Shown piece by piece: positions 1 to 64,000 of a stretch of 64,000 nt of DNA. The stretch comes from Anaerolineae bacterium. Its GTDB lineage: Bacteria > Chloroflexota > Anaerolineae > Anaerolineales > RBG-16-64-43. Each line of letters starts with the position of its first letter. The first letter of the stretch is position 1. The notes beneath the pieces are model-generated. The model had not been told where the DNA came from, did not search any database, and saw only the letters and a list, made by a program, of their open reading frames with translations. The stretch is from assembly GCA_003141675.1 (NCBI GenBank), contig PLND01000034.1:17488-81487 (forward strand), given 5' to 3'. A program made the translations under genes and the position numbers.

Positions 1-1
1 G

Positions 2-79
2 AAGGCTGCCACCTACAGCGGATTAAGGATTACCCAGACGGACGGCGTCTGGCAGGCGACGGTGGTGCTGGATGTTTAG
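2..79 (+). CDS. archease, C-terminal fragment (5' end lies outside the window)
   Basis: Open frame KAATYSGLRITQTDGVWQATVVLDV* ends at TAG 77-79, 12 nt before rtcB. The tail (W..vv.D[IV]) and the position directly upstream of rtcB fit archease. Confidence 0.45.
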   Translation, partial: KAATYSGLRITQTDGVWQATVVLDV

Positions 80-91
80 TGGGAATAGCCG

Positions 92-1543
92 ATGACTGTA
101 AAACACGATTTTCAAAAAGTGAAGGAATTCCTCTGGGAGCTGCCTGCTTCCCACCGGGAGGATATGCAAACGGCGGTTTGGATTGTCGCCGACGACGAAC
201 TCCTGGAAGACGCGCTCGGCGATCTATCGGTGGAGCAGGCGATGAACGTCGCCAGCCTGCCGGGGCTGGCGGGCAGGGTGGTGGTGATGCCAGACGTGCA
301 CCAGGGCTACGGCATGCCGATCGGCGGCGTGATGGCGGCAAAAATGGACGGCGGAATGATTTCTCCCGGCGCGGTCGGGTACGACATCAACTGCGGTGTG
401 CGCCTTCTTTCCACTTCCCTGGTTTGGGAGGAAGTGGAATCCCTCATCTCGGATCTTGCAACCGTGCTTTACCACAACTGTCCGAGCGGTGTAGGCGAGA
501 AAGGCAGCATTCCGCTGAGCACAGAGGAGCTCGACCGGGTATGCCGCGAGGGGTCAAGATGGGCGTTGCGCAAGGGGTACGCCACCAGGAGCGATGTGGA
601 ACGCACGGAGGAAGAGGGCTGCCTGGAAGGCGCCGACCCGCAGCAGGTATCACCCCGCGCCAAAGAGCGCGGACGGGGCCAGCTTGGAACGCTCGGCGCG
701 GGGAATCACTTTCTGGAAGTGGATGTGGTCGATCAGATCTTCGATGGAAACGCCGCCGCCGCAATGGGACTGCGGGAAGGGAATCTCGCGTTGCAAATCC
801 ACTGCGGCTCGCGCGGTTTCGGCCACCAGATCTGCACCGATTATGTACAAAGCTTTCAATCCGCGGTTAAGCGCTACGGGATAAAGCTTCCGGACCGCGA
901 GTTGGTTTGCGCGCCGGTCGAATCCCCCGAAGGGAAGGCGTATATGGGCGCGATGAAAGCCGCCGCGAACTTTGCCTTCGCTAACCGGCAACTGCTCGCC
1001 TTTCACGCCCGCCGCAGTTTCGAAGAGGTGCTGGGCGCGAAGGGCGTCCGCTGGGAACTCACACAGGTTTATGACATCGCCCACAACATGGCCAAGATCG
1101 AAACGCACACGATCTCCGGCCGGAAGGAGAAAGTCTGCGTGCACCGCAAGGGAGCCACGCGCGCCTTCGGTCCCGGCTTCGAGGGATTGCCCCCGGTTTA
1201 CCGCGCGCTTGGCCAGCCGGTGCTTGTCCCCGGGTCAATGGGGACGGCATCGTGGGTGTTGCTTGGAACGCAAGGCAGCATGGAGCTTTCCTACGGATCG
1301 TGCTGCCACGGGGCAGGGCGGGTGATGAGCCGAGCGCAGGCCAAGCGTGAAATCCGTGGCGAAAAGTTACGCAGCGAGCTGGAGCATCAAGGTGTCCGCA
1401 TCCGCACCGGCTCGTTGCCCGGTCTGGCCGAAGAGGCGCCGCGCGCATATAAAGACGTCGACCGCGTGATCGCGGCGGTGTGCGGAGCCGGGATCGGGAA
1501 GAAGGTCGCGCGGCTGCGGCCGGTGGCGGTGATCAAAGGATAG
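92..1543 (+). CDS. rtcB: RNA-splicing ligase RtcB
   Basis: 483-aa ORF with an ATG start. RtcB signatures are present: [47 protein letters not shown]. Confidence 0.95.
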
Positions 1544-1557
1544 AATAAGAAGTACCC

Positions 1558-1974
1558 ATGAACATTTGGCTCAGATTATTCATGGCAACCCACGTGCTCG
1601 TGTACCGGCTCACCCGCGGGTTTCTCGGGAGCCGGATGGCGGGTCAATCCGTGCTGTTATTGCATACCATCGGCCGCAAATCGGGTAAAAACCGGATCAC
1701 TCCAATCAATTACTTTCGCGACGGGGAACGGTACGTGGTCGTCGCGTCGAATTGGGGGCGCAGCAATAACCCCAGTTGGTATATTAATCTGCAGAATCAA
1801 TCGGCCGTGACCATCCAGGTGAAGAACAAGGTAATAAAAGCCCGGCCGGAAGATGCTACGGGAGCGGAGTATCAAAAGCTGTGGAAATTGGTCACCGGGA
1901 AAAATGATTATTACGTGCGTTATCAAATACAAACGCAACGAACCATACCGATTGTTATCCTGATTCCGGAATAA
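1558..1974 (+). CDS. deazaflavin (F420H2)-dependent nitroreductase family protein (Ddn-like/DUF385)
   Basis: 138 aa. The segment HTIGRKSGKNRITPINYFRDGERYVVVASNWGRSNNPSWYINL is typical of the split-barrel F420-dependent family. Confidence 0.8.
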   Translation: MNIWLRLFMATHVLVYRLTRGFLGSRMAGQSVLLLHTIGRKSGKNRITPINYFRDGERYVVVASNWGRSNNPSWYINLQNQSAVTIQVKNKVIKARPEDATGAEYQKLWKLVTGKNDYYVRYQIQTQRTIPIVILIPE

Positions 1975-2018
1975 TTGGGGAGGGGAAAATCAACCAGAGG
2001 TAATTCACATAAGGAAAA

Positions 2019-2666
2019 ATGAAGAAAATGGAAGAACCGCAAAAGAACAATATCCCCCGCTGGCTGGAATGGGCGCGCGAGATCCAGGCCCTGGCCCAGA
2101 CCGGGTTGCATTACGCCCCCGACGATTACCATCGCGACCGGTACCGCAGGCTGATGGATATTGCCGTGGAGATCACCTCCGAGTCTGGCGGGCTTCCGCG
2201 CGAGAGAGTGGAGCGGGCGTTCACGGCCGCGCGCGGATATGCGACCCCGAAGGTTTCCGTGCGCGGCGCCGTCTTCCGCGGCGGAAAGATCCTCCTGGTG
2301 CGCGACCGCATCGACGGCGGCTGGTGCATGCCGGGCGGCTGGGCAGATGTTGGGGATTCGCCATCGGACATGGTTGAGCGTGAGGTGCTGGAAGAGAGCG
2401 GGCTGCGGGTGCGCGCCGCCCGTCTGGTGGGCGTCTATGACGCCAACAACGAGAGCGGGATACGGGATGTGATGCACCTCTACGACCTGTTATTTCTCTG
2501 CGACGACCTGGGTGGGGAACCGCATTCCAGCAATGAGACATCCGATGCGGGGTTTTTCGGAGAGGAAGAAATTCCTCCGCTATCCGGCACCCGTACGTCG
2601 CCCCGTTACCTGCGCGCGGTGTTCGCCTGCAGGGAGAACCCGGATCTTGCAGCGGAATTCGACTAA
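2019..2666 (+). CDS. NUDIX hydrolase with N-terminal helper domain
   Basis: 215 aa. It has an N-terminal WLEWAREIQALAQTGLHY...DRYRRL segment plus a Nudix box, GGWADVGDSPSDMVEREVLEESG. Confidence 0.85.
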   Translation: MKKMEEPQKNNIPRWLEWAREIQALAQTGLHYAPDDYHRDRYRRLMDIAVEITSESGGLPRERVERAFTAARGYATPKVSVRGAVFRGGKILLVRDRIDGGWCMPGGWADVGDSPSDMVEREVLEESGLRVRAARLVGVYDANNESGIRDVMHLYDLLFLCDDLGGEPHSSNETSDAGFFGEEEIPPLSGTRTSPRYLRAVFACRENPDLAAEFD

Positions 2667-2921
2667 ACCCGCTTTCTCCGTATGATCTCAGGTATAAAAA
2701 AAACGGTGAATAAGCAGATTAATTGAGAGATTCGCGGGCGGTTCCTTCGATTGGCGAAAAAACCATAAATATCCTTGCTTTTCCATCGAATTAAAAATGG
2801 GTTGGTACCGTTTCGCCGGTTGCCCGGGACGGGGAAAGTATCGTAGAATGAGGTTCTCGCATCCGTAGGCCGGGTGTGGGGTTTCCGCTATTATCGTCTT
2901 TTGGATCGGAAAGGAGCGCAC

Positions 2922-3596
2922 GTGTCGAATCAAATTCTACTCACGCTTGCGATCGTCGGGGGAACCGGCTCCGAGGGGAGCGGTCTGGCCATGCGGCTAG
3001 TGCGTTCCGGATATCGCGTCATCATCGGCTCGCGCTCGGCACAGAAAGCGACGGAACGGGCGACCGAATTAAACTCCACTATGGGGGAGCCTGGCCTGAT
3101 TTCCGGCGCGGAGAATCTGCAAGCCGTCCGGGAAGCGGACTTGGTCATGCTGACCGTCCCCTTCGCCGCGCAGCGTCAGATCATTGAAACCATCCGGCCT
3201 GCTCTGAAAGGCAAGATCCTCATCAATGTCGGCGCCTGTGTCAATCCCGACCGTCCCGCACAGGTGGAACTTCCGCCAGCCGGATCTTCGAGCCTCGATG
3301 CGCAGGAACAGCTCGGAGGCGACACGCGCGTTGTGGCGGCGTTCCAGAACGTTTCCTCCGAATACCTCAGTGATCCGGAACGGCCGATCGATTGCGACGT
3401 ATTGGTGTGCGGAGACGACGCCGAGGCGAAGGTGGCCGCCATGCATCTGGTGGAGGCCATCGGTTTGGTCGCCTACGACGCCGGACCCCTGAAAAACTCC
3501 ATCGTGGCCGAAGGAATGACCTCGATCCTGGTGGGCATCAACAAACGCTACCATGCGCGGTTGGCGGGCATCCGCATCACCGGCGTTTCCCAGTAA
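2922..3596 (+). CDS. npdG: NADPH-dependent F420 reductase
   Basis: Rossmann motif IVGGTGSEGSGLA and the overall NpdG/Fno pattern. GTG 2922, preceded by AAGGAG at 2911-2916, is preferred over the ORF-track start at 2874. Confidence 0.8.
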   Translation: MSNQILLTLAIVGGTGSEGSGLAMRLVRSGYRVIIGSRSAQKATERATELNSTMGEPGLISGAENLQAVREADLVMLTVPFAAQRQIIETIRPALKGKILINVGACVNPDRPAQVELPPAGSSSLDAQEQLGGDTRVVAAFQNVSSEYLSDPERPIDCDVLVCGDDAEAKVAAMHLVEAIGLVAYDAGPLKNSIVAEGMTSILVGINKRYHARLAGIRITGVSQ

Positions 3597-3614
3597 CGGT
3601 TAAGGAACGCAAGC

Positions 3615-4391
3615 TTGACCGCGGGGCGTTCGCTTTTCCTCACCGCACTCTCGGATTTTCCCCTCATCCGCCCGGGCGACGATCTCGCCGGACTGATTCT
3701 GCAATCGCTGGATCGCAACCACCTTCTACTGGAATCCGGGGACGTGTTGGTTCTCGCGCAAAAGATCGTCTCCAAGAGCGAGAACCGGTTGGTCGATCTG
3801 ACCACGATCACGCCTTCGCGGCGCGCCATCGATCTATCCATACTATGCGAAAAAGACCCGCGCTTCGTGGAGGTCGTCCTGCGCGAAAGCCGCGAGGTGT
3901 TGCGGGTGCGTCCCGGGCTCCTGGTTGTCGAGCATCGCCTGGGGTTCGTGTGCGCCAACGCCGGCATCGACCGCTCGAATGTGGGAAGAGCCAACGGGAA
4001 GGCCGAGTGGGTGTTGCTGCTCCCAGAGGATCCGGATGCCAGCTGCCGGACGCTTCGTGAGCGGATCCGGCAGGCGATAGGTGCCGTGATTGGTGTGATC
4101 ATCAACGATTCCCACGGGCGGGCCTGGCGTAACGGAACCGTCGGGATGGCGATCGGCGTGGGGGGATTTCCCGCGTTGGAAGATCTCCGTGGAAGGAAGG
4201 ACCTCTTCGACTACACGCTTCAGATCACCCAGGTGGCCGTAGCCGATGAGCTGGCCGCCGCCGCTTCGCTCCTGATGGGGCAGGCCGACGAAGCGCTGCC
4301 GGTTATCCATGCGCGCGGCTTTCCGTATCCCATGCGGGAATCCTCGCTGGTGGAACTCGTTCGTCCAAAAGAAATCGACGCCTTTCGGTAA
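3615..4391 (+). CDS. cofE: coenzyme F420-0:L-glutamate ligase
   Basis: 258 aa. CofE/FbiB N-domain motifs are present: LVLAQKIVSKSE, GFVCANAGIDRSNV, NDSHGRAWRNG. TTG start with AAGGAA upstream. Confidence 0.9.
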   Translation: MTAGRSLFLTALSDFPLIRPGDDLAGLILQSLDRNHLLLESGDVLVLAQKIVSKSENRLVDLTTITPSRRAIDLSILCEKDPRFVEVVLRESREVLRVRPGLLVVEHRLGFVCANAGIDRSNVGRANGKAEWVLLLPEDPDASCRTLRERIRQAIGAVIGVIINDSHGRAWRNGTVGMAIGVGGFPALEDLRGRKDLFDYTLQITQVAVADELAAAASLLMGQADEALPVIHARGFPYPMRESSLVELVRPKEIDAFR

Positions 4392-4429
4392 TCGCCCGCA
4401 CCACGAAAAAATATTGGAGGATATTCAAT

Positions 4430-5005
4430 ATGGAGGCTGAACGGGAGGAGGATCGCGCCTGGAAGGTCGTCCGCTCGGAGCCGGGGCCGGAATTGATCCT
4501 TTTCAAGACGCGTTTCGACTGGCTCGCCAATCCGCGCAATCAAAAGATCATGCGGGCGGTCATCCTTGAAGCCCGGGATTGGGTGAACGTGGTTGCGCTC
4601 ACACCGCAGGAGCGGATCGTCATGGTCAGCCAGTTCCGTTTTGGGGTCAGGCAACTCTCACTGGAAGTTCCCGCCGGGCTGGTCGATCCGGGGGAAACGC
4701 CGTTGCAGGCCGCCATTCGCGAGTTGGACGAGGAAACGGGATACACCGCGAGGGAATGGAAATCGCTCGGATGGTCCTTTCCCAACCCGGCGTTTCTAAA
4801 CAACCGCATGTACAACTTTCTCGCGCTGGACGCGCAACGCACACGCTCGCCGCATCCGGAGGACGGGGAAGACTTGGAGACTTTAGAGCTTTCACTCGAC
4901 GAAATCCAACATGCCATCCAAACGGACGGCATGCGAAACTCCAATACCCTGCTTGCCCTCGCGCGGGTTTTTGACCTGCGCGGGGAAAAGAATAGCATGG
5001 ATTGA
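4430..5005 (+). CDS. NUDIX hydrolase (ADP-ribose pyrophosphatase-like)
   Basis: 191 aa with Nudix box GLVDPGETPLQAAIRELDEETGY. Confidence 0.85.
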   Translation: MEAEREEDRAWKVVRSEPGPELILFKTRFDWLANPRNQKIMRAVILEARDWVNVVALTPQERIVMVSQFRFGVRQLSLEVPAGLVDPGETPLQAAIRELDEETGYTAREWKSLGWSFPNPAFLNNRMYNFLALDAQRTRSPHPEDGEDLETLELSLDEIQHAIQTDGMRNSNTLLALARVFDLRGEKNSMD

Positions 5006-5161
5006 TAACGCAGGGAATCAATCGATAACGATAAAAATACTTGCCATGCTAGTGTAATCACGGGCCTTCCGGCCGAGGAAAGGTTTCGTGGGGGCTGACA
5101 GAAGCCATAAAAGACGTCTCGCCCATTGATGGATGAAGCAACCGAAAAGGTGATGTTCGTC

Positions 5162-5235
5162 ATGCCCGCGTGCTCCAAGCGGGCATCTAGGAAAGGCCGT
5201 ACAGATCTGGATTCCCGCCGAGTACACGCGGGAAT
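5162..5235. repeat. two tandem REP-like hairpins (ATGCCCGC-N9-GCGGGCAT and ATTCCCGC-N9-GCGGGAAT)
   Basis: Two 8-bp GC-rich stems, each with a 9-nt loop, at 5162-5186 and 5211-5235. They lie in the 373-bp gap inside the F420 gene block. Confidence 0.6.
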
Positions 5236-5396
5236 GACAGCAGTCATAAAGCAATGTTGTGATCATTTGCGGGAGCGACATCCCACTCGATAATGGCCGT
5301 CATATTTACTTAATAAGGCGCGTGGTCTTTTAACCGGAAGAAACGCATAGTGTAGGCTTAGGAACAACTCCGGTACAATTGTTCCTGTGGAGCGCA

Positions 5397-5996
5397 ATGA
5401 CAATTAACATGAATATTATCTACACCAGACGATCGATTAGGAAATTCCGTCCCGATCCTGTGCCGGAAGATTCAACCCGGCGCTTGCTCGAAGCCGCAAA
5501 CGCCGCTCCCTCTGCGCATAACACGCGCCCATGGCGCTTCGTTGTTTTGCGGGATGCGGACGAACGTCGATTACTGGCTGAAGGGATGGCTGCAGCTTAC
5601 GCGCGCGACGCCCGCGCGGACGGGATGGATCCGGAGAAAATCCGCAGCCGCAATGAGCATTCGGTGGAACGAATTACAGGTGCGCCGCTGGCCATCCTCG
5701 CCTGCATGGACGAAGCTTGCGTTCCGGAAAATTCCGGCCGGAGTACGGAAGGGGAGCGGCTGCTGCTTACCCAAAGTGTGGCTGCTGCGGTGGAGAATCT
5801 TTTATTGGCTGCGGCCGATGAAAAATTGGGCGCATGTTGGTTATGTGCCCCCGCCTTTTGCCCGCAATCCGTCGCGGCAACGCTGGTGCTCCCGAAAAAT
5901 TGGATCGCCCAGGCATTGATCCTGATCGGGGTTCCAGCGGAAACGCCGGCAAAACCGAACGGGCATACTCTCGATGAGGTCGTGCAATGGCGCTAG
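5397..5996 (+). CDS. nitroreductase-family protein resembling the FbiB C-terminal (dehydro-F420-0 reductase) domain
   Basis: Nitroreductase-fold motifs IYTRRSIRKF and APSAHNTRPW. It sits between cofE and cofD and overlaps the cofD start by 10 nt. ATG 5397 is preferred because TTG 5379 lies within a hairpin. Confidence 0.7.
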   Translation: MTINMNIIYTRRSIRKFRPDPVPEDSTRRLLEAANAAPSAHNTRPWRFVVLRDADERRLLAEGMAAAYARDARADGMDPEKIRSRNEHSVERITGAPLAILACMDEACVPENSGRSTEGERLLLTQSVAAAVENLLLAAADEKLGACWLCAPAFCPQSVAATLVLPKNWIAQALILIGVPAETPAKPNGHTLDEVVQWR

Positions 5997-6946
5997 GGGA
6001 ATTTGACGATTGGAAGATCGTCGCACTGGCCGGCGGTGTGGGGGGCGCGAAATTGGCGCACGGACTGGCGCAGATTCTTCCGGCGGAAAACCTCACGGTC
6101 GTGGTCAACGTCGCCGACGATTTTGAACAGTACGGGTTGACCGTTTGTCCCGATCTGGATACGGTCATGTATACGCTGGCGGGGATCGCGGCGCGTGAAA
6201 CCGGTTGGGGGATCGAGGGAGATACCTTCCGGTGCATCGAAGCGCTCGCCAAGCTCGGCGCACCCGATTGGTTCCGTTTGGGCGACCGGGACCTGGCGAC
6301 GCACCTTGCGCGCACGCGTTGGTTATGGGATGGTGCGACACTCACCGATGCCACCCGACGGCTATGCGAATCCTTCGAAGTCCGGCAATCGATCCTCCCT
6401 TGTACGGACGACCTTTTACGGACGATCGTAGAGACGGATGAGGGCGACCTGGAATTTCAGGACTATTTCGTCCGCCGCAGGTTCGAACCCACAGTGCGCG
6501 GGTTCCACCTGCGCGGATTACCTGCGGCGCTTCCTTCGCGGGAATTTCTCGAGGCGCTGGACTCGGCGGATGCGACCGTGCTGTGCCCCTCCAATCCATT
6601 CGTGAGTCTGGGTCCGATTCTCGCTCTGCCGGGCGTGCGCGAGAAAGTGGCGGCCAAAGCTGCCGTGGCGGTTACGCCGATCATCGGCGGCCGGGCGGTC
6701 AAGGGGCCGTTAGCGAAGATGTTTCTCGAACTGGGCCGCGAGTCCTCCGCGGTCGAAGCGGCGCGCGAATACCGCGGGATCATCCGCGGGTTTCTCCTCG
6801 ACCGGCAGGATGTCTCGCGAAAGGAAGAAATCGAGGCGTTCGGCTTTCAAGTGAAGATCGCCGATACACTGATGGGCGACGATCTGCAAAGGAAGAATTT
6901 GGCCGCGGAAACTTTGCGCTTTATCCGAACGGGCTTATCGGGATGA
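5987..6946 (+). CDS. cofD: 2-phospho-L-lactate (or EPPG) transferase
   Basis: 319 aa. Motifs: ALAGGVGGAKLAHGL, DLDTVMYTLAG, LGDRDLATH. Confidence 0.9.
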   Translation: MALGEFDDWKIVALAGGVGGAKLAHGLAQILPAENLTVVVNVADDFEQYGLTVCPDLDTVMYTLAGIAARETGWGIEGDTFRCIEALAKLGAPDWFRLGDRDLATHLARTRWLWDGATLTDATRRLCESFEVRQSILPCTDDLLRTIVETDEGDLEFQDYFVRRRFEPTVRGFHLRGLPAALPSREFLEALDSADATVLCPSNPFVSLGPILALPGVREKVAAKAAVAVTPIIGGRAVKGPLAKMFLELGRESSAVEAAREYRGIIRGFLLDRQDVSRKEEIEAFGFQVKIADTLMGDDLQRKNLAAETLRFIRTGLSG

Positions 6947-7557
6947 AACGGTGGGTTATCGTTCCGGTTAAGCGGCTTACCGCCGCCAAGTCCCGTCTAT
7001 CGCCGGCGCTTTCAGTGCGGCAACGCCGGCTTCTTGCCCATGCGTTACTGAATCACACATTGAAAACCTTGCGCGGCTTGAACGGGATCGAGGGGATCCT
7101 GGTGGTTAGCAAGGATCGCGCGGTGCGTTCGATCGCCGGAAAATTCGGCGCGGTCTTCGTGCGCGAGGGGGATTGCGACGGTTTGAACCGGGCGTTGGCA
7201 CGGGCCACGGGCGAGGCCGTTGTGCGGGGAGCGGAGGCGGTGATGGTTCTTCCGGCCGATCTGCCGCTACTCCGGGCGCGGGATTTGGTGCGAGTTTTGC
7301 GCCAGGCCCGCCGTTCGCCGTTTGTGGTGATTGCACCGGATCGGGGAGAGCGGGGGACAAACCTGCTCTATCTTTCGCCTCCCGGGATCATAAAATTTTC
7401 CTTCGGCGAACGTTCATTCAAGAAGCATCTTCAATCGTCGCGCAGGAAAAAAATTCGCGTGAGCGTATTACGGACGTTGGCTTTTGCGCAAGATATTGAT
7501 CGTCCCGAGGATTTGTCAATCCTCCGCGATCCATTTCGGTTTCCGATACCGTTGTAA
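6943..7557 (+). CDS. cofC: phospholactate/phosphoenolpyruvate guanylyltransferase
   Basis: ATG 6943 overlaps the cofD stop (ATGA). MKRWVIVPVKRLTAAKSRL and LPADLPLL are typical of CofC/FbiD. The ORF-track start at 6583 is an upstream extension in the same frame. Confidence 0.85.
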   Translation: MKRWVIVPVKRLTAAKSRLSPALSVRQRRLLAHALLNHTLKTLRGLNGIEGILVVSKDRAVRSIAGKFGAVFVREGDCDGLNRALARATGEAVVRGAEAVMVLPADLPLLRARDLVRVLRQARRSPFVVIAPDRGERGTNLLYLSPPGIIKFSFGERSFKKHLQSSRRKKIRVSVLRTLAFAQDIDRPEDLSILRDPFRFPIPL

Positions 7558-7666
7558 ATGATAATCGCATTAGAAATGCGGAAAATCTTCACATTTTCAA
7601 CCTATAATCTTTTATAAAAATAATGGCTTCACGGATTCCATTTGAAGCAGCCGTTGATCTCCTTTT

Positions 7667-9694
7667 GTGGCCAAGGTGAAAATAATGAAATGGAAAACGG
7701 GCAGAAGTAACCGTACGGCAATTTGCTTGGCAGTGTTTGCATTCTTCGCACTGACAGGCTGCGGGGCACCGGCCGCGGCGAAAAAGTCCACCACGACCAT
7801 CCCCGTCTTGCCCTCTTTCCAACCGTCGGCGACCGCCACTTCGACGCCAACCGCGACACTGGTTCCGGAAAAGACCTGGAAAAGCTATGGTCCGGAAAGC
7901 GGGCTCATTCATACCCTGGCGCTGGATCCGTCGGCTCCATCCACCCTGTATGCCGGCACGGATGACGCCGGTGTGTTTAAAAGCACCGACGGCGGCGGAG
8001 AGTGGACCGCGGTCAACGGCGGGTTGACCGCAATACACATTAACGCACTGGCGATCGACCCTCGAACCGCGGGAACCCTCTTTGCGGGAACGGACGATGG
8101 CGGAATCTTCCGAAGCACAAACGGCGGAGATAACTGGCTTGTCTTGAACAATGGGCTGACCGCGAATCAGATTAATGCGGTGGCGATCGATCCGGTTACC
8201 CCGACCACCCTCTACGCCGGGACCGATGTCGGTATTTTCGTAAGCATTAATGAGGGCGCAAGATGGGACTCGATCAATCAAGGTCTGTTGGATCAAAATG
8301 TCGACGCACTGGTGATAGATCCGGCAGCGCCGGCCACGCTCTATGCGGGGACGATCGGAGAGGGTGTATTCATGAGCACCAATGGCGGCGAGTCCTGGAG
8401 CGCGGTCAACAACGGTTTGACCGCCGCGAATGCCTACGCCCTGACGATCGATCCGTCGACATCCGCCACAATCTACGTCGGAACGGAGAAGGGCGTCTTT
8501 GCGACCACGAACGGCGGAAGAGTGTGGAATGCAGTCGGTTCCGGGTTCGCCGATGCTTCCGTTCCCGCTCTGGCGCTCGACCCATCAACGCCGGCCACTC
8601 TTTATGCAGGAACATCCAGCGGCGTTGTGTGGAAGAGCATCAACGGCGGCGGGGATTGGAATGCGGTTGCCACGGGCCTTCCCAACATCCCGATTGAGGT
8701 TCTAGTGGCCAATCCGGCGGCGCCCTCTACGCTTTACGCGGGGACGTTCGGCGGAGGCGTGTTCCAAAGTACAAACGGCGGCGAAGGATGGAAAATGGTC
8801 AACGCCGGAATGATGGATACCGATGTGAATACCATGGCGATGGCCCCGTCGGTGTCAAAGACGATCTATGCGGGAACGAAATATGGCGGTGTGTTTAAAT
8901 CTTCCGACGGTGGACTGAAATGGAGCATCGTCGATACTGGATTGACCGCATACAATATTTTGGCGTTGGCAATCGACCCGGTTGCACCCGCCACGCTGTA
9001 TGCGGGAACGGATCGGGGTATCTTTAAAAGCACGGACGGTGCGGAAAATTGGAAACCGCTGGATGTCGAGTTTATTAATTATCGTGCAGTGTATGCATTG
9101 GCTGTGGATCCAATTACGACGACGAATCTCTATGCGGGCGTCTTCGGCTATGGCGTGTATTCCAGTACCAATAGCGGCGGATTTTGGAGCGTGAGCAACA
9201 CCGGCTTAACCACGAATTGGGTGGACGCGATCGCGATTGATCCGGCGACTCCGACGACAATTTACGCGGGGACCAACAATGGCGGGGTATTCAAAACCAC
9301 CAACGGCGGCCGGTACTGGAAACCGGCCAACACCGGTTTGACAATACCCCAGATAAATACTTTAGCAATTGATCCCGTCACGCCGACCACACTCTATGCA
9401 GGGACAAAGAACGGCGTTTACACCAGCCCGGACGGCGGGAAAAATTGGACGCCGTGCAACACGAACTTAACATCCGCCTACATCGATGCGTTAGCCGTCG
9501 ATCCAGTGACCCCGACCACCCTCTATGCGGGAACGGAAAAAGGTGTGTATCAAAGCATCAACGCTGGTAGCAGCTGGAGCGTAGTCGGGACCAGTCCCCT
9601 GGATATGGAAATCAACGCCGTGATGATTGATCCTATCATGCGTACCACGTTGTACGCAGCGGCATATCGCGCGGGTGTGCTCATTTTCCAATAG
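7667..9694 (+). CDS. secreted lipoprotein with about 14 Asp-box (BNR-like) beta-propeller repeats
   Basis: Signal peptide plus lipobox (AFFALTGC); an alternative ATG lies at 7685. A unit of about 46 aa repeats about 14 times: IDP..P.TLYAGT..GGVFKSTNGG..W...N.GL, containing the S-x-[DN]-G-G-x-x-W Asp-box. Confidence 0.85.
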   Translation: MAKVKIMKWKTGRSNRTAICLAVFAFFALTGCGAPAAAKKSTTTIPVLPSFQPSATATSTPTATLVPEKTWKSYGPESGLIHTLALDPSAPSTLYAGTDDAGVFKSTDGGGEWTAVNGGLTAIHINALAIDPRTAGTLFAGTDDGGIFRSTNGGDNWLVLNNGLTANQINAVAIDPVTPTTLYAGTDVGIFVSINEGARWDSINQGLLDQNVDALVIDPAAPATLYAGTIGEGVFMSTNGGESWSAVNNGLTAANAYALTIDPSTSATIYVGTEKGVFATTNGGRVWNAVGSGFADASVPALALDPSTPATLYAGTSSGVVWKSINGGGDWNAVATGLPNIPIEVLVANPAAPSTLYAGTFGGGVFQSTNGGEGWKMVNAGMMDTDVNTMAMAPSVSKTIYAGTKYGGVFKSSDGGLKWSIVDTGLTAYNILALAIDPVAPATLYAGTDRGIFKSTDGAENWKPLDVEFINYRAVYALAVDPITTTNLYAGVFGYGVYSSTNSGGFWSVSNTGLTTNWVDAIAIDPATPTTIYAGTNNGGVFKTTNGGRYWKPANTGLTIPQINTLAIDPVTPTTLYAGTKNGVYTSPDGGKNWTPCNTNLTSAYIDALAVDPVTPTTLYAGTEKGVYQSINAGSSWSVVGTSPLDMEINAVMIDPIMRTTLYAAAYRAGVLIFQ

Positions 9695-10075
9695 CAGTTA
9701 CCTCCCTTCCCTTGAGATCCTACGACTCAAAATATATCCCGCCAAATTCTCTCGCCGCCTCTGACAAGCGGGCAGCGGGAAATTCGACGCGCCGCTGCGA
9801 CTTACCTAACTTTGCCCATGGAAGGCGGGGTTGATTCGGAGGTGACGAACCTGTCGCCTGTTGCGTATGCAGGAAGTGTATGATGTGCAAGCAAGCGGAT
9901 CTTTCGAAAGGAAAGCGAACTGCCCCAATAAAATGCTCCCTCCCGACCCGCGCGGAATTCTCGAGAAATCGGAGACGGAGGAAAGCCGTCGCGCCGGACC
10001 GATTTGGCAATCAGGGACTCGGCTCCGGTATAATGGCCCAAGATTCGTCTGAGGAGATGGTTGGGAGGATAACCG

Positions 10076-10567
10076 GTGATGGGTGTTCATCCCGCAAATG
10101 CGAGGCAAAAGCAACCGAATTCAAGAATGTGTTTCGTATGCGGCCTGGAAAACGAATCCGGCCTGCTCGCGAAATTCTACAACGAAGCGCCCGGCAAGGT
10201 GCGGGTGGATTGGACGGCGCCCGAATGTTACCAGGGATATCCGGGCCATTTGCACGGCGGGATCGCCGCCGCTCTTTTGGATGAAGCTGCCGGACGGACG
10301 GTCTTGGGAAGTGATCCGATGAGGTTATTTGTGACGATGAAGATGGAAATTCGCTACCGGAAACCCGTCCCGGTCGGCGTTCCCCTCGTGATTCGCGGTG
10401 AGATGATCCGCGACCGCGGGCGGTTCGCGGAAACCCGCGCGTCGATTCAACTTCCCGACGGAACTGTCGCAGTCGAAGCCGAAGTGCTGGTGGCAGAAGC
10501 GCCTGCGGAAATCACCAATATCACCGATCTGGACCGGATCGGCTGGCGCGTTTATCCGGAAGAATAG
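10076..10567 (+). CDS. PaaI-family hotdog thioesterase with N-terminal zinc-ribbon-like CxxC
   Basis: 163 aa. Motifs MCFVCGLEN and HLHGGIAAALLDEAAG. GGGAGGA lies upstream of GTG 10076/ATG 10079. Confidence 0.75.
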   Translation: MMGVHPANARQKQPNSRMCFVCGLENESGLLAKFYNEAPGKVRVDWTAPECYQGYPGHLHGGIAAALLDEAAGRTVLGSDPMRLFVTMKMEIRYRKPVPVGVPLVIRGEMIRDRGRFAETRASIQLPDGTVAVEAEVLVAEAPAEITNITDLDRIGWRVYPEE

Positions 10568-10770
10568 GAATTCCCCGTTCTCTTCTTCAGGAAATGGCAG
10601 CCGGAATTGGACACCACCGGGGATGTGCATTCTTTCGGGATGGAATTCAATTCGCAGTTGAATGTCCAAATTCGATTTAGAAAAACCTGGTATCCGCTCG
10701 GGATAAGGTAGAATTCCATTGGATGGTGCCCGCGAGGAAAGCGGCGTAGAACCATCCCAGGCAGAATACC

Positions 10771-11592
10771 ATGGGACGACCGAAAATTGTTTTTGACCTC
10801 CTGATGAAATTCTGGCCCCTGAGCAAGCTTGCCAACCGGCTCGGGAACCAGCCCGTGGTGGGATTCCTCGTCCGGCCGCTCTTCAGCAGCACGGAAAACG
10901 AATCCATTATTCTTCCGGTGCACGAGGCCGTCCGGGCCGAAGAGAGCGTTGTGCTTCCGCGCTCGCTCCTGGAACCGTTGATCGAAAAATCGGACGCGCG
11001 CGTGCTGTTGCATCGCTGCATCTGCCGCCACGCCGAGCATTGCCAGACCTATCCCGAAGAACTGGGGTGCCTGTTCCTGGGGGAGGGAGCGACTAGGATT
11101 CATCCATCCATGGGGCGATCGGTAAGTACGGAGGAGGCGCTGGCACACGCGCGCACGGCAATGGAGAAGGGCTTGGTTCCGCTGGTGGTGCATGCCTCGT
11201 TCGATGCGTTTGCACTGGGAATCCCTTATCGCAAGATGCTGGCTGTCTGTTTTTGCTGCGACTGCTGCTGCACCATCCGCCTCGGATTGCGGCTTGGCCC
11301 GCACGCGTTCTGGGATACGGTCGTGCGGGTTCCTGGTCTGACGGTGGAAGTGGGCGAGGATTGCATTGGATGCGGGCGCTGCACGGAGGTTTGTTACGTC
11401 CATGCTATCCAGGTGGAATATGGACACGCCCGGATCGACGATCATTGCAAGGGGTGCGGCCGATGCGCCGAAGAATGCCCGGTGCAGGCGATCACGCTTC
11501 GGTTGCACAAGGATGTGAACGTGCTGGAAGAGTTCCTCCAACGGGTGGAACGCAGGACCGACGTTGGTCAATTGGATGGAAAACCACGATAA
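10771..11592 (+). CDS. Cys-rich 4Fe-4S dicluster domain protein
   Basis: 273 aa. Two ferredoxin motifs (CIGCGRCTEVC, CKGCGRCAEECP) plus CICRHAEHC and CFCCDCCC clusters. The overlapping antisense ORF 10552..11571 is rejected. Confidence 0.7.
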   Translation: MGRPKIVFDLLMKFWPLSKLANRLGNQPVVGFLVRPLFSSTENESIILPVHEAVRAEESVVLPRSLLEPLIEKSDARVLLHRCICRHAEHCQTYPEELGCLFLGEGATRIHPSMGRSVSTEEALAHARTAMEKGLVPLVVHASFDAFALGIPYRKMLAVCFCCDCCCTIRLGLRLGPHAFWDTVVRVPGLTVEVGEDCIGCGRCTEVCYVHAIQVEYGHARIDDHCKGCGRCAEECPVQAITLRLHKDVNVLEEFLQRVERRTDVGQLDGKPR

Positions 11593-11879
11593 AGCTTTTT
11601 TGGGGAAGGCATTCTGATCCAGTAACCCGGATGTTTAAAACCTGCCATTTAATTTTCCTCAAAGACAAATACCGGTAAAAAAACCGATTGAACAGAATGA
11701 TCAGCCCGTGTTTTACTTATAATTTATCTCGATAAACCGGAACCTGACGAAAACCCTATGGATTTCAAGTGATTCTTCCCCAAATGGGCTTTGCTTTTTT
11801 TACACAGCCTTGCGTGAATTCAGAATTAAATATTCGTTTATTGCGGTGAGGACACTCGGGAAGTTATACAATCAAAGGG

Positions 11880-14273
11880 TTGGATATCGAGGCGGTGGAG
11901 AAAATGACGGATAAATCCAATCATCGGCGAAAGACCATTGGTGTTCTGATTAACTGGACGGTCGATTCATACCAGCAAATGTTCCTTGACGGAGTTATGG
12001 ATTGTGCCAGACAATCCGAGATGAGTTGCATTATTTTCGAGGGGGGAACCTTGAATAGCCCGCACGAATATGAAATGCAGCGAAATTTGATCTTCCCTTT
12101 GGCGAGCGAAAATACCGTCGACGGGTTGGTGATTCTTCCCACTTCCATCGGACTGTATACCGGCAAGGAAAAAATGAGGTCGTTTTGCGCGCAATTTAAT
12201 CCAACCCCTATGGTAAGCATCTCCATGGATTTTGAGGATATCCCCTCGGTGTTGATTGACAACCGGTCCGGAATGCGGGAGTTGATCGTCCATCTCATCG
12301 AGGAACATGCTTACCGCCGGTTTGCTTTCGTCGCCGGGCCGGCGGGGAATGAGGATGCCGAGCAACGGCAGGAAGTGTTTGACCAGGTTCTTCGGGAGCA
12401 TAAGACTCCGTTCGACCCCCGGTATTTCTTCCGAGGCGATTTTTCAATAAACTCGGGAATCGATGCGGCGAAATATTTTCTAGGGCAGGGAATCCAAAAT
12501 TGCGATGCGGTGGTCGTCGCCAATGACGGGATGGCTGTAGGGGTTATTAAGGAACTAACAAAAAGAAAGGTCCGGGTTCCCGAGCAGATCGCCGTCACTG
12601 GGTTTGACAATATCGATCTGGCCGGATCCTCGTCACTGTCGCTTACCACGGTAAAACATCCCATCTACGAACAGGGTTGGACGGCCACGAAACTGATCGC
12701 GGATCTCCTGGCGGGGAAAGAAGTTCCCCGGAAAACATATTTGCCCACGAGATTGGTTGTCCGCGAATCATGTAAATGCGTTTCCCCCTACGTTTCCTCC
12801 TTGGAATATAAAGGAGTTAATTCTGCGCATTCCGAAAGCTTCGGATCAGGGAGCATGGAGAGGAGATTTCCTCATATCCTGAAAATGCTGCAAAAACAAT
12901 ATTCAACCGTGATCCCTCGGGACCCCGGTGAACTGGGTCACAGCCCAACTGCAGTGTGTGAGGAAAAAACCGTCCTGGAAAATTCAGACTTATTGGCGAA
13001 ATGGTTGGACGAGGTTTCCATGAATTCGGGAGTGGACCGACTGGATTATGAAACTTTTCGGAGCATGGTGTACGAACTATGGCAAAACCGGACGGTTTCC
13101 GCGCCCGAATCCGCAAAATCGGTCAGGAACGAGGATCTAATTTTTCATACGATTATGAGACTTAGCCAGCAAGCCATTCAGAGGGAAAGGACACAAATTA
13201 TTGAGATTGCTCAGGAACGCCAGAAACTAGAATTGATCCAGGAATTGCTCACATTTATGGATATCCCCGGGCAAATGAGCGTCCTTGCCCGGCGTCTGCC
13301 GGACCTGGGGATCGCAAGTTGCTACCTATCATTTTATCGGGGGGATCCCTCCTTGGACAACGGCGAATCCGTTTGCATGCTAGGGATTCGGGATATGGAG
13401 CGGGTAAAAATCGGCGAGAAGGAAAAAGTATTTTCCACCAAGCGGCTTGTCCCGGATGATTTTCTCTCCGATCATAGACAGCACTTGTTGATTGTCGAGT
13501 CGCTGAGACAATTCGGTTTTGTGGTCTTTGAAATTGGGCCCAAATCCAGCGGTTTTGCCGCCCTCTTGAGCGAAATTATAAGTGGCGCCATGCAGGCCGC
13601 GATGTTGTTTGAGGAATTAAAGACTCAGAAGGATAACCTCTCCCGGAATCTGGAGAATATGCGCAAGGCCATGTCCGGGTTCATCCAAATGATGGCTTCG
13701 ACGGTGGAAGCGCGGGATCCGTACACCGCCGGCCATCAGCGCCGTGTTTCCGATTTGGCTCGGACCATCGCCCAGAAGATGAACCTGCCTCCGGCGCAGG
13801 TTGAAGGGGTGCGGATGGCGGGCATCATCCATGATCTTGGGAAGATCAATGTCCCCGCGGAAATTCTGAATCGCCCGGGAATACTCGACGACCTCGAATG
13901 GAGCATGATAAAAAGGCACCCCAAGGTCGCCTATGACATCCTGAAGAACATCGATTTCCCTTGGCCGATCGCGGAAATCGTCTATCAGCACCATGAACGG
14001 ATCAATGGCGGGGGATATCCCAATGGCTTGAAAGGGGATGCCGTCATTTTAGAGGCACGGATTCTCGCCGTGGCGGATGTGGTGGAAGCCATGTCATCTC
14101 ACCGGCCGTACCGTGATGCCTTGGGACTGGAAAAGGCGCTTGAGGAAATCAACAAGAACAAAGGAATTCTTTACGATCCAGTGGTGGTCGATGTCTGCAC
14201 CGACCTCTTTAAAAATAAAATGTTTGAATTCAGGACAACCGGCCATCTTGGTTCTTCACTTCGAAAAAATTGA
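11880..14273 (+). CDS. cytoplasmic LacI-type sugar-binding (PBP type I) domain fused to an HD-GYP phosphodiesterase domain
   Basis: 797 aa. The N-terminal ~300 aa look like a LacI-family ligand-binding core without an HTH (IGVLINW..., FAFVAGP, VVANDGMAVGVI, VTGFDN). The C-terminus carries HD-GYP motifs (GHQRRVSDLA, IIHDLGKINVP, HHERINGGGYP). TTG 11880 or ATG 11904. Confidence 0.85.
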   Translation: MDIEAVEKMTDKSNHRRKTIGVLINWTVDSYQQMFLDGVMDCARQSEMSCIIFEGGTLNSPHEYEMQRNLIFPLASENTVDGLVILPTSIGLYTGKEKMRSFCAQFNPTPMVSISMDFEDIPSVLIDNRSGMRELIVHLIEEHAYRRFAFVAGPAGNEDAEQRQEVFDQVLREHKTPFDPRYFFRGDFSINSGIDAAKYFLGQGIQNCDAVVVANDGMAVGVIKELTKRKVRVPEQIAVTGFDNIDLAGSSSLSLTTVKHPIYEQGWTATKLIADLLAGKEVPRKTYLPTRLVVRESCKCVSPYVSSLEYKGVNSAHSESFGSGSMERRFPHILKMLQKQYSTVIPRDPGELGHSPTAVCEEKTVLENSDLLAKWLDEVSMNSGVDRLDYETFRSMVYELWQNRTVSAPESAKSVRNEDLIFHTIMRLSQQAIQRERTQIIEIAQERQKLELIQELLTFMDIPGQMSVLARRLPDLGIASCYLSFYRGDPSLDNGESVCMLGIRDMERVKIGEKEKVFSTKRLVPDDFLSDHRQHLLIVESLRQFGFVVFEIGPKSSGFAALLSEIISGAMQAAMLFEELKTQKDNLSRNLENMRKAMSGFIQMMASTVEARDPYTAGHQRRVSDLARTIAQKMNLPPAQVEGVRMAGIIHDLGKINVPAEILNRPGILDDLEWSMIKRHPKVAYDILKNIDFPWPIAEIVYQHHERINGGGYPNGLKGDAVILEARILAVADVVEAMSSHRPYRDALGLEKALEEINKNKGILYDPVVVDVCTDLFKNKMFEFRTTGHLGSSLRKN

Positions 14274-14818
14274 AATAAACTTCCTCCCCTTCGCCGCGTT
14301 TTCCGGGAATCCTACCCGCGTCCGAAAAGCAATTTGAAGAATAACTCCCCCGCAAGAAATGAAAAACAACCAAGGTAAGCCCGCTGAAGAGGTTCGCTCA
14401 TCGTGGGCGGCTTAACGGGCAAGTCGTTTTCCCCCAAGCGCACGTTTTATTAATGGTCTTTGATTAAATCATGCGATGGTGTTCCGATGGGACCTACGGG
14501 CTTCAGGTATTTTTCCGACGGCTCCCATTCTCAGGAGGGGGGTTTAGAGTTATCGGTGGATTCTAAGTGCGCAGACTCCCTCGGCGGCCTCATCCTCCAG
14601 TTCGGCTCCAGTCACTACCTCTGAAACGTGTCATCGAATGGATTCCGTGCGGTCGGACACTGTGCCAGCAGAGTGTTTCGCGTCCTCCCGCTAAACCGGT
14701 AAATAATGGACGGAACCTACGAAAGGTATCCATTCGTCCGGGTTCCAACGCCTTGGCAGATTCTCTGTAACTTATTTGGTCATGTGGAAGGAAGAATCGA
14801 ATAAATCGCTTTTCCTAC

Positions 14819-14847
14819 TTGCCATGGTGGGAATATTGATATATACT
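14819..14847 (+). promoter_or_regulatory. candidate sigma-70 promoter of the dcw cluster (Pmra)
   Basis: TTGCCA (14819-14824), a 17-bp spacer, then TATACT (14842-14847), about 85 nt upstream of the mraZ ATG. Confidence 0.55.
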
Positions 14848-14882
14848 GTGGGCAATAGTGGAAATCAATGGAAAGTTGTGGA
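14827..14882 (+). promoter_or_regulatory. candidate MraZ operator: phased [G/A]TGG[G/A] direct repeats
   Basis: GTGGG 14848, GTGGA 14858, ATGGA 14868 and GTGGA 14878 sit at exact 10-bp spacing just downstream of the -10 box. One more GTGGG lies at 14827. Confidence 0.55.
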
Positions 14883-14933
14883 TTAAATCACCGGCCAGTC
14901 CGGTGTATGTTTTTAAAATAGGAAAACGAACAT

Positions 14934-15374
14934 ATGTTCTTGGGTGAGTATTCTCATTCGTTAGACGAGAAAGGCCGGGTGACCATCCCGGCCAAACTCC
15001 GCGCCGGTTTTGCCAATGGTTTGGTCATCACCCGCGGGTTCGAACCGTGTTTGGTCGTATACCCCGTCGAAACCTTCCGTGCCCTCGAGCAGAAAGCCCA
15101 CTCCCTTAGTTTAACCGATCCCTCCAATCGGTCAATCTTCCGTTTGTTATTCGGCGGCGCTTCCGACGCCGCGTTGGATAGCTTGGGCCGGGTCGTCGTC
15201 CCCGAGTACCTCCGCACCTACGCCGGTTTCCAGAGCCAGGTGGTCGTGGTCGGGGCGGGCCAATATCTCGAAGTCTGGGACGTCGAGAAGTGGAATGCGC
15301 AACTGGCACAGCTCAACGACTCGGAAGCCAACGCCCGACGATTCGCGTCCTTGGATCTCGCCACCGGACCTTGA
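14934..15374 (+). CDS. mraZ: transcriptional regulator MraZ
   Basis: 146 aa. MFLGEYSHSLDEKGRVTIPAKLR and a second SpoVT-AbrB half (LDSLGRVVVPEYLR). Confidence 0.95.
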   Translation: MFLGEYSHSLDEKGRVTIPAKLRAGFANGLVITRGFEPCLVVYPVETFRALEQKAHSLSLTDPSNRSIFRLLFGGASDAALDSLGRVVVPEYLRTYAGFQSQVVVVGAGQYLEVWDVEKWNAQLAQLNDSEANARRFASLDLATGP

Positions 15375-16318
15375 TGGGTGCGCCAGGGTCGGATCCGGAT
15401 CGGATGGCGCACGTTCCGGTTCTTTACCAATCGGTTCTGGATTGGCTCCAGCCTCGAAACGGCAAAAGATATTTGGATGGAACAGTCGGGGGAGGCGGCC
15501 ATGCGCAAGGAATCCTCGACCGGGGTGCCTGGCTGCTGGGGTTGGACCGGGATGCGGATGCAGTGCAAAATGCCCGATCTAGGCTGGCCCATTTTGCCGA
15601 TCGGCTGATCCTGCGCCAGGTGTCATACAGCCGGGCCCGTGAGATCCTGGAAGAAATCGGCTGGCGCGATGTGGCGGGGATACTGCTTGATCTTGGGATT
15701 TCCTCTTCCCAACTCGCCGACCCGGAGAGAGGGTTCGCGTTCCGGCGGGATGGTCCTCTGGATATGCGCTTCGACCGCACTGGCGGAGAAACGGCGGCGG
15801 ATCTGGTGAACACGCTGCCGGAAGAGGAGATCGCCCGGATACTCTTTGTGTACGGCGAAGAGCGAAACGCCCGCCGGGTTGCGCACGAGATTTTCCGCAA
15901 CCGGCCGATAGGCTCCACCGGGCAACTGGCGGAAGTGGTGGCGAAGGCGGCCGGTCACCGGAACCGGGTAACCTCCGGTTTGCACCCGGCCACCCGGACG
16001 TTTCAGGCGCTGCGGATCGCCGTCAATCATGAGTTGGAGGAATTGGAAGCGGCGCTTCCGGATCTACTGGAGAGCTTGGAAACGGGGGGCCGGATCGTTG
16101 TCATAACCTTTCACTCTCTGGAGGACCGGTTGGTCAAGCGGGCGTTTCGGAAAGCTTCGGGGAAACCCGCGAAAGACGAACCGAACCATCCGCTGCTTCC
16201 AGAAATAAGCGCCTCTTTCCGCGATGTCACTCCCAAACCGGTGCGTCCAAGTCCGGAGGAGATCGCGGAAAACCCGAGGTCGCGCAGTGCAAAAATGCGG
16301 GTGCTGGAACGACTCTGA
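15374..16318 (+). CDS. rsmH: 16S rRNA (cytosine1402-N4)-methyltransferase
   Basis: HVPVLYQSVLDWL, DGTVGGGGHA, DLGISSSQL, ITFHSLEDR. ATG 15374 overlaps the mraZ stop (TGATG); an alternative ATG lies at 15404. Confidence 0.93.
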   Translation: MGAPGSDPDRMAHVPVLYQSVLDWLQPRNGKRYLDGTVGGGGHAQGILDRGAWLLGLDRDADAVQNARSRLAHFADRLILRQVSYSRAREILEEIGWRDVAGILLDLGISSSQLADPERGFAFRRDGPLDMRFDRTGGETAADLVNTLPEEEIARILFVYGEERNARRVAHEIFRNRPIGSTGQLAEVVAKAAGHRNRVTSGLHPATRTFQALRIAVNHELEELEAALPDLLESLETGGRIVVITFHSLEDRLVKRAFRKASGKPAKDEPNHPLLPEISASFRDVTPKPVRPSPEEIAENPRSRSAKMRVLERL

Positions 16319-16369
16319 TTTCAGACCGAAAGCGCGGAGCCCGGCGGATAGGGCCGGGGAAGAGCGGTC

Positions 16370-16855
16370 ATGACGACACAAATCGATCCATTCCGAAAAT
16401 TGTCGCCCAATAAAATCCGAGCCTACAAGCAGGCTCCGTGGAGGGAACAAACCCGGCTACTCGCCATCGGGCTGGCCGCCATTTTCGGTTTGATGGCTAT
16501 GCTGGGCCTCTTTATTTTCACGGGCGCGCAGGCGGCGGAAGCGGGGCTGCGGGTTCAGAGTTTAATTCGCGATCGCGATCGTCTGATGCGGCTGTTGGAA
16601 TCCCAGGAATCGGAATTGACCCAAAAACAATCGGAGGAATGGATGAGGAAACGGGCCGCGGAATTGGGATTTGGTCCGGCCAGCCCTACGGATTTGGATT
16701 ATCTCTCCGTTCCGAACGAGGCTCCCGCGGAGCCCCTTTCCGTTAGTCCGACGAGTTTCCTATACACGAACGCGGAAGTCTCGCTGGCTCCGGCCTATCG
16801 TGAGACTCTGCTGGAATGGCTGTTGGGATTAATCCAGCCCAAGGGCGCGAAATAA
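16370..16855 (+). CDS. putative cell-division protein FtsL-like
   Basis: 161 aa. One TM helix (LLAIGLAAIFGLMAMLGLFIFTG) followed by a helical segment. The call rests mainly on its position between rsmH and ftsI. Confidence 0.5.
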   Translation: MTTQIDPFRKLSPNKIRAYKQAPWREQTRLLAIGLAAIFGLMAMLGLFIFTGAQAAEAGLRVQSLIRDRDRLMRLLESQESELTQKQSEEWMRKRAAELGFGPASPTDLDYLSVPNEAPAEPLSVSPTSFLYTNAEVSLAPAYRETLLEWLLGLIQPKGAK

Positions 16856-16856
16856 C

Positions 16857-18809
16857 ATGGACCGATCGCTGCAAAAACGAATCCGCTTTGCGCAAATCGC
16901 CCTGGTGTTCCCCGTGGTGCTGGTTTTCCTTCAGCTCTCCCGATTTCAGATTCTTCCGACGCAGGAACGCAAGCAATTGGATGAAGCGCCGTATCCGCTC
17001 AACCAGCATATCGAGACGCCGCGCGGAAGGATCCTCGACCGCAACGGGCAGCTTCTAGTGGGAAATACCAGTCAGTATCGTGTGTACGTGGACAACTGCC
17101 AGTACTACCTGTATTGGGAGAAATACGGCGGATCGGCTGCCGGATCGCAGCCCTCGCTGAGCGATGTGCTGGCGGCGATTGAACGTGCATCCGGCGCATC
17201 GATCGATATTCCATCCGCGGTGTCCATGTTGCAAGACGTCGATAAACAATTGCAGGCGGAATATAACCAACCGCTTTCCACCTGTACGCTGCTCGCGGGG
17301 GTCAACACGAATTCCCAAGGCCAGAAACTGGCGATCCCTCTTTGGCTGACGGAAAATCAGAATTTGGGATTGGACGTGGCCATGGGAGCCGCGCCGGATT
17401 CGAACGGCGTCTATCATAGCAGCCCGTTTTTATTAAATGTCCGCACCGAAGCGTGGTTTTTCCGCGATTACCCTGAAGGGAGCCTGGCCTCGGAAGTTCT
17501 GGGATACAGCCGGCAGGAAGGTTCGGGGAATGGAAATCAGCAGGACGGCGTGATTCGCTATTACCGTGAGGTTGGGGATTGGGGAGTGGAGCGGTTCTAC
17601 AACGATATCCTCCAAGGTGCCCGCGAGGATGTTTCCTGGACGGTGGTCCCCGTGGAGATCACGCAAAATCTGGACCGGGCGCAACCGCCTGCGGACCTCG
17701 TCCTGACCATCGATCGGGACGTTCAGGCCGAGACCGAGGCCGCCCTGCAGCAGGCCATCCAGGATAGCCAAGCGACCCGCGGTTCGATCCTTGTCCTCAA
17801 CCCGCATACCGGCGAAATTCTCGCCATGGCGGATTATCCGGCGGTGAACCTGCAGGATCCGAACGGCTTCCAGGATATTTTCCACATCAAAGGCAGCCTC
17901 CCGATGGACCCCCAAGGGCAGGTGGTTTCGCTGAATGTCGCAGCCCCCTATGAGCCCGGTTCGACCTTTAAGGTGTTGACCATGGCGGCCGCATTGGATG
18001 CCGGAGCGGTGCAGCCCGGGACGTGGTTCGTTGATACGGGCCGGATCGAGATCGGCGGCGCGGTGATCCACAACTGGGAAGGAAAATCCTTTAATTTGCA
18101 GGATATGACCGGATGCCTGCAAAATTCGATCAACACCTGCCTGGCTTGGGTGGCCACGCAACTGGGAGCCGGGAAGTTCTATCAGTATATGGATCAATTC
18201 CGGATCGGGCGCCTGACGGGCGTCGACATGTCCCCGGAGATCAGCGGCGTCCTGCGCCGTCCGGGCGATCAGGATTGGACCGATTCCACCCTGGCCACCA
18301 ATGCCTTCGGACAGGGGGTCTCCGCGACGCCGCTGCAGATGGCCGTGGCCATTTCGGCAGTGGCCAACGGCGGCATCATGATGACCCCGCATGTCGTGCA
18401 CCAGATCATTCTTCCCGACGGGCGGGTGCACACAGTCGTCCCCGTGCCGCTTGGGCAGCCGATTTCCGCTCAAACCGCGAAAACCCTGACGGACATGTTG
18501 GCGACCTCCCTGGAGCTGGAAGGATCGGGCGCGCTGGTGGACGGATACCGCATCGCTGGGAAAACCGGGACGGCCGACATTCCCCCGTATGTCGATACCA
18601 AGACGGTTGCTTCGTTTGTCGGTTGGGGGCCGGTCGACGATCCGCAAGTGCTGATTTACATCCGCATCGATGAGCCCACCTCGCAAGGCGGCCGTCAATA
18701 CGGATCCATCACCGCCGCTCCCGTATTCGGGCGGCTCGCGCCGCGGATCTTCGCTATTTTGGGAATCCCGCCGGACGCGTTGCGTCCGTCGCTGGAATCC
18801 GGAAATTAA
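16857..18809 (+). CDS. ftsI: peptidoglycan D,D-transpeptidase (class B PBP, FtsI-type)
   Basis: 650 aa. N-terminal TM helix, then STFK (GSTFKVLT), SxN (NSIN) and KTG (GKTGTA) motifs. Confidence 0.9.
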   Translation: MDRSLQKRIRFAQIALVFPVVLVFLQLSRFQILPTQERKQLDEAPYPLNQHIETPRGRILDRNGQLLVGNTSQYRVYVDNCQYYLYWEKYGGSAAGSQPSLSDVLAAIERASGASIDIPSAVSMLQDVDKQLQAEYNQPLSTCTLLAGVNTNSQGQKLAIPLWLTENQNLGLDVAMGAAPDSNGVYHSSPFLLNVRTEAWFFRDYPEGSLASEVLGYSRQEGSGNGNQQDGVIRYYREVGDWGVERFYNDILQGAREDVSWTVVPVEITQNLDRAQPPADLVLTIDRDVQAETEAALQQAIQDSQATRGSILVLNPHTGEILAMADYPAVNLQDPNGFQDIFHIKGSLPMDPQGQVVSLNVAAPYEPGSTFKVLTMAAALDAGAVQPGTWFVDTGRIEIGGAVIHNWEGKSFNLQDMTGCLQNSINTCLAWVATQLGAGKFYQYMDQFRIGRLTGVDMSPEISGVLRRPGDQDWTDSTLATNAFGQGVSATPLQMAVAISAVANGGIMMTPHVVHQIILPDGRVHTVVPVPLGQPISAQTAKTLTDMLATSLELEGSGALVDGYRIAGKTGTADIPPYVDTKTVASFVGWGPVDDPQVLIYIRIDEPTSQGGRQYGSITAAPVFGRLAPRIFAILGIPPDALRPSLESGN

Positions 18810-18820
18810 TTCGAAGGCCT

Positions 18821-20269
18821 ATGTTGACTTTGGGCGTGATCCTCGAGGCAGTCACCAACCGGAGCGCAGGGACCTATGATGCCCTGCCGCTGGCGCACCG
18901 GGTGATCACCGACGCGGTGATCGATTCGCGCTTGTCGATCCCGGGCTGCCTGTTCGTCGCCCTTCCCGGAGAGAAGGTCGACGGCCACCAGTTCGTCGAG
19001 GATGCGTTCCGGCGGGGCGCCGCGGTGGCGCTGATCGAAAAGGAAATTCCGGGATGGATAACCGTCGATGTGCGCGGGGAATCGCTCGACCCGGAATTTC
19101 TTCCGCCGGCGGATCCGCGAACGCCGTTGCACCTCTGCCTGCTAGTGAAGAATTCGCTTAAGGCGATGCAGCATATCGCCGGCGTCTGGCGCGCGCGGCT
19201 CTCCAATGTGCGCGTGATCGGCATCACCGGATCGGTCGGCAAATCCACAACCAAGGAGCTGACTGCCAATGTGCTGGCCGTCCGGTATACGACCCTGGCC
19301 AACGAGAGCAACCTAAACAACGAAATCGGGTTGCCGCTGACGCTGCTGAAGGTGACCGAAGCCCACCGGCGCGTCGTCCTGGAAATGGGGTTCTATGTAC
19401 CCGGAGATATCGCCTTCCTGTGCGGTATTGCCAAGCCCCAGGTGGGCGTCCTGACGATGATCGGGCCTGTGCATCTCGAGCGCGCCGGAAGTCTGGAGGC
19501 GATTGTCAACGGCAAAGCCGAACTGGTGGAAGCCCTGCCGGCCGACGGTACGGCGATTCTCAACAACGACGATGCTCGCGTTCGCTCCCTGGCGTCGCGG
19601 ACTAAAGCCAGGGTGTTTACCTACGGCTTGGACCCCGAATCGGATTTATGGTCCGACCGGATCGAGGGATTGGGGCTGGAAGGGGTGAGCTTCGATATGC
19701 ATTATGCGGGGGAAACTCTGCACATTCATCTCCCCTTGCTTGGCCAGCACTCGGTCCATACGGCCATGCGCGCTTCCGCCGTGGGATTGACCGAGGGTTT
19801 GAATTGGCAGGAGATCATCGACGGATTGCTCACGCCCGCCACCCAGTTGCGCCTGGTCGCAGTCACCGGACCGGGCAATTCGCTCCTGATCGACGACACC
19901 TATAATGCCTCGCCGGATTCGATGATCGCCGCGTTGAATTTACTCGCCGAACTGGACGGCCGCAAAGTGGCCGTGCTCGGCGACATGCTGGAGCTGGGGG
20001 AATTCGCAGAAACCGGGCACCGGATGGTGGGAGCGCGGGCCGTGGGTGTGGTGGACCTACTGGTAGCGGTCGGGGAAAAAGCCCGCTGGATCGCCGAAGA
20101 GGCGCACTCCCAGGGTTTGTCTTCAGCTCAGATCACATGTTTCGGAACCGCAGCGGATGCGCTGGAGTTTTTAACCAATAAAATTGGCGAAGGAGACGTG
20201 GTTCTGATGAAGGGATCGCGCGCCTTGAAGCTGGATGAGATTGTCATGGCACTCGAGGTGCCGGAATGA
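18821..20269 (+). CDS. murF: UDP-N-acetylmuramoyl-tripeptide--D-alanyl-D-alanine ligase
   Basis: GITGSVGKSTTKEL, NLNNEIGLPLTLL (MurF-specific) and a C-terminal VLMKGSRALKLDEIV. Confidence 0.9.
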   Translation: MLTLGVILEAVTNRSAGTYDALPLAHRVITDAVIDSRLSIPGCLFVALPGEKVDGHQFVEDAFRRGAAVALIEKEIPGWITVDVRGESLDPEFLPPADPRTPLHLCLLVKNSLKAMQHIAGVWRARLSNVRVIGITGSVGKSTTKELTANVLAVRYTTLANESNLNNEIGLPLTLLKVTEAHRRVVLEMGFYVPGDIAFLCGIAKPQVGVLTMIGPVHLERAGSLEAIVNGKAELVEALPADGTAILNNDDARVRSLASRTKARVFTYGLDPESDLWSDRIEGLGLEGVSFDMHYAGETLHIHLPLLGQHSVHTAMRASAVGLTEGLNWQEIIDGLLTPATQLRLVAVTGPGNSLLIDDTYNASPDSMIAALNLLAELDGRKVAVLGDMLELGEFAETGHRMVGARAVGVVDLLVAVGEKARWIAEEAHSQGLSSAQITCFGTAADALEFLTNKIGEGDVVLMKGSRALKLDEIVMALEVPE

Positions 20270-21249
20270 ACAACCAGGTGCCGCTGGCCCTCAGCTTGGG
20301 AGCCATCGCGTTCGCGTTGACCGTGATCTGGGGCGCACCTTTCCTGCGGGTCTTGCGCTATCTGGGGGTGGGGAAAAAAATCCGGGTCGAAGGGCCGCGC
20401 AGCCACCAGACGAAACTCGGAACGCCGACCATGGGCGGATTGCTGATTGTCATCCCTGTTCTGATCATGACGCTGCTTCTCAACACCGTCCCGATCCTGG
20501 GCCGCACGCTGCTCGGCCGGTCGGTGCTCCTGCCCTTGGCGGTGATGATGGCGTTTGCCCTCCTCGGGGCGGTCGACGACATTCTGGGAATGCGGGGCCG
20601 TCCGATGCGGGCGCGGGTGAAATTCCCCCTTCAAATACTGGTGGCAGTTGTAGTGGCGGTGGGTTTGCGATACGTGCTTCATGTTCCCAGCATGTATCTC
20701 CCGGGCGTGCAGGTCGCGTTCAACCTGGGTGTTTGGTACGTCCCGATCGCCGCGTTCATCATTGTCTGCTCCACCAACGCCGTCAACATCACTGACGGGC
20801 TCGACGGTCTGGCGGGGATCATCGCCGCGACGGCGTTCGTCGCCTATGGCATGATCGCCGGCCTGCAGAGGCAGGTCTACCTGATGCAATTCTGCTTCAC
20901 CTTGGTCGGCGTCCTCTTCGCGTTTCTTTGGTACAACGCGCACCCCGCGGAGTTGTTCATGGGCGACACCGGATCGCTGGCGATGGGCGCATTGCTCGGG
21001 GTAGTGGCGCTGATGACCGCGCAATGGGCGCTCCTTCCGCTGATCGCCGTCATCCCGGTTGCGGAGACCGCCAGCGTGATCTTTCAAGTGGTGTATTTCA
21101 AGTGGACCAAAGGTAAGCGTTTGTTCAAAATGGCTCCGTTGCATCATCATTTCGAATTGCTGGGATGGAGCGAGACTCAGGTGGTGCAACGGTTCTGGCT
21201 GATCGCGCTGCTGGCCGCCATGATCGGCATCGCGTTGGCGGTTGCGTAG
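20266..21249 (+). CDS. mraY: phospho-N-acetylmuramoyl-pentapeptide transferase
   Basis: 327-aa polytopic protein. Motifs: TPTMGGL, NAVNITDGLDGLA, GDTGSLALG-like, PLHHHFE. Confidence 0.95.
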   Translation: MNNQVPLALSLGAIAFALTVIWGAPFLRVLRYLGVGKKIRVEGPRSHQTKLGTPTMGGLLIVIPVLIMTLLLNTVPILGRTLLGRSVLLPLAVMMAFALLGAVDDILGMRGRPMRARVKFPLQILVAVVVAVGLRYVLHVPSMYLPGVQVAFNLGVWYVPIAAFIIVCSTNAVNITDGLDGLAGIIAATAFVAYGMIAGLQRQVYLMQFCFTLVGVLFAFLWYNAHPAELFMGDTGSLAMGALLGVVALMTAQWALLPLIAVIPVAETASVIFQVVYFKWTKGKRLFKMAPLHHHFELLGWSETQVVQRFWLIALLAAMIGIALAVA

Positions 21250-21256
21250 AGACGCG

Positions 21257-22660
21257 ATGATGCGGGAGTTGGCCGGCAAGAAGGTCGCGGTGCTCGGTTT
21301 GGCCCGGCAAGGGGTGGCTCTGGTTCGATACCTGGCCGGCAAGGGCGCTCGGGTGACCGTATCCGACATCAAACCGGCGGAGGCATTGCAGGTGGAAATT
21401 CGGGAACTTGGCGGCATGCAGATCGATTACCGGCTGGGCGGGCACCCTCTCGAGATACTGGAGGGAGCGGATCTGCTGTGCCTATCCGGCGGCGTGCCTT
21501 CCGATCTGCCGATCGTCGACGAAGCTAGGCGCAGGAACATTCCCCTTACCAACGACACCCAGCTTTTCTTGGAGGAGACGCCCGCCAAGGTGATCGGTAT
21601 TACCGGATCCTCGGGGAAAACCACCACCACGAGCCTTGTGGGAATGATGGCCAAAGCCGCCGCCGAACAGACGCAGGGGGGGCGGGCGTGGATTGGCGGC
21701 AACATTGGAAACCCGCTTCTGGGCGATATGGAAAAGATGCGCAAAGGCGACTTGGCCGTGCTCGAGCTTTCCTCGTTCCAATTGGAATTGGTCGAGTGCA
21801 GTCCGCAGGTGGCGGTGATCCTCAACATCACGCCCAACCACCTGGATCGGCACCACACCATGGAAGCCTACCGGCAAGCCAAGCTGCGAATTTTGGAATT
21901 TCAAACCGCACAGGACGCGGCGGTGCTCGGATGGGATTCTCCGGAAACCCGGATGCTCCAATCCAAAGTCCGAGGCCGTTGCGTGTTTTTCAGCATGAGT
22001 CCCAAGGCGTGGCCGGGGGATGGCGCTTACCTCCAAAGCGGTTGGATCATGGCGGAGCGCGATAGGAAAGCCGAACCGGTGATCATGGCGAACGCGGTTC
22101 TTCTGCGCGGGTCGCATAACCTGCTCAACGCCATAGCGGCCTGCGCCATCGGAACCGCCGCCGGTTTCCCGGTGGAAACGATGGCCGGCGCGATCGCAAG
22201 CTTCCGCGGCGTCGCGCACCGGCTCGAATTTGTCGCCCGCCGGCGGGGAGCCGATTGGTACGACGATTCGATCGCGACCACTCCGGAGCGGGCCATCGCC
22301 GCCATCCGCTCCTTCCGGGAACCGATCGTTCTCCTTGGCGGGGGCCGAGACAAAAAACTCCCCTGGGAAGATTGGGCCGCCCTGGTTCGCCAACATGTGG
22401 ATCACCTGGTGCTGTTCGGCGAGGCGGCGGATTTGATCCGCCGGGCGTTGGGAGAAGTGGCTCCGGGCGAGCGGCCGTACACCGTCGCGATGGTCCGTAC
22501 ACTCGAGGAAGCGGTCCGGGAAGCGTCGGCCGCCGTTGAAGACGGCGATGTGGTCTTGCTTTCGCCCGGCGGGACGAGTTTCGATGCGTTCCGCGATTTC
22601 GAGGAGCGGGGCGGGCGATTCCGGCGGTTGGTGGAAGAGCTTGAGGACGGGGAATCATGA
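21257..22660 (+). CDS. murD: UDP-N-acetylmuramoylalanine--D-glutamate ligase
   Basis: KKVAVLGLARQG, GITGSSGKTTTT, NITPNHLDRH. ATG 21257 is preferred over TTG 21242. Confidence 0.9.
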   Translation: MMRELAGKKVAVLGLARQGVALVRYLAGKGARVTVSDIKPAEALQVEIRELGGMQIDYRLGGHPLEILEGADLLCLSGGVPSDLPIVDEARRRNIPLTNDTQLFLEETPAKVIGITGSSGKTTTTSLVGMMAKAAAEQTQGGRAWIGGNIGNPLLGDMEKMRKGDLAVLELSSFQLELVECSPQVAVILNITPNHLDRHHTMEAYRQAKLRILEFQTAQDAAVLGWDSPETRMLQSKVRGRCVFFSMSPKAWPGDGAYLQSGWIMAERDRKAEPVIMANAVLLRGSHNLLNAIAACAIGTAAGFPVETMAGAIASFRGVAHRLEFVARRRGADWYDDSIATTPERAIAAIRSFREPIVLLGGGRDKKLPWEDWAALVRQHVDHLVLFGEAADLIRRALGEVAPGERPYTVAMVRTLEEAVREASAAVEDGDVVLLSPGGTSFDAFRDFEERGGRFRRLVEELEDGES

Positions 22661-23877
22661 AATCGATGTTGCGCGAACGCATGACCGGCGCCGGCCTCGG
22701 ATTTGACGTCATTCTGTTGCTGATTGTGGTGACCCTGCTGGCGGCCGGGTTGATCACGGTCGCATCCACCAGTTGGGGAGTTTCCTTCTCCTATTCCAAT
22801 TCGGTCTGGGATATCTTCCTACGCCAATTGGTATGGGCGGTTGTAGGGATCGTCTTCATGGCGGTGATGTATCGGATCGATTACCACCTTTACCTGCGCG
22901 CCAAAGGGCTGGTGGTTGTCCTGGCGGTCATCACCCTGGCTGTTCTGGTGGCGGTGCTCCTGCGCAAGGGCGACAATCCGTCCCGCGTCGGCTTGCTTGG
23001 ATATTCGGTCCAGCCATCGGAATTGGCCAAATTTGTCACGGTGATCTATCTGTCGGTCTGGCTGGTTTCCAAAGCCGAAGTCCTGCACGACTTTAAACTT
23101 GGATTGATCCCCTATGCCGCGCTGATCGCGCTGTTTACCGGTTTGATCATCATCGAACCGGATTACAGCGCCGCGGTCACGGTGACGCTGCTGGGTTTTG
23201 CGATGTTTTATTTCGGCGGGGGGAAGATGCAAAACGTGGTCATCGCATCCCTGGTGATCGTGGTCGGCGGCATCCTGCTCGCGGTCGTCGTCCGGCCGCA
23301 GCGGATTACGGAATATCTCGCCGGCTGGCGCAACATCCGCGAAGCCAACCTGCAGATCCGCGAGGCGCTCTCGGCGATGTCGTCCGGCGGACTTTTCGGC
23401 GTGGGAGCCGGAGCCAGCCGGTTCAAATATTTTTCCCTGCCTGCAGCGCACACCGACAGCGTGTTCGCCGTCATCGCCGAGGAGATGGGGTTTGTCGGCG
23501 CGATGGTCGTGGTGGCATTGTTCGTCCTGCTCGCCTGGCGCGGGTACCGGGTTGCCATGAAGGCTCCCGACGAATTGGGGCTGCTCCTGGCGGCCGGCAT
23601 GACCACCTGGGTGTCGTTGGAAGCGATCATTAACATCCTCACGATTTTGCAGGTGTTGCCGTTCGCCGGGAACGCGCTTCCGTTCTTCAGCTACGGGGGA
23701 TCCAATCTCGTACTGACGCTTGGTGCCATGGGGTTGCTTTTGAATATCTCGCGCGGGAAAAAGGAAAACGACGGATCGGAGGCGCTCGGTGAAAGTGCTG
23801 CTTTGCGCTGGGGGAACGGGGGGAGGAATTTACCCCGCTCTCGCCACGGCACAGGCGATCCGGCGACTGGATCCTGA
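22657..23877 (+). CDS. ftsW: SEDS-family peptidoglycan glycosyltransferase FtsW
   Basis: 406-aa polytopic protein. Motifs: VQPSELAKF, LPAAHTDSVFAVIAEEMGF, LPFFSYGGSN. Its 3' end overlaps murG by 89 nt. Confidence 0.9.
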   Translation: MKSMLRERMTGAGLGFDVILLLIVVTLLAAGLITVASTSWGVSFSYSNSVWDIFLRQLVWAVVGIVFMAVMYRIDYHLYLRAKGLVVVLAVITLAVLVAVLLRKGDNPSRVGLLGYSVQPSELAKFVTVIYLSVWLVSKAEVLHDFKLGLIPYAALIALFTGLIIIEPDYSAAVTVTLLGFAMFYFGGGKMQNVVIASLVIVVGGILLAVVVRPQRITEYLAGWRNIREANLQIREALSAMSSGGLFGVGAGASRFKYFSLPAAHTDSVFAVIAEEMGFVGAMVVVALFVLLAWRGYRVAMKAPDELGLLLAAGMTTWVSLEAIINILTILQVLPFAGNALPFFSYGGSNLVLTLGAMGLLLNISRGKKENDGSEALGESAALRWGNGGRNLPRSRHGTGDPATGS

Positions 23878-24895
23878 CGCCGGGCTGCTTTGGCTCGGCG
23901 GCCGGGGAGGCATGGAAGAGCAACTTGTTCCCCGGGCCGGCATTCCGTTCAAAACAATTCCCGCCGCCGGGATGCACGGGGTGGGGTGGAGAGCGGCGCC
24001 GGGAAACGCCGTACGGTTGCTCTTGGGAACGGTGGAGGCATGGCGGGAAATCGGTCGGTTCGGAGCGGACGTGGTTTTGGTGACGGGCGGGTATCTGACG
24101 TTTCCGGCCGTGATCGCCGCCCGCTTGCGGAAGCTTCCTGTGGTCGTGTACGTGCCGGATATCGAACCGGCACTTGCGGCAAAATTCGCCGCCCGGTTTG
24201 CTCGGAGGATCGCGGTCACCGCGGATCGGTCCGCGGCCTATTACCCGAAAGACGCGCCGGTGGTGGTCACCGGCTATCCGTTGCGCGAGGAAGTGCTTTC
24301 TGCGTCACGCAGGGCGGGGCGGGCGGCTTTCGGAATTCCGGCCTCTGAGCCGGTATTGCTGGCCTTCGGCGGGAGCCGGGGAGCGCGCTCGATCAACCGG
24401 GCGCTCTTCCGGGCGCTGCCGGGTCTGCTGGAGGTGATGCACGTGATACACATAACGGGAACCCTCGATTGGCCGGAAGTGGACAAGGTAATGCATGAGC
24501 TTCCGAAGTGGCACAAAGCCCGCTACCACGCCTATCCCTACCTGCACGAGGAGATGGGCGGGGCGCTGGCGGCGTCGGATCTGGCCGTATCGCGCGCGGG
24601 CGCGTCGGTGCTTGGCGAGTATCCGCATTTCCGTCTGCCGTCCATTCTGGTGCCTTACCCGCACGCCTGGCGTTACCAGAAAACCAACGCCGAATTCCTC
24701 GAATCCCAGGGGGCGGCAGTAGTGCTGCCGGACGAGTCTCTCTCGGAAAGCATGGCGGCGGAAGTGCTCGCACTGATGCAGAACCCGCCCCGGCGCAAGG
24801 AAATGCGTGATGTGTTGGCGAAAATCTGCCAGAAGAACTCCGCGCTCAAATTGGCGGGTGAGGTGGTGGAAGCGGCCAAGGAGGGCCCGAAGTAA
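23789..24895 (+). CDS. murG: undecaprenyldiphospho-muramoylpentapeptide beta-N-acetylglucosaminyltransferase
   Basis: VKVLLCAGGTGGGIYPALA (GTG start), FGGSRGARSIN, SRAGASVLGE. Confidence 0.9.
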   Translation: MKVLLCAGGTGGGIYPALATAQAIRRLDPDAGLLWLGGRGGMEEQLVPRAGIPFKTIPAAGMHGVGWRAAPGNAVRLLLGTVEAWREIGRFGADVVLVTGGYLTFPAVIAARLRKLPVVVYVPDIEPALAAKFAARFARRIAVTADRSAAYYPKDAPVVVTGYPLREEVLSASRRAGRAAFGIPASEPVLLAFGGSRGARSINRALFRALPGLLEVMHVIHITGTLDWPEVDKVMHELPKWHKARYHAYPYLHEEMGGALAASDLAVSRAGASVLGEYPHFRLPSILVPYPHAWRYQKTNAEFLESQGAAVVLPDESLSESMAAEVLALMQNPPRRKEMRDVLAKICQKNSALKLAGEVVEAAKEGPK

Positions 24896-24901
24896 ACCGC
24901 C

Positions 24902-25423
24902 ATGACCATGCCGTTGGTCTTCTGGTGCTTGGTGGCGCTCTTTGCCGTGATCGGTTCCCTGCGCGGGTGGGCCAAGGAACTGCTGGTGGCTTGTGCCCTG
25001 GTCCTGGCGATGTTCATCAATCTGCTCATCGACAAGTACGCCTCGCCGCTCCTGACGACCCTCACGATCCAGGAATTGTTCGGCGTGCGCGCGGGAGTTT
25101 TCTGCGTGCTGGCATACTTTGGCTACCTCACGCCGCGCCTGCCATGGATTCCCGGTGAGCGGTTCATGCGCGACCGGCTCCAGGATTGGCTGCTGGGGAT
25201 CGTGCTCGGCGCGCTCAACGGGTTTCTGCTGGTCGGGAGCGTCTGGTATTTCCTGCACCGTGCCGGCTATCCCTTTCCGGGAATGGAGATCGCCCGGTTG
25301 AGCGCAACCAGCCCCGACGTGATGGCGATGATCCGCTACTTGCCGCCGGTGCTGCTCGGGGAGGTCTGGGTGTACGTCGCCGTGGCGGCGGCGTTCGTTT
25401 TCGTGATCGTGGTGTTCGTGTGA
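24902..25423 (+). CDS. small integral membrane protein, CvpA-like
   Basis: 173 aa with about 4 TM helices. The N-terminal FAVIGSLRGWAKELL resembles the CvpA family. The family assignment is tentative. Confidence 0.4.
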   Translation: MTMPLVFWCLVALFAVIGSLRGWAKELLVACALVLAMFINLLIDKYASPLLTTLTIQELFGVRAGVFCVLAYFGYLTPRLPWIPGERFMRDRLQDWLLGIVLGALNGFLLVGSVWYFLHRAGYPFPGMEIARLSATSPDVMAMIRYLPPVLLGEVWVYVAVAAAFVFVIVVFV

Positions 25424-25424
25424 T

Positions 25425-27791
25425 ATGCGCTATCACTTCGTAGGTATCGGCGGATCGGGGCTTTCGGCGATCGCCCGGGTTCTCCTGGAACGTGGCGAGA
25501 TGGTGAGCGGTTCCGATATGGCGGAGTCACCGTTTGTGGATTCCCTTCGCGATATGGGCGCGCAGGTGACCATCGGTCACGCGGCGGAGAATGTGCGCGG
25601 CGCGGGGGCGGTGATCGCCTCCTCGGCGGTAAAGTCCGACAATGTCGAGCTAGTTGAAGCCCGCGCCTTGGGGCTTCCGGTCTACAAGCGTTCCGAGTTC
25701 CTCGGCCCGCTCACGGAAGGGAAACGCACAGTGGCTGTCGCCGGAACGCACGGAAAGACGACCACCACCGGCGAGATCGCGCTGCTCCTGACGCGCGAGG
25801 GATTGGATCCGACTTTTATCGCCGGCGGCGCGCTTTCCGATTTCGGCGGGGCCAACGCCCGCGCCGGGCAGGGTGAATACTTTGTCATCGAAGCCGACGA
25901 ATACGACCACGCCTTCCTCGGGCTTTCCCCGTGGATCGCGGTGGTGACCAATGTCGAGCACGATCACCCGGACTGCTATCCGACCCCGGAGGATTACGAC
26001 CGGGCGTTCGGTCAGTTCCTGGAGCGCATGCGGCCCGACGGTTCGGTGGTGGTGTGTGCGGATTCCCCGGGTGCGATCCGAGTAGTGGAGGAATACTGCC
26101 GAAACAAGCCGGAACTCTCGGTATATTCCTACGCAGTGAACATGGAAGCGGATTGGCAGGCAACCCAGATCCAGCCCCACACCGAGGGAGGAAGCGATTT
26201 CCTTGTGGTGCGCCACGGTGAAGTAATGGGTCGAGTGCGGATCCGGCTCGCCGGATTACATAACGTCTGCAATTCGCTGGCTGCTTTATGTGCGGCGGAC
26301 CTGTGCGGGATTCCCTTTGCGCATGCCGCGAAATCCCTCTCGCAGTACCACGGAGCGGAACGGCGGTTCGAGATCAAGGGAGAAGCGGGGGGCGTAACGG
26401 TGGTGGACGATTACGGGCATCACCCGAGCGAGATTCGGGCGACCCTGGCGGCTGCGCGCCAGCGTTTTCCGCAGCGCCGCATTTGGGCTCTTTGGCAGCC
26501 GCACACCTATTCTCGCACGCGCGCCCTGGCGCACGAATTTTCACAGGCCTTTGCGGATGCCGACCGCGTGGTGGTGCTCCCGGTTTATCAGGCGCGGGAG
26601 CCGCTCGACGAAACGTTCCCGATCGAGGAGGTTGTGCGGACCATGCTAAACACCGAGGCGCAATATATTCCCGGAATGATGGAAGCCGTGCCATACCTGA
26701 CCCGCGAACTGCGGCGCGGAGACGTACTGGTCATGCTCAGTGCGGGAGACGCCAACCGTGTGGGCGAGGAAGTGTTGCGCCGGCTGCGCCTGATCGAGGC
26801 CGAGCACCGCGCGCCGATCCGCGTCCCGATCCTGCCGCTGGAAAAATTGCACCGGCGGTTCGAAACCCTTCTGCAGGAAGAGGTTCCGCTCGGACGGCTT
26901 AACACCGCCAAGGTCGGCGGGCTGGCCGACGCGCTGGTGGAAGCGCACAGCGCGGGCGAATTGGCCTCGGCAGCGGAATGGCTCTGGCAGGAGGATATCC
27001 CCTTCTTCGTCCTCGGCGCGGGATCGAACATCTTGTTCTCGGATTTGGGCTGCCGGGATTTGGTGCTCTTCAACCGGGCCAAGAAGTTCGAGCTCCGGGT
27101 GGGGGAAAACGGATCGAAAGACACCGCCGTGCTGTGGGCGGAATCCGGCACATCGATCGGAGCGATCGCGCGCCAGGCGGCGCAGATGGGTTGGACCGGT
27201 CTGGAATGGGCGGCGACCGTCCCTGGAACGGTCGGCGGGGCGGTGGTGGGCAACGCCGGCGCGTTCGGGGGCGATACCTCGGGGACGCTCAGGATGGTCG
27301 AAATCTTGCAACGAGAGGAAGCGGACAAACCAGCCCAATTCCGGGCCGAGAGGAAAACGCTCCGGCCGGAGGAAATGGGCTTTGGATACCGTTCCAGCCT
27401 GCTGCGGAAGAACCCCGGGCAGGCCGTCGTGCTCTCCGCGGAGTTCGCGTTGCGGCGCTGCGATCCATCGGAAGCCGTTGCGCGCATCGGCCAATTTCTC
27501 GCCCGGCGCAGGGAAACCCAGCCGTCGGGGTCTTCCCTGGGGTCGATGTTTAAAAATCCGCCGGGAGATTATGCCGGGAGGCTGATCGAAGCCGCCGGAT
27601 TGAAAGGACACCGAATGGGCAACGCGGAAATTTCACGCCAGCATGCAAACTTCTTTATCAACCTTGGCGACGCAAAGGCGGAGGACATCCGCGCCCTGCT
27701 GGACCTCGCACGGAAAATGGTCCGCGAGAAGTTCGGCGTCGACCTGGAACCGGAAATCATTTTGGCCGGGGATTGGCCGGAGAAGGCGTAA
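25425..27791 (+). CDS. murC: bifunctional UDP-N-acetylmuramate--L-alanine ligase / UDP-N-acetylenolpyruvoylglucosamine reductase (MurC-MurB fusion)
   Basis: One uninterrupted 788-aa ORF. The N-terminal half is MurC (HFVGIGGSGLSAIA, GTHGKTTTT, DDYGHHPSEI). The C-terminal half is MurB (LGRLNTAKVGGLAD, FFVLGAGSNILFSD, GSMFKNPPGDYAGRLIE, ISRQHANFFINLG). Confidence 0.9.
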   Translation: MRYHFVGIGGSGLSAIARVLLERGEMVSGSDMAESPFVDSLRDMGAQVTIGHAAENVRGAGAVIASSAVKSDNVELVEARALGLPVYKRSEFLGPLTEGKRTVAVAGTHGKTTTTGEIALLLTREGLDPTFIAGGALSDFGGANARAGQGEYFVIEADEYDHAFLGLSPWIAVVTNVEHDHPDCYPTPEDYDRAFGQFLERMRPDGSVVVCADSPGAIRVVEEYCRNKPELSVYSYAVNMEADWQATQIQPHTEGGSDFLVVRHGEVMGRVRIRLAGLHNVCNSLAALCAADLCGIPFAHAAKSLSQYHGAERRFEIKGEAGGVTVVDDYGHHPSEIRATLAAARQRFPQRRIWALWQPHTYSRTRALAHEFSQAFADADRVVVLPVYQAREPLDETFPIEEVVRTMLNTEAQYIPGMMEAVPYLTRELRRGDVLVMLSAGDANRVGEEVLRRLRLIEAEHRAPIRVPILPLEKLHRRFETLLQEEVPLGRLNTAKVGGLADALVEAHSAGELASAAEWLWQEDIPFFVLGAGSNILFSDLGCRDLVLFNRAKKFELRVGENGSKDTAVLWAESGTSIGAIARQAAQMGWTGLEWAATVPGTVGGAVVGNAGAFGGDTSGTLRMVEILQREEADKPAQFRAERKTLRPEEMGFGYRSSLLRKNPGQAVVLSAEFALRRCDPSEAVARIGQFLARRRETQPSGSSLGSMFKNPPGDYAGRLIEAAGLKGHRMGNAEISRQHANFFINLGDAKAEDIRALLDLARKMVREKFGVDLEPEIILAGDWPEKA

Positions 27792-27797
27792 ACCATA

Positions 27798-28913
27798 ATG
27801 AGCGCGTTGCGCGTGGGCGTGATGTACGGCGGCCGATCGGGGGAACATGAGGTTTCCTTGATGTCCGCCCGTTCGATTCTCGGCGCGCTCAAGAGCTCCC
27901 GCTACGACGTGGTGGAAATCGGCGTCACCCTGGATGGAAAATGGCTGGTTGGTGACGACGTGATGCAGACGCTGGAACAGCGCAGCCCAAAGGGAACGCA
28001 CGCAGTGATGCTGGCCGAACCGGGACCCTCCCGCGTCTGGAAGATCATGGAGGACGCAACCGAGGAAGGGCTTCGCTTGCAGCTGTTGGGGCAGGTGGAT
28101 GTGATCTTCCCGGTGTTGCATGGCACCTTCGGGGAGGATGGCACACTGCAGGGTTTCCTGGAGCTGGCTGAAGTTCCGTATGTGGGAGCGGGTGTCCTGG
28201 CCTCCTCGGTGGCGATGGATAAAGCTCTCTTCAAGCATCTGATGCGCGCCCACGGGGTGCCGGTAGTGGAATACCTTCTGTGCGGCCGCGGTGAAATCGT
28301 GCACGATCTCGACGGCGTCATCCGCCGGGCGGAAGCGGTGGCTCCCTATCCGCTCTTTGCCAAACCGGCCAACCTCGGTTCTTCGGTCGGTGTGACGCGT
28401 TGCGCCAACCGCTCGGATCTGGTGGAGGGATTGGCGGAAGCGGCGCGGTACGATCGGCGCGTGTTGGTTGAACGCGGCGTGGATGCCCGCGAGATCGAAG
28501 TGAGCGTGCTGGGCAACGACACACCGCAGGCGTCCGTACCGGGCGAGGTGATCCCGAGCCGGGATTTCTATTCGTACGAATCGAAATACGTCGACGGAAC
28601 CTCGAAGCTCATCATCCCGGCCGACATTCCGGCGGACAAGGCGGCGCAGGCGCAGCATATGGCGGTGGAAGCGTACCGGGCCATCGACGGAGCTGGGCTG
28701 GCGCGGGCCGATTTCCTACTCGACCGGAACTCTGGGGAACTGTATCTGAGCGAGTTGAACACGATGCCGGGATTTACCAGCATCAGCATGTATCCAAAAC
28801 TCTGGGAAGCGAGCGGCCTCGCCTATCCAAAACTGCTCGACCGGCTGATCGAGCTGGCCATGGAACGGCATGCGGACCGCATGAAAAGTGAACGCAGCTT
28901 CCGGAAAAATTAG
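27798..28913 (+). CDS. ddl: D-alanine--D-alanine ligase
   Basis: 371 aa. Motifs: GGRSGEHEVSL, FPVLHGTFGEDGTLQG, FAKPANLGSSVG, LSELNTMPGFT. Confidence 0.95.
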   Translation: MSALRVGVMYGGRSGEHEVSLMSARSILGALKSSRYDVVEIGVTLDGKWLVGDDVMQTLEQRSPKGTHAVMLAEPGPSRVWKIMEDATEEGLRLQLLGQVDVIFPVLHGTFGEDGTLQGFLELAEVPYVGAGVLASSVAMDKALFKHLMRAHGVPVVEYLLCGRGEIVHDLDGVIRRAEAVAPYPLFAKPANLGSSVGVTRCANRSDLVEGLAEAARYDRRVLVERGVDAREIEVSVLGNDTPQASVPGEVIPSRDFYSYESKYVDGTSKLIIPADIPADKAAQAQHMAVEAYRAIDGAGLARADFLLDRNSGELYLSELNTMPGFTSISMYPKLWEASGLAYPKLLDRLIELAMERHADRMKSERSFRKN

Positions 28914-28932
28914 TGCTTCAGGGAAAACGACG

Positions 28933-29850
28933 ATGCGAAAGCAGGAGACAACGTCCAGAGCCGAATTGTTGCGCCGGAAACGGGAGAAGACGCCGCGGAA
29001 TTTAAATTGGCGCTCCCGGACGGCGGCTCCGCGTCCGGTGCCACCGCGGCCGGCGTGGACTGTCCAGCCGCGGGGCGCGGCGACGCGCGTCCACCGAGTG
29101 TACAGCATCGCCCTGGAATCCCCGGGCGTCGAGGTGCAGTTCCCGGCGCTTGTGGTCTCTTTTTCTCCGCGCAGCTTGGCCATCCTCGTATCGGGGTTGG
29201 CTTGCGCCGGAATGCTCTTTATGCTCACCGGTCCGATGTTCCGCGCGGAATCCCCGCAGATCGGCGGGCTGCAATATATTTCCGCCGACGCGGTGGCCGA
29301 AGCCTCCGGCCTGACCGGGAACAATCTCTTCCTGATCTCCCCGGCCGCCGTCGAGCGGCAAATTCTCGACCGGATCCCGGCCATCCGGAGTGCGCAGGTG
29401 AGTCTTGGTGTATCCGGCAGCGTGCAGGTGGGGGTCCGGGAGCGGGAACCGATCCTGCTCTGGACGCAGAACGGTTCATCGTACTGGGTCGACGCCGACG
29501 GCGTTTTTTTCCCGGTCCTTGGCGATCGCGCGGATCTGGTCCGCGTGGACGTGCAGGACAAGGGGCCGCAGATCGCCTTCGACCGCGCGCCCGATATCGA
29601 CCCGGAGGTCGTGATCCAGGCACTGGAATTGACGCTGGTCCTGCCGTCCGGCACCCGTCTTTTGTACGACGTGGACCACGGATTGGGTATGGCGGATATC
29701 GACGGGTGGACGGCATATTTTGGCACGACGGGAGGGATCGACCTGAAGATGGACGTCTATCGGCGGTTGGTAAGCGCCCTGTCCTCCGAGGGAATCCGTC
29801 CGGCGTTTGTTAGTGTGGAAAATCTTCGGCAGCCATTTTATCGCCGGTAA
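28933..29850 (+). CDS. ftsQ: cell-division protein FtsQ (POTRA domain)
   Basis: Basic N-terminus, one TM helix (LAILVSGLACAGMLFML), then a POTRA-like segment (YISADAVAEASGLTGNNLFLI). Position between ddl and ftsA. ATG 28933 is preferred. Confidence 0.75.
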   Translation: MRKQETTSRAELLRRKREKTPRNLNWRSRTAAPRPVPPRPAWTVQPRGAATRVHRVYSIALESPGVEVQFPALVVSFSPRSLAILVSGLACAGMLFMLTGPMFRAESPQIGGLQYISADAVAEASGLTGNNLFLISPAAVERQILDRIPAIRSAQVSLGVSGSVQVGVREREPILLWTQNGSSYWVDADGVFFPVLGDRADLVRVDVQDKGPQIAFDRAPDIDPEVVIQALELTLVLPSGTRLLYDVDHGLGMADIDGWTAYFGTTGGIDLKMDVYRRLVSALSSEGIRPAFVSVENLRQPFYRR

Positions 29851-29875
29851 AAAAACCGGCCAGGATGCAAATCGG

Positions 29876-31129
29876 ATGAACGTGAATTTGTACACCGGGA
29901 TTGATGTAGGCACGACGAAAATCTGCACACTGGTGGCGCAGGAGCTGGAAGACGGCTCGTTGCAGATCATCGGCGTGGGGATCGAACCGTCGAAGGGATT
30001 GAAGCGCGGTGCGGTGGTGAACGTAGAAGAAGCCGCCCGCGCGATTGCGGCCTCGGTCGACAAGGCTCAGCGCACCGCCGGATATGAAATTGCTTCGGCG
30101 GTGGTCAGCCTGGCCGGGACGCAGGTCTCGTCGATCAACAGCCGCGGCGTGGTGGGCGTGCAGGGAGAGCTGATCTCGGCGGAAGACGTCAACCGGGCGA
30201 GCGAGGCTGCGCGCGCAATCGCGGTCCCGTATGACCGGCAAATCGTTCACGTTCTGCCGCGGGGGTTCGTGGTCGACGGGCAGGAGGGAATCCGCAATCC
30301 GGTGGGCATGCACGGCATGCGGTTGGAGATGGAAACCCACATTATCACCACCTCCTCCACAGCACTACGCAATCTGGCCCAGTGTGTGCAGATCTGCGGG
30401 GTGGAAGTGGAAGGGTTTGTGCTGAATCCGATCGCCTCGGCCGAGGCGGTCCTACAGGACACCGAACGGGATATGGGCGTCGCCGTGGTGGATATCGGCG
30501 GGGGGACGGCCGACCTGGCGATTTACCAGGAGGGAACGGTCAGCCACACGGCGGTTTTGCCGGTCGGCGGCAATCACGTCACGGCCGACATCGCCCACGG
30601 GTTGCGCATGCCCACCGAAGTGGCGGAATCGATCAAGCTCGCCCACGGACACACGCTCGCTTCCGAGATCACGCCCGGGGAAAGCTTCATGGTCCGCCTG
30701 TTCGGCGAAGAGGCTCCCGTCCAGGTTTTGCGATCCGACCTGGTTTCGATCATCCAGCCGCGCATGGAGGAAATTTTCTCCATGATCATGCAAGAGATCG
30801 ACCGGGTGGGCATGTTGAATTATCTACCCGCGGGCATGGTCCTCACCGGAGGCGCGAGCCGCCTCCCGGGCGTCCGTTTGCTGGGAAGCCAAATCATGGG
30901 CATGCCGGTCCGCGTCGCTGGACCGACTGAGCTCAAAGGCCTGGTGGATCAATTGAACAGCCCGGCATACGCAACCAGTGTCGGATTGCTGCTGTGGCTT
31001 CGGAAAGAAGTTGAGGGGATGAGCGCCGTGCAGCCTTCCCAACGCAAGGGACGGCGCCGCGAAGGAACCGACATCGGCAAAAAGATCCAGGATTTCATCA
31101 AGGCCATTCTCAAGGGGATGGCGCCATAG
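29876..31129 (+). CDS. ftsA: cell-division protein FtsA
   Basis: [46 protein letters not shown] 29876 is preferred over the ORF-track start at 29807. Confidence 0.92.
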
Positions 31130-31238
31130 GACATGTCCGCACGGCGGAGGAGCCGTGCGGGAGATCCATCGCAGGCCGCGGAGGATCGGGGGCCGGATGG
31201 ATCGAAAGAGATCTGAAACCATATTCCAAGGAGGATCC

Positions 31239-32432
31239 ATGGCTACGGTACAAAAGTCGGAGGCGTTCGCTCGGATCAAGGTGATCGGCGTGGGAGGCGG
31301 CGGACAGAACGCCGTCAACCGCATGATCACCGAAAACATTCAAGGGATCGAGTTTGTGGCGGTCAACACCGACGCCCAGGCGTTGCTGCTTTCCAATGCC
31401 GCCACGCGGGTGCGGATCGGCGAGAAGCTCACCCGCGGCTTGGGAGCAGGGGGCGACCCGAAGATCGGACAGAAGGCGGCCGAGGAATCCGCCGACGAGC
31501 TATATGAGATTCTCAAGGGCTCGGATATGGTCTTCATCACTTCAGGGATGGGCGGCGGAACGGGAACCGGCGCGGCGCCGATCGTAGCCCAGATTGCCAA
31601 GGAAGTGGGCGCTCTCTCGATCGGCGTGGTCACCAAGCCGTTCACCTTCGAGGGCAACCGGCGCGCGCACTCAGCCGAGGAAGGCATCGCCCGGTTAAAG
31701 GAGCAGGTCAACACACTGATCGTGATCCCCAACGACCGGCTGCTGCAGCTCACCGAGAAGCGGGCCAGCCTGCAGGATTCATTCCGGATCGCGGACGACG
31801 TTTTACGCCAGGGTGTGCAGGGGATTTCGGAGCTCATCACCATCCCAGGGCTGATCAACCTCGATTTCGCCGACGTGCGCACGATTATGATGGAAGGCGG
31901 CGCGGCGCTGATGGCGGTAGGCCGCGCCTCCGGAGAAGAGCGCGCGCGCAAGGCCGCCGAACAGGCGATCTCCAGCCAGCTTTTGGACATCACAATCGAT
32001 GGGGCGCGCGGTGTAATCTTCAACGTTACCGGCGGTCCGAACTTGAGCCTGTTCGAGGTTAACGAGGCCGCGGCGATCATCAAGGGAACTGCGCATCCGG
32101 ACGTAAACCTGATCTTCGGAGCGGTTGTCGATCCGAGCATGGGCGACGAGATCCGCATCACCGTGATTGCCACCGGGTTCGAGAAGCCGGCCATGACCCG
32201 CAAGCTCGACCGCATTCTGGCACGCCCCAATCCACAGCAGAAGCCGTCGCAAATGACGCTGCCGTCCTCGCCGGTGATGGCCAGCGCGGCTGCAGCGGCA
32301 CGGCGTATTCCGAACGTCGTACCGATGGAAGTCTCGGTGCGGTCGTCCATGCCCGCTTATTCGGGGATGGCCGACGCGGAAGACGAACACGAATTACCGG
32401 CATTCCTGAGGTTGAAGGCCAACCGTCCCTAG
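31239..32432 (+). CDS. ftsZ: cell-division GTPase FtsZ
   Basis: [14 protein letters not shown], tubulin signature [20 protein letters not shown] 31239 is preceded by AAGGAGG (31228-31234). Confidence 0.97.
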
Positions 32433-32464
32433 CCATTAGCGGACCCTCTTTCGGATAAAGATTC

Positions 32465-32502
32465 GGCCTCCCTGCGGATTTCCTCCGATCCGCGGGGAGG
32501 CC
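32465..32502 (+). terminator. GC-rich hairpin downstream of ftsZ (no U-tract)
   Basis: GGCCTCCCTGCGGAT / ATCCGCGGGGAGGCC forms a stem of about 15 bp, 33 nt after the ftsZ stop. A second hairpin, CCGCG-N9-CGCGG, follows, with a T-run close downstream. Confidence 0.45.
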
Positions 32503-32571
32503 TAGGCTTCATAGGCAACGCATCCCTCCGCGGCGAAGATTCGCGGTTTGAGGGACTTTTTTTTAACGAAA

Positions 32572-32597
32572 CCGAGGCAGTCTACAGACTGCCTCGG
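32572..32597 (-). terminator. hairpin downstream of the minus-strand methyltransferase gene
   Basis: Perfect 11-bp stem CCGAGGCAGTC/GACTGCCTCGG with a 4-nt loop. On the minus strand it is followed by TTTCGTT then an A-run, so it may act bidirectionally. Confidence 0.4.
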
Positions 32598-32628
32598 TGA
32601 ATATACCCGCGGCTTTCCGCGCGGTCGT

Positions 32629-33387
32629 TCATTTTTCCCCCTGGATGAGCATCACCCGGCTGTGCGGCCTGCGGATGATTTCGGTTCGCACCGAGAAACC
32701 GGCCGCTTCCAAATGCCTTGCGAAGATTGAAAGGTTATCGCGGGAGGAGGGATTTTTCGATTCGGGTAGCAGATGGCCTGCGATCCACTCCGGATAGGCG
32801 GCGGGAAGAATGATCCACCGTCCCCCCGGGCGCAAAGTCCGGTAAACCTCATGCAGCGTTCGGGGATTAAAGATAAATTCCGCCGGGAAGGTGGAAACGG
32901 CGCTGGAGAAGAATTCCTTTTGAAAAGGCAGTTGCCCGACGTCGGCCCGCACGAGCACGGGGCCCGCCGCCGGGTCCGGCAAACGGATCGACTCATGGTC
33001 TGCGCGCCGGGCCCCCCATTTTCGTTTTTTCCTTAAGGCGATCTTCCCCATCGCCGGAGAGAGATCGATGGCGGTGACGGTGAATCCCCGATCGGTCATC
33101 TCAAGCGCCAGTGTTCCGGTTCCGTGCGCCAATTCCAGAACCCGGCCGGGGAGCAGGTATGGAAATACGGATCTCCTCCAGTCCGCCCATTCTCCTCCGG
33201 AGACGGTCCAGGCGACCGCATCGTAAGTAAAGGCCAGCGGATAATACAGTAGATTAAATGCCAGACGCAACAGTGTGGAGAATGCGGTCGCCGCCGCCCA
33301 AAGCAGACGCGCGCGCACACCTTGCCGGGGTGGCTTGGGTCGGAGGTCAGGGTATATCTCATCTGCCGGTGAAAGGGGTTCAGACAT
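32629..33387 (-). CDS. class I SAM-dependent methyltransferase
   Basis: SAM motif I, GRVLELAHGTGTLALEM. ATG 33387 overlaps the upstream stop (ATGTCTGA). The ORF-track start at 33555 is an in-frame extension into the upstream gene. Confidence 0.8.
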   Translation of the reverse strand: MSEPLSPADEIYPDLRPKPPRQGVRARLLWAAATAFSTLLRLAFNLLYYPLAFTYDAVAWTVSGGEWADWRRSVFPYLLPGRVLELAHGTGTLALEMTDRGFTVTAIDLSPAMGKIALRKKRKWGARRADHESIRLPDPAAGPVLVRADVGQLPFQKEFFSSAVSTFPAEFIFNPRTLHEVYRTLRPGGRWIILPAAYPEWIAGHLLPESKNPSSRDNLSIFARHLEAAGFSVRTEIIRRPHSRVMLIQGEK

Positions 33388-34213
33388 TGAGTTGCGCGTA
33401 GCCACCAAGATGAATTCCACGGGAAACGAGCATCCCGGGAAGATCCGACTCGGAAAGGAGAGAAAGTTCATAACCGCGCTCTTCCGCATAGTCGCTGATT
33501 TTACGCAGCGCGGCATCCGCCAATCCGGGGTGGCACATGATCTCGTTCCATCCATCTGGTAGGACGTTTAAAATCTTCAGTAGATTTTTCAATGTGGCGG
33601 TCTTGTCATAGAAAGTTATATATAGCCGATCTACTGTCCGGACCGGCGACCGGCGGATCATTGCGTCGGCTTCCCGGTCGAGAAATGCGGTTACTGTTTC
33701 CGGCAATCCGGTAAAAAGATCCGAAATCGCGCTGTCGCAACCGACCGGCGGGCGTATTCCAAGCTGGTATTCCTCCGCAAGATGGAGGGTTTGTTCCAGG
33801 ATTCTCGGTGTCAGGTAAGAAACAAAATGGTGGCTGTCGAGATGATCCGGGGATTTATCAAGCGCCAGCAGCGCTTCGATCTGGGCGCGGAATTCCCGCC
33901 CCACTTCCTCCGGCGAAACGGAATCCAAACGCTCGAGGAATTCCGTCCGCGATGGAAATCGGCCTTCTCCGTCGACCAAGGTTGGAATCTTTTCAGGCGG
34001 TGTGATTGGACTCCCCACCGTAAGGCAGAGATGGATGCCGATGGGTAAACCGGGCGCATCGCGCTTGGCGAGATCCACATCGCTCGCGGTTCCCGGCAGA
34101 TTCATCATCGCGGTTGTGGAGGACAACGCCCCGCTGGTGAAGGCGTAGCGGATTCCCTGACTGACACCCGGCGTCAGTCCATAGTCATCCGCATTCAGGA
34201 TCAGATTTCTCAT
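33380..34213 (-). CDS. ChbG/YdjC/HpnK-family carbohydrate deacetylase
   Basis: 277 aa. MRNLILNADDYGLTPGVSQGI and HLDSHHF motifs. Confidence 0.85.
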   Translation of the reverse strand: MRNLILNADDYGLTPGVSQGIRYAFTSGALSSTTAMMNLPGTASDVDLAKRDAPGLPIGIHLCLTVGSPITPPEKIPTLVDGEGRFPSRTEFLERLDSVSPEEVGREFRAQIEALLALDKSPDHLDSHHFVSYLTPRILEQTLHLAEEYQLGIRPPVGCDSAISDLFTGLPETVTAFLDREADAMIRRSPVRTVDRLYITFYDKTATLKNLLKILNVLPDGWNEIMCHPGLADAALRKISDYAEERGYELSLLSESDLPGMLVSRGIHLGGYAQLNV

Positions 34214-34216
34214 TGT

Positions 34217-34456
34217 CTATTCGATGGCGTCCAACTCGGGGTTTTCCACCAGTTCGATCCCCTCGTTTGTCAGCCATTCCGTTGCCGCGGATATTTTTAC
34301 CGGATCGCCGCCGATCTCCAGGATCAACCAACCTTCTTCGCGGGTAAGCTGGGCCCGGAGGATGTTCACCTCCAGCCCGAAGGAGTTGACCAGGTTGGAC
34401 ACGACCGGCCGGCTGACCAGCGCTGGCGGATAGTTCAATCGAAGTATCGTCACCAT
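34217..34456 (-). CDS. NIL-domain protein
   Basis: 80 aa from ATG 34456. MVTILRLNYPPALVSRPVVSNLVNSFGLEVNILRAQL..EGWLILEIGGD matches the NIL-domain pattern. Confidence 0.65.
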   Translation of the reverse strand: MVTILRLNYPPALVSRPVVSNLVNSFGLEVNILRAQLTREEGWLILEIGGDPVKISAATEWLTNEGIELVENPELDAIE

Positions 34457-34591
34457 GGTATTTCCGATGCTACCCCGCTTTGTCCGGCGGGTCAATCGGA
34501 AACGACTCCCCGGCATGGAGGACGGAAATCCACTCTCTGCATCCAACGGAAGAATCCGGGCATGACAGCCGGCATTCAGCCACTGCCCCGA

Positions 34592-35314
34592 TCAGAAATT
34601 TTTCGAGAGACGGCTTTCCCAGATCCACTTGCGCTGTGCCATTGCCGAAGGGTCGTTTACCGTCATCAACTGTTCCACGAACGCCTCCTCTGGATAGGCG
34701 CCCTCGATGCGCAGCACTTCGTTGATCACAATGAGCGGAACGGTGCTCACCATGTAGCGGTTCACCAGGTGGGGGAATTCCATGCATTCGACCATATCCG
34801 ACCGGATCAAGTCGTTTGCCAGAGCCAGCTTATGCGCGAGCAGCACGGCCCGCGGACAGTGCGGTCAGGTAGGTGTGGTAAATACCTGGATGTGCACCGG
34901 TTCGTGAATCTTTGAAATCTGGTCCAGGGTGTTGGCGGTCAACCCGTGCTGTCGCTTGCTCACCAGCAGAAGATCTTCGACCAGGGTGCTGAATTCGAAT
35001 CCACCAGGAATGCCGTAAAGACGAATACCGTAATCCCGCGGGGAGGGGCCGTCATTCATGATTGCGAGGGCCGGAATTTTATCCACGTGCATTTTTTCCG
35101 CGAGCGCAGTATCCGCCATGAAGTCGCGAACCTCCAGGCGGATTTTCCCGTTAAGCGATGCAACCTCTTCCGCCAATTCCCTGTCTTCTGAGCACGTATG
35201 GCATTCCGGAACGCCCCCGTGTCCCTGGGTGAACATGACCAGCCGGACCGGCTGATCCATTCCCTCAAGGATCTTTTGCACTTCGTTCCGGGTGGATTCG
35301 TCCAAGAGCGGCAT
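34592..35314 (-). CDS. two-domain thioredoxin-fold protein (PDO/glutaredoxin-like) with an in-frame TGA at 34865-34867; candidate selenoprotein
   Basis: ORFs 34865..35314 and 34592..34846 share one frame. Read-through gives ...PECHTCSE...IQVFTTPT-[TGA]-PHCPRAVLLAHKLALAND...VPLIVIN... AAGGAGG lies upstream of ATG 35314. Confidence 0.55.
34831..34858 (-). promoter_or_regulatory. candidate bacterial SECIS hairpin
   Basis: In the RNA after UGA, a 7-bp G/C-rich stem (CGCGGGC/GCUCGCG, with one G.U pair) encloses the loop CGUGCU, which contains GU. The apex lies about 20 nt downstream of UGA. Confidence 0.35.
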
Positions 35315-35403
35315 GTCCCCTCCTTTGGCCGGGCGATGGTTTCCCCGAAGAATATAGTCTATAGCGAGTGGTTCTTTAATTTACCAATATTATTTTACAC
35401 CAA

Positions 35404-35471
35404 CCTCTCCCTCATCCCACCCCATGATAGGGGGCCGGGGCGGGTGATCGAAGCGGGGGTGGAAGGAGGGG
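35404..35471. repeat. degenerate copy of the G/C-tract inverted-repeat element
   Basis: Left arm CCTCTCCCTCATCCCACCCC, right arm GGGGGTGGAAGGAGGGG. It lies in the gap between the tsaC stop and the PDO-like gene start. Confidence 0.45.
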
Positions 35472-35473
35472 CG

Positions 35474-36529
35474 TTAAAAGAAAGGTTCCTGGGCGGCCCG
35501 GTTCAGTCGATCATTGATTGCAGCGCCGAGGCCTTCGGTTGGAAAGCGGTGGGCGAGGATTATATCCACTCCTTCGGCTTCCAGTTCGCGCAGATCGGCG
35601 AAGAGGTTGCGCGCGATTTGACGCAAATCTCCCATAGAACCCAGATCCCGAATGACAAAGGGAATAATTTTGCGATCGAGCCGGGAGCAGACCTCTGTGA
35701 CGGCGAGCAATCCGATCCGCGGATCGTTGGCGGAAATCTTGTTGACAATTTCATGGATGGATGCAAGGATCTCCTCGGGGGTCTCGCCGGGGCATAAAAC
35801 CAAGCGAACATTCGGAGCGTAATGGCGCGGTTGACGGCCCGGAGAAGCGGTGATCCGCTCGCCGGGGGATGCGACTCGCACCGGCCCGGCGACCGACTCG
35901 AGTTCCTCGCGTGAAATTCCACCCGGCCGCAGCAGAACAGGGGGCGTTTGCAGCGGATCGAGGATCGTGGATTCAACCCCCCAATAGGTTGGACCTGCGT
36001 CGAGGATCATATCGATCCGGTCTCCCAGGTCGGCCGCCACGTGGGCAGCCAATGTCGCGCTGGTATGAGCGAAACGGTTGGCAGAAGGCGCCGCGATCGG
36101 AATTCCCGATGCTTGCAGCAGAGCTTGTGCAACCGGATGCGACGGCACGCGGACGGCCACCGTAGAGAGGCCGGCGCAGACCTCGAGAGGAAGGGAAGAC
36201 CGTCGGGGAAGCAGCAAAGTCAGCGGACCGGGCCAAAATCGTTCCGCCAGCACCTTTACTAGGGGAGACACATCGGAGGCGACCTGCAGCAACTCGTCCG
36301 CGGAAGCAAGATGGACGATCAACGGATCGGAGGGCGGCCGTTGCTTAACCTTGAATATCCTTCTCACGGCAGCCGCATCGAAGGCGTTGCCGCCCAATCC
36401 GTAGACCGTTTCGGTCGGAAACGCGACCAACCCGCCGCGGATCAAACATTCCGCGGCGCGTTCAATCAACTCCGGATCCGGAGCGCGGGCGTCGATGGAA
36501 AGTACAGTGGCATTGTTGGAAGGATTCAT
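35474..36529 (-). CDS. tsaC: L-threonylcarbamoyladenylate synthase (Sua5-type)
   Basis: 351 aa. YrdC-domain motif GGLVAFPTETVYGLGGNAF plus a Sua5 C-terminal domain. Confidence 0.9.
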   Translation of the reverse strand: MNPSNNATVLSIDARAPDPELIERAAECLIRGGLVAFPTETVYGLGGNAFDAAAVRRIFKVKQRPPSDPLIVHLASADELLQVASDVSPLVKVLAERFWPGPLTLLLPRRSSLPLEVCAGLSTVAVRVPSHPVAQALLQASGIPIAAPSANRFAHTSATLAAHVAADLGDRIDMILDAGPTYWGVESTILDPLQTPPVLLRPGGISREELESVAGPVRVASPGERITASPGRQPRHYAPNVRLVLCPGETPEEILASIHEIVNKISANDPRIGLLAVTEVCSRLDRKIIPFVIRDLGSMGDLRQIARNLFADLRELEAEGVDIILAHRFPTEGLGAAINDRLNRAAQEPFF

Positions 36530-36608
36530 GCTCTTGGCAGGGATTATATCCGACCATTCGGGATAATCGGCGGAGGGACTAGCACTAATTGGGGGTACAA
36601 TATTTTAT

Positions 36609-39600
36609 GTGAAGGGTACTTTACTCCCCCCGAGACAACAGGCGCGGTTTTTTCCTCCCAAACCCCTCGAAGGAGAATTGGAGCGGTTCCGGCTGCTGGA
36701 AGCCATTCAAACCAACATTTTTCGAAAAATTACTCTCCTGTGCGCCGCGCCCGGCTACGGAAAGACGACCTTGGCCGGCCAATTTGCCCGGTCAGCGGAT
36801 TTTCCCGTTCCCTGGCTGCAATTGGAGGAAAGCGACCGCGACGCCGCTATATTTTGCGAAAATCTCCTGACAGCATTTCAATTCGCTATAAAAGATTGGG
36901 AAAGTCCATCCTCCGCTTTCATCGGGATGCCCACCGCTGCAGAGAAACCCGATGCGCTCGGATCGGCTTTGGCCGGCGCCTTGGACCGGGTGCTCTCTGA
37001 TTTTACGGTTTTGGTAATCGACGATTTCCACCTGATCGAAGATTCCGCGCCGGTCCTGGAATTGATGAACGCGTTCCTCCGTGAACTTCCGCCCGCTTTG
37101 CATCTGCTCCTGATTAGCCGGCATGTTCCCGCCCTGCGGATTACGCCGCTCGTCGCCCTGCAACAAGCGGCCGGTTTCAGTGAAGAGCATTTACGGTTCA
37201 CCCCCGCCGAAACACAGGAATTGTTTATAGTCCGCAACCACATATCGCTTCCCAAGGCGGAAGCGGAGACGCTGGCGGCTTCCAACGAGGGATGGGTGAC
37301 CGGAATCCTTCTCAGCAGTCATTTGTTGTGGAAGGGTCTCCCCCTCGGCGGGGGGATTGCCGGACGGGACCAGGTGTATCACTTCCTGGCCAGTGAAGTT
37401 CTGGAACAGCAGCCCGATCTTCTCCGCCGTTTCATGCTGGAAGCTTCGGTATTGCATGAAATGGATCCGTTCGTGTGCGATTTTGTTTTGGAACGCAAGG
37501 ACAGCCGTTCGATGCTTGGCGAGCTGGATTCGCGCCGGTTGTTCGTGGTTACTTCAGATCAGGAGCAACCGACATACCGTTTCCATAATCTCTTTCAGGA
37601 CTTCCTGCGAATCACGCATCAAGAGCGGGAACCCTCGAGGCACAAGATCCTGTTGGAGAGATCCGCCGAATGGAACATTAATAACGGATTTCCCGAGGTG
37701 GCTTTTTCCTATCTTATCCAGGCGGAGAATTATTCCCTAGCGGCCAAATTGGCCGAAGAGAATGTTCTGAAATATTATGAGTCTGGCCGTTTTCAAACCT
37801 TGCAGGATTGGGCCCGGTCTTTGTATCCGGTCCGTCTCGAAGTACCGACGCTTTTTGGGTGCGCGGGCATGTCGTACGCGACTTCCGGAGACTATACGCG
37901 GGCCGCGGAATATTTGGATATCGCCGGGTTGGGACTGGAACGGTCGCAAAATCCATCACGTCTCCACAGCCTGCAGGCGAGCCGGGCGTGGCTGGCGTAC
38001 TGCAAAGGGGATTATCCGACGGGGTTAACCCTGGCCGAGGATCTGCTTCGGCGGGGAAAAGCGGGCGGGGTGGAGGTTGCGGTTCTCCGCATGGCGGCAT
38101 CCCACGCCGGGCTTTGCGTCGATGCGATGGGAAGAACCCGCGAGGCGGTTAAGTATTATCGGCAGGCATTGGCTTTGTTCCCTGACGGCGATCGGAGCTA
38201 CGACAAAACGCGCGCGCTTACCCTTCTGGCCAACGCGTTGCACACGTCGGGGGAGACAGCGGAAGCCTACGTCTTGCAACGGCGCGCACTCGGTCTGTGG
38301 AAGGATTTGGGATTCCCGGGGCCGATCGCCATTGCATTGAATAATCTTGCCTATAACCAGCATTCGATGGGTCAGTTGGAAGAATCGGAAGCAGCCTATA
38401 ACGAGGCATTGGAATGGTCGCGGAAATCCGGCGATAAGCATTCGCAATTGCTGATTTTTACCGGGTTGGGCGATTTGGCAAAAGACCGAGCCGAATTCGC
38501 CAAAGCGGCCGGTTTTTACTCGGCGGCCGACAGGCTCGCCGAAGAATCCGACGACCTGATGATGTTGGGGTATGTTTACCGGGCCAGAGCCGATCTCAAC
38601 CGGAAGTTGAAAAATTTTCCCGCCGCAATGGAATGGGTACGGAGGGCGGGGGAACTGGTGGAACAAAATACCCCGGCGGTCGAGGCGGGCGACCAAGCGT
38701 TCTGCGGCGCGGTGTTGGAGGAAATGGGGAACCGGAATGAGGCGGTCTGCTGTTTGGGGCTGGCCGTGGAGATTCTGGAAAGGGAAGCCGCCCCCGCGGG
38801 GGAAACGGCCAGAGCGCGGTTTCTTCTGGCGCGCTCTTTGTTTCGATCGGGATTAGTCACCGATGCGGAAAGCTCGTTGCGGGCGGCATTCGATCTGGCG
38901 TATGGCTGCGGATCAGACCAGACACTGGTACAGGAAGCGCCGGGGGCTGCCGATCTATTGGAGGGATTCCTCACCCATGCAACCATGGGCGGTTTGTGCG
39001 GTTCCCTATTGGACCGTGCAAAGCGACAAACCGCGCGGGAGAACCTGGAAACCGCGGAAAACAACCCGACCGAAATGATAAAACTATCGGTTAGGGCTCT
39101 GGGCTCGCTTGAAATTCTCTGGTTGGGGAAAGAGATTCAACGATCGGCCTGGGTTTCCCAAAAATCGAAAGAAGTTTTCCTCTTTCTTGTGGATCGGGCT
39201 CCCGTGGACAGAGATGAGCTCTTAACGACCTTCTGGCCGGAGATGCCTTCCGGGCGCGCGCAGGCGAACCTCTACCAGACCCTATACCGTATACGCCGGG
39301 CGGTTGGAACGGACATTCTAGTGTTAAAAAATATGATTTGTCGTTTCGCGGAAAACATGTCGCTGGATTACGACGTCGCATCCTTTGAGAAAGCGGCACG
39401 GCAAGCCTTGGCCGTCCCGATTACCGACCCCCAGCGGCTGTCCAAATTTGAAAAAACCACCGAGCTTTTCCAGGGCGAGTATCTGAAAGATGTTCCCGTC
39501 GGTTGGGCTGGACAGCGGCGAGAGGAGATCAATCAGATATTTCTCACCCTCGTTCGCGAACAGGCGGATGAGTATTATTCCCTCTGCCGGTATGAAGAAG

Positions 39601-39803
39601 GACGTACCATTGTCATGCGCGGACTGACGCTCGACCCGTATCGGGATGAACTCCACCAACGGATGCTGCGAATTCTGGCAGCGCTGGGAAGAAAACACGA
39701 AGTTGTGGATCATTATCAGAAATATGTCATCCTTTTAAGGAAGGATCTGGGGTTGGATCCGCCCGCGGATACCCGTTCCCTGTACGCCAGCCTTATTGTT
39801 TAA
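36609..39803 (+). CDS. large STAND-ATPase / TPR / C-terminal SARP (wHTH + BTAD) transcriptional regulator
   Basis: 1064 aa. Walker A (LCAAPGYGKTTL) and Walker B (VLVIDDFH), then a long TPR-like helical region. The C-terminus reads LSVRALGSLEILWLGKEI...SQKSKEVFLFLV...LYRIRRAVG followed by a BTAD-like DPYRDELHQRMLRILAALGR. GTG start. Confidence 0.8.
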   Translation: MKGTLLPPRQQARFFPPKPLEGELERFRLLEAIQTNIFRKITLLCAAPGYGKTTLAGQFARSADFPVPWLQLEESDRDAAIFCENLLTAFQFAIKDWESPSSAFIGMPTAAEKPDALGSALAGALDRVLSDFTVLVIDDFHLIEDSAPVLELMNAFLRELPPALHLLLISRHVPALRITPLVALQQAAGFSEEHLRFTPAETQELFIVRNHISLPKAEAETLAASNEGWVTGILLSSHLLWKGLPLGGGIAGRDQVYHFLASEVLEQQPDLLRRFMLEASVLHEMDPFVCDFVLERKDSRSMLGELDSRRLFVVTSDQEQPTYRFHNLFQDFLRITHQEREPSRHKILLERSAEWNINNGFPEVAFSYLIQAENYSLAAKLAEENVLKYYESGRFQTLQDWARSLYPVRLEVPTLFGCAGMSYATSGDYTRAAEYLDIAGLGLERSQNPSRLHSLQASRAWLAYCKGDYPTGLTLAEDLLRRGKAGGVEVAVLRMAASHAGLCVDAMGRTREAVKYYRQALALFPDGDRSYDKTRALTLLANALHTSGETAEAYVLQRRALGLWKDLGFPGPIAIALNNLAYNQHSMGQLEESEAAYNEALEWSRKSGDKHSQLLIFTGLGDLAKDRAEFAKAAGFYSAADRLAEESDDLMMLGYVYRARADLNRKLKNFPAAMEWVRRAGELVEQNTPAVEAGDQAFCGAVLEEMGNRNEAVCCLGLAVEILEREAAPAGETARARFLLARSLFRSGLVTDAESSLRAAFDLAYGCGSDQTLVQEAPGAADLLEGFLTHATMGGLCGSLLDRAKRQTARENLETAENNPTEMIKLSVRALGSLEILWLGKEIQRSAWVSQKSKEVFLFLVDRAPVDRDELLTTFWPEMPSGRAQANLYQTLYRIRRAVGTDILVLKNMICRFAENMSLDYDVASFEKAARQALAVPITDPQRLSKFEKTTELFQGEYLKDVPVGWAGQRREEINQIFLTLVREQADEYYSLCRYEEGRTIVMRGLTLDPYRDELHQRMLRILAALGRKHEVVDHYQKYVILLRKDLGLDPPADTRSLYASLIV

Positions 39804-39973
39804 TAATCACTATCAAGAAAATGGAAGGCGTTCCCAATCTCCTTCCCCGTGCCCCTAAAAACATTTCGAAGATAATTAACCATACTGGAAAGCGGGAAGG
39901 GTAGGGGTCGGCCATTCGATTTCTTTTATCCGTTGTGAAAGTGCGGCTCAAAACGAGCCCCACAGATTGACGA

Positions 39974-40007
39974 AAGAGAGGCGCCGGAGCGTCTCTCTTT
40001 TTATTTA
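39974..40007 (+). terminator. intrinsic terminator
   Basis: A 10-bp stem AAGAGAGGCG/CGTCTCTCTT (one G.U pair) with a 6-nt loop, followed by TTTATTT. It lies about 170 nt after the regulator stop. Confidence 0.6.
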
Positions 40008-40143
40008 ACACGGATGCATCCCGTCCCCAGAAAAAGTAAGCGGATTGAGATCTGAACCAAGGGCCTGTGAGGGGTTTGTTGAGGTGTAGCGCCTACCATG
40101 AAGTTGGAAGCCAGAGGGGCGTTATTTCTCAAAGGAGGCCACA

Positions 40144-40227
40144 ATGTTCCAGACTTTTTCCGCCGCGACAATCCGTTTTTCCTGCCCGCCGGGGGCCCCT
40201 CCTCCGGGAGGAGGTGGGTGGTCCTAA
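40144..40227 (+). CDS. hypothetical 27-aa peptide (MFQTFSAATIRFSCPPGAPPPGGGGWS)
   Basis: Strong AAGGAGG (40133-40139) with 4-nt spacing to ATG 40144; stop TAA 40225-40227. Too short for the ORF track. There is no homology evidence. Confidence 0.25.
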   Translation: MFQTFSAATIRFSCPPGAPPPGGGGWS

Positions 40228-40294
40228 CGAGGCTGCCCAAAGAGGATCCAAGCAGACGGGATGTTCTATTTCTTTTCCGAGGAGGTGTTAGGGG

Positions 40295-40582
40295 ATGAGT
40301 GAAGCCGCTATTCAACAGATTATCTGCCGGGCCGTGGTCAGCGAGCGGTTCCGCGATCGATTGCTTGGAGCGGATCGGGAGCAGGTCCTCCGCACTTCCA
40401 ATTTGGACCAACGGGAGCGGGAAGCGTTTATGGCAATTTCCGCCGCAACGATCGAGGAATTCGCCGCCGGTGTGGAGAGAGCAATCCGGGGTTGGAAGCG
40501 AGGGGCGAAGAGGAACCACTTCAGGGAGAGCCTCCCCATTCACCATCCGATATCGATCGACACACCCGGCCGTAAGGGCTGA
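40295..40582 (+). CDS. small protein with an NHLP/Nif11-clan leader-like N-terminal domain
   Basis: 95 aa. GAGGAGG lies 8 nt upstream of the ATG. The N-terminus IQQIICRAVVSERFRDRLLGADREQVLRTSNLDQREREAF follows the vigRA..D..FR..LL.dp..al..y.Lt.eE..al pattern of NHLP-clan peptides, as recalled from memory. Confidence 0.45.
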   Translation: MSEAAIQQIICRAVVSERFRDRLLGADREQVLRTSNLDQREREAFMAISAATIEEFAAGVERAIRGWKRGAKRNHFRESLPIHHPISIDTPGRKG

Positions 40583-40652
40583 CGAACCCCTCACCCGGAA
40601 AGAGGGTACGGGGGGGACATGGATGGTTTCTGATGGACCTTGAAACGGGACA

Positions 40653-40867
40653 ATGCTGATGAATGAACCCTTGCTTGAAAAAATGGGGGAGAACGGATCT
40701 GCAGGAACTGTGGATACATCGAACGCGAAGTCTATCGACTTTTCTGCCCGCGTTGTATGCAGCGCGATCGATTGAGTTCACTGGTTGCCGCGGCAGATAC
40801 TTATTGCGCCGCGCCATATTCAATGGATCCGACTCCGGTTAATCCCGTTCAAGGCGTTTCGATATAA
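40653..40867 (+). pseudogene. small CxxC...CxxC zinc-ribbon ORF split by a frame change at an A6 run
   Basis: ATG 40653 (MLMNEPLLEK...) runs into the A6 run at 40778? no: the A6 run is at 40678-40683. The -1 frame, open across 40679-40867 with no start codon, encodes ...ICRNCGYIEREVYRLFCPRCMQ... Confidence 0.3.
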
Positions 40868-41025
40868 ATGCCCGTCTATACGCCATCCCGCATTTCGGGT
40901 GCAGCAAAGGTGGGTGTGATCCTGTGGGAACGCCCCGAAAAAGAAGGATGGCAGTTCGTCCCTCAGGGCGCGTCACCAGGGGGTGGCGCGCCCGATCGTT
41001 TTTTTATACGATAACGGGCTCAATC

Positions 41026-41667
41026 ATGCAGGAAGAAAAAACCGCCTCTCACCTGTTTTCCGATCCGAGAAGGACTCCCGTGAAGTTAAATCCGGACAGG
41101 GAAGGTGCTTCTTTGTATCCGATTGCCGGTGTGGAAAAAAAGGATGGACCGGTCCAGAAGTTGCTGAAAGATTCCGCCATAGAGGAGTTGCAACTGCAGG
41201 TACAGAAACCGCAGCGTCTGACCGCCGTGGATCTCGGTGGGATCGTTACCCGGGGGGTGACGATGCTTTCGGCGATGTCCGCCGAACTTGGCGTGGTCCT
41301 GCGAATCCGCATTCGGAGTGATAGCGTTCCGGTTCAGGGGGATTTTGAAAAAATCCACCGGTCGATTATTGCGTTGATCATCCATCTCCTTACGATCTCC
41401 CAATCCCAAGCATGCGTCACCGTCATCGTGGAAAGCCGGATGCAAAACGGAAAGCGGGGGATGTCCGTCCGATTATCCGCCAACCGTGTGATCGGACCCT
41501 GGAAATCGGACTCGGGTGCGAATGATGATTTCGCCAATCCGGAGGAAGTAACAGCCTGCCGGCTTCTTCTGGAAAAGAACGGGGGGAGCCTGTCGGTTCA
41601 ACCGGAAGAGGAGGAGGGACAAGCCTTTTTGGTTTGGCTTCCTCTCAAAGGGCCCCGCGGGAGATAG
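41026..41667 (+). CDS. hypothetical protein with a degenerate histidine-kinase-like ATPase (HATPase_c) C-terminal domain
   Basis: The C-terminus LLLEKNGGSLSVQPEEEEGQAFLVWLPLK and the upstream VDLGGIV...VQGDFEKIHRSIIALIIHLL resemble an HK catalytic domain. The N and G1 boxes are not recognisable, and no DHp/His box is seen. Confidence 0.4.
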   Translation: MQEEKTASHLFSDPRRTPVKLNPDREGASLYPIAGVEKKDGPVQKLLKDSAIEELQLQVQKPQRLTAVDLGGIVTRGVTMLSAMSAELGVVLRIRIRSDSVPVQGDFEKIHRSIIALIIHLLTISQSQACVTVIVESRMQNGKRGMSVRLSANRVIGPWKSDSGANDDFANPEEVTACRLLLEKNGGSLSVQPEEEEGQAFLVWLPLKGPRGR

Positions 41668-42077
41668 TCCGCGGGGGAAATATTGTTCGACGTAAAGAGC
41701 TCATCATATTCATTGAGTGTCGGGCGAGTGAATAACGATGAAATTATTGCCGCCGCTCGGGTTTTTATAAAAATCCATTGCCGAAGTTGGTCGATTCCCA
41801 GATAAAAAAGCAGGTTACCCCTACCATTCAAATAGAGAGAGCGGGTTTCGCCCCATTTCCTTTGTGGTCCCGCCAACCGAAAACACTCCGATAATTACCG
41901 AACCAAGCGGAATGTCATTACTCGCGCTTTGAACACAAGTTCGTGAGAACATCGACCCCTAATCCCCAGTACGTGGAGGTGGCGACCTGCTTCTACCCTG
42001 GCGGGTAAAGCCGTGCAGGACGGTTTTGCACCAGTCGGTGTCTGTTATAAGAATTCCTTCTTAATAATAAAATGAGA

Positions 42078-42917
42078 CTATAGCGCCTGCTTTTCCCACG
42101 TTTCCCGCAACAAGATGGCATCCTGTTCCAGAATCGGGCTTTCGCAAAGGATCCGGCCCGCGCATCCGGAGTCTGCCAGTGCGCGCAGCAGTTGTCGATA
42201 GTTCAGATCGGCTTCCCGGAATGGAAGGTGCTTGCGTTCCCCCTTGGCGGTATATTCGATCCCGGAAAGATGGATGTGCATTTTGCGCAGCGCGTCTTCC
42301 CCCAGGACCGCCCGCATCGAACGCAGCGTCTCCATCCATTCTTCGTAACTATTGAGGCCGCCCGTCCGGGCGTGCAGGTGGGCGAAATCCACGCACGGCA
42401 ACACACCTTCCACTTCCTGCGAAAGGATGAGGATATCTTCCCACGAGCCGAGCAACGCGGATTTTCCCATCGCTTCCGGCCGAACCAGGACGGGATTGTG
42501 CTGTTTGCGGAGTTCCTTGACGCAGTCTTTTAATCGAGGAATGGCTTTCTTGAGCGCCTCTTTCGGTTCGCGGCCGAAGTAGGATCCGGGATGGATGACG
42601 ATATCCGTCGCGCCCGCCAAATGTCCAAACATGGCGGCATCCATGATGCGTTTGCGGCTCTTGGGCCATTCATCGGAATCGGCGTTGAGGTTGATGAAAT
42701 ACGGCGCGTGGACGCTCAAGGCCACGTTGCATCGCTCGGCTTCGGCGCGGATCAATTCGCACGTCGCCGGGGAGACTCTCACGGAACGAACCCAGGCCAA
42801 CTCCAGAGCGTCCAGGCCAAGGCTGGCGATCCGTTGAATACCGCCGACGGTGCCCCCGGGTTTGGGAGGGGTGGACAGCGGGCTGCCGACGGTGCCGAAA
42901 TGAAATCTCATATCCAT
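42078..42917 (-). CDS. xylose-isomerase-like TIM-barrel protein, endonuclease IV (Nfo)-like
   Basis: 279 aa. Motifs: LELAWV, SVHAPYFINL, VIHPGSY, VDFAHLHA. Confidence 0.7.
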   Translation of the reverse strand: MDMRFHFGTVGSPLSTPPKPGGTVGGIQRIASLGLDALELAWVRSVRVSPATCELIRAEAERCNVALSVHAPYFINLNADSDEWPKSRKRIMDAAMFGHLAGATDIVIHPGSYFGREPKEALKKAIPRLKDCVKELRKQHNPVLVRPEAMGKSALLGSWEDILILSQEVEGVLPCVDFAHLHARTGGLNSYEEWMETLRSMRAVLGEDALRKMHIHLSGIEYTAKGERKHLPFREADLNYRQLLRALADSGCAGRILCESPILEQDAILLRETWEKQAL

Positions 42918-43033
42918 GGATTGTCCCCTCCGCGGGAATGAGAATCCTTTTTATCCAATAGAAGCGTTGCCATACTGAACACGGTCCGGGAGTCGAAGGT
43001 TGTGGGGATATGTATTTTGGAATCCAACCCAGG

Positions 43034-43411
43034 TCACCAACCCAGCTTGGAGACCAGCGCCGGTCCGAGAATGAGGACACCCACCAGGATGGCGGTGATT
43101 GCGGCGATTACGACCACCGCTGCTTTGACGTCCTTGGCAATTTTCGCCAGGGGATGATAGGTCTCGCAGGCCAAATCCACCGCGCTTTCAATGGCCGTGT
43201 TGGAAAGCTCGGCCATCCATACCATGCCCATTGCGAGAATAAGCAGACACCACTGTTCGACGCCCACTCCCAGCCAAAATCCGGCCAGGATCACGAGCAA
43301 TGTTGCGAGAAGGTGGATTTGGGCGTTGCGCTGGGTTCGCAGCGCATACCACAATCCGGAAAACGCGTTACGGAAAGAGGAAATCAGATTTGGGGATTTT
43401 ATCGGTTGCAT
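43034..43411 (-). CDS. dgkA: diacylglycerol/undecaprenol kinase
   Basis: 125 aa with 3 TM helices. Motifs: FRNAFSGLWYALRTQRNAQIHL, ELSNTAIESAVDL. Confidence 0.85.
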   Translation of the reverse strand: MQPIKSPNLISSFRNAFSGLWYALRTQRNAQIHLLATLLVILAGFWLGVGVEQWCLLILAMGMVWMAELSNTAIESAVDLACETYHPLAKIAKDVKAAVVVIAAITAILVGVLILGPALVSKLGW

Positions 43412-43417
43412 GGATTT

Positions 43418-43906
43418 TTAGAAAAGCAACTCCTTTAAAATTTTTCTTTGGGCCTGCCACATGTTTTTTTTGTGGAAGGGAGTGTCGTGATCATGCCCGA
43501 GCAAATGCAGGGTTCCATGGACGGCCAGCAATAGGATTTCCTGCTCCAAAGGAGCACGACGGGACCGGGCTTGCGCGGCAGCCCGCGGCAGGGAAATGGC
43601 GATCTCTCCCAAATGAACGATGCCCGTTTCCGGATCGATGGCCCGCGAACCGAACGAAAGAACATCCGTCGGTCGGCGAATGCCCCGGAAGCGCCCGTTC
43701 AGCGATTCCAGCGTTTCATCGGAACCCAGTAGCATTGAGACGGAGCAGGCTTTCCGGAAATCTTGCTGCTCCAGCGTGCGCCGGACCGCGCGCCGGACGG
43801 CGGAGAGCGAAACTTTCTGCGGAAGCTGCGGCTCACGGCGGATGCGGATGAACCGCCGCGGGTTAGCGCCCGGGAGGAGCGTTTTTACTTTGTTGTTTTT
43901 TTTCAT
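43418..43906 (-). CDS. ybeY: rRNA maturation endoribonuclease YbeY
   Basis: Zinc motif HGTLHLLGHDHD. ATG 43906 is preferred and overlaps the upstream gene's end by 44 nt. Confidence 0.88.
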   Translation of the reverse strand: MKKNNKVKTLLPGANPRRFIRIRREPQLPQKVSLSAVRRAVRRTLEQQDFRKACSVSMLLGSDETLESLNGRFRGIRRPTDVLSFGSRAIDPETGIVHLGEIAISLPRAAAQARSRRAPLEQEILLLAVHGTLHLLGHDHDTPFHKKNMWQAQRKILKELLF

Positions 43907-46013
43907 CTTCCGGATACCGCAGGCGGATGTGGATCCTTCCCCGCAACGCATCGGCGAAGGCTTCACGGATGATCTCCACGTCATGCATCGTCAGGTCGGT
44001 TTGGTCGAATTGGCGCTGTTCCAACCGGTCGTCGACGACTTCGCGGACCAACGTCTCGATTTCCTCCGACGTGGAGGGACCAACCGCCCGAAATTTCGCC
44101 TCCACACCATCGGCCAACATGAGAATCGCCGCTTCCTTGGAACGGGGACGCGGTCCGGGGTAGTGGAATTTTCCCTCATTCACCTTGTCGGGATTCCCCC
44201 CGGCGGCATTCAGCGCAAGCCCGTATTGGAAATTCGTACGCAAGGTGCCGTGATGTTCGATAATGAGATTCCGCACACGGGTGGGGAGATGATGTTTGCG
44301 CGCCAGATCCAGTCCGTCGCGCGTGTGCTGGATGATCAGCTTCGCGCTGGCTTCCGGATCGAGCCGGTCGTGCGGATTGCCCTCAGGTCCCTGGTTCTCA
44401 ACGAAGAATTTCGGCTGGACGGATTTTCCGGCGTCATGATACAGCGCGCCGACCCGCAGGAGCAGTGTGTTGGCGCCGATCCGCTCACCGGCATGTTCGG
44501 CCAGGTTGGCAACCTGCAGGCTGTGCTGGTAGGTCCCGGGCGCTTGAAGCAGGATCTCACGCAGAAGAGGATGATCCGGCCGGGAGAGGTCCAAAAGCTG
44601 CAGGTTGGTGGTGATATCGAAAAGATTCCCGACCAGAAAAAGCATACCCAGCGAAAGGATTCCGGAAAGCAGGCCGTTGGCCAGGCTGGCCGCAATCAGG
44701 GTAATGATTCCGATCAGGTCGCTGGCCGGCAAGGAAAGCCGGATGATCAGCACGACTGCCGAACCGGCGATGCCGGCCGCCACGCCCGCCAGGAAGAATC
44801 GAACCGGCTTCTCGCCCTTACCCAGGATCAGCACGGCGGCCAGGCAGCTCAGTGCGCCGTAGAGCCCTATCTCCAGGCTGTTCCCACCCATCAGTCCGGA
44901 GAAGATGGAAAGCAACATTCCGGTAAGAACGCCCAGCCTCCGGCCGTAGGCGCAGGCAATGAGCATTGCCATCGCGGCCACCGGGAAAAGAAATGGAAGC
45001 ACCGTATGGCCGGGCACCATGATCCGGCCGACGATCAGAAATGCCAGAAGAATCAGGGAGAAAAGAAGGACGGGTCGCAGCCCGCGGGTGATCTCCGGAT
45101 GAAATTGGGACACAAACATCGAGAGCAGCATTGTCGTCAGCACGACGGCCAGAATCATGCTTGCGGCAACCCGCAGGTTGAGCGATTCCGTGGTCAATCC
45201 GAGCATGAACACGGCCTCCAGATCGTCTTCTCCGACCACTTTGCCGCGGGGAATGACAACCTGTCCGGTGACAAAACTTCGGGTGACCGGAGTGACGTTC
45301 GCGGAAGCCTGTTCCCGCAAGGACTGGGTGGCGGAATCGTTGTAAAGACTGTTTGGAACGACGAGGTTGCGAACCAGATCCGTCGCGAGCGAGGCCTGGT
45401 TTTCCGGAAAGGAAAGGCTGACGTAATTCGGAATGGAGTTAATAATGGTCTGGAGCTGGTCGGGTCCGATCGGCTGCCGCATGATCCGCTCCAGAACAGC
45501 CTGGGATTCCTGTTGCACAATCTCCCAATCCGGATCGCTTAGCTGCAGGATCCGGGTGGCCGTGTCGGCGGGCAGATTAACCTTCGACAACTGGTGCAAA
45601 TCGGCGAGCTTTTCATCCAGGCTGGCATACGGATTGACGCGGATGTTGGTGATGTAATCCAACGCCGCCTGCAGAGTTTCTGCTTGCTGGCGCGCAATCA
45701 GCGGATCGGGCGGGTTGTAGACCGGGGTGACCAGGGCTGCCGCCTGGTCCCGCGCCTGCTGAGTGAGGATCCTGCTGACGTAGGTGACCGACCGCGGGGC
45801 CAGGACATCTTGCGGCGAGACGTCACCGGCCCGCAGGCTGACGGTGCGCTCGCCGGGGAGGATGGGCAAGATGAGGATCAGCGCCGCAAATGCGGCGCTG
45901 GCGACGACTACGACGGCGACGGGGATTCTTCCGAGGATCGACCGCCAGCGGGAAACAGGTTCGGAGGAAGAAGAGGCAGTCATAAGCGGCAACGCAGCCT
46001 GCTCAACCCCCAA
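43863..46013 (-). CDS. 7TM-receptor / HD-domain phosphohydrolase (PgpH/YqfF-like)
   Basis: Extracytoplasmic N-terminal domain, a 7-TM block, and a C-terminal HD domain (HSLQVANLAEH, ALYHDAGK). TTG 46013 or ATG 45983. Confidence 0.85.
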   Translation of the reverse strand: MGVEQAALPLMTASSSSEPVSRWRSILGRIPVAVVVVASAAFAALILILPILPGERTVSLRAGDVSPQDVLAPRSVTYVSRILTQQARDQAAALVTPVYNPPDPLIARQQAETLQAALDYITNIRVNPYASLDEKLADLHQLSKVNLPADTATRILQLSDPDWEIVQQESQAVLERIMRQPIGPDQLQTIINSIPNYVSLSFPENQASLATDLVRNLVVPNSLYNDSATQSLREQASANVTPVTRSFVTGQVVIPRGKVVGEDDLEAVFMLGLTTESLNLRVAASMILAVVLTTMLLSMFVSQFHPEITRGLRPVLLFSLILLAFLIVGRIMVPGHTVLPFLFPVAAMAMLIACAYGRRLGVLTGMLLSIFSGLMGGNSLEIGLYGALSCLAAVLILGKGEKPVRFFLAGVAAGIAGSAVVLIIRLSLPASDLIGIITLIAASLANGLLSGILSLGMLFLVGNLFDITTNLQLLDLSRPDHPLLREILLQAPGTYQHSLQVANLAEHAGERIGANTLLLRVGALYHDAGKSVQPKFFVENQGPEGNPHDRLDPEASAKLIIQHTRDGLDLARKHHLPTRVRNLIIEHHGTLRTNFQYGLALNAAGGNPDKVNEGKFHYPGPRPRSKEAAILMLADGVEAKFRAVGPSTSEEIETLVREVVDDRLEQRQFDQTDLTMHDVEIIREAFADALRGRIHIRLRYPEDEKKQQSKNAPPGR

Positions 46014-46449
46014 GCAACTTGCGGACCGTCTGGCTCACTTCACGGTTGTCGGCGCGGCCCTGGGTTTTGGGCGAAACCAGCTTCATCACTTTGCCCATCT
46101 CAGCCGGATTGGAGGCGCCCGCTTCTGCGATCGCCTGACGGATGATCGTCTCCAATTCCTGGGCAGTGAGCGGTTGGGGGAGGAAGGATTTAATTAATTC
46201 CAATTCGGCGCGAGAGTCGGCGGCTAGATCCTGCCGGCCGGCCTTTTCCGCTTCAGTCACCGCTTCCTGCCGGGTCTTTACTTCCCTTTGCAGGATCCCC
46301 AGTAGTGCGGGTTCGTCAAGCGCGCCGCGTTTTTCCACTTCGGCCATTTTGACCGCCGATAGGATCATGCGGAAAGTGCGTTTCCCGACCTCGTCCTTGG
46401 CGCGCATGGCTTCTGTCAAGCGGGTCTCGAATGTCTCTTTGGTTAGCAT
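46003..46449 (-). CDS. GatB/YqeY domain protein
   Basis: 148 aa from ATG 46449. Motifs: LTEAMRAKDEV, LSAVKMAEVEK, GKVMKLV. Confidence 0.85.
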   Translation of the reverse strand: MLTKETFETRLTEAMRAKDEVGKRTFRMILSAVKMAEVEKRGALDEPALLGILQREVKTRQEAVTEAEKAGRQDLAADSRAELELIKSFLPQPLTAQELETIIRQAIAEAGASNPAEMGKVMKLVSPKTQGRADNREVSQTVRKLLGG

Positions 46450-46549
46450 GCTTCCTTTTCTTTCCGAGTAAGGAATGTGATGTTCATTATATGTTTGCCC
46501 ATGCGGCGGGTCAAACGGTCTGATATGTTCCCGTGAATTTAAGGCTGAA

Positions 46550-47596
46550 TTACAGCGAATTTGTTCCGCCAGCCTCAAGCAGCCGGATTAATGCCTCTGG
46601 TTTTTGAAAGAATTCCTTTTGCAGGGATGGATCTTTCGCCAGCCCGGTCAAGGTTTGGGTCAGCAGACGGTTAACCGGGGCGGCGATCCCGTGGCGTTCA
46701 CCTTCGCGTACCACTGCGCCGTTGAGCCATTCCACCTCGGTTTTTCCGCGCCCGGAATTCAGATCGAGATAGAAGGACGGCATCTTTCCGCCCCGTCCTC
46801 CGCCGATGGCGCGCGTGAGCAGCGGTTGCGCAAGCCTGCGAGGGAGGTTTTTCACGGCAAAGGCCAGCATTCTCACCGGTGTTCCCGGAAGATCCACCAC
46901 GTCGATTTCGCCCGTCCGCATCACCCGCAGGCATTCGCGCAGCATCTCCCGTTCGAACTCGAAAAGTTGCGGATCGGAAAAGACAGCCCGCGGGGTCATG
47001 CCCAGGATCGCCGACGAAGCGTTCGCCGTGAGATTGGTGAACAGTTTCGACCATTTCATCGCGCGCGCCACGGGATATAGCCTTGCATTTACCCCGGCGC
47101 GATTCATCGCATCCATCAGCGGGAGGCTCAGCGCATGCCCGGCCGTCAATCCCAGACCGCGTTTCCTTTCCAGCGTGATTTCCCCCGCGCGCCCGCGTCC
47201 AACCGCGCTGGTCACCGTGCCGGCAATCACGCGGCCGGAGCCGAACACACTCTCCAGCACCGCCTCGTTCTCTACGCCGTTTTGCAGGCAAAGCGCCGGT
47301 GGGAGCCGCCCGGCGAGCGGCCGCAGCGATTCGATCGCCGCGCCGGTGTCGTAGGATTTGAGCGCGAACACCGCCAGATCAGGCGTGCTATCGCGCAAGG
47401 CATCGACCGCGGAAGTAAATACTCCGTTCAGTGGTATGCGATGTGTATGCGACCCGAGCGTGAGGACCAACCCTTCCCGGCGGAGGATCTCCGCCGGCTC
47501 CGGCCGTTCGACGAACGCCACGTCGCATCCGGTCAGGGCAAGGCTGCCGCCGATGTATGCGCCGATCGCGCCGGCACCAAAGAACAGGACCTTCAT
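46550..47596 (-). CDS. panE: 2-dehydropantoate 2-reductase
   Basis: MKVLFFGAGAIGAYIGGSLA Rossmann motif and ApbA/PanE-like body. ATG 47596 overlaps the upstream stop (ATGA). Confidence 0.8.
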   Translation of the reverse strand: MKVLFFGAGAIGAYIGGSLALTGCDVAFVERPEPAEILRREGLVLTLGSHTHRIPLNGVFTSAVDALRDSTPDLAVFALKSYDTGAAIESLRPLAGRLPPALCLQNGVENEAVLESVFGSGRVIAGTVTSAVGRGRAGEITLERKRGLGLTAGHALSLPLMDAMNRAGVNARLYPVARAMKWSKLFTNLTANASSAILGMTPRAVFSDPQLFEFEREMLRECLRVMRTGEIDVVDLPGTPVRMLAFAVKNLPRRLAQPLLTRAIGGGRGGKMPSFYLDLNSGRGKTEVEWLNGAVVREGERHGIAAPVNRLLTQTLTGLAKDPSLQKEFFQKPEALIRLLEAGGTNSL

Positions 47597-48264
47597 GATG
47601 CCCATCCCTCGCGCAGGATTTCCATCAACCGGACGGTAATCGCCGCCGTAGCGCCCCAAATTACATGCCCTTGAAACGATTCGAAAAAGGGAACTGCATT
47701 TTGAGCCCCGCCGTTTATGGATTCCATCGAGCGCCGGGTTAAATTCCCCCCTTGCATCAGCCACTCCACTGGAACGAAAAACACCTCGCGGACTTCCGGT
47801 AACGAAAGCTTCAGATGGAAGGGCCATTTCATGATGCACACGACCGGCCAGATCCGGAAACCCGTGCGCGTATCCGCCGGATCGAGAATTCCCAGCGGGC
47901 GGATATCCTCCGAACGGATGCCGATCTCTTCGCATGTCTCGCGCAATGCGGTTTGCAGCGGCCCGGAATCCCCCGTCTCGAAGTGCCCGCCGGGGAATGA
48001 CACCTGTCCGCGATGGTCGGCAAGTTGATTGCTTCGTCGTGTAAAAAGAAGCTTCCAGACTGTCTCGTCCTTTAACAGCGGAACCAGAACCGCGGAAGAT
48101 TTGATTCCCGGAGAGTGCGGCGGATAGGAAATATTCGCGTTTGCGGGGAGACGGTCGGATAAAGAAAATTCGATATCGATCATAGAAGGAAAGAAAAATA
48201 ATTCCGGCGACTGTTCAATGGAGGAGATTTCCGGGCGTGGTTGGCCGGGGAAGCGGGCTGCCAA
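47593..48264 (-). CDS. NUDIX hydrolase, CoA pyrophosphatase-like
   Basis: Nudix box GGHFETGDSGPLQTALRETCEEIGI, preceded by AVLVPL....LLFTRRS, which is typical of the NudL/CoA-diphosphatase subfamily. The start is uncertain. Confidence 0.75.
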   Translation of the reverse strand: MAARFPGQPRPEISSIEQSPELFFFPSMIDIEFSLSDRLPANANISYPPHSPGIKSSAVLVPLLKDETVWKLLFTRRSNQLADHRGQVSFPGGHFETGDSGPLQTALRETCEEIGIRSEDIRPLGILDPADTRTGFRIWPVVCIMKWPFHLKLSLPEVREVFFVPVEWLMQGGNLTRRSMESINGGAQNAVPFFESFQGHVIWGATAAITVRLMEILREGWAS

Positions 48265-48273
48265 CTCCGTCGC

Positions 48274-48876
48274 TCAGGCCTTTTCCGCACGGATCGGGGA
48301 ACCGCAGTAGGCGCACGCGGCGGTTATCTCATCGATCCAATCCACCTCGTCGGAGCGGACGGCCGCACCGCATTGCTTGCAGTGCGTGGGCAACGCCGGC
48401 TTGGCCTTTTCTTCCGGCGGGGTTTCGGAAGCGGTTTCCTGCCAGCCCGGAATTTTTACCAAGTAATCGTGCAGTTGATCCGCTTCCTGCTTGTGGCCCA
48501 TGCCGTTCAGCTCGGTCATCGCCAGGGAAGCGATTTGACCTGCAATGCCGACGGCACCCGCTGCGACGAGCATATCGAGTGCGATCCGCATGAGGTCCAT
48601 GCCGTGTGACACCTGATTGGCGTGCCAATTGGCGCGCGCCGCCTGGAAGAATACTCTCGGCGCGCGCGGGAGCCCGGAGGCGCGGGCGGAATTGCCCAGG
48701 TTTTCCAGGAGCGCGGCGGATTGGGAATATTGGCCGACGGCAAAGAGTCGATGAGCCTGAACCATTTGTAGAATCATTTCCGGCGGCAACGGCGGCAAAA
48801 GGCCAAACGCCCGCCGGTAACCGCGCCGGAGCATCCGCGATTCTCTTCGCTGCAGGCGCCTTTCAAATCTTGCCAC
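48274..48876 (-). CDS. hypothetical protein with a C-terminal zinc ribbon
   Basis: 200 aa. The tail reads CKQCGAAV...-x-...CAYCGSPI. It is tightly packed between trmI and the Nudix gene. No family was recognised. Confidence 0.5.
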   Translation of the reverse strand: MARFERRLQRRESRMLRRGYRRAFGLLPPLPPEMILQMVQAHRLFAVGQYSQSAALLENLGNSARASGLPRAPRVFFQAARANWHANQVSHGMDLMRIALDMLVAAGAVGIAGQIASLAMTELNGMGHKQEADQLHDYLVKIPGWQETASETPPEEKAKPALPTHCKQCGAAVRSDEVDWIDEITAACAYCGSPIRAEKA

Positions 48877-48877
48877 A

Positions 48878-49768
48878 TCAACCTCCCGTGGAATCGCCGT
48901 CGGGCTGAATTTCTTCGACGGGAACGTCTTCCTTCTTTTCGGCGATTTTTTCCAGCACCGGCCGGGCGAAGATCAGATACCCGGTGTGGGCCACCATCCG
49001 GTCCGTGGGCCGCAGCCGTTCGGGCACCGGTTTGTAGTAACGCAGGGAAAGCTCGCTGACTTCCACGAATTCAAACTCGTGGCGCTCGAGCGAGGATAGC
49101 AGCATGCTCACCTGATTGGTGGTCGGGACGATCGACCCAAAGAATCCCCCCGGGCGCAATGCCGCGCGCACCTGTCCGATGTATTCGTGGGGCACGGCCA
49201 CGTCGAGGAAGAGCGACGGCACGTCGGTTTCCTCGAATCCCTGGGTGATGTCGCGCAGACGGAAATCGACCCGTCCTTCCAGCCCGAGCGCTTCCAGGTT
49301 GTGGCGGGCAAGCGTTTGCATATCGGCGCGGGAATCGTAGGAGATCACGCGCCCCTGTGGACCGACCGCCGAGGCCAGCGCGGTGGTGAGTGCCCCCGAA
49401 CCGGTGCCGGCCTCGACCACGGTCATTCCCGGCGCGATCGAGAGTTTGAGCAGAATGTAGCCGATGTCTTTGGGGAAGATGATCTGGCTGCTGCGCTTGG
49501 TATCGCGCAGGATATCGTGCAGGGAAGGGGGCAGCAGGTAGAATGGACGCCCGATGTGGCTGTCGACGCGGCTGCCCCACGATTTACCGATCATGTCGTC
49601 GTGTTTGAGCATGCCGCGGTGAGTGTGAAGTTCCGCGCCGGGCTGCAATCGCACCAGCCTGTATTTGTGATCACGCCCCACCAGTTGGACCAAATCGCCT
49701 GCTAGAATAGTAGTCAAAATACCTCCTCTGGACAGGCAGATTGTAACGTGGCGCGCGCGGGGAAGCAA
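48878..49768 (-). CDS. trmI: tRNA (adenine-N1)-methyltransferase TrmI/Gcd14 family
   Basis: GDLVQLVGRDHKYRLVRLQPG, IIFPKDIGYIL, VVEAGTGSGALTTALA. The exact start is uncertain. Confidence 0.85.
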   Translation of the reverse strand: MLPRARHVTICLSRGGILTTILAGDLVQLVGRDHKYRLVRLQPGAELHTHRGMLKHDDMIGKSWGSRVDSHIGRPFYLLPPSLHDILRDTKRSSQIIFPKDIGYILLKLSIAPGMTVVEAGTGSGALTTALASAVGPQGRVISYDSRADMQTLARHNLEALGLEGRVDFRLRDITQGFEETDVPSLFLDVAVPHEYIGQVRAALRPGGFFGSIVPTTNQVSMLLSSLERHEFEFVEVSELSLRYYKPVPERLRPTDRMVAHTGYLIFARPVLEKIAEKKEDVPVEEIQPDGDSTGG

Positions 49769-49797
49769 TCGGGGAGATTTCTTCGATACACGGATGA

Positions 49798-49882
49798 CAT
49801 CCTATCCTTCCCCTCCTTTTCCTCCCCCTCCTTCCCGTATCACGGGAAGGAGGGGGAGGTTGGGAGAGGGTGTAAGGGATGG
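49798..49882. repeat. G/C-tract inverted-repeat element (long hairpin)
   Basis: CCTCCCCCTCCTTCCCG / CGGGAAGGAGGGGGAGG forms a perfect 17-bp stem around the loop TATCA, with imperfect flanking extension. It lies upstream of trmI. Confidence 0.7.
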
Positions 49883-49982
49883 ATTTCTCAACAATTACCG
49901 CCAATAAAAAAACCGGGTGAAAGATCACCCGGTTGATGCTGCAGATAAAATGACCGGTCGATTTCCGATCGCAAGGATGGGA

Positions 49983-51185
49983 TCAGGCCGCGGCCAGCGC
50001 CAGAACCGGCGCTTTCTCCTCGAGCGGCAGTCCGTAACGGTCGTAGGCTAGGTTGAGAATCTCGTTGATGAGTATCGAATATTGCATCCCTTCCGCCTTG
50101 GCCATGATGCACAGATCGGACACATCGGGATTTACTCCGGGCAGTGTGTTGATCTCTAAAAGATACGGGTGGCCTTCGGAATCGAGCCGGAGGTCGACGC
50201 GGCCGCAATCCTCGGCTCCAATGGCGATCGCGGCGGATTTGGTGAGGCGGTACATTTCTTTCTTGAGGTTGCAGGAGATCGACGCCGGGCAGGTATAGAC
50301 CGGCGATCCTTCCGCGCCGGGAACGATCAACTTAGCCTCCGAGCCGTACACCCCCTGGCCTGCGCCCACGTTCGGGTCGATTTCCAGAACCGGGAAGTAG
50401 TGAAAGCCGTCGGAGGAATACAGATCCGGGTTGGCCCGCCGGCGGCCTGTCGGCGGATTGCCGATGATCCCGACGGTGAATTCCCGGCCGGGGAGGAAGC
50501 TTTCCACCAAGGCGGGCTGGTGATAGTCCTGCACGATCCGGCGCGCCTCGCGGCGCATGTCCGCTTCGTTTTGCACGATGGATGTCGGGGATACGCCCTT
50601 GCCGGATCCCTCGCGGACGGGTTTGACAAACAGCGGAAACCGCAACGAGGAGCGCAGCGGCGCTTCCGGGTCGTGAAAAAGCTGGAACGGCACGGTGGGC
50701 AGGCCGCGGTCGCGCCAGATGCGCTTGGCAATCACTTTTTCGAGAGAGATGGCGTTGGCCAGCACGCGCGACCCGCTGTAGGGAACGCCGAGCATCTCCA
50801 GAATGGCGGGTACGTGCGATTCGCGCGCGTCTCCGCGCAGTCCCTCGGAGATGTTGAAGCAGAATTCCGGTTTTGTTTTTCGAATCGTATCCAGCAGGGT
50901 TACGTCGGCTTCGAGGAAGAACGGCTTGTGGCCGACCAGGCGGAGTGATTCAAGAATCGCTTCAACCGTCTCTTCGCGGTCATATTCGACTGCGTCGTCG
51001 GGAGGAGCATCCGGCCGCAGGGGAACGTTCTTTTTTAAATTGGCCAGCACGGCGACTTTCAACGGGGGGCTGATCCGGCGCGGAGCGGCCGGGGTGATGG
51101 GGAGCGAGAGTTGTAACCCAGGAGGTTCGTCGATCGTTTTTTCCTTGTTCATCATGTCCTCATTGTTGCGATTTGACCCGGGCAA
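49983..51185 (-). CDS. ATP-grasp enzyme of the D-alanine--D-alanine ligase family (paralog)
   Basis: 400 aa. Ddl-like N-domain (KVAVLANL..., HVPAILEMLGVPYSGS) and ATP-grasp core (FPLFVKPVREGSGKGV, LLEINTLPG). Confidence 0.75.
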   Translation of the reverse strand: MPGSNRNNEDMMNKEKTIDEPPGLQLSLPITPAAPRRISPPLKVAVLANLKKNVPLRPDAPPDDAVEYDREETVEAILESLRLVGHKPFFLEADVTLLDTIRKTKPEFCFNISEGLRGDARESHVPAILEMLGVPYSGSRVLANAISLEKVIAKRIWRDRGLPTVPFQLFHDPEAPLRSSLRFPLFVKPVREGSGKGVSPTSIVQNEADMRREARRIVQDYHQPALVESFLPGREFTVGIIGNPPTGRRRANPDLYSSDGFHYFPVLEIDPNVGAGQGVYGSEAKLIVPGAEGSPVYTCPASISCNLKKEMYRLTKSAAIAIGAEDCGRVDLRLDSEGHPYLLEINTLPGVNPDVSDLCIMAKAEGMQYSILINEILNLAYDRYGLPLEEKAPVLALAAA

Positions 51186-51344
51186 GAGAAAAGCCCCACT
51201 TCGTGAGTTCGGGTTTTGTCCCGGGGCATCGTGGAATGCTTTCGATTATAGCAACTTTTTGGAATTGGGGAAGAGGTCAATTCCCACCTTTGGGCGGGAA
51301 ACAATATAATATCCTTCGGGCTCGGATGGATCAAAGGAGGAACG

Positions 51345-51977
51345 ATGGGAAGGATGATCGACGTTTCGATGGAGATTTACTCCGGCATGATGGTCTGGCC
51401 GGGCGATGAGAGTGTGGACCTGCACCGTGTCGAGCGAATGGAGGAGGGGGCGCACGCGAACCTGTCCCGGATTTCGTGCGGAGTACACACCGGCACACAT
51501 GTGGACGCGCCGTTTCACTTCATCCCGGGCGGAATAACCATCGAGCGGATTCCATTGGAAGTTTTGGCGGGTCCGGCCTGGGTGGCCGAGTTCGGCGAAG
51601 TCCGGCGAATCGGAGCCGAAGAACTTAAAACAGCCGGGATTCCGGAGGGAACGACGCGCCTGTTGCTGAAAACCGTCAATTCGAAAACCATTACGAGCGA
51701 GACCGTCTTCCGTGAGGATTATGCCGGCTTGACGGAGAGCGGGGCGAATTGGATTCTGGAGAGGGGAATCCGGTTAGTGGGCAACGATTACCTCTCGGTG
51801 GCCTGCCGGGACCAAACCGGGCCGGTGCACACGCTGCTCCTGGGAGCGGGGATTATTTTTGTCGAAGGATTGGCGCTGGAGGAAGTGCCTCCCGGCGCCT
51901 GCCGCTTCTGTTGCCTGCCGCTTAAACTCAGGGGTTCGGATGGTGCCCCGGCGCGCGCCATGGTGGAAATTGGGTGA
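51345..51977 (+). CDS. cyclase-family protein (kynurenine formamidase-like)
   Basis: 210 aa. HTGTHVDAPFHF motif and a C-terminal GSDGAPARA. Confidence 0.85.
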   Translation: MGRMIDVSMEIYSGMMVWPGDESVDLHRVERMEEGAHANLSRISCGVHTGTHVDAPFHFIPGGITIERIPLEVLAGPAWVAEFGEVRRIGAEELKTAGIPEGTTRLLLKTVNSKTITSETVFREDYAGLTESGANWILERGIRLVGNDYLSVACRDQTGPVHTLLLGAGIIFVEGLALEEVPPGACRFCCLPLKLRGSDGAPARAMVEIG

Positions 51978-52087
51978 AGAAGATCAACACAGGGTAATTT
52001 CCCGCCCGGTGTTTGCCGCAAGGTCGGATAAAACGATTTTTTTATCGTCGGTTTCGTTTTCCGTAGCGGAGGCGAAGGACCGCGGTT

Positions 52088-52651
52088 TTATGCGTTTCCC
52101 TGAAGTCCGAGGTCGGCGGAAATCGGCCGCATGGCAAGGATGACGTTGTCCACATGTTCCCATAGATCCACGCCGAGTTCCTGCGCGCCGCGCTCGATTT
52201 CCTCGCGCTTGGCGCCCGCGGCGAACCCCTTATCCTTCCATTTTTTCTTGACCGACGGCGCGGTCAGGTCGGCCAGAGACCGCGATGGACGTACCAATGC
52301 GACGGCGGTGATCAGCCCGGTGAGTTCGTCGCAGGCAAACAGCGCTTTTTCCATCCGGCTTTCGCGCGGCACCCCGGTATGGTCCGCGTGCGATAGGACT
52401 GCGCGGATGATTTCCTCCGGCACGCCGCGCTGCCGCAGGATCGCAGCCCCCGCCTGCGGATGGCGCTCCAGGTCCGGGTGGATCTCCCAGTCGAAATCGT
52501 GCAACAAACCGACGACGCCCCATAGTTCCTCGTCTTCCCCATATTTTCCGGCATAGAAACGCATCGCGGCCTCGACGGCGAGCGTGTGCCGGACCAGGTT
52601 TTCGTTCTTGATGAATTCGCGGACGATCGCGAGGGCTTCTTCTCTTTTCAT
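52088..52651 (-). CDS. HD-domain (HDIG-type) phosphohydrolase
   Basis: 187 aa. Motifs: RHTLAVEAAM, GLLHDFDWE, SHADHTG. Confidence 0.8.
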   Translation of the reverse strand: MKREEALAIVREFIKNENLVRHTLAVEAAMRFYAGKYGEDEELWGVVGLLHDFDWEIHPDLERHPQAGAAILRQRGVPEEIIRAVLSHADHTGVPRESRMEKALFACDELTGLITAVALVRPSRSLADLTAPSVKKKWKDKGFAAGAKREEIERGAQELGVDLWEHVDNVILAMRPISADLGLQGNA

Positions 52652-52763
52652 ATAGTTTTCCCTTCCACGGCCTCTCCCCCCTGCGGTCCCCCCATTTGCT
52701 AGTACCTTCTAAAAACGCTTCCCTGATTTCTTGGTCGGCAAATGGGGACGTGCAGTTGGGGGA

Positions 52764-53405
52764 TCAATCCATCGGTTCCATCGGTCCCAGAAGCGGCTGG
52801 GGGTGGGTGATCCGCGCCTCCAGGATCGCGAAGAAGCAGGCCGCCCCTTCGCGTAAGTTCCATTGAACGAGCGAGGACAACCGATAGGCGCGCCGGTCAG
52901 CGTCCACGCCGATAGATTCTATCCCCATCTGATCGCAAAGGTATACTGCCCGAGGCAGGTGGAAATCCTGCGAGACCAGGATGGCTTTTTTCACCCCGAA
53001 GACGAAGCGGGCGCGGTAGCATGTGTCGTACGTTCTACTTCCGGCGTAATCCAGAACGAGCGCCGAATCGGGTACGCCCAATTGAACGGCCAGGCGGCGC
53101 ATCGCTTCCGGTTCGTTATACTCCGGGAAGCGATTGTCGCCGCTGAGGAGCAGTTTTTCGACAATGCCGCGTTGGTAAAGGTCAACGGCGGTGGCGACGC
53201 GGTCGGCCAGGACAGGCATCGGCGTGCCGTTGCGGTACAGTCCAGCGCCAAAGACGATCGCCACCGGGGCGGAAAGCGAGTTCGGCGCGGAATGGTATAC
53301 CCGCGCCTGGGTCTTCCAGCGGATGTAGATCCACGGCAAGCCGGCCAAAAGCGCTCCGGCAAGCAGGAAACCAAGCCACTTCCATGAGGGTCGGAATATT
53401 TTCAT
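52764..53405 (-). CDS. SanA/YdcF (DUF218) family protein
   Basis: 213 aa. N-terminal TM helix, then VAIVFGAGL, LLLSGDN, EPEAM, VSQDFHLPRA. Confidence 0.85.
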   Translation of the reverse strand: MKIFRPSWKWLGFLLAGALLAGLPWIYIRWKTQARVYHSAPNSLSAPVAIVFGAGLYRNGTPMPVLADRVATAVDLYQRGIVEKLLLSGDNRFPEYNEPEAMRRLAVQLGVPDSALVLDYAGSRTYDTCYRARFVFGVKKAILVSQDFHLPRAVYLCDQMGIESIGVDADRRAYRLSSLVQWNLREGAACFFAILEARITHPQPLLGPMEPMD

Positions 53406-53556
53406 CGGCAGGCCGGATTATTCACACTGGGCTCGGAATTCCATCAGTTCGACGGGGGCGCCGTCGGAGACGATCATGGCCACGCGCACACCGTCGGACG
53501 GCGAGTTGATTGCCGAAAGGATCTCCGCTATTAATTGCCGAAGATAATCGCGGGAT

Positions 53557-53590
53557 ATCAAAATAAAAACAAAACCCGGTTTCCCGGGTT
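53557..53590 (-). terminator. intrinsic terminator after tRNA-Leu
   Basis: On the minus strand: AACCCGG-GAAA-CCGGGTT followed by TTGTTTTTATTTT. Confidence 0.75.
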
Positions 53591-53592
53591 TG

Positions 53593-53676
53593 TGCCGAAG
53601 CTGGGAGTTGAACCCAGATGGCCTTACGGCCACTGCGCCCTGAACGCAGCGCGTCTGCCAGTTCCGCCACTCCGGC
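53593..53676 (-). tRNA. tRNA-Leu (anticodon CAG)
   Basis: 84 nt: GCCGGAGTGGCGGAACTGGCAGACGCGCTGCGTTCAGGGCGCAGTGGCCGTAAGGCCATCTGGGTTCAACTCCCAGCTTCGGCA. It has a 7-bp acceptor stem, anticodon loop TTCAGGG, a long variable arm and a GTTCAAC T-loop. CCA is not encoded. Confidence 0.92.
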
Positions 53677-53688
53677 ATGAGAGTTCAT

Positions 53689-53716
53689 ATTTTATCGGGA
53701 AATCGGGATTTGTCAA
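53689..53716 (-). promoter_or_regulatory. candidate promoter of tRNA-Leu
   Basis: On the minus strand: TTGACA (53716-53711), a 16-nt spacer, then TAAAAT (53694-53689). The -10 box ends 12 nt before the tRNA 5' end. Confidence 0.5.
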
Positions 53717-53831
53717 TTATTTGCGTATGGGCAAACCGAAAAAGAAGAGAAGTATCCCTTACAAATCTTATTGTTCAAATGCCTTAAGAAATGCAACCCT
53801 TAACTCGACCATTGTAGATTGCCGAAGGCAA

Positions 53832-55016
53832 TCATCCAACTTTTTTCCAAGCATAGGCTAGTGCCTCATCGGTGCTATCCAATACCTCCGCCCCGAGCGC
53901 CTGTAGCGCCGCGCGTTTTTCGCCGCCCGTTGCCACACCCAGGAACGACACGCGGATGTTCAAGCCCTTCCGGTTAAGAAGATCGACCGCGCTTTGAGTG
54001 GCAAGCACCCCGGTCGGCGAATCCTCGAAGACCACGATGTCGGCAGTTTCTTGCTTCCATGCATCCAACGGAGGAAGCAATTTCCCTTCCTCTACCAGCG
54101 CGCGCGCGGATTCCAGCCCGTCGCTCTCTTCCGCGCCCAGCGCCAGGGCGAGGGCGGCCAGGGAATGAGTCGGATTGGGCTTGAGGTAGGCGTCCGGTTG
54201 TTGTTCGTGCCGTTTGGCCAACCAGAGCATTTGCCCGGCGCCGACCAGCGGAAGTTCCTCCAACCCGATTACCTTTAGTGCGATCTCCGCTTCGGGAGGA
54301 AATTCCGTCGGATCGTCGACGGCGCCGCGCGGCCGGCAGGGGCGGGCGGTGATGATCGCAGAGCGGATCCGCTTCTGGCGGTGCATTGCCAGAATCTTTT
54401 CGCGAGCGGCGGTGGAAATCGCCGGCTGGTCCAATTCCGCCAGCAGGGAAGCGGTCTCGACGTCCGGGGGAACGTGGTACAGATCGGCGTACAACCGGCT
54501 GCCGAGCGTGTACTGCTGGAAGTAGCGCATCACCGGCGAGCGCGCAAACTCGCGCGGATGGCCCAGCAGAACATCCAGCAGCCCGTCGAATTCTCCCACC
54601 CGGTCGATGTCCACCTCCGCGTGTCCCGCTTCCTGCCGGAAGATTTTGGCGGCCGAAAGGGAAGGGGATTCGCCGCCCAACGCCCCGGTGCTCCGTGCCC
54701 ACTCGGCATATTCCGGCTCCGGGCGCTCGAGGCTCTCTTTTTGAAGCATGATCATAGCCCGGGAGAGGTCGGCGGGCAGGTTCAGATCCGGATTGGCGCG
54801 CCAGATTGCGAACGCATCGGCCGCGGCGCAGATCCCGGCGATATCCCATTCGCAGGTGATGCCCTGTGCCTCGAACGCTTCGATCGTAGATTCTTCCAGC
54901 GGCCTTTCCGGATTGCCCATCTGATGCGAGAAGTGCGCGACCGTCCGGCGCAGCGCCTTGCGGTACCCGCCCGGATGGATCAGCACCCCGTCCAAATCGA
55001 AAAGCCACAGGTTCAT
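53832..55016 (-). CDS. HAD-superfamily hydrolase with a large cap insertion
   Basis: ATG 55016 overlaps the hisIE stop (ATGA). HAD motif I FDLDGVL, a LKPNP-type motif III and FEDSPTG as motif IV. About 200 aa are inserted after motif I. Confidence 0.75.
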   Translation of the reverse strand: MNLWLFDLDGVLIHPGGYRKALRRTVAHFSHQMGNPERPLEESTIEAFEAQGITCEWDIAGICAAADAFAIWRANPDLNLPADLSRAMIMLQKESLERPEPEYAEWARSTGALGGESPSLSAAKIFRQEAGHAEVDIDRVGEFDGLLDVLLGHPREFARSPVMRYFQQYTLGSRLYADLYHVPPDVETASLLAELDQPAISTAAREKILAMHRQKRIRSAIITARPCRPRGAVDDPTEFPPEAEIALKVIGLEELPLVGAGQMLWLAKRHEQQPDAYLKPNPTHSLAALALALGAEESDGLESARALVEEGKLLPPLDAWKQETADIVVFEDSPTGVLATQSAVDLLNRKGLNIRVSFLGVATGGEKRAALQALGAEVLDSTDEALAYAWKKVG

Positions 55017-55618
55017 TTGTGCCGCCTCGAGAGCTCGGCTTCCACATCCGCCAGGCCCAACCCGCGCGCGGCAAGCAGAACCAGCGTGTGATAAATCAAG
55101 TCGGCGGCCTCGCATACGACCCGCTCATCGCTCTCTCCCAGCGCCGCGACGATCGTTTCGGTGGATTCCTCGCCAACCTTCTGGGAGATTTTTGGCAAGC
55201 CTTCGCGAAACAGGCCGCTGGTGTAGGATTCTTCTTTGGGATTCGATTTCCGGTCGTGAATCACTTCGTCCAGTGTGTGCAAAAAACCTGCGGAAGCATC
55301 CTGCGTTTGCCCCGCGACGTGCGTGTGGAAACATGAGCGCTCGCCGGTGTGACACGCCGGCCCGGCAGGGATCACATGCAGGAGGACCGCATCCGCGTCG
55401 CAATCCAATGCCACCTCCATGACCCGCATCGTATTACCGGAGGTTTCGCCCTTGCGCCAGAGTTTGTTGCGTTCACGGCTCCAGAAGTGCGCTTCCATCA
55501 TGCCGAGCGTTTTCTGCCAGGCCTCCGCGTTCATCCAGGCCAGCATCAGCACTTCGCCTGTGCGCGCATCCTGCGCGACGGCCGGGATCAGACCTTGATC
55601 GTTGTATTTGGGTTCCAT
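55013..55618 (-). CDS. hisI: bifunctional phosphoribosyl-AMP cyclohydrolase / phosphoribosyl-ATP pyrophosphatase
   Basis: 201 aa. HisI part: GLIPAVAQD, WSRERNKLWRKGETSGN, CHTGERSCF. HisE part: LDEVIHDRK, EAADLIYHTLVLL. Confidence 0.92.
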   Translation of the reverse strand: MEPKYNDQGLIPAVAQDARTGEVLMLAWMNAEAWQKTLGMMEAHFWSRERNKLWRKGETSGNTMRVMEVALDCDADAVLLHVIPAGPACHTGERSCFHTHVAGQTQDASAGFLHTLDEVIHDRKSNPKEESYTSGLFREGLPKISQKVGEESTETIVAALGESDERVVCEAADLIYHTLVLLAARGLGLADVEAELSRRHK

Positions 55619-55643
55619 GGGTTCTCCTCGACGGAACTCTCCG

Positions 55644-55718
55644 CTAACCCCCGTCCCCTTCCCCCTCTCCAGAATGGGGAGGGGGAAGGGGTGCAGGGGA
55701 TGGAGGAGAGGTTAGGTC
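55644..55718. repeat. G/C-tract inverted-repeat element (hisF|hisIE junction)
   Basis: CTAACCCCCG...CCCCTTCCCCCTC-loop-GAGGGGGAAGGGG...GGTTAGGTC. The core is a perfect 13-bp stem. The right terminus contains the hisF stop codon. Confidence 0.75.
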
Positions 55719-56488
55719 ATCCTAACTTTCACTCCCTTTTGATCCAGATACTTCTTCAACTCCGCCACGGTGGTGATCCCGTAATGCAGAAGCGATGCGA
55801 CCAGCGCGGCGTCGGCCTTGCCTGCGGTTAGGACCTGGTAAAGATGTTCGGCCTTTCCGCCGCCGCCGGAGGCGATTACCGGGATGCGCACCGCCTCGGC
55901 CATCTTGCGAGTCAGGTTGATTTCGTAGCCTTCCTGCGTCCCGTCGGCATCGATCGAATTCACAACCAGCTCGCCGGCGCCGAGTTCTTCGCCGCGTCTG
56001 GCCCAGGCTAGCGCGTCGATACCGGTGCGGTTGCGTCCGCCATGGGTGACGATCTCATATCCGGAAGGCGCGGCAACCGAATGTGGCACGGCCAGCACAT
56101 CCATCGAAAGCACGACGCACTGCGCGCCGAAGGCACGCGAGGCTTCGGCGATCAACTGTGGATTCTGAACCGCGGCGGTATTCACATTCACCTTCTCCGC
56201 GCCGGCCAAGAGCACCTTGGAGCAATCCTCGACCGTGCGCAATCCGCCTCCGACCGAAAACGGGATGAACACCTGAGCGGCGACGGCACTGACCACATCG
56301 AGGAGAATATCGCGATGATCGCTCGAGGCGGTGATGTCGTAGAAGACCAGCTCGTCGATCCCGGCTTCGTAGTAGCGGCGGGCGGTCTCGACCGGATCGC
56401 CGATGTCATGGGTGTCGACAAATTTAACACTCTTGGCGAGTTTCCCATCGCGCACGTCCAGGCAGGCGATGATTCTTTTACTGAGCAT
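55712..56488 (-). CDS. hisF: imidazole glycerol phosphate synthase, cyclase subunit
   Basis: 258 aa. Motifs: [43 protein letters not shown]. Confidence 0.95.
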
Positions 56489-57133
56489 TTATTCCGCCTT
56501 CTCTGTCCCGTTCCACCCGGCGAAGTTGGTCAGAATCCGCAACCCGGCGGGTCCGCTTTTTTCGGGATGGAACTGCACCGCGATCAGGTTCGCTGATCCG
56601 ATCACCGCCGGAAACGTGATCCCATATTCGCACTCGGCCAGGATGCGTGCCGGATCTTCCGGCAAAGGATAATAGGAATGGTCGAAGTAGAATTCATCTT
56701 CTGGGCCCATCCCTCGGAGCATCGGATGATCCCGCACAAGCCGGACGCGGTTCCAGCCGATATGCGGAATTTTCAGCGCGGGGTCGGAAAACGCAAACCG
56801 TTTGCATTCGCCGGGAAGAAGATCCACGCAGTCGGTGCCGCCCTCTTCAGACCGGGTCAGCACGATTTGCGCTCCCAGGCAGATCCCCAGGATGGGAATT
56901 CCGCGTGCGAACGCATCGCGCAGCGCCTGATCCAACCCGCGTTCACGCAAGGCTTTCATCGCACTCGCTGCCTGGCCCACGCCGGGAAAGATCACCTTCT
57001 CGGCGCGTCGGATTGAGTCCGAGTCCGCCGTGATGACGGATTCTACGCCGAGGAAATTCAGCGCGCGCTGAACCGAAGTGATATTGCCGGCTTTGTAATC
57101 GACGATGTGGATCATTCCATCCCTTTCATTCAC
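56489..57133 (-). CDS. hisH: imidazole glycerol phosphate synthase, glutamine amidotransferase subunit
   Basis: IVDYKAGNITSV, GICLGAQ, VQFHPEKS. ATG 57115 is an alternative start. Confidence 0.92.
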   Translation of the reverse strand: MNERDGMIHIVDYKAGNITSVQRALNFLGVESVITADSDSIRRAEKVIFPGVGQAASAMKALRERGLDQALRDAFARGIPILGICLGAQIVLTRSEEGGTDCVDLLPGECKRFAFSDPALKIPHIGWNRVRLVRDHPMLRGMGPEDEFYFDHSYYPLPEDPARILAECEYGITFPAVIGSANLIAVQFHPEKSGPAGLRILTNFAGWNGTEKAE

Positions 57134-57266
57134 CGGACCCTAAAAATGTCACTCCGAGCCCCGGTAAGGGCGGGGAGTCGCTTTCTTTTTTGCGGAACAC
57201 GCGTGGGGATAATTGCAATTATTCATCGGTTCGAGAAGTATATCCATACAGTTGGAGCACAACACA

Positions 57267-58004
57267 TCATGTATGAATCTTTCTCGCGCGTTCCAGCGCC
57301 TGCTTGAGCGTGAACATATCCTCGTAGAGCGCACGGCCGATGATGACGCCGGGCAGACCCGCCTTGGCGACGTTATCAACGTCGCGGAGCGAAGCCACGC
57401 CGCCGGAGGCGATCACCTGCAATCTGGTCTCGCGTGTCAGTTGGAGCGTGGCCGGTAGATTGATCCCTGTCGAAATGCCGTCCCGCTCGATGTCGGTGAA
57501 TACGCACCAGCGAATGCCCTGCGCGAACATCTTTTTCCCCAGGTCGATCGCATCCAATTTGGATCCCTGCTCCCAGCCGCGGATGAAGGCTTTTCCGGAA
57601 CGTACATCGATCCCGACGGCAACCCTGTCTTCGCCATACTTGCGCATAGCCACATCAATAAGCAAGGGATTTTCGATTGCGGCCGTCCCGATCACGACCC
57701 TGGTCACGCCTGTATCCAGAACTCGTTTAATCCCCTGAAAATCGCGCAAGCCACCACCGAATTGAACCTTCAAGCCGAGCTTGAGGATCTGTGACAGCGC
57801 AAGTTCGTTGGCAGCCGTGGCCTCACCGAATGCGCCATCAAGATTAATCACATGTAGCCAGATCGCGCCCTCGTTCTGCCAACGCTGGGCAATCTCCAAG
57901 GGATCGTCGCTGTAAACGGTCTGGCGATTGGGGTCGCCCTGCGCGAGCCGGACAACCTTGCCCCCGCGCAGGTCGATCGCAGGATAGATGGTGAATTCAG
58001 CCAT
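57267..58004 (-). CDS. hisA: 1-(5-phosphoribosyl)-5-[(5-phosphoribosylamino)methylideneamino]imidazole-4-carboxamide isomerase
   Basis: MAEFTIYPAIDLRGGKVVRL, GGGLRD, FTDIERDG, ASGGVAS. ATG 58004 is preferred. Confidence 0.92.
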   Translation of the reverse strand: MAEFTIYPAIDLRGGKVVRLAQGDPNRQTVYSDDPLEIAQRWQNEGAIWLHVINLDGAFGEATAANELALSQILKLGLKVQFGGGLRDFQGIKRVLDTGVTRVVIGTAAIENPLLIDVAMRKYGEDRVAVGIDVRSGKAFIRGWEQGSKLDAIDLGKKMFAQGIRWCVFTDIERDGISTGINLPATLQLTRETRLQVIASGGVASLRDVDNVAKAGLPGVIIGRALYEDMFTLKQALERARKIHT

Positions 58005-58082
58005 ACGTTTTAATATCCACAAAGGACACGAAGAGCACGAAGATTTCAATAATTTCCGTCACCCTTAGTATCCTTCGTGGAT

Positions 58083-58670
58083 TTAAATTACTCCCTTCGT
58101 CGAAGGTATCCCGACGGGGCGGCGCGGATCGATCTGCGATGCCCGATCGAGCGCGCGGGCGAATGCTTTGAACATCGCCTCCGCCTGGTGATGGTCATCG
58201 CCGCGTTCCAGAAGACGCACATGCACGGTTGCCTTGGCGGTAGAGGCGAAACTGCGGAGGAAATGTTCCACGAGCGTTACGGGCAATTCGCCGATTGCGG
58301 TCAGCGCCCACTCCGCGCGCACTAGGCAGTGCGGCCGTCCGGAAAGATCGACGGCCGCAAGAGCGAGCGCTTCGTCCATCGGCACCACGGCATACCCGAT
58401 CCGCACGATCCCGCGTTTATCACCCAGCGCCCGGTCGAAGGCCTCGCCGAGCGCGAGCGCGGTATCCTCCACCGTGTGGTGCAGGTCCACATGAACGTCG
58501 CCCTTGGCTTGCACGTTCAAATCGAACATCCCGTGCACCGCGATGTGTTCCAGCATGTGGTCGAGGAACCCAATTCCGGTTTGAATCTCGTGCTTGCCGG
58601 TTCCATCGATGGTCAGTTCCACTCGGATTTCGGTTTCTTTGGTTTTGCGTTCGACGATTGCTTTGCGCAT
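58083..58670 (-). CDS. hisB: imidazoleglycerol-phosphate dehydratase (monofunctional)
   Basis: 195 aa. Motifs: RKTKETEI, GIGFLDHMLE, HHTVEDTALALG, GDDHHQAEA. Confidence 0.95.
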   Translation of the reverse strand: MRKAIVERKTKETEIRVELTIDGTGKHEIQTGIGFLDHMLEHIAVHGMFDLNVQAKGDVHVDLHHTVEDTALALGEAFDRALGDKRGIVRIGYAVVPMDEALALAAVDLSGRPHCLVRAEWALTAIGELPVTLVEHFLRSFASTAKATVHVRLLERGDDHHQAEAMFKAFARALDRASQIDPRRPVGIPSTKGVI

Positions 58671-58694
58671 GGGTAGCTCCTTGTTTAGTAACGC

Positions 58695-58782
58695 GACCTA
58701 ACCCTCTCACCCCTTTCCCTCTCTCCCTTCCCTTAAGGGAAGGGAGAGAGGGTGGCCGAAGGCCGGGAGTGAGGGTTAGGTC
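58695..58782. repeat. G/C-tract inverted-repeat element (hisDC|hisB junction)
   Basis: Termini GACCTAACCC...GGGTTAGGTC. The core CCCTCTCTCCCTTCCCTT/AAGGGAAGGGAGAGAGGG is a perfect palindrome. The right terminus contains the hisD-hisC stop codon. Confidence 0.8.
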
Positions 58783-61208
58783 ATCGTCTCCAATGCTTCC
58801 ATCAACGCGTCGGTATCCCGCGGGCGGCCGACCGAGATGCGCAGGCAATCGCGCAACCCTTGGCGGTCGAAATAGCGCACTAGAATCCCGCGCTTTTTAA
58901 GGTCGCTCTGCACCGCCCGCGCATCGCGGCCCGTCAGCCGGCACAGGAAAAAATTGGACCGGCTGGGATACACCTTCATCCACGGAAGGGTCTGCAGCCG
59001 AGCAAACATCCTTTCGCGTTCGGTGACGATCTTCCGAAAGGTTTTAGCCAACGCATCATAATCGTCCAGGGAAGCCATGGCCGCCTGGTAAGCCGCCGCA
59101 TTGACGTTGTAAGGCTGCTTCATCGTCATCATCCGGCCCATCAAGCATTGCGGGAAGACGCCATACCCGACGCGCAAACCCGCCAGCCCGGCCCATTTGC
59201 TGAAGGTGCGCAACACCGCCAGATTGTCGTATTCCAGCGTCCAGCGGATCCGGCTGCCGCCCGAGAATTCGATATAGGCTTCGTCCAGAACCATGAGCAC
59301 CGGCAAGGCCAGCAGCCGGCGAAGAGCCTCATCGGGCACGATGCTGCCGTCAGGATTGTTCGGCGAACACACAAAGATGATTTTCGCCCGCGGCTCGGCG
59401 CGCACCGCCGCTTCGATTCGCTCCACGTCGAGCGAGAAATCCGTTTTGCGTTCGACCCGCAGCATCCGGCCGCGATGCACGCCGGTGGAGAACGAATACA
59501 TCCCGAAGGTCGGCGGGCAGTCGATCACCGCGTCGCCCTCGGCAAGCACCGCGCTCATCACCACGTCGATCGGCTCATCCGCGCCGGCGCCGGTGAATAT
59601 CCGCTCCCAGGGAAGGTCGAGGAATTCCGCCAGACGTTTGCGCAGCAGCGTATTCTGCGGGTCCGGATAGATGCTGAAGTATTTTCCTTCGGCCACCTTT
59701 TCCAGCGCGCGCTTGGACATGCCGTACGGGTTTTCGTTCGCATCGAGCTTGACGATTTTCTTGGAAGATTTTCCGAACTGCGCGGCGAAAACCTCGTACG
59801 GGATCACCGCGGCGTAGGCTTCCGGTTCACCGCCCCGGGGGAGAAATCGCAATCGCTCACGATCCCCGGCCGCCGCCGGAGTGGAATGTACGCTGCGAAG
59901 GCGGGCGGCTTCGGCGTGCGAGTCCAACCCTTCGGCGCGGGCAATCGTTTCCGCGTGCGGGCTGATCGCCGCGGCCGTTTTTTCATCCAGCGCGATGAGG
60001 TTGGTGAGGCGCACGAAATCCAGCACGCTCAGCGGCGAGGCGAAGCGCGCCGTCCCGCCGGTCGGCATCACGTGGCTCGGCCCGGCGGTGTAATCGCCCA
60101 GGACTTCAAAGGAACGCTCCCCCAGGAATAATCCTCCCGCACTGCGGATGCGCCCTTTCCAAGCGTCCGGATCGGCAACTGAAAGGCACATGTGCTCGGG
60201 CGCGTATTCATCGGCGGCGCTCACGGCACTCTCGAGATCCGGCGTCAGGACGATTCCGCCCTGGCCCGAGAACGAGGCGGCGATGATCTCCGCCCTCGAG
60301 CGATTTTCGATTTGGCGGGCGACTTCCGCCTGAACCTTCTCCGCCAAGGCGCGCGAAGGTGTCAGCAGGATCGCGGTGGCGAGCCGGTCGTGCTCGGCTT
60401 GAGCCAGGAGATCTCCCGCCACCCAGGACGGGTTGGCGTTTTCGTCCGCGATCACCACCGTTTCGGTCGGCCCGGCCAGTCCGTCCAGTCCGACGATGCC
60501 GAACACCTGCTGCTTGGCCAGCGTGACGAAAATATTCCCGGCGCCTACGATTTTATCCACCCGCGGAATGCTCTGCGTGCCATATGCCAGCGCGCCGATC
60601 GCCTGCGCTCCGCCGATCCGGTAGAGCGCGCCGGCCTGGGCCAGATAAGCGCAGGCCAGTACGACATCCGGAACTGCGCCGGTTTCCCTGCCGGGCGGGG
60701 TGACCACGACCACTTCCTCGACGCCCGCCACATTGGCCGGGATGACCGACATCAGGAGCGATGACGGCAGAGGTGCGCTGCCACCCGGCACATAGACACC
60801 GACTCTTCGAAGCGCCGTGGCCTGTTGCCCGAGCACGCCGCCCAAATCGCGGGTTGTCCAATTAGGAATCGGCTGGCGCGTATGAAAGGCACGGATGCGT
60901 TCGGCGGCAAGGTTCAACGATTGCCGCAAGTCTGCCGGGATGCGTTCGTAGGCGGCTTGCCATTCGGCAGCCGGCACCAGCGGATCGTCGATCCTCCGAA
61001 GGTCGATTTTTTCCGTCCAGCGCGCGATCGCGTCGTCGCCATTTTCGCGCACGTCCGCCAGGATCCGCCGCACCGCCTCGGCGGGGGTCACTCCCTCGCC
61101 GAACACCAGCGCAAGGCTCTCCCGCAGCGCGGTGGGAATCTCTTCGCCCTGCGGTTTTCGTTTCAATATTGTCCGCCTGGCTTCCGCCAGGTCCATAATT
61201 TGGAGCAT
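58776..61208 (-). CDS. hisD: fused histidinol dehydrogenase / histidinol-phosphate aminotransferase (HisD-HisC)
   Basis: Single ORF of 810 aa from ATG 61208, with AAGGGAGGA upstream. The N-terminal half is HisD (VYVPGGSAPLPSS, GGAQAIGALAYGT, AQAEHD). The C-terminal half is HisC (KLDANENPYG, DEAYIEF, TFSKWAGLAGLRVGY). Confidence 0.9.
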   Translation of the reverse strand: MLQIMDLAEARRTILKRKPQGEEIPTALRESLALVFGEGVTPAEAVRRILADVRENGDDAIARWTEKIDLRRIDDPLVPAAEWQAAYERIPADLRQSLNLAAERIRAFHTRQPIPNWTTRDLGGVLGQQATALRRVGVYVPGGSAPLPSSLLMSVIPANVAGVEEVVVVTPPGRETGAVPDVVLACAYLAQAGALYRIGGAQAIGALAYGTQSIPRVDKIVGAGNIFVTLAKQQVFGIVGLDGLAGPTETVVIADENANPSWVAGDLLAQAEHDRLATAILLTPSRALAEKVQAEVARQIENRSRAEIIAASFSGQGGIVLTPDLESAVSAADEYAPEHMCLSVADPDAWKGRIRSAGGLFLGERSFEVLGDYTAGPSHVMPTGGTARFASPLSVLDFVRLTNLIALDEKTAAAISPHAETIARAEGLDSHAEAARLRSVHSTPAAAGDRERLRFLPRGGEPEAYAAVIPYEVFAAQFGKSSKKIVKLDANENPYGMSKRALEKVAEGKYFSIYPDPQNTLLRKRLAEFLDLPWERIFTGAGADEPIDVVMSAVLAEGDAVIDCPPTFGMYSFSTGVHRGRMLRVERKTDFSLDVERIEAAVRAEPRAKIIFVCSPNNPDGSIVPDEALRRLLALPVLMVLDEAYIEFSGGSRIRWTLEYDNLAVLRTFSKWAGLAGLRVGYGVFPQCLMGRMMTMKQPYNVNAAAYQAAMASLDDYDALAKTFRKIVTERERMFARLQTLPWMKVYPSRSNFFLCRLTGRDARAVQSDLKKRGILVRYFDRQGLRDCLRISVGRPRDTDALMEALETMT

Positions 61209-61227
61209 CCGTCCTCCCTTGCTTACC

Positions 61228-61313
61228 TGACCCCCTAACCCTTGCACCCCTTCTCCCCTCGAGGACTGGCCTTAAGGGAAGGGGGGAAGGGGATGGGGAT
61301 GAGGGGTTAGGTC
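61228..61313. repeat. G/C-tract inverted-repeat element (hisG|hisDC junction)
   Basis: Termini TGACCCCCTAACCC...GGGGTTAGGTC, with CCCCTTCTCCCCTC / GGGGGGAAGGGG-type arms. The right terminus contains the hisG stop codon. Confidence 0.7.
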
Positions 61314-62326
61314 TTTGCCAATTCCTTGCGCAACTGCATAAATCGCGCCGGTTCCTCTTCGAAGATATAGGTCACCGGAGAAACCACCACCCCGCTTCCG
61401 CCGATTCCGCGCAGTTCCTGCACGACCTGCATAATCTTCTCTTTGTGGACGACGATGTTGACGGCGAACCACTCCTGCCGCCCGGTCTCGCGGACGACTA
61501 CCTCGCCAATGGACGGGCCCTGCAATCCGCCCAGATCTGTCTGGCTGAAAATTTTGTCGGCGATTTCCCGCTGGGATTTGCCGCGTATGTTGGCAAACAC
61601 GAGATAGGCATCCTGGGCACGCAGATACGCCTCGATGTATTCCAGAAGCGTGTGCGCCGCCTCGAGCACATCCGGCCGCGTTTTCAGGGCCGTTCGATTG
61701 GCGATTAAGCATGCCTGCGAGCGGAGGATTTCGCCGTCCGCGAGCTGCCGCAAGTGGTTGTCGCGCAGTGTGGTGCCGGTAGAAACCAAGTCGCTGATCA
61801 TATCGGCGTAGCCGATCTCCGGCGCAACCTCGAGCGTGCCTTCCGAGGAAATCAATTCAAAAGGATCCATTTTCTTCGCCTGAAGAAACCGCCCCGTCAG
61901 GACCGGAAATTTGGTGGCAATCCGCAGCGGTTTGCCTTCTTGAGGCATCCCGACCGCTTTCCGCGCCAAATCAGCCGTGGTGCGCACGTCATCCCATGTT
62001 TCGGGCACGGCTAGAGCCAGCGTACATATCCCAAATCCGAGCGAGTCGTGGAGGAGACACACCTCGCCACCATCCCCTTTCTTCTCTTCGATGGTATCGG
62101 TCCCGGCGATCCCGAAATCCAAGGAACCCTGCCGGACCCCGACGACGATGTCGCCCGGCCGCTGAAAAAGCACGGCCAGCGAGGGAATGGCCGGGATGAC
62201 GGCCCGGTACTGCCGCGGGTTGGGTTTGGATACGTCCAGGCCGCACTCGGACAGGAATCCCAGCGACTCGCTTTCCAGCCTGCCCTTCGATGGCAGTGCA
62301 AGACGAATATCGGTTCTGTTTTTCAT
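61307..62326 (-). CDS. hisG: ATP phosphoribosyltransferase (long form with C-terminal regulatory domain)
   Basis: 339 aa. Motifs: IRLALPSKGRL, DFGIAGTD, DLVSTGTTLR, plus a C-terminal HisG_C-like segment. Confidence 0.9.
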   Translation of the reverse strand: MKNRTDIRLALPSKGRLESESLGFLSECGLDVSKPNPRQYRAVIPAIPSLAVLFQRPGDIVVGVRQGSLDFGIAGTDTIEEKKGDGGEVCLLHDSLGFGICTLALAVPETWDDVRTTADLARKAVGMPQEGKPLRIATKFPVLTGRFLQAKKMDPFELISSEGTLEVAPEIGYADMISDLVSTGTTLRDNHLRQLADGEILRSQACLIANRTALKTRPDVLEAAHTLLEYIEAYLRAQDAYLVFANIRGKSQREIADKIFSQTDLGGLQGPSIGEVVVRETGRQEWFAVNIVVHKEKIMQVVQELRGIGGSGVVVSPVTYIFEEEPARFMQLRKELAKT

Positions 62327-62333
62327 CGGTCCT

Positions 62334-62367
62334 CCAAAAAGAAGCGCCCTCCGGCTGAGGGAGGGCG
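62334..62367 (-). terminator. intrinsic terminator/attenuator immediately upstream of the hisG ribosome-binding site
   Basis: Minus-strand RNA: CGCCCUCC-CUCAGCC-GGAGGGCG followed by CUUCUUUUUGGAGGACCGAUG. The GGAGG Shine-Dalgarno sequence and the hisG AUG follow the U-tract directly. Confidence 0.6.
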
Positions 62368-62401
62368 TGGGAAACGTCGTGTCGTAGGAATGCGCGGCCG
62401 C

Positions 62402-62464
62402 TCAACTCAGCAATGCAGGTTGACCCAAAGTATGAGCGTGATGAGTGCTGGTCCGTGCGTTCAT
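62402..62464 (-). CDS. candidate his leader peptide MNARTSTHHAHTLGQPALLS
   Basis: 20 codons with His at 3 of 4 consecutive positions (CAU CAC GCU CAU). The ATG lies 9 nt after the candidate -10 box, so it would be leaderless or nearly so. The stop lies 34 nt before the terminator stem. Confidence 0.3.
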   Translation of the reverse strand: MNARTSTHHAHTLGQPALLS

Positions 62465-62473
62465 AGCGGGAAG

Positions 62474-62502
62474 AATATACCAGCGAACCCAATTTTTGTC
62501 CA
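62474..62502 (-). promoter_or_regulatory. candidate his operon promoter
   Basis: On the minus strand: TGGACA (62502-62497), a 17-nt spacer, then TATATT (62479-62474). Confidence 0.5.
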
Positions 62503-62860
62503 GCAAGCGGTAAAACGCCGCCTGGTCTTTTTTTCGCAAAGGCCGCGGGAGTTGGTTCCGTTTTTGGTTTCTAGAATCAAACATCGGATCGCACGGATAA
62601 AATCAAGGGCGTACACCGAGGAATTTGGTGATCAAGGAGATGAACATATCCCCCAGGGTTTTCCGTGAAATCCGATCTCCTTCCGTGCCTGCCCCGGGAG
62701 TGCGGAGCACGAACGGGGCAATCCGTGATCCATCCCGGTAACCCGGCGGCGGTCGGGTTGGTGTTCAGAGCAACCTCCACTATTACGGCAGACCATCCGG
62801 GTTGCGGTGCGGTGAATCCTTCGGGTAGAATGGCGACAAATCGTCAAGCTGGTTCCGGCC

Positions 62861-64000
62861 ATGTTGAATTCGAACGTTCTTGTCCATCAAGAAAACCCCC
62901 TGGAACATCGCTACCAGGGCGAACATCCCCTCCGAACGCTGTGGTTCCTTTTCGCCAACGAGCGCGGAAGGTTGTCCCTGGCGACCGTCTTCTTTATCGT
63001 CAAACACAGTCCGGTATGGATCGCGCCGCTGTTGACGGCGAACATCATTAACGTGCTGGTCCAACGGCTTCCGCTCTCCGTGCTCTGGTGGAACGCTGGC
63101 GTATGGCTCGTATTGCTGATCCAAAATGTACCACTCCATTTTCTTTACGTTCGATACCTCAGCCGCGCCATTCGTTCGGTGGAAATGCGGCTTCGATCGA
63201 CGCTCTGCCGGCGGCTGCAGCATCTTTCGATCGGCTACTACACGCGCACCAACACCGGCGTACTGCAATCCAAAGTGGTGCGTGACGTGGAGGCGGTGGA
63301 GCAGATGATCCGCCTGTCCTTCGACAGCGGTCTGGCGGCCGTCTCGAGCATGTTTGGCGCAATGATCATAACGGCCATACGCGCGCCGCTCTTCCTGCCG
63401 GTGTTTTTGGTCATGGTTCCCATCTCCGCTTCTCTGGTTCTGATGCTGCGAGGAGTCCTTTCACGGCGCAACCAGCGATTCCGCCGGGAAATGGAACACA
63501 TGGCAGCCCGCATCTCGGAGATGACCAACCTGATCCCGATCACCCGTGCGCACGGCCTGGAAGAAAACGAACTGACACGCATGGAGCAGACGTTTTCCGA
63601 TCTGCGGAATTCCGGGTTGGAACTTGATTCCGCCAATGCGGTATTCAGCTCCCTGGCCTGGCTGACGTTCAATATTCTTAATGGATTATGTCTTGTCGCC
63701 GCCGCGCTGCTTTCGTATACGGGGTTGATCCCGATCCAGGTTGGGGACGTGGTGATGCTGACCAGCTACTTCACCAGCCTCACCGGGTCCGCGATGGCCC
63801 TGGTCAACCTTATGCCGGTCATCAGCAAGGGATTCGAGTCCGTCCGTTCCATGGGCGAGGTGCTCGAATCGCCCGACTTGGAGCAGAACGAGGGCAAACA
63901 GCGGGTCTCCGTCGTGCGGGGCGATTTTGAGTTCGACGGTGTAAGCTTTCGTTACCGGGATAATGAAGAATCCGCGATTCACGATATCTTTTTACAAGTT
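62861..64000 (+). CDS. ABC exporter, fused permease/ATP-binding protein (3' end outside the window)
   Basis: The open frame (position mod 3 = 2) runs from ATG 62861 to the window edge. It is absent from the ORF track because it has no stop. Translation: MLNSNVL...LRTLWFLFANERGRLSLATVFFIVKHSPVWIAPLLTANIINV...IGYYTRTNTGVLQSKVVRDVEAVEQ...RGDFEFDGVSFRY (type-I exporter TMD entering the NBD). Confidence 0.85.
   Translation, partial: MLNSNVLVHQENPLEHRYQGEHPLRTLWFLFANERGRLSLATVFFIVKHSPVWIAPLLTANIINVLVQRLPLSVLWWNAGVWLVLLIQNVPLHFLYVRYLSRAIRSVEMRLRSTLCRRLQHLSIGYYTRTNTGVLQSKVVRDVEAVEQMIRLSFDSGLAAVSSMFGAMIITAIRAPLFLPVFLVMVPISASLVLMLRGVLSRRNQRFRREMEHMAARISEMTNLIPITRAHGLEENELTRMEQTFSDLRNSGLELDSANAVFSSLAWLTFNILNGLCLVAAALLSYTGLIPIQVGDVVMLTSYFTSLTGSAMALVNLMPVISKGFESVRSMGEVLESPDLEQNEGKQRVSVVRGDFEFDGVSFRYRDNEESAIHDIFLQV

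Follow-up and report, generated by a model that had tools for sequence, protein, structure and literature searches.

An in-frame TGA at the second active site of an Anaerolineales protein disulfide oxidoreductase gene is predicted to encode selenocysteine

Does the TGA that divides two open reading frames (ORFs) on the minus strand of this DNA end a short gene, or does it specify the catalytic residue of a longer one? The two ORFs, 34865..35314 (149 aa, starting at ATG) and 34592..34846 (84 aa, starting at GTG), are in the same frame and are separated only by the TGA (34865-34867) and the six sense codons CCG CAC TGT CCG CGG GCC. A first-pass annotation had described this layout and proposed that the two ORFs form one gene for a UxxC selenoprotein; the ORFs, their shared frame and the intervening codons are all found at the coordinates that it gave. 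In the 64-kb window, by which we mean the whole stretch of 64,000 nucleotides analysed, the minus strand from 35314 to 34592 comprises 240 codons in one frame, and the sole stop within them is the TGA at codon 150. When this TGA is read as U, the read-through product is ...VHIQVFTTPT-U-PHCPRAVLLAHKLA..., which reproduces the earlier reading of ...HIQVFTTPT-[TGA]-PHCPRAVLLAHKLA. The gene and its landmarks are as follows.

34592..35314, minus strand: whole gene with two thioredoxin-fold units, one frame with a single internal TGA
35319..35325, minus strand: Shine-Dalgarno sequence AAGGAGG, 5 nt upstream of the ATG at 35314-35312
35192..35203, minus strand: N-terminal redox motif C38-H-T-C41; both of its cysteines are invariant in alignment A1
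34865..34867, minus strand: in-frame TGA, codon 150, predicted Sec at the nucleophilic first position of U-P-H-C
34856..34867, minus strand: C-terminal active-site motif U150-P-H-C153; P151, C153 and P154 are invariant in A1
34592..34594, minus strand: true terminator of the gene, likewise TGA

The sequence leading into the start codon reads ...GGCCAAAGGAGGGGAC-ATG on the minus strand, and no ribosome-binding site was found before the internal GTG (34846). The N-terminal half has its own CHTC site at 35192-35203, as had been claimed for it. A crude scan of the 64-kb window for further TGA-interrupted genes gave no other convincing candidate.

To assign the protein to a family, the joined sequence was searched with Cys in place of the TGA. 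It matches the NCBIfam model TIGR02187 ('PDO_seleno_TRX, protein disulfide oxidoreductase') with 251.6 bits against a cutoff of 185, and the match is full length, spanning residues 6-218 of the protein and positions 2-208 of the 209 in the model. Pfam places Thioredoxin_3 on the C-terminal half. The protein can be aligned end to end (residues 8-218) with the protein disulfide oxidoreductases (PDOs) of Pyrococcus horikoshii (1J08, E=1e-41) and P. furiosus (1A8L, E=8e-39), and the Aquifex 2AYT/2YWM and Aeropyrum 2HLS structures are also full-length two-unit PDO matches. In these alignments the TGA is matched by the first Cys of the C-unit CPYC, and the N-unit CQYC of the Pyrococcus PDOs matches CHTC. 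As judged from the alignments, the protein consists of two tandem thioredoxin-fold units, of which the N unit bears CHTC and the C unit UPHC, and by its profile match the gene is a full-length TIGR02187 disulfide oxidoreductase. The earlier assignment to the PDO/glutaredoxin-like proteins is thus upheld by the TIGR02187 score, by the alignments to PDO structures and by the listing of the family among selenoprotein families.

The hyperthermophile PDOs (1A8L, 1J08, 2AYT/2YWM, 2HLS) resemble this protein in having two thioredoxin-fold units, a CxxC in the N unit and an xPxC in the C unit. However, they are Cys proteins (CPYC) of archaea or Aquifex, whereas Sec (UPHC) is predicted here, and the identity is moderate (E=1e-41 to 6e-23). 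A double thioredoxin fold like that of this protein also makes up the first ~200 residues of AhpF (1HYU, 1ZYN; E ~1e-6), but AhpF (~520 aa) has in addition an FAD/NAD(P)H thioredoxin-reductase-like domain that is missing here. AhpF is the name given by JGI to the 149-aa fragment. We rejected this identity because the protein ends at 240 aa without the reductase domain; the AhpF model TIGR03140 gives 76 bits against a cutoff of 502.9. By analogy with the PDOs of Pyrococcus, Sulfolobus and Aquifex, the protein would be expected to act as a disulfide reductase or isomerase and to be re-reduced by a thioredoxin-reductase partner; the immediate gene neighbourhood contains no redox partner gene.

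We then asked how the TGA is distributed among related genes. The 13 closest proteins in a collection of 5.8 billion are 82-94% identical to this one, and all were called at ~149 aa (one at 153) with the ending ...FTTPT. In the contigs behind them, taken from JGI, ENA, NCBI and Logan assemblies, all 13 continue as TGA-CCG-CA[CT]-TG[TC]-... (TGA-PHCPRAV...), followed by an open frame of 90-93 codons. The TGA-type contigs have a common gene order: 7TMR-HD ... MalT-like, Sua5, PDO, NIL, YdjC, methyltransferase and FtsZ-FtsA-FtsQ-Ddl-MurC/B. A metagenome scan with the single protein as query returned 5 loci. The species scan took one genome per species and covered 79 relatives, nearly all Chloroflexota, in which the active-site codon is TGA in 9, TGC in 43 and TGT in 27. 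The nearest full-length Cys forms, P0001 and P0002 (65-67% identity), occupy the same slot (Sua5-PDO-NIL-YdjC) and therefore make orthologous Cys/Sec pairs with the TGA-type genes. Cys/Sec pairs at the TGA column, which the first-pass annotation had named as a check, are thus present, with TGC or TGT in 70/79 genomes, the same-neighbourhood orthologs included; in these 70 the TGA is aligned to the first Cys of TPTCP[YH]CP. The TGA itself stands at the active-site position in 16/16 TGA-type genes, from many independent assemblies, and on a rough neighbour-joining tree of Chloroflexota PDOs the TGA-types fall in at least seven places, interleaved with Cys-types. Homologs that naturally end at ...TPT had been put forward as a possible counterexample; we found none that lacks the conserved open downstream domain, since all 16 genes retain 71-93 open codons after the TGA, and these evolve under purifying selection.

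The pattern of substitution indicates that the sequence after the TGA is translated. Pairwise Nei-Gojobori comparison of the eight distinct TGA-type genes of the source clade gave dN/dS values of 0.08-0.20 for the part before the TGA and 0.03-0.21 for the part after it, with dS >1 in some pairs. The downstream codons are thus open and conserved, as the earlier annotation had held, and selection on them is like that upstream. The GTG at 34846 is the only possible restart after the TGA, and the six codons that lead from the TGA to it, including that for Cys153, show 0-3 synonymous and no non-synonymous differences. The terminal stop of the 16 TGA-type genes is TGA in 10, TAG in 5 and TAA in 1, and it varies even inside the source clade; the internal codon is TGA in 16/16. 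Because it is never TAA or TAG while the real terminator varies, the internal TGA behaves as a sense codon. A genome-wide code in which TGA is sense was considered and rejected: TGA closes 12 of the 34 genes in the window, this gene included, and is thus a normal stop there, which excludes a reassigned genetic code.

If the TGA is read as Sec, a bacterial SECIS (bSECIS) would be expected to follow it closely. The first-pass annotation had pointed to a hairpin at 34831-34858 with GU in its loop, about 20 nt after the UGA, and this hairpin is present as described. Its core is the following element.

34835..34854, minus strand: predicted bSECIS core, a 7-bp stem (34848-34854 paired with 34835-34841) and the loop CGUGCU (34842-34847)

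A weak 3-bp lower stem lengthens the core to 34831-34858. Counting the U of UGA as nt 1, the loop starts at nt 21, so that the UGA and the loop are 17 nt apart; GU occupies loop positions 2-3. In the published bSECIS model the apical loop measures 3-9 nt and the upper stem 4-16 bp, one of the first two loop bases is a G, usually with G or U after it, the loop lies 16-37 nt from the UGA, and the minimum free energy is -7.5 kcal/mol or lower (PMC13188914). With a 6-nt loop, 7 bp, a spacing of 17 nt and an energy of -10.6 kcal/mol, the window hairpin lies within every one of these constraints, whereas the folds of the nearest Cys orthologs, at -6.4 and -6.7 kcal/mol, fall short of the model.

Folding energy by itself carries little information at this locus. 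Compared with shuffled sequences, the single-sequence fold is not significant (81 nt, z -0.18; 28 nt, z -0.87; 20 nt, z -1.66), and these z-scores were therefore dropped as evidence. Nor did the energy of the best hairpin downstream of the codon distinguish TGA-type from Cys-type genes (Mann-Whitney p=0.92), since coding DNA rich in GC forms hairpins throughout. We therefore used tests at fixed positions. In the fixed pairing register, six contiguous pairs are found in 14/16 TGA-type genes and in 1/70 Cys-type genes. Five of the seven stem pairs hinge on synonymous third codon positions, and the codons that Cys-types usually have there, CGC/CGT and CTG, break the stem. When the register was left free to shift, all 16 TGA-type genes had an unbroken stem, 6 bp or longer, whose loop starts at nt 21 and has an early loop G (a G within the first two loop bases), L063 (loop CGUGC) and L079 (loop GGUC) among them. 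The hairpins of Cys-types, by contrast, are at scattered positions, and a stem with its loop at nt 21 is found in 3/72. In L030 and L039 the pair G17-C30 is replaced by the compensatory A17-U30, which is encoded by Gln-CAA and Leu-CUU where the Cys-types have CAG and CUG. Covariation in the TGA-type set is thin, consisting of this one compensatory pair in two sequences and one G-U/A-U pair. Rfam gave no match to the whole window at the gathering threshold, and none to 34700-34950 when E values up to 10 were admitted. The hairpin is thus a predicted bacterial SECIS whose position is specific to the TGA-type genes, and the bSECIS geometry suggested for it at first pass stands.

Sec insertion would also require the Sec-decoding genes. 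The 64-kb window contains RtcB, an F420 biosynthesis cluster, the dcw cell-wall/division cluster, the his operon and one tRNA-Leu. This tRNA-Leu is the only tRNA that ARAGORN reports in the window, tRNA-Sec being absent from it, and none of the 20 ORFs scanned against NCBIfam there is a selA, selB or selD. For the loci of relatives we used tblastn with approximate sequences of E. coli SelA, SelB and SelD as queries, which serve as a lead only. Across 1.49 Mb of these loci, tblastn with the approximate queries placed selD in L067 and L076 only, and ARAGORN found no tRNA-Sec; in the retrieved loci of the source clade the same searches gave no selA, selB, selD or tRNA-Sec. In L076, an 'Eisenbacteria' MAG, selD lies 9 kb from a TGA-type PDO, and in L067 (Thermoflexus) it lies 7 kb from a Cys-type PDO. 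Both selD genes read ...SCAG-TGA-ASK, and therefore SelD would itself be a selenoprotein in these two. Four further SelD loci are Sec-type; one is in an NCBI-labelled Anaerolineales MAG (L113) and another has selA nearby (L108). From these Sec-type SelD loci, Sec decoding therefore exists in the class Anaerolineae, and at least one of the genomes that carry a TGA-type PDO has it as well. Neither the accession route nor comparison of the contigs P0163, P0167, P0214 and P0238 linked a SelD to the MAG or sample of a source-clade PDO. The Sec trait has been recorded in some Chloroflexi (Zhang et al.). In the source genome, selA, selB, selC and selD are presumably present.

Taken together, our data indicate that 35314..34592 is very probably a single functional gene that encodes a selenocysteine-containing protein disulfide oxidoreductase, where the insertion of Sec is deduced from sequence comparison. 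The UxxC selenoprotein interpretation offered at first pass is supported by the Cys/Sec pairs, the conserved downstream frame, the hairpin and the membership of a family already listed among selenoprotein families. Three other readings were weighed against it. In one, the gene is split or a pseudogene: the TGA is a real stop and only the 149-aa unit is made, perhaps with a separate 84-aa unit from the GTG at 34846. This is the reading in all public annotation, where NCBI lists a 149-aa 'hypothetical protein' and JGI 149 aa plus an 84-aa Thioredoxin_3 ORF, and it gains from the fact that the Sec machinery of the source genome is inferred only. The 84-aa product, however, would start inside the motif without the first active-site residue, from a GTG that has no Shine-Dalgarno sequence, and the six codons between TGA and GTG, including that for Cys153, vary only synonymously. 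Nor would a pseudogene hold a downstream dN/dS near 0.1 at dS above 1. Across the 16 genes, which represent at least seven lineages, TAA and TAG never take the place of the internal TGA, although the terminal stop does vary, and the fixed-position hairpin occurs only in TGA-type genes. We therefore consider a split gene or pseudogene highly improbable.

Read-through without Sec would also account for the hairpin and for the conservation of the downstream frame: Cys, Trp or Gly would be inserted by a near-cognate or suppressor tRNA while the hairpin slows termination, and a full-length protein without Sec would result at low yield. The unproven state of the Sec machinery in the source genome leaves some room for it. 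On the other hand, the hairpin fits the bSECIS specifically, with its early-loop G[G/U] and 17-nt spacing; the UGA falls exactly on the redox Cys in a family known for Cys/Sec exchange; and in one TGA-type genome a Sec-type selD lies 9 kb from the PDO. In addition, if an essential catalytic residue depended on inefficient read-through, a one-base change from TGA to TGY would easily remedy this, and the TGA persists nonetheless. Such read-through is, in our view, very unlikely. A one-base change would also restore Cys if the TGA were a sequencing or assembly error in a TGC or TGT codon, a concern that the first-pass annotation had raised. But the same TGA is found in >10 independent JGI, ENA, NCBI and Logan assemblies, and these differ from one another in flanking synonymous sites, with amino acid identities down to 76%, which leaves an error with a negligible probability.

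For the selenoprotein gene, the following mechanism can be proposed. Translation would start at the ATG behind the strong Shine-Dalgarno sequence, and the UGA at codon 150 would not be read as a stop. Instead, the hairpin that starts 11 nt after the UGA would act as the bSECIS and recruit SelB-GTP-Sec-tRNA(Sec); with this complex bound to the loop as the UGA occupies the A site, Sec150 would be inserted, and a protein of ~27 kDa would be completed at the next TGA. Sec150, placed where the active-site helix of the C-terminal thioredoxin-fold unit begins, would then serve as the exposed nucleophile. It would cycle between the selenolate/thiol state and a selenenylsulfide with Cys153 as substrate disulfides are reduced or isomerised, and the CHTC unit may relay electrons. 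Re-reduction would probably be carried out by an enzyme of the thioredoxin-reductase type, as for the archaeal and Aquifex PDOs and the AhpF N-terminal domain.

The gene is a new, unannotated member of an already predicted selenoprotein family and not a new kind of selenoprotein. Reviews of 2022 and 2026 list TIGR02187 as a UxxC family with one Sec, which in the later review stands among those 'predicted with high confidence'. In the literature the family is given as predicted and not experimentally verified. The Sec form of the family was first seen in Carboxydothermus and Symbiobacterium. As likened by family description, the members from Carboxydothermus hydrogenoformans (ABB15282.1) and Symbiobacterium thermophilum share with this gene the TIGR02187 assignment, the UxxC motif and the single Sec, and like it they were predicted computationally from Cys/Sec pairs and a bSECIS. 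The host differs, being a peat/soil Anaerolineales (Chloroflexota) here and Firmicutes/Symbiobacterium for the known members, and the Chloroflexota Sec PDOs described here fall in at least seven places on the rough tree with the hairpin always at the same position. The Sec-containing thioredoxins and glutaredoxins of Deltaproteobacteria, Clostridia and Treponema also have Sec in place of the first CxxC Cys and a bSECIS within the coding region, but they are single-domain proteins of different families (PF00085, PF00462). The known mechanism of Sec decoding and the knowledge of the enzyme family are unchanged by this gene. Its correction, however, restores a complete redox enzyme from a split annotation that recurs across a widespread peat/soil Anaerolineales clade, and the TGA form is found in at least 9 of the 79 sampled species-representative genomes, nearly all of them Chloroflexota. 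The corrected gene would mark its carriers as selenium users, which bears on the size of the selenoproteome and the selenium demand of peatland Chloroflexota.

How the TGA form came to be scattered over the tree is a separate question. Most of a bSECIS in the right place is already encoded by the conserved peptide P-[RQ]-A-V-x-L-A, whose amino acid sequence fixes two of the seven stem pairs; Cys-type genes average 4.0/7 pairs at the hairpin position. With a partial stem thus already encoded, a change of TGY to TGA together with two or three synonymous changes would suffice to make a working selenoprotein gene. It is tempting to suggest that the active-site helix of the PDO family is predisposed to Cys/Sec switching, although we regard this as a tentative and rather doubtful proposal. 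If true, it would account for the at least seven tree positions, the common position of the hairpin and the 'fossil' hairpins in Cys sisters. Alternatively, one ancestral Sec form may have been followed by many Sec-to-Cys losses, or the gene may have been transferred horizontally. The hairpin is intact in the Cys-type L045, the sister of L054, and half-decayed in the Cys-type L020 and L024, the sisters of L009; such retention of hairpins in Cys-type sisters is consistent with recent Sec/Cys exchange. With Sec and Cys orthologs in one gene neighbourhood and hairpins that are intact, shifted or decaying, these loci offer a natural series for the birth and decay of SECIS elements in constrained coding sequence.

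The PDO gene, which encodes a predicted selenoprotein with two thioredoxin-fold domains (window 34592-35314, minus strand), is split in public records, as are its counterparts in loci L001-L019. NCBI entries such as MGD0806071.1, MGD0174996.1 and HEY5118316.1 stop at 149 aa and are named 'hypothetical protein'. In JGI entries the 149-aa product is named 'alkyl hydroperoxide reductase subunit AhpF', and an 84-aa Thioredoxin_3 ORF is listed separately.

Some Cys-type PDO genes group as sisters with Sec-type ones and still have the hairpin at the SECIS position.

L045 ~10438-10480, hairpin in a Cys-type PDO gene
L020/L024 ~10447-10490, hairpin in Cys-type PDO genes

In L045 the hairpin is intact and has exactly the same stem-loop sequence as in the Sec-type sister L054; in L020 and L024 it is partly decayed. 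All three look like 'fossil' SECIS elements left by recent Sec/Cys exchange.

All six SelD genes examined (from L067, L076, L103, L108, L111 and L113) are themselves selenoproteins, sharing ...[TS]L[AS]SCAG-TGA-A[SGA]K..., and gene callers cut them short, to ~320-330 aa. The 'Eisenbacteria' MAG locus L076 carries a TGA-type PDO and a Sec-type selD 9 kb apart.

L067 (Thermoflexus) 2724-3782, Sec-type selD
L076 13925-14980, Sec-type selD
L103, L108, L111 and L113, each ~9860-10980, Sec-type selD
L108 4768-6108, selA, same locus as Sec-type selD

Elsewhere in the window, the RtcB RNA ligase has as its best match the 'intein-containing RtcB' model (C-terminal part), at 653 bits, below the cutoff of 1150; the ligase looks like a relative of that subfamily that lacks the intein.

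92-1543, plus strand, RtcB RNA ligase

Four long ORFs (235-427 aa) had no NCBIfam match.

4540-5247, minus strand
10552-11571, minus strand
40924-41667, plus strand
53832-55115, minus strand

The sequence is 59% GC and some of these may be spurious, for example 10552-11571, opposite which lies an overlapping ferredoxin-like ORF.

The remaining observations concern metabolic clusters and multidomain proteins.

2874-7557, plus strand, coenzyme F420 cluster of this Anaerolineales genome: npdG (F420 reductase), cofE, cofD and cofC, each above its NCBIfam cutoff
11880-14273, plus strand, 797-aa protein with a LacI/CytR-type sugar-binding domain and an HD-GYP/HDIG phosphodiesterase-like C-terminus
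25425-27791, plus strand, MurC-MurB fusion, 788 aa
58776-61247, minus strand, HisD-HisC fusion, 823 aa

The start of the 797-aa protein shows no obvious HTH match. The HisD-HisC fusion joins histidinol dehydrogenase to histidinol-phosphate transaminase in a his operon that also holds hisG, hisA and hisF. The MurC-MurB fusion lies within the dcw cluster and is kept in relatives L001 and L016; in L012 it is called as two genes.
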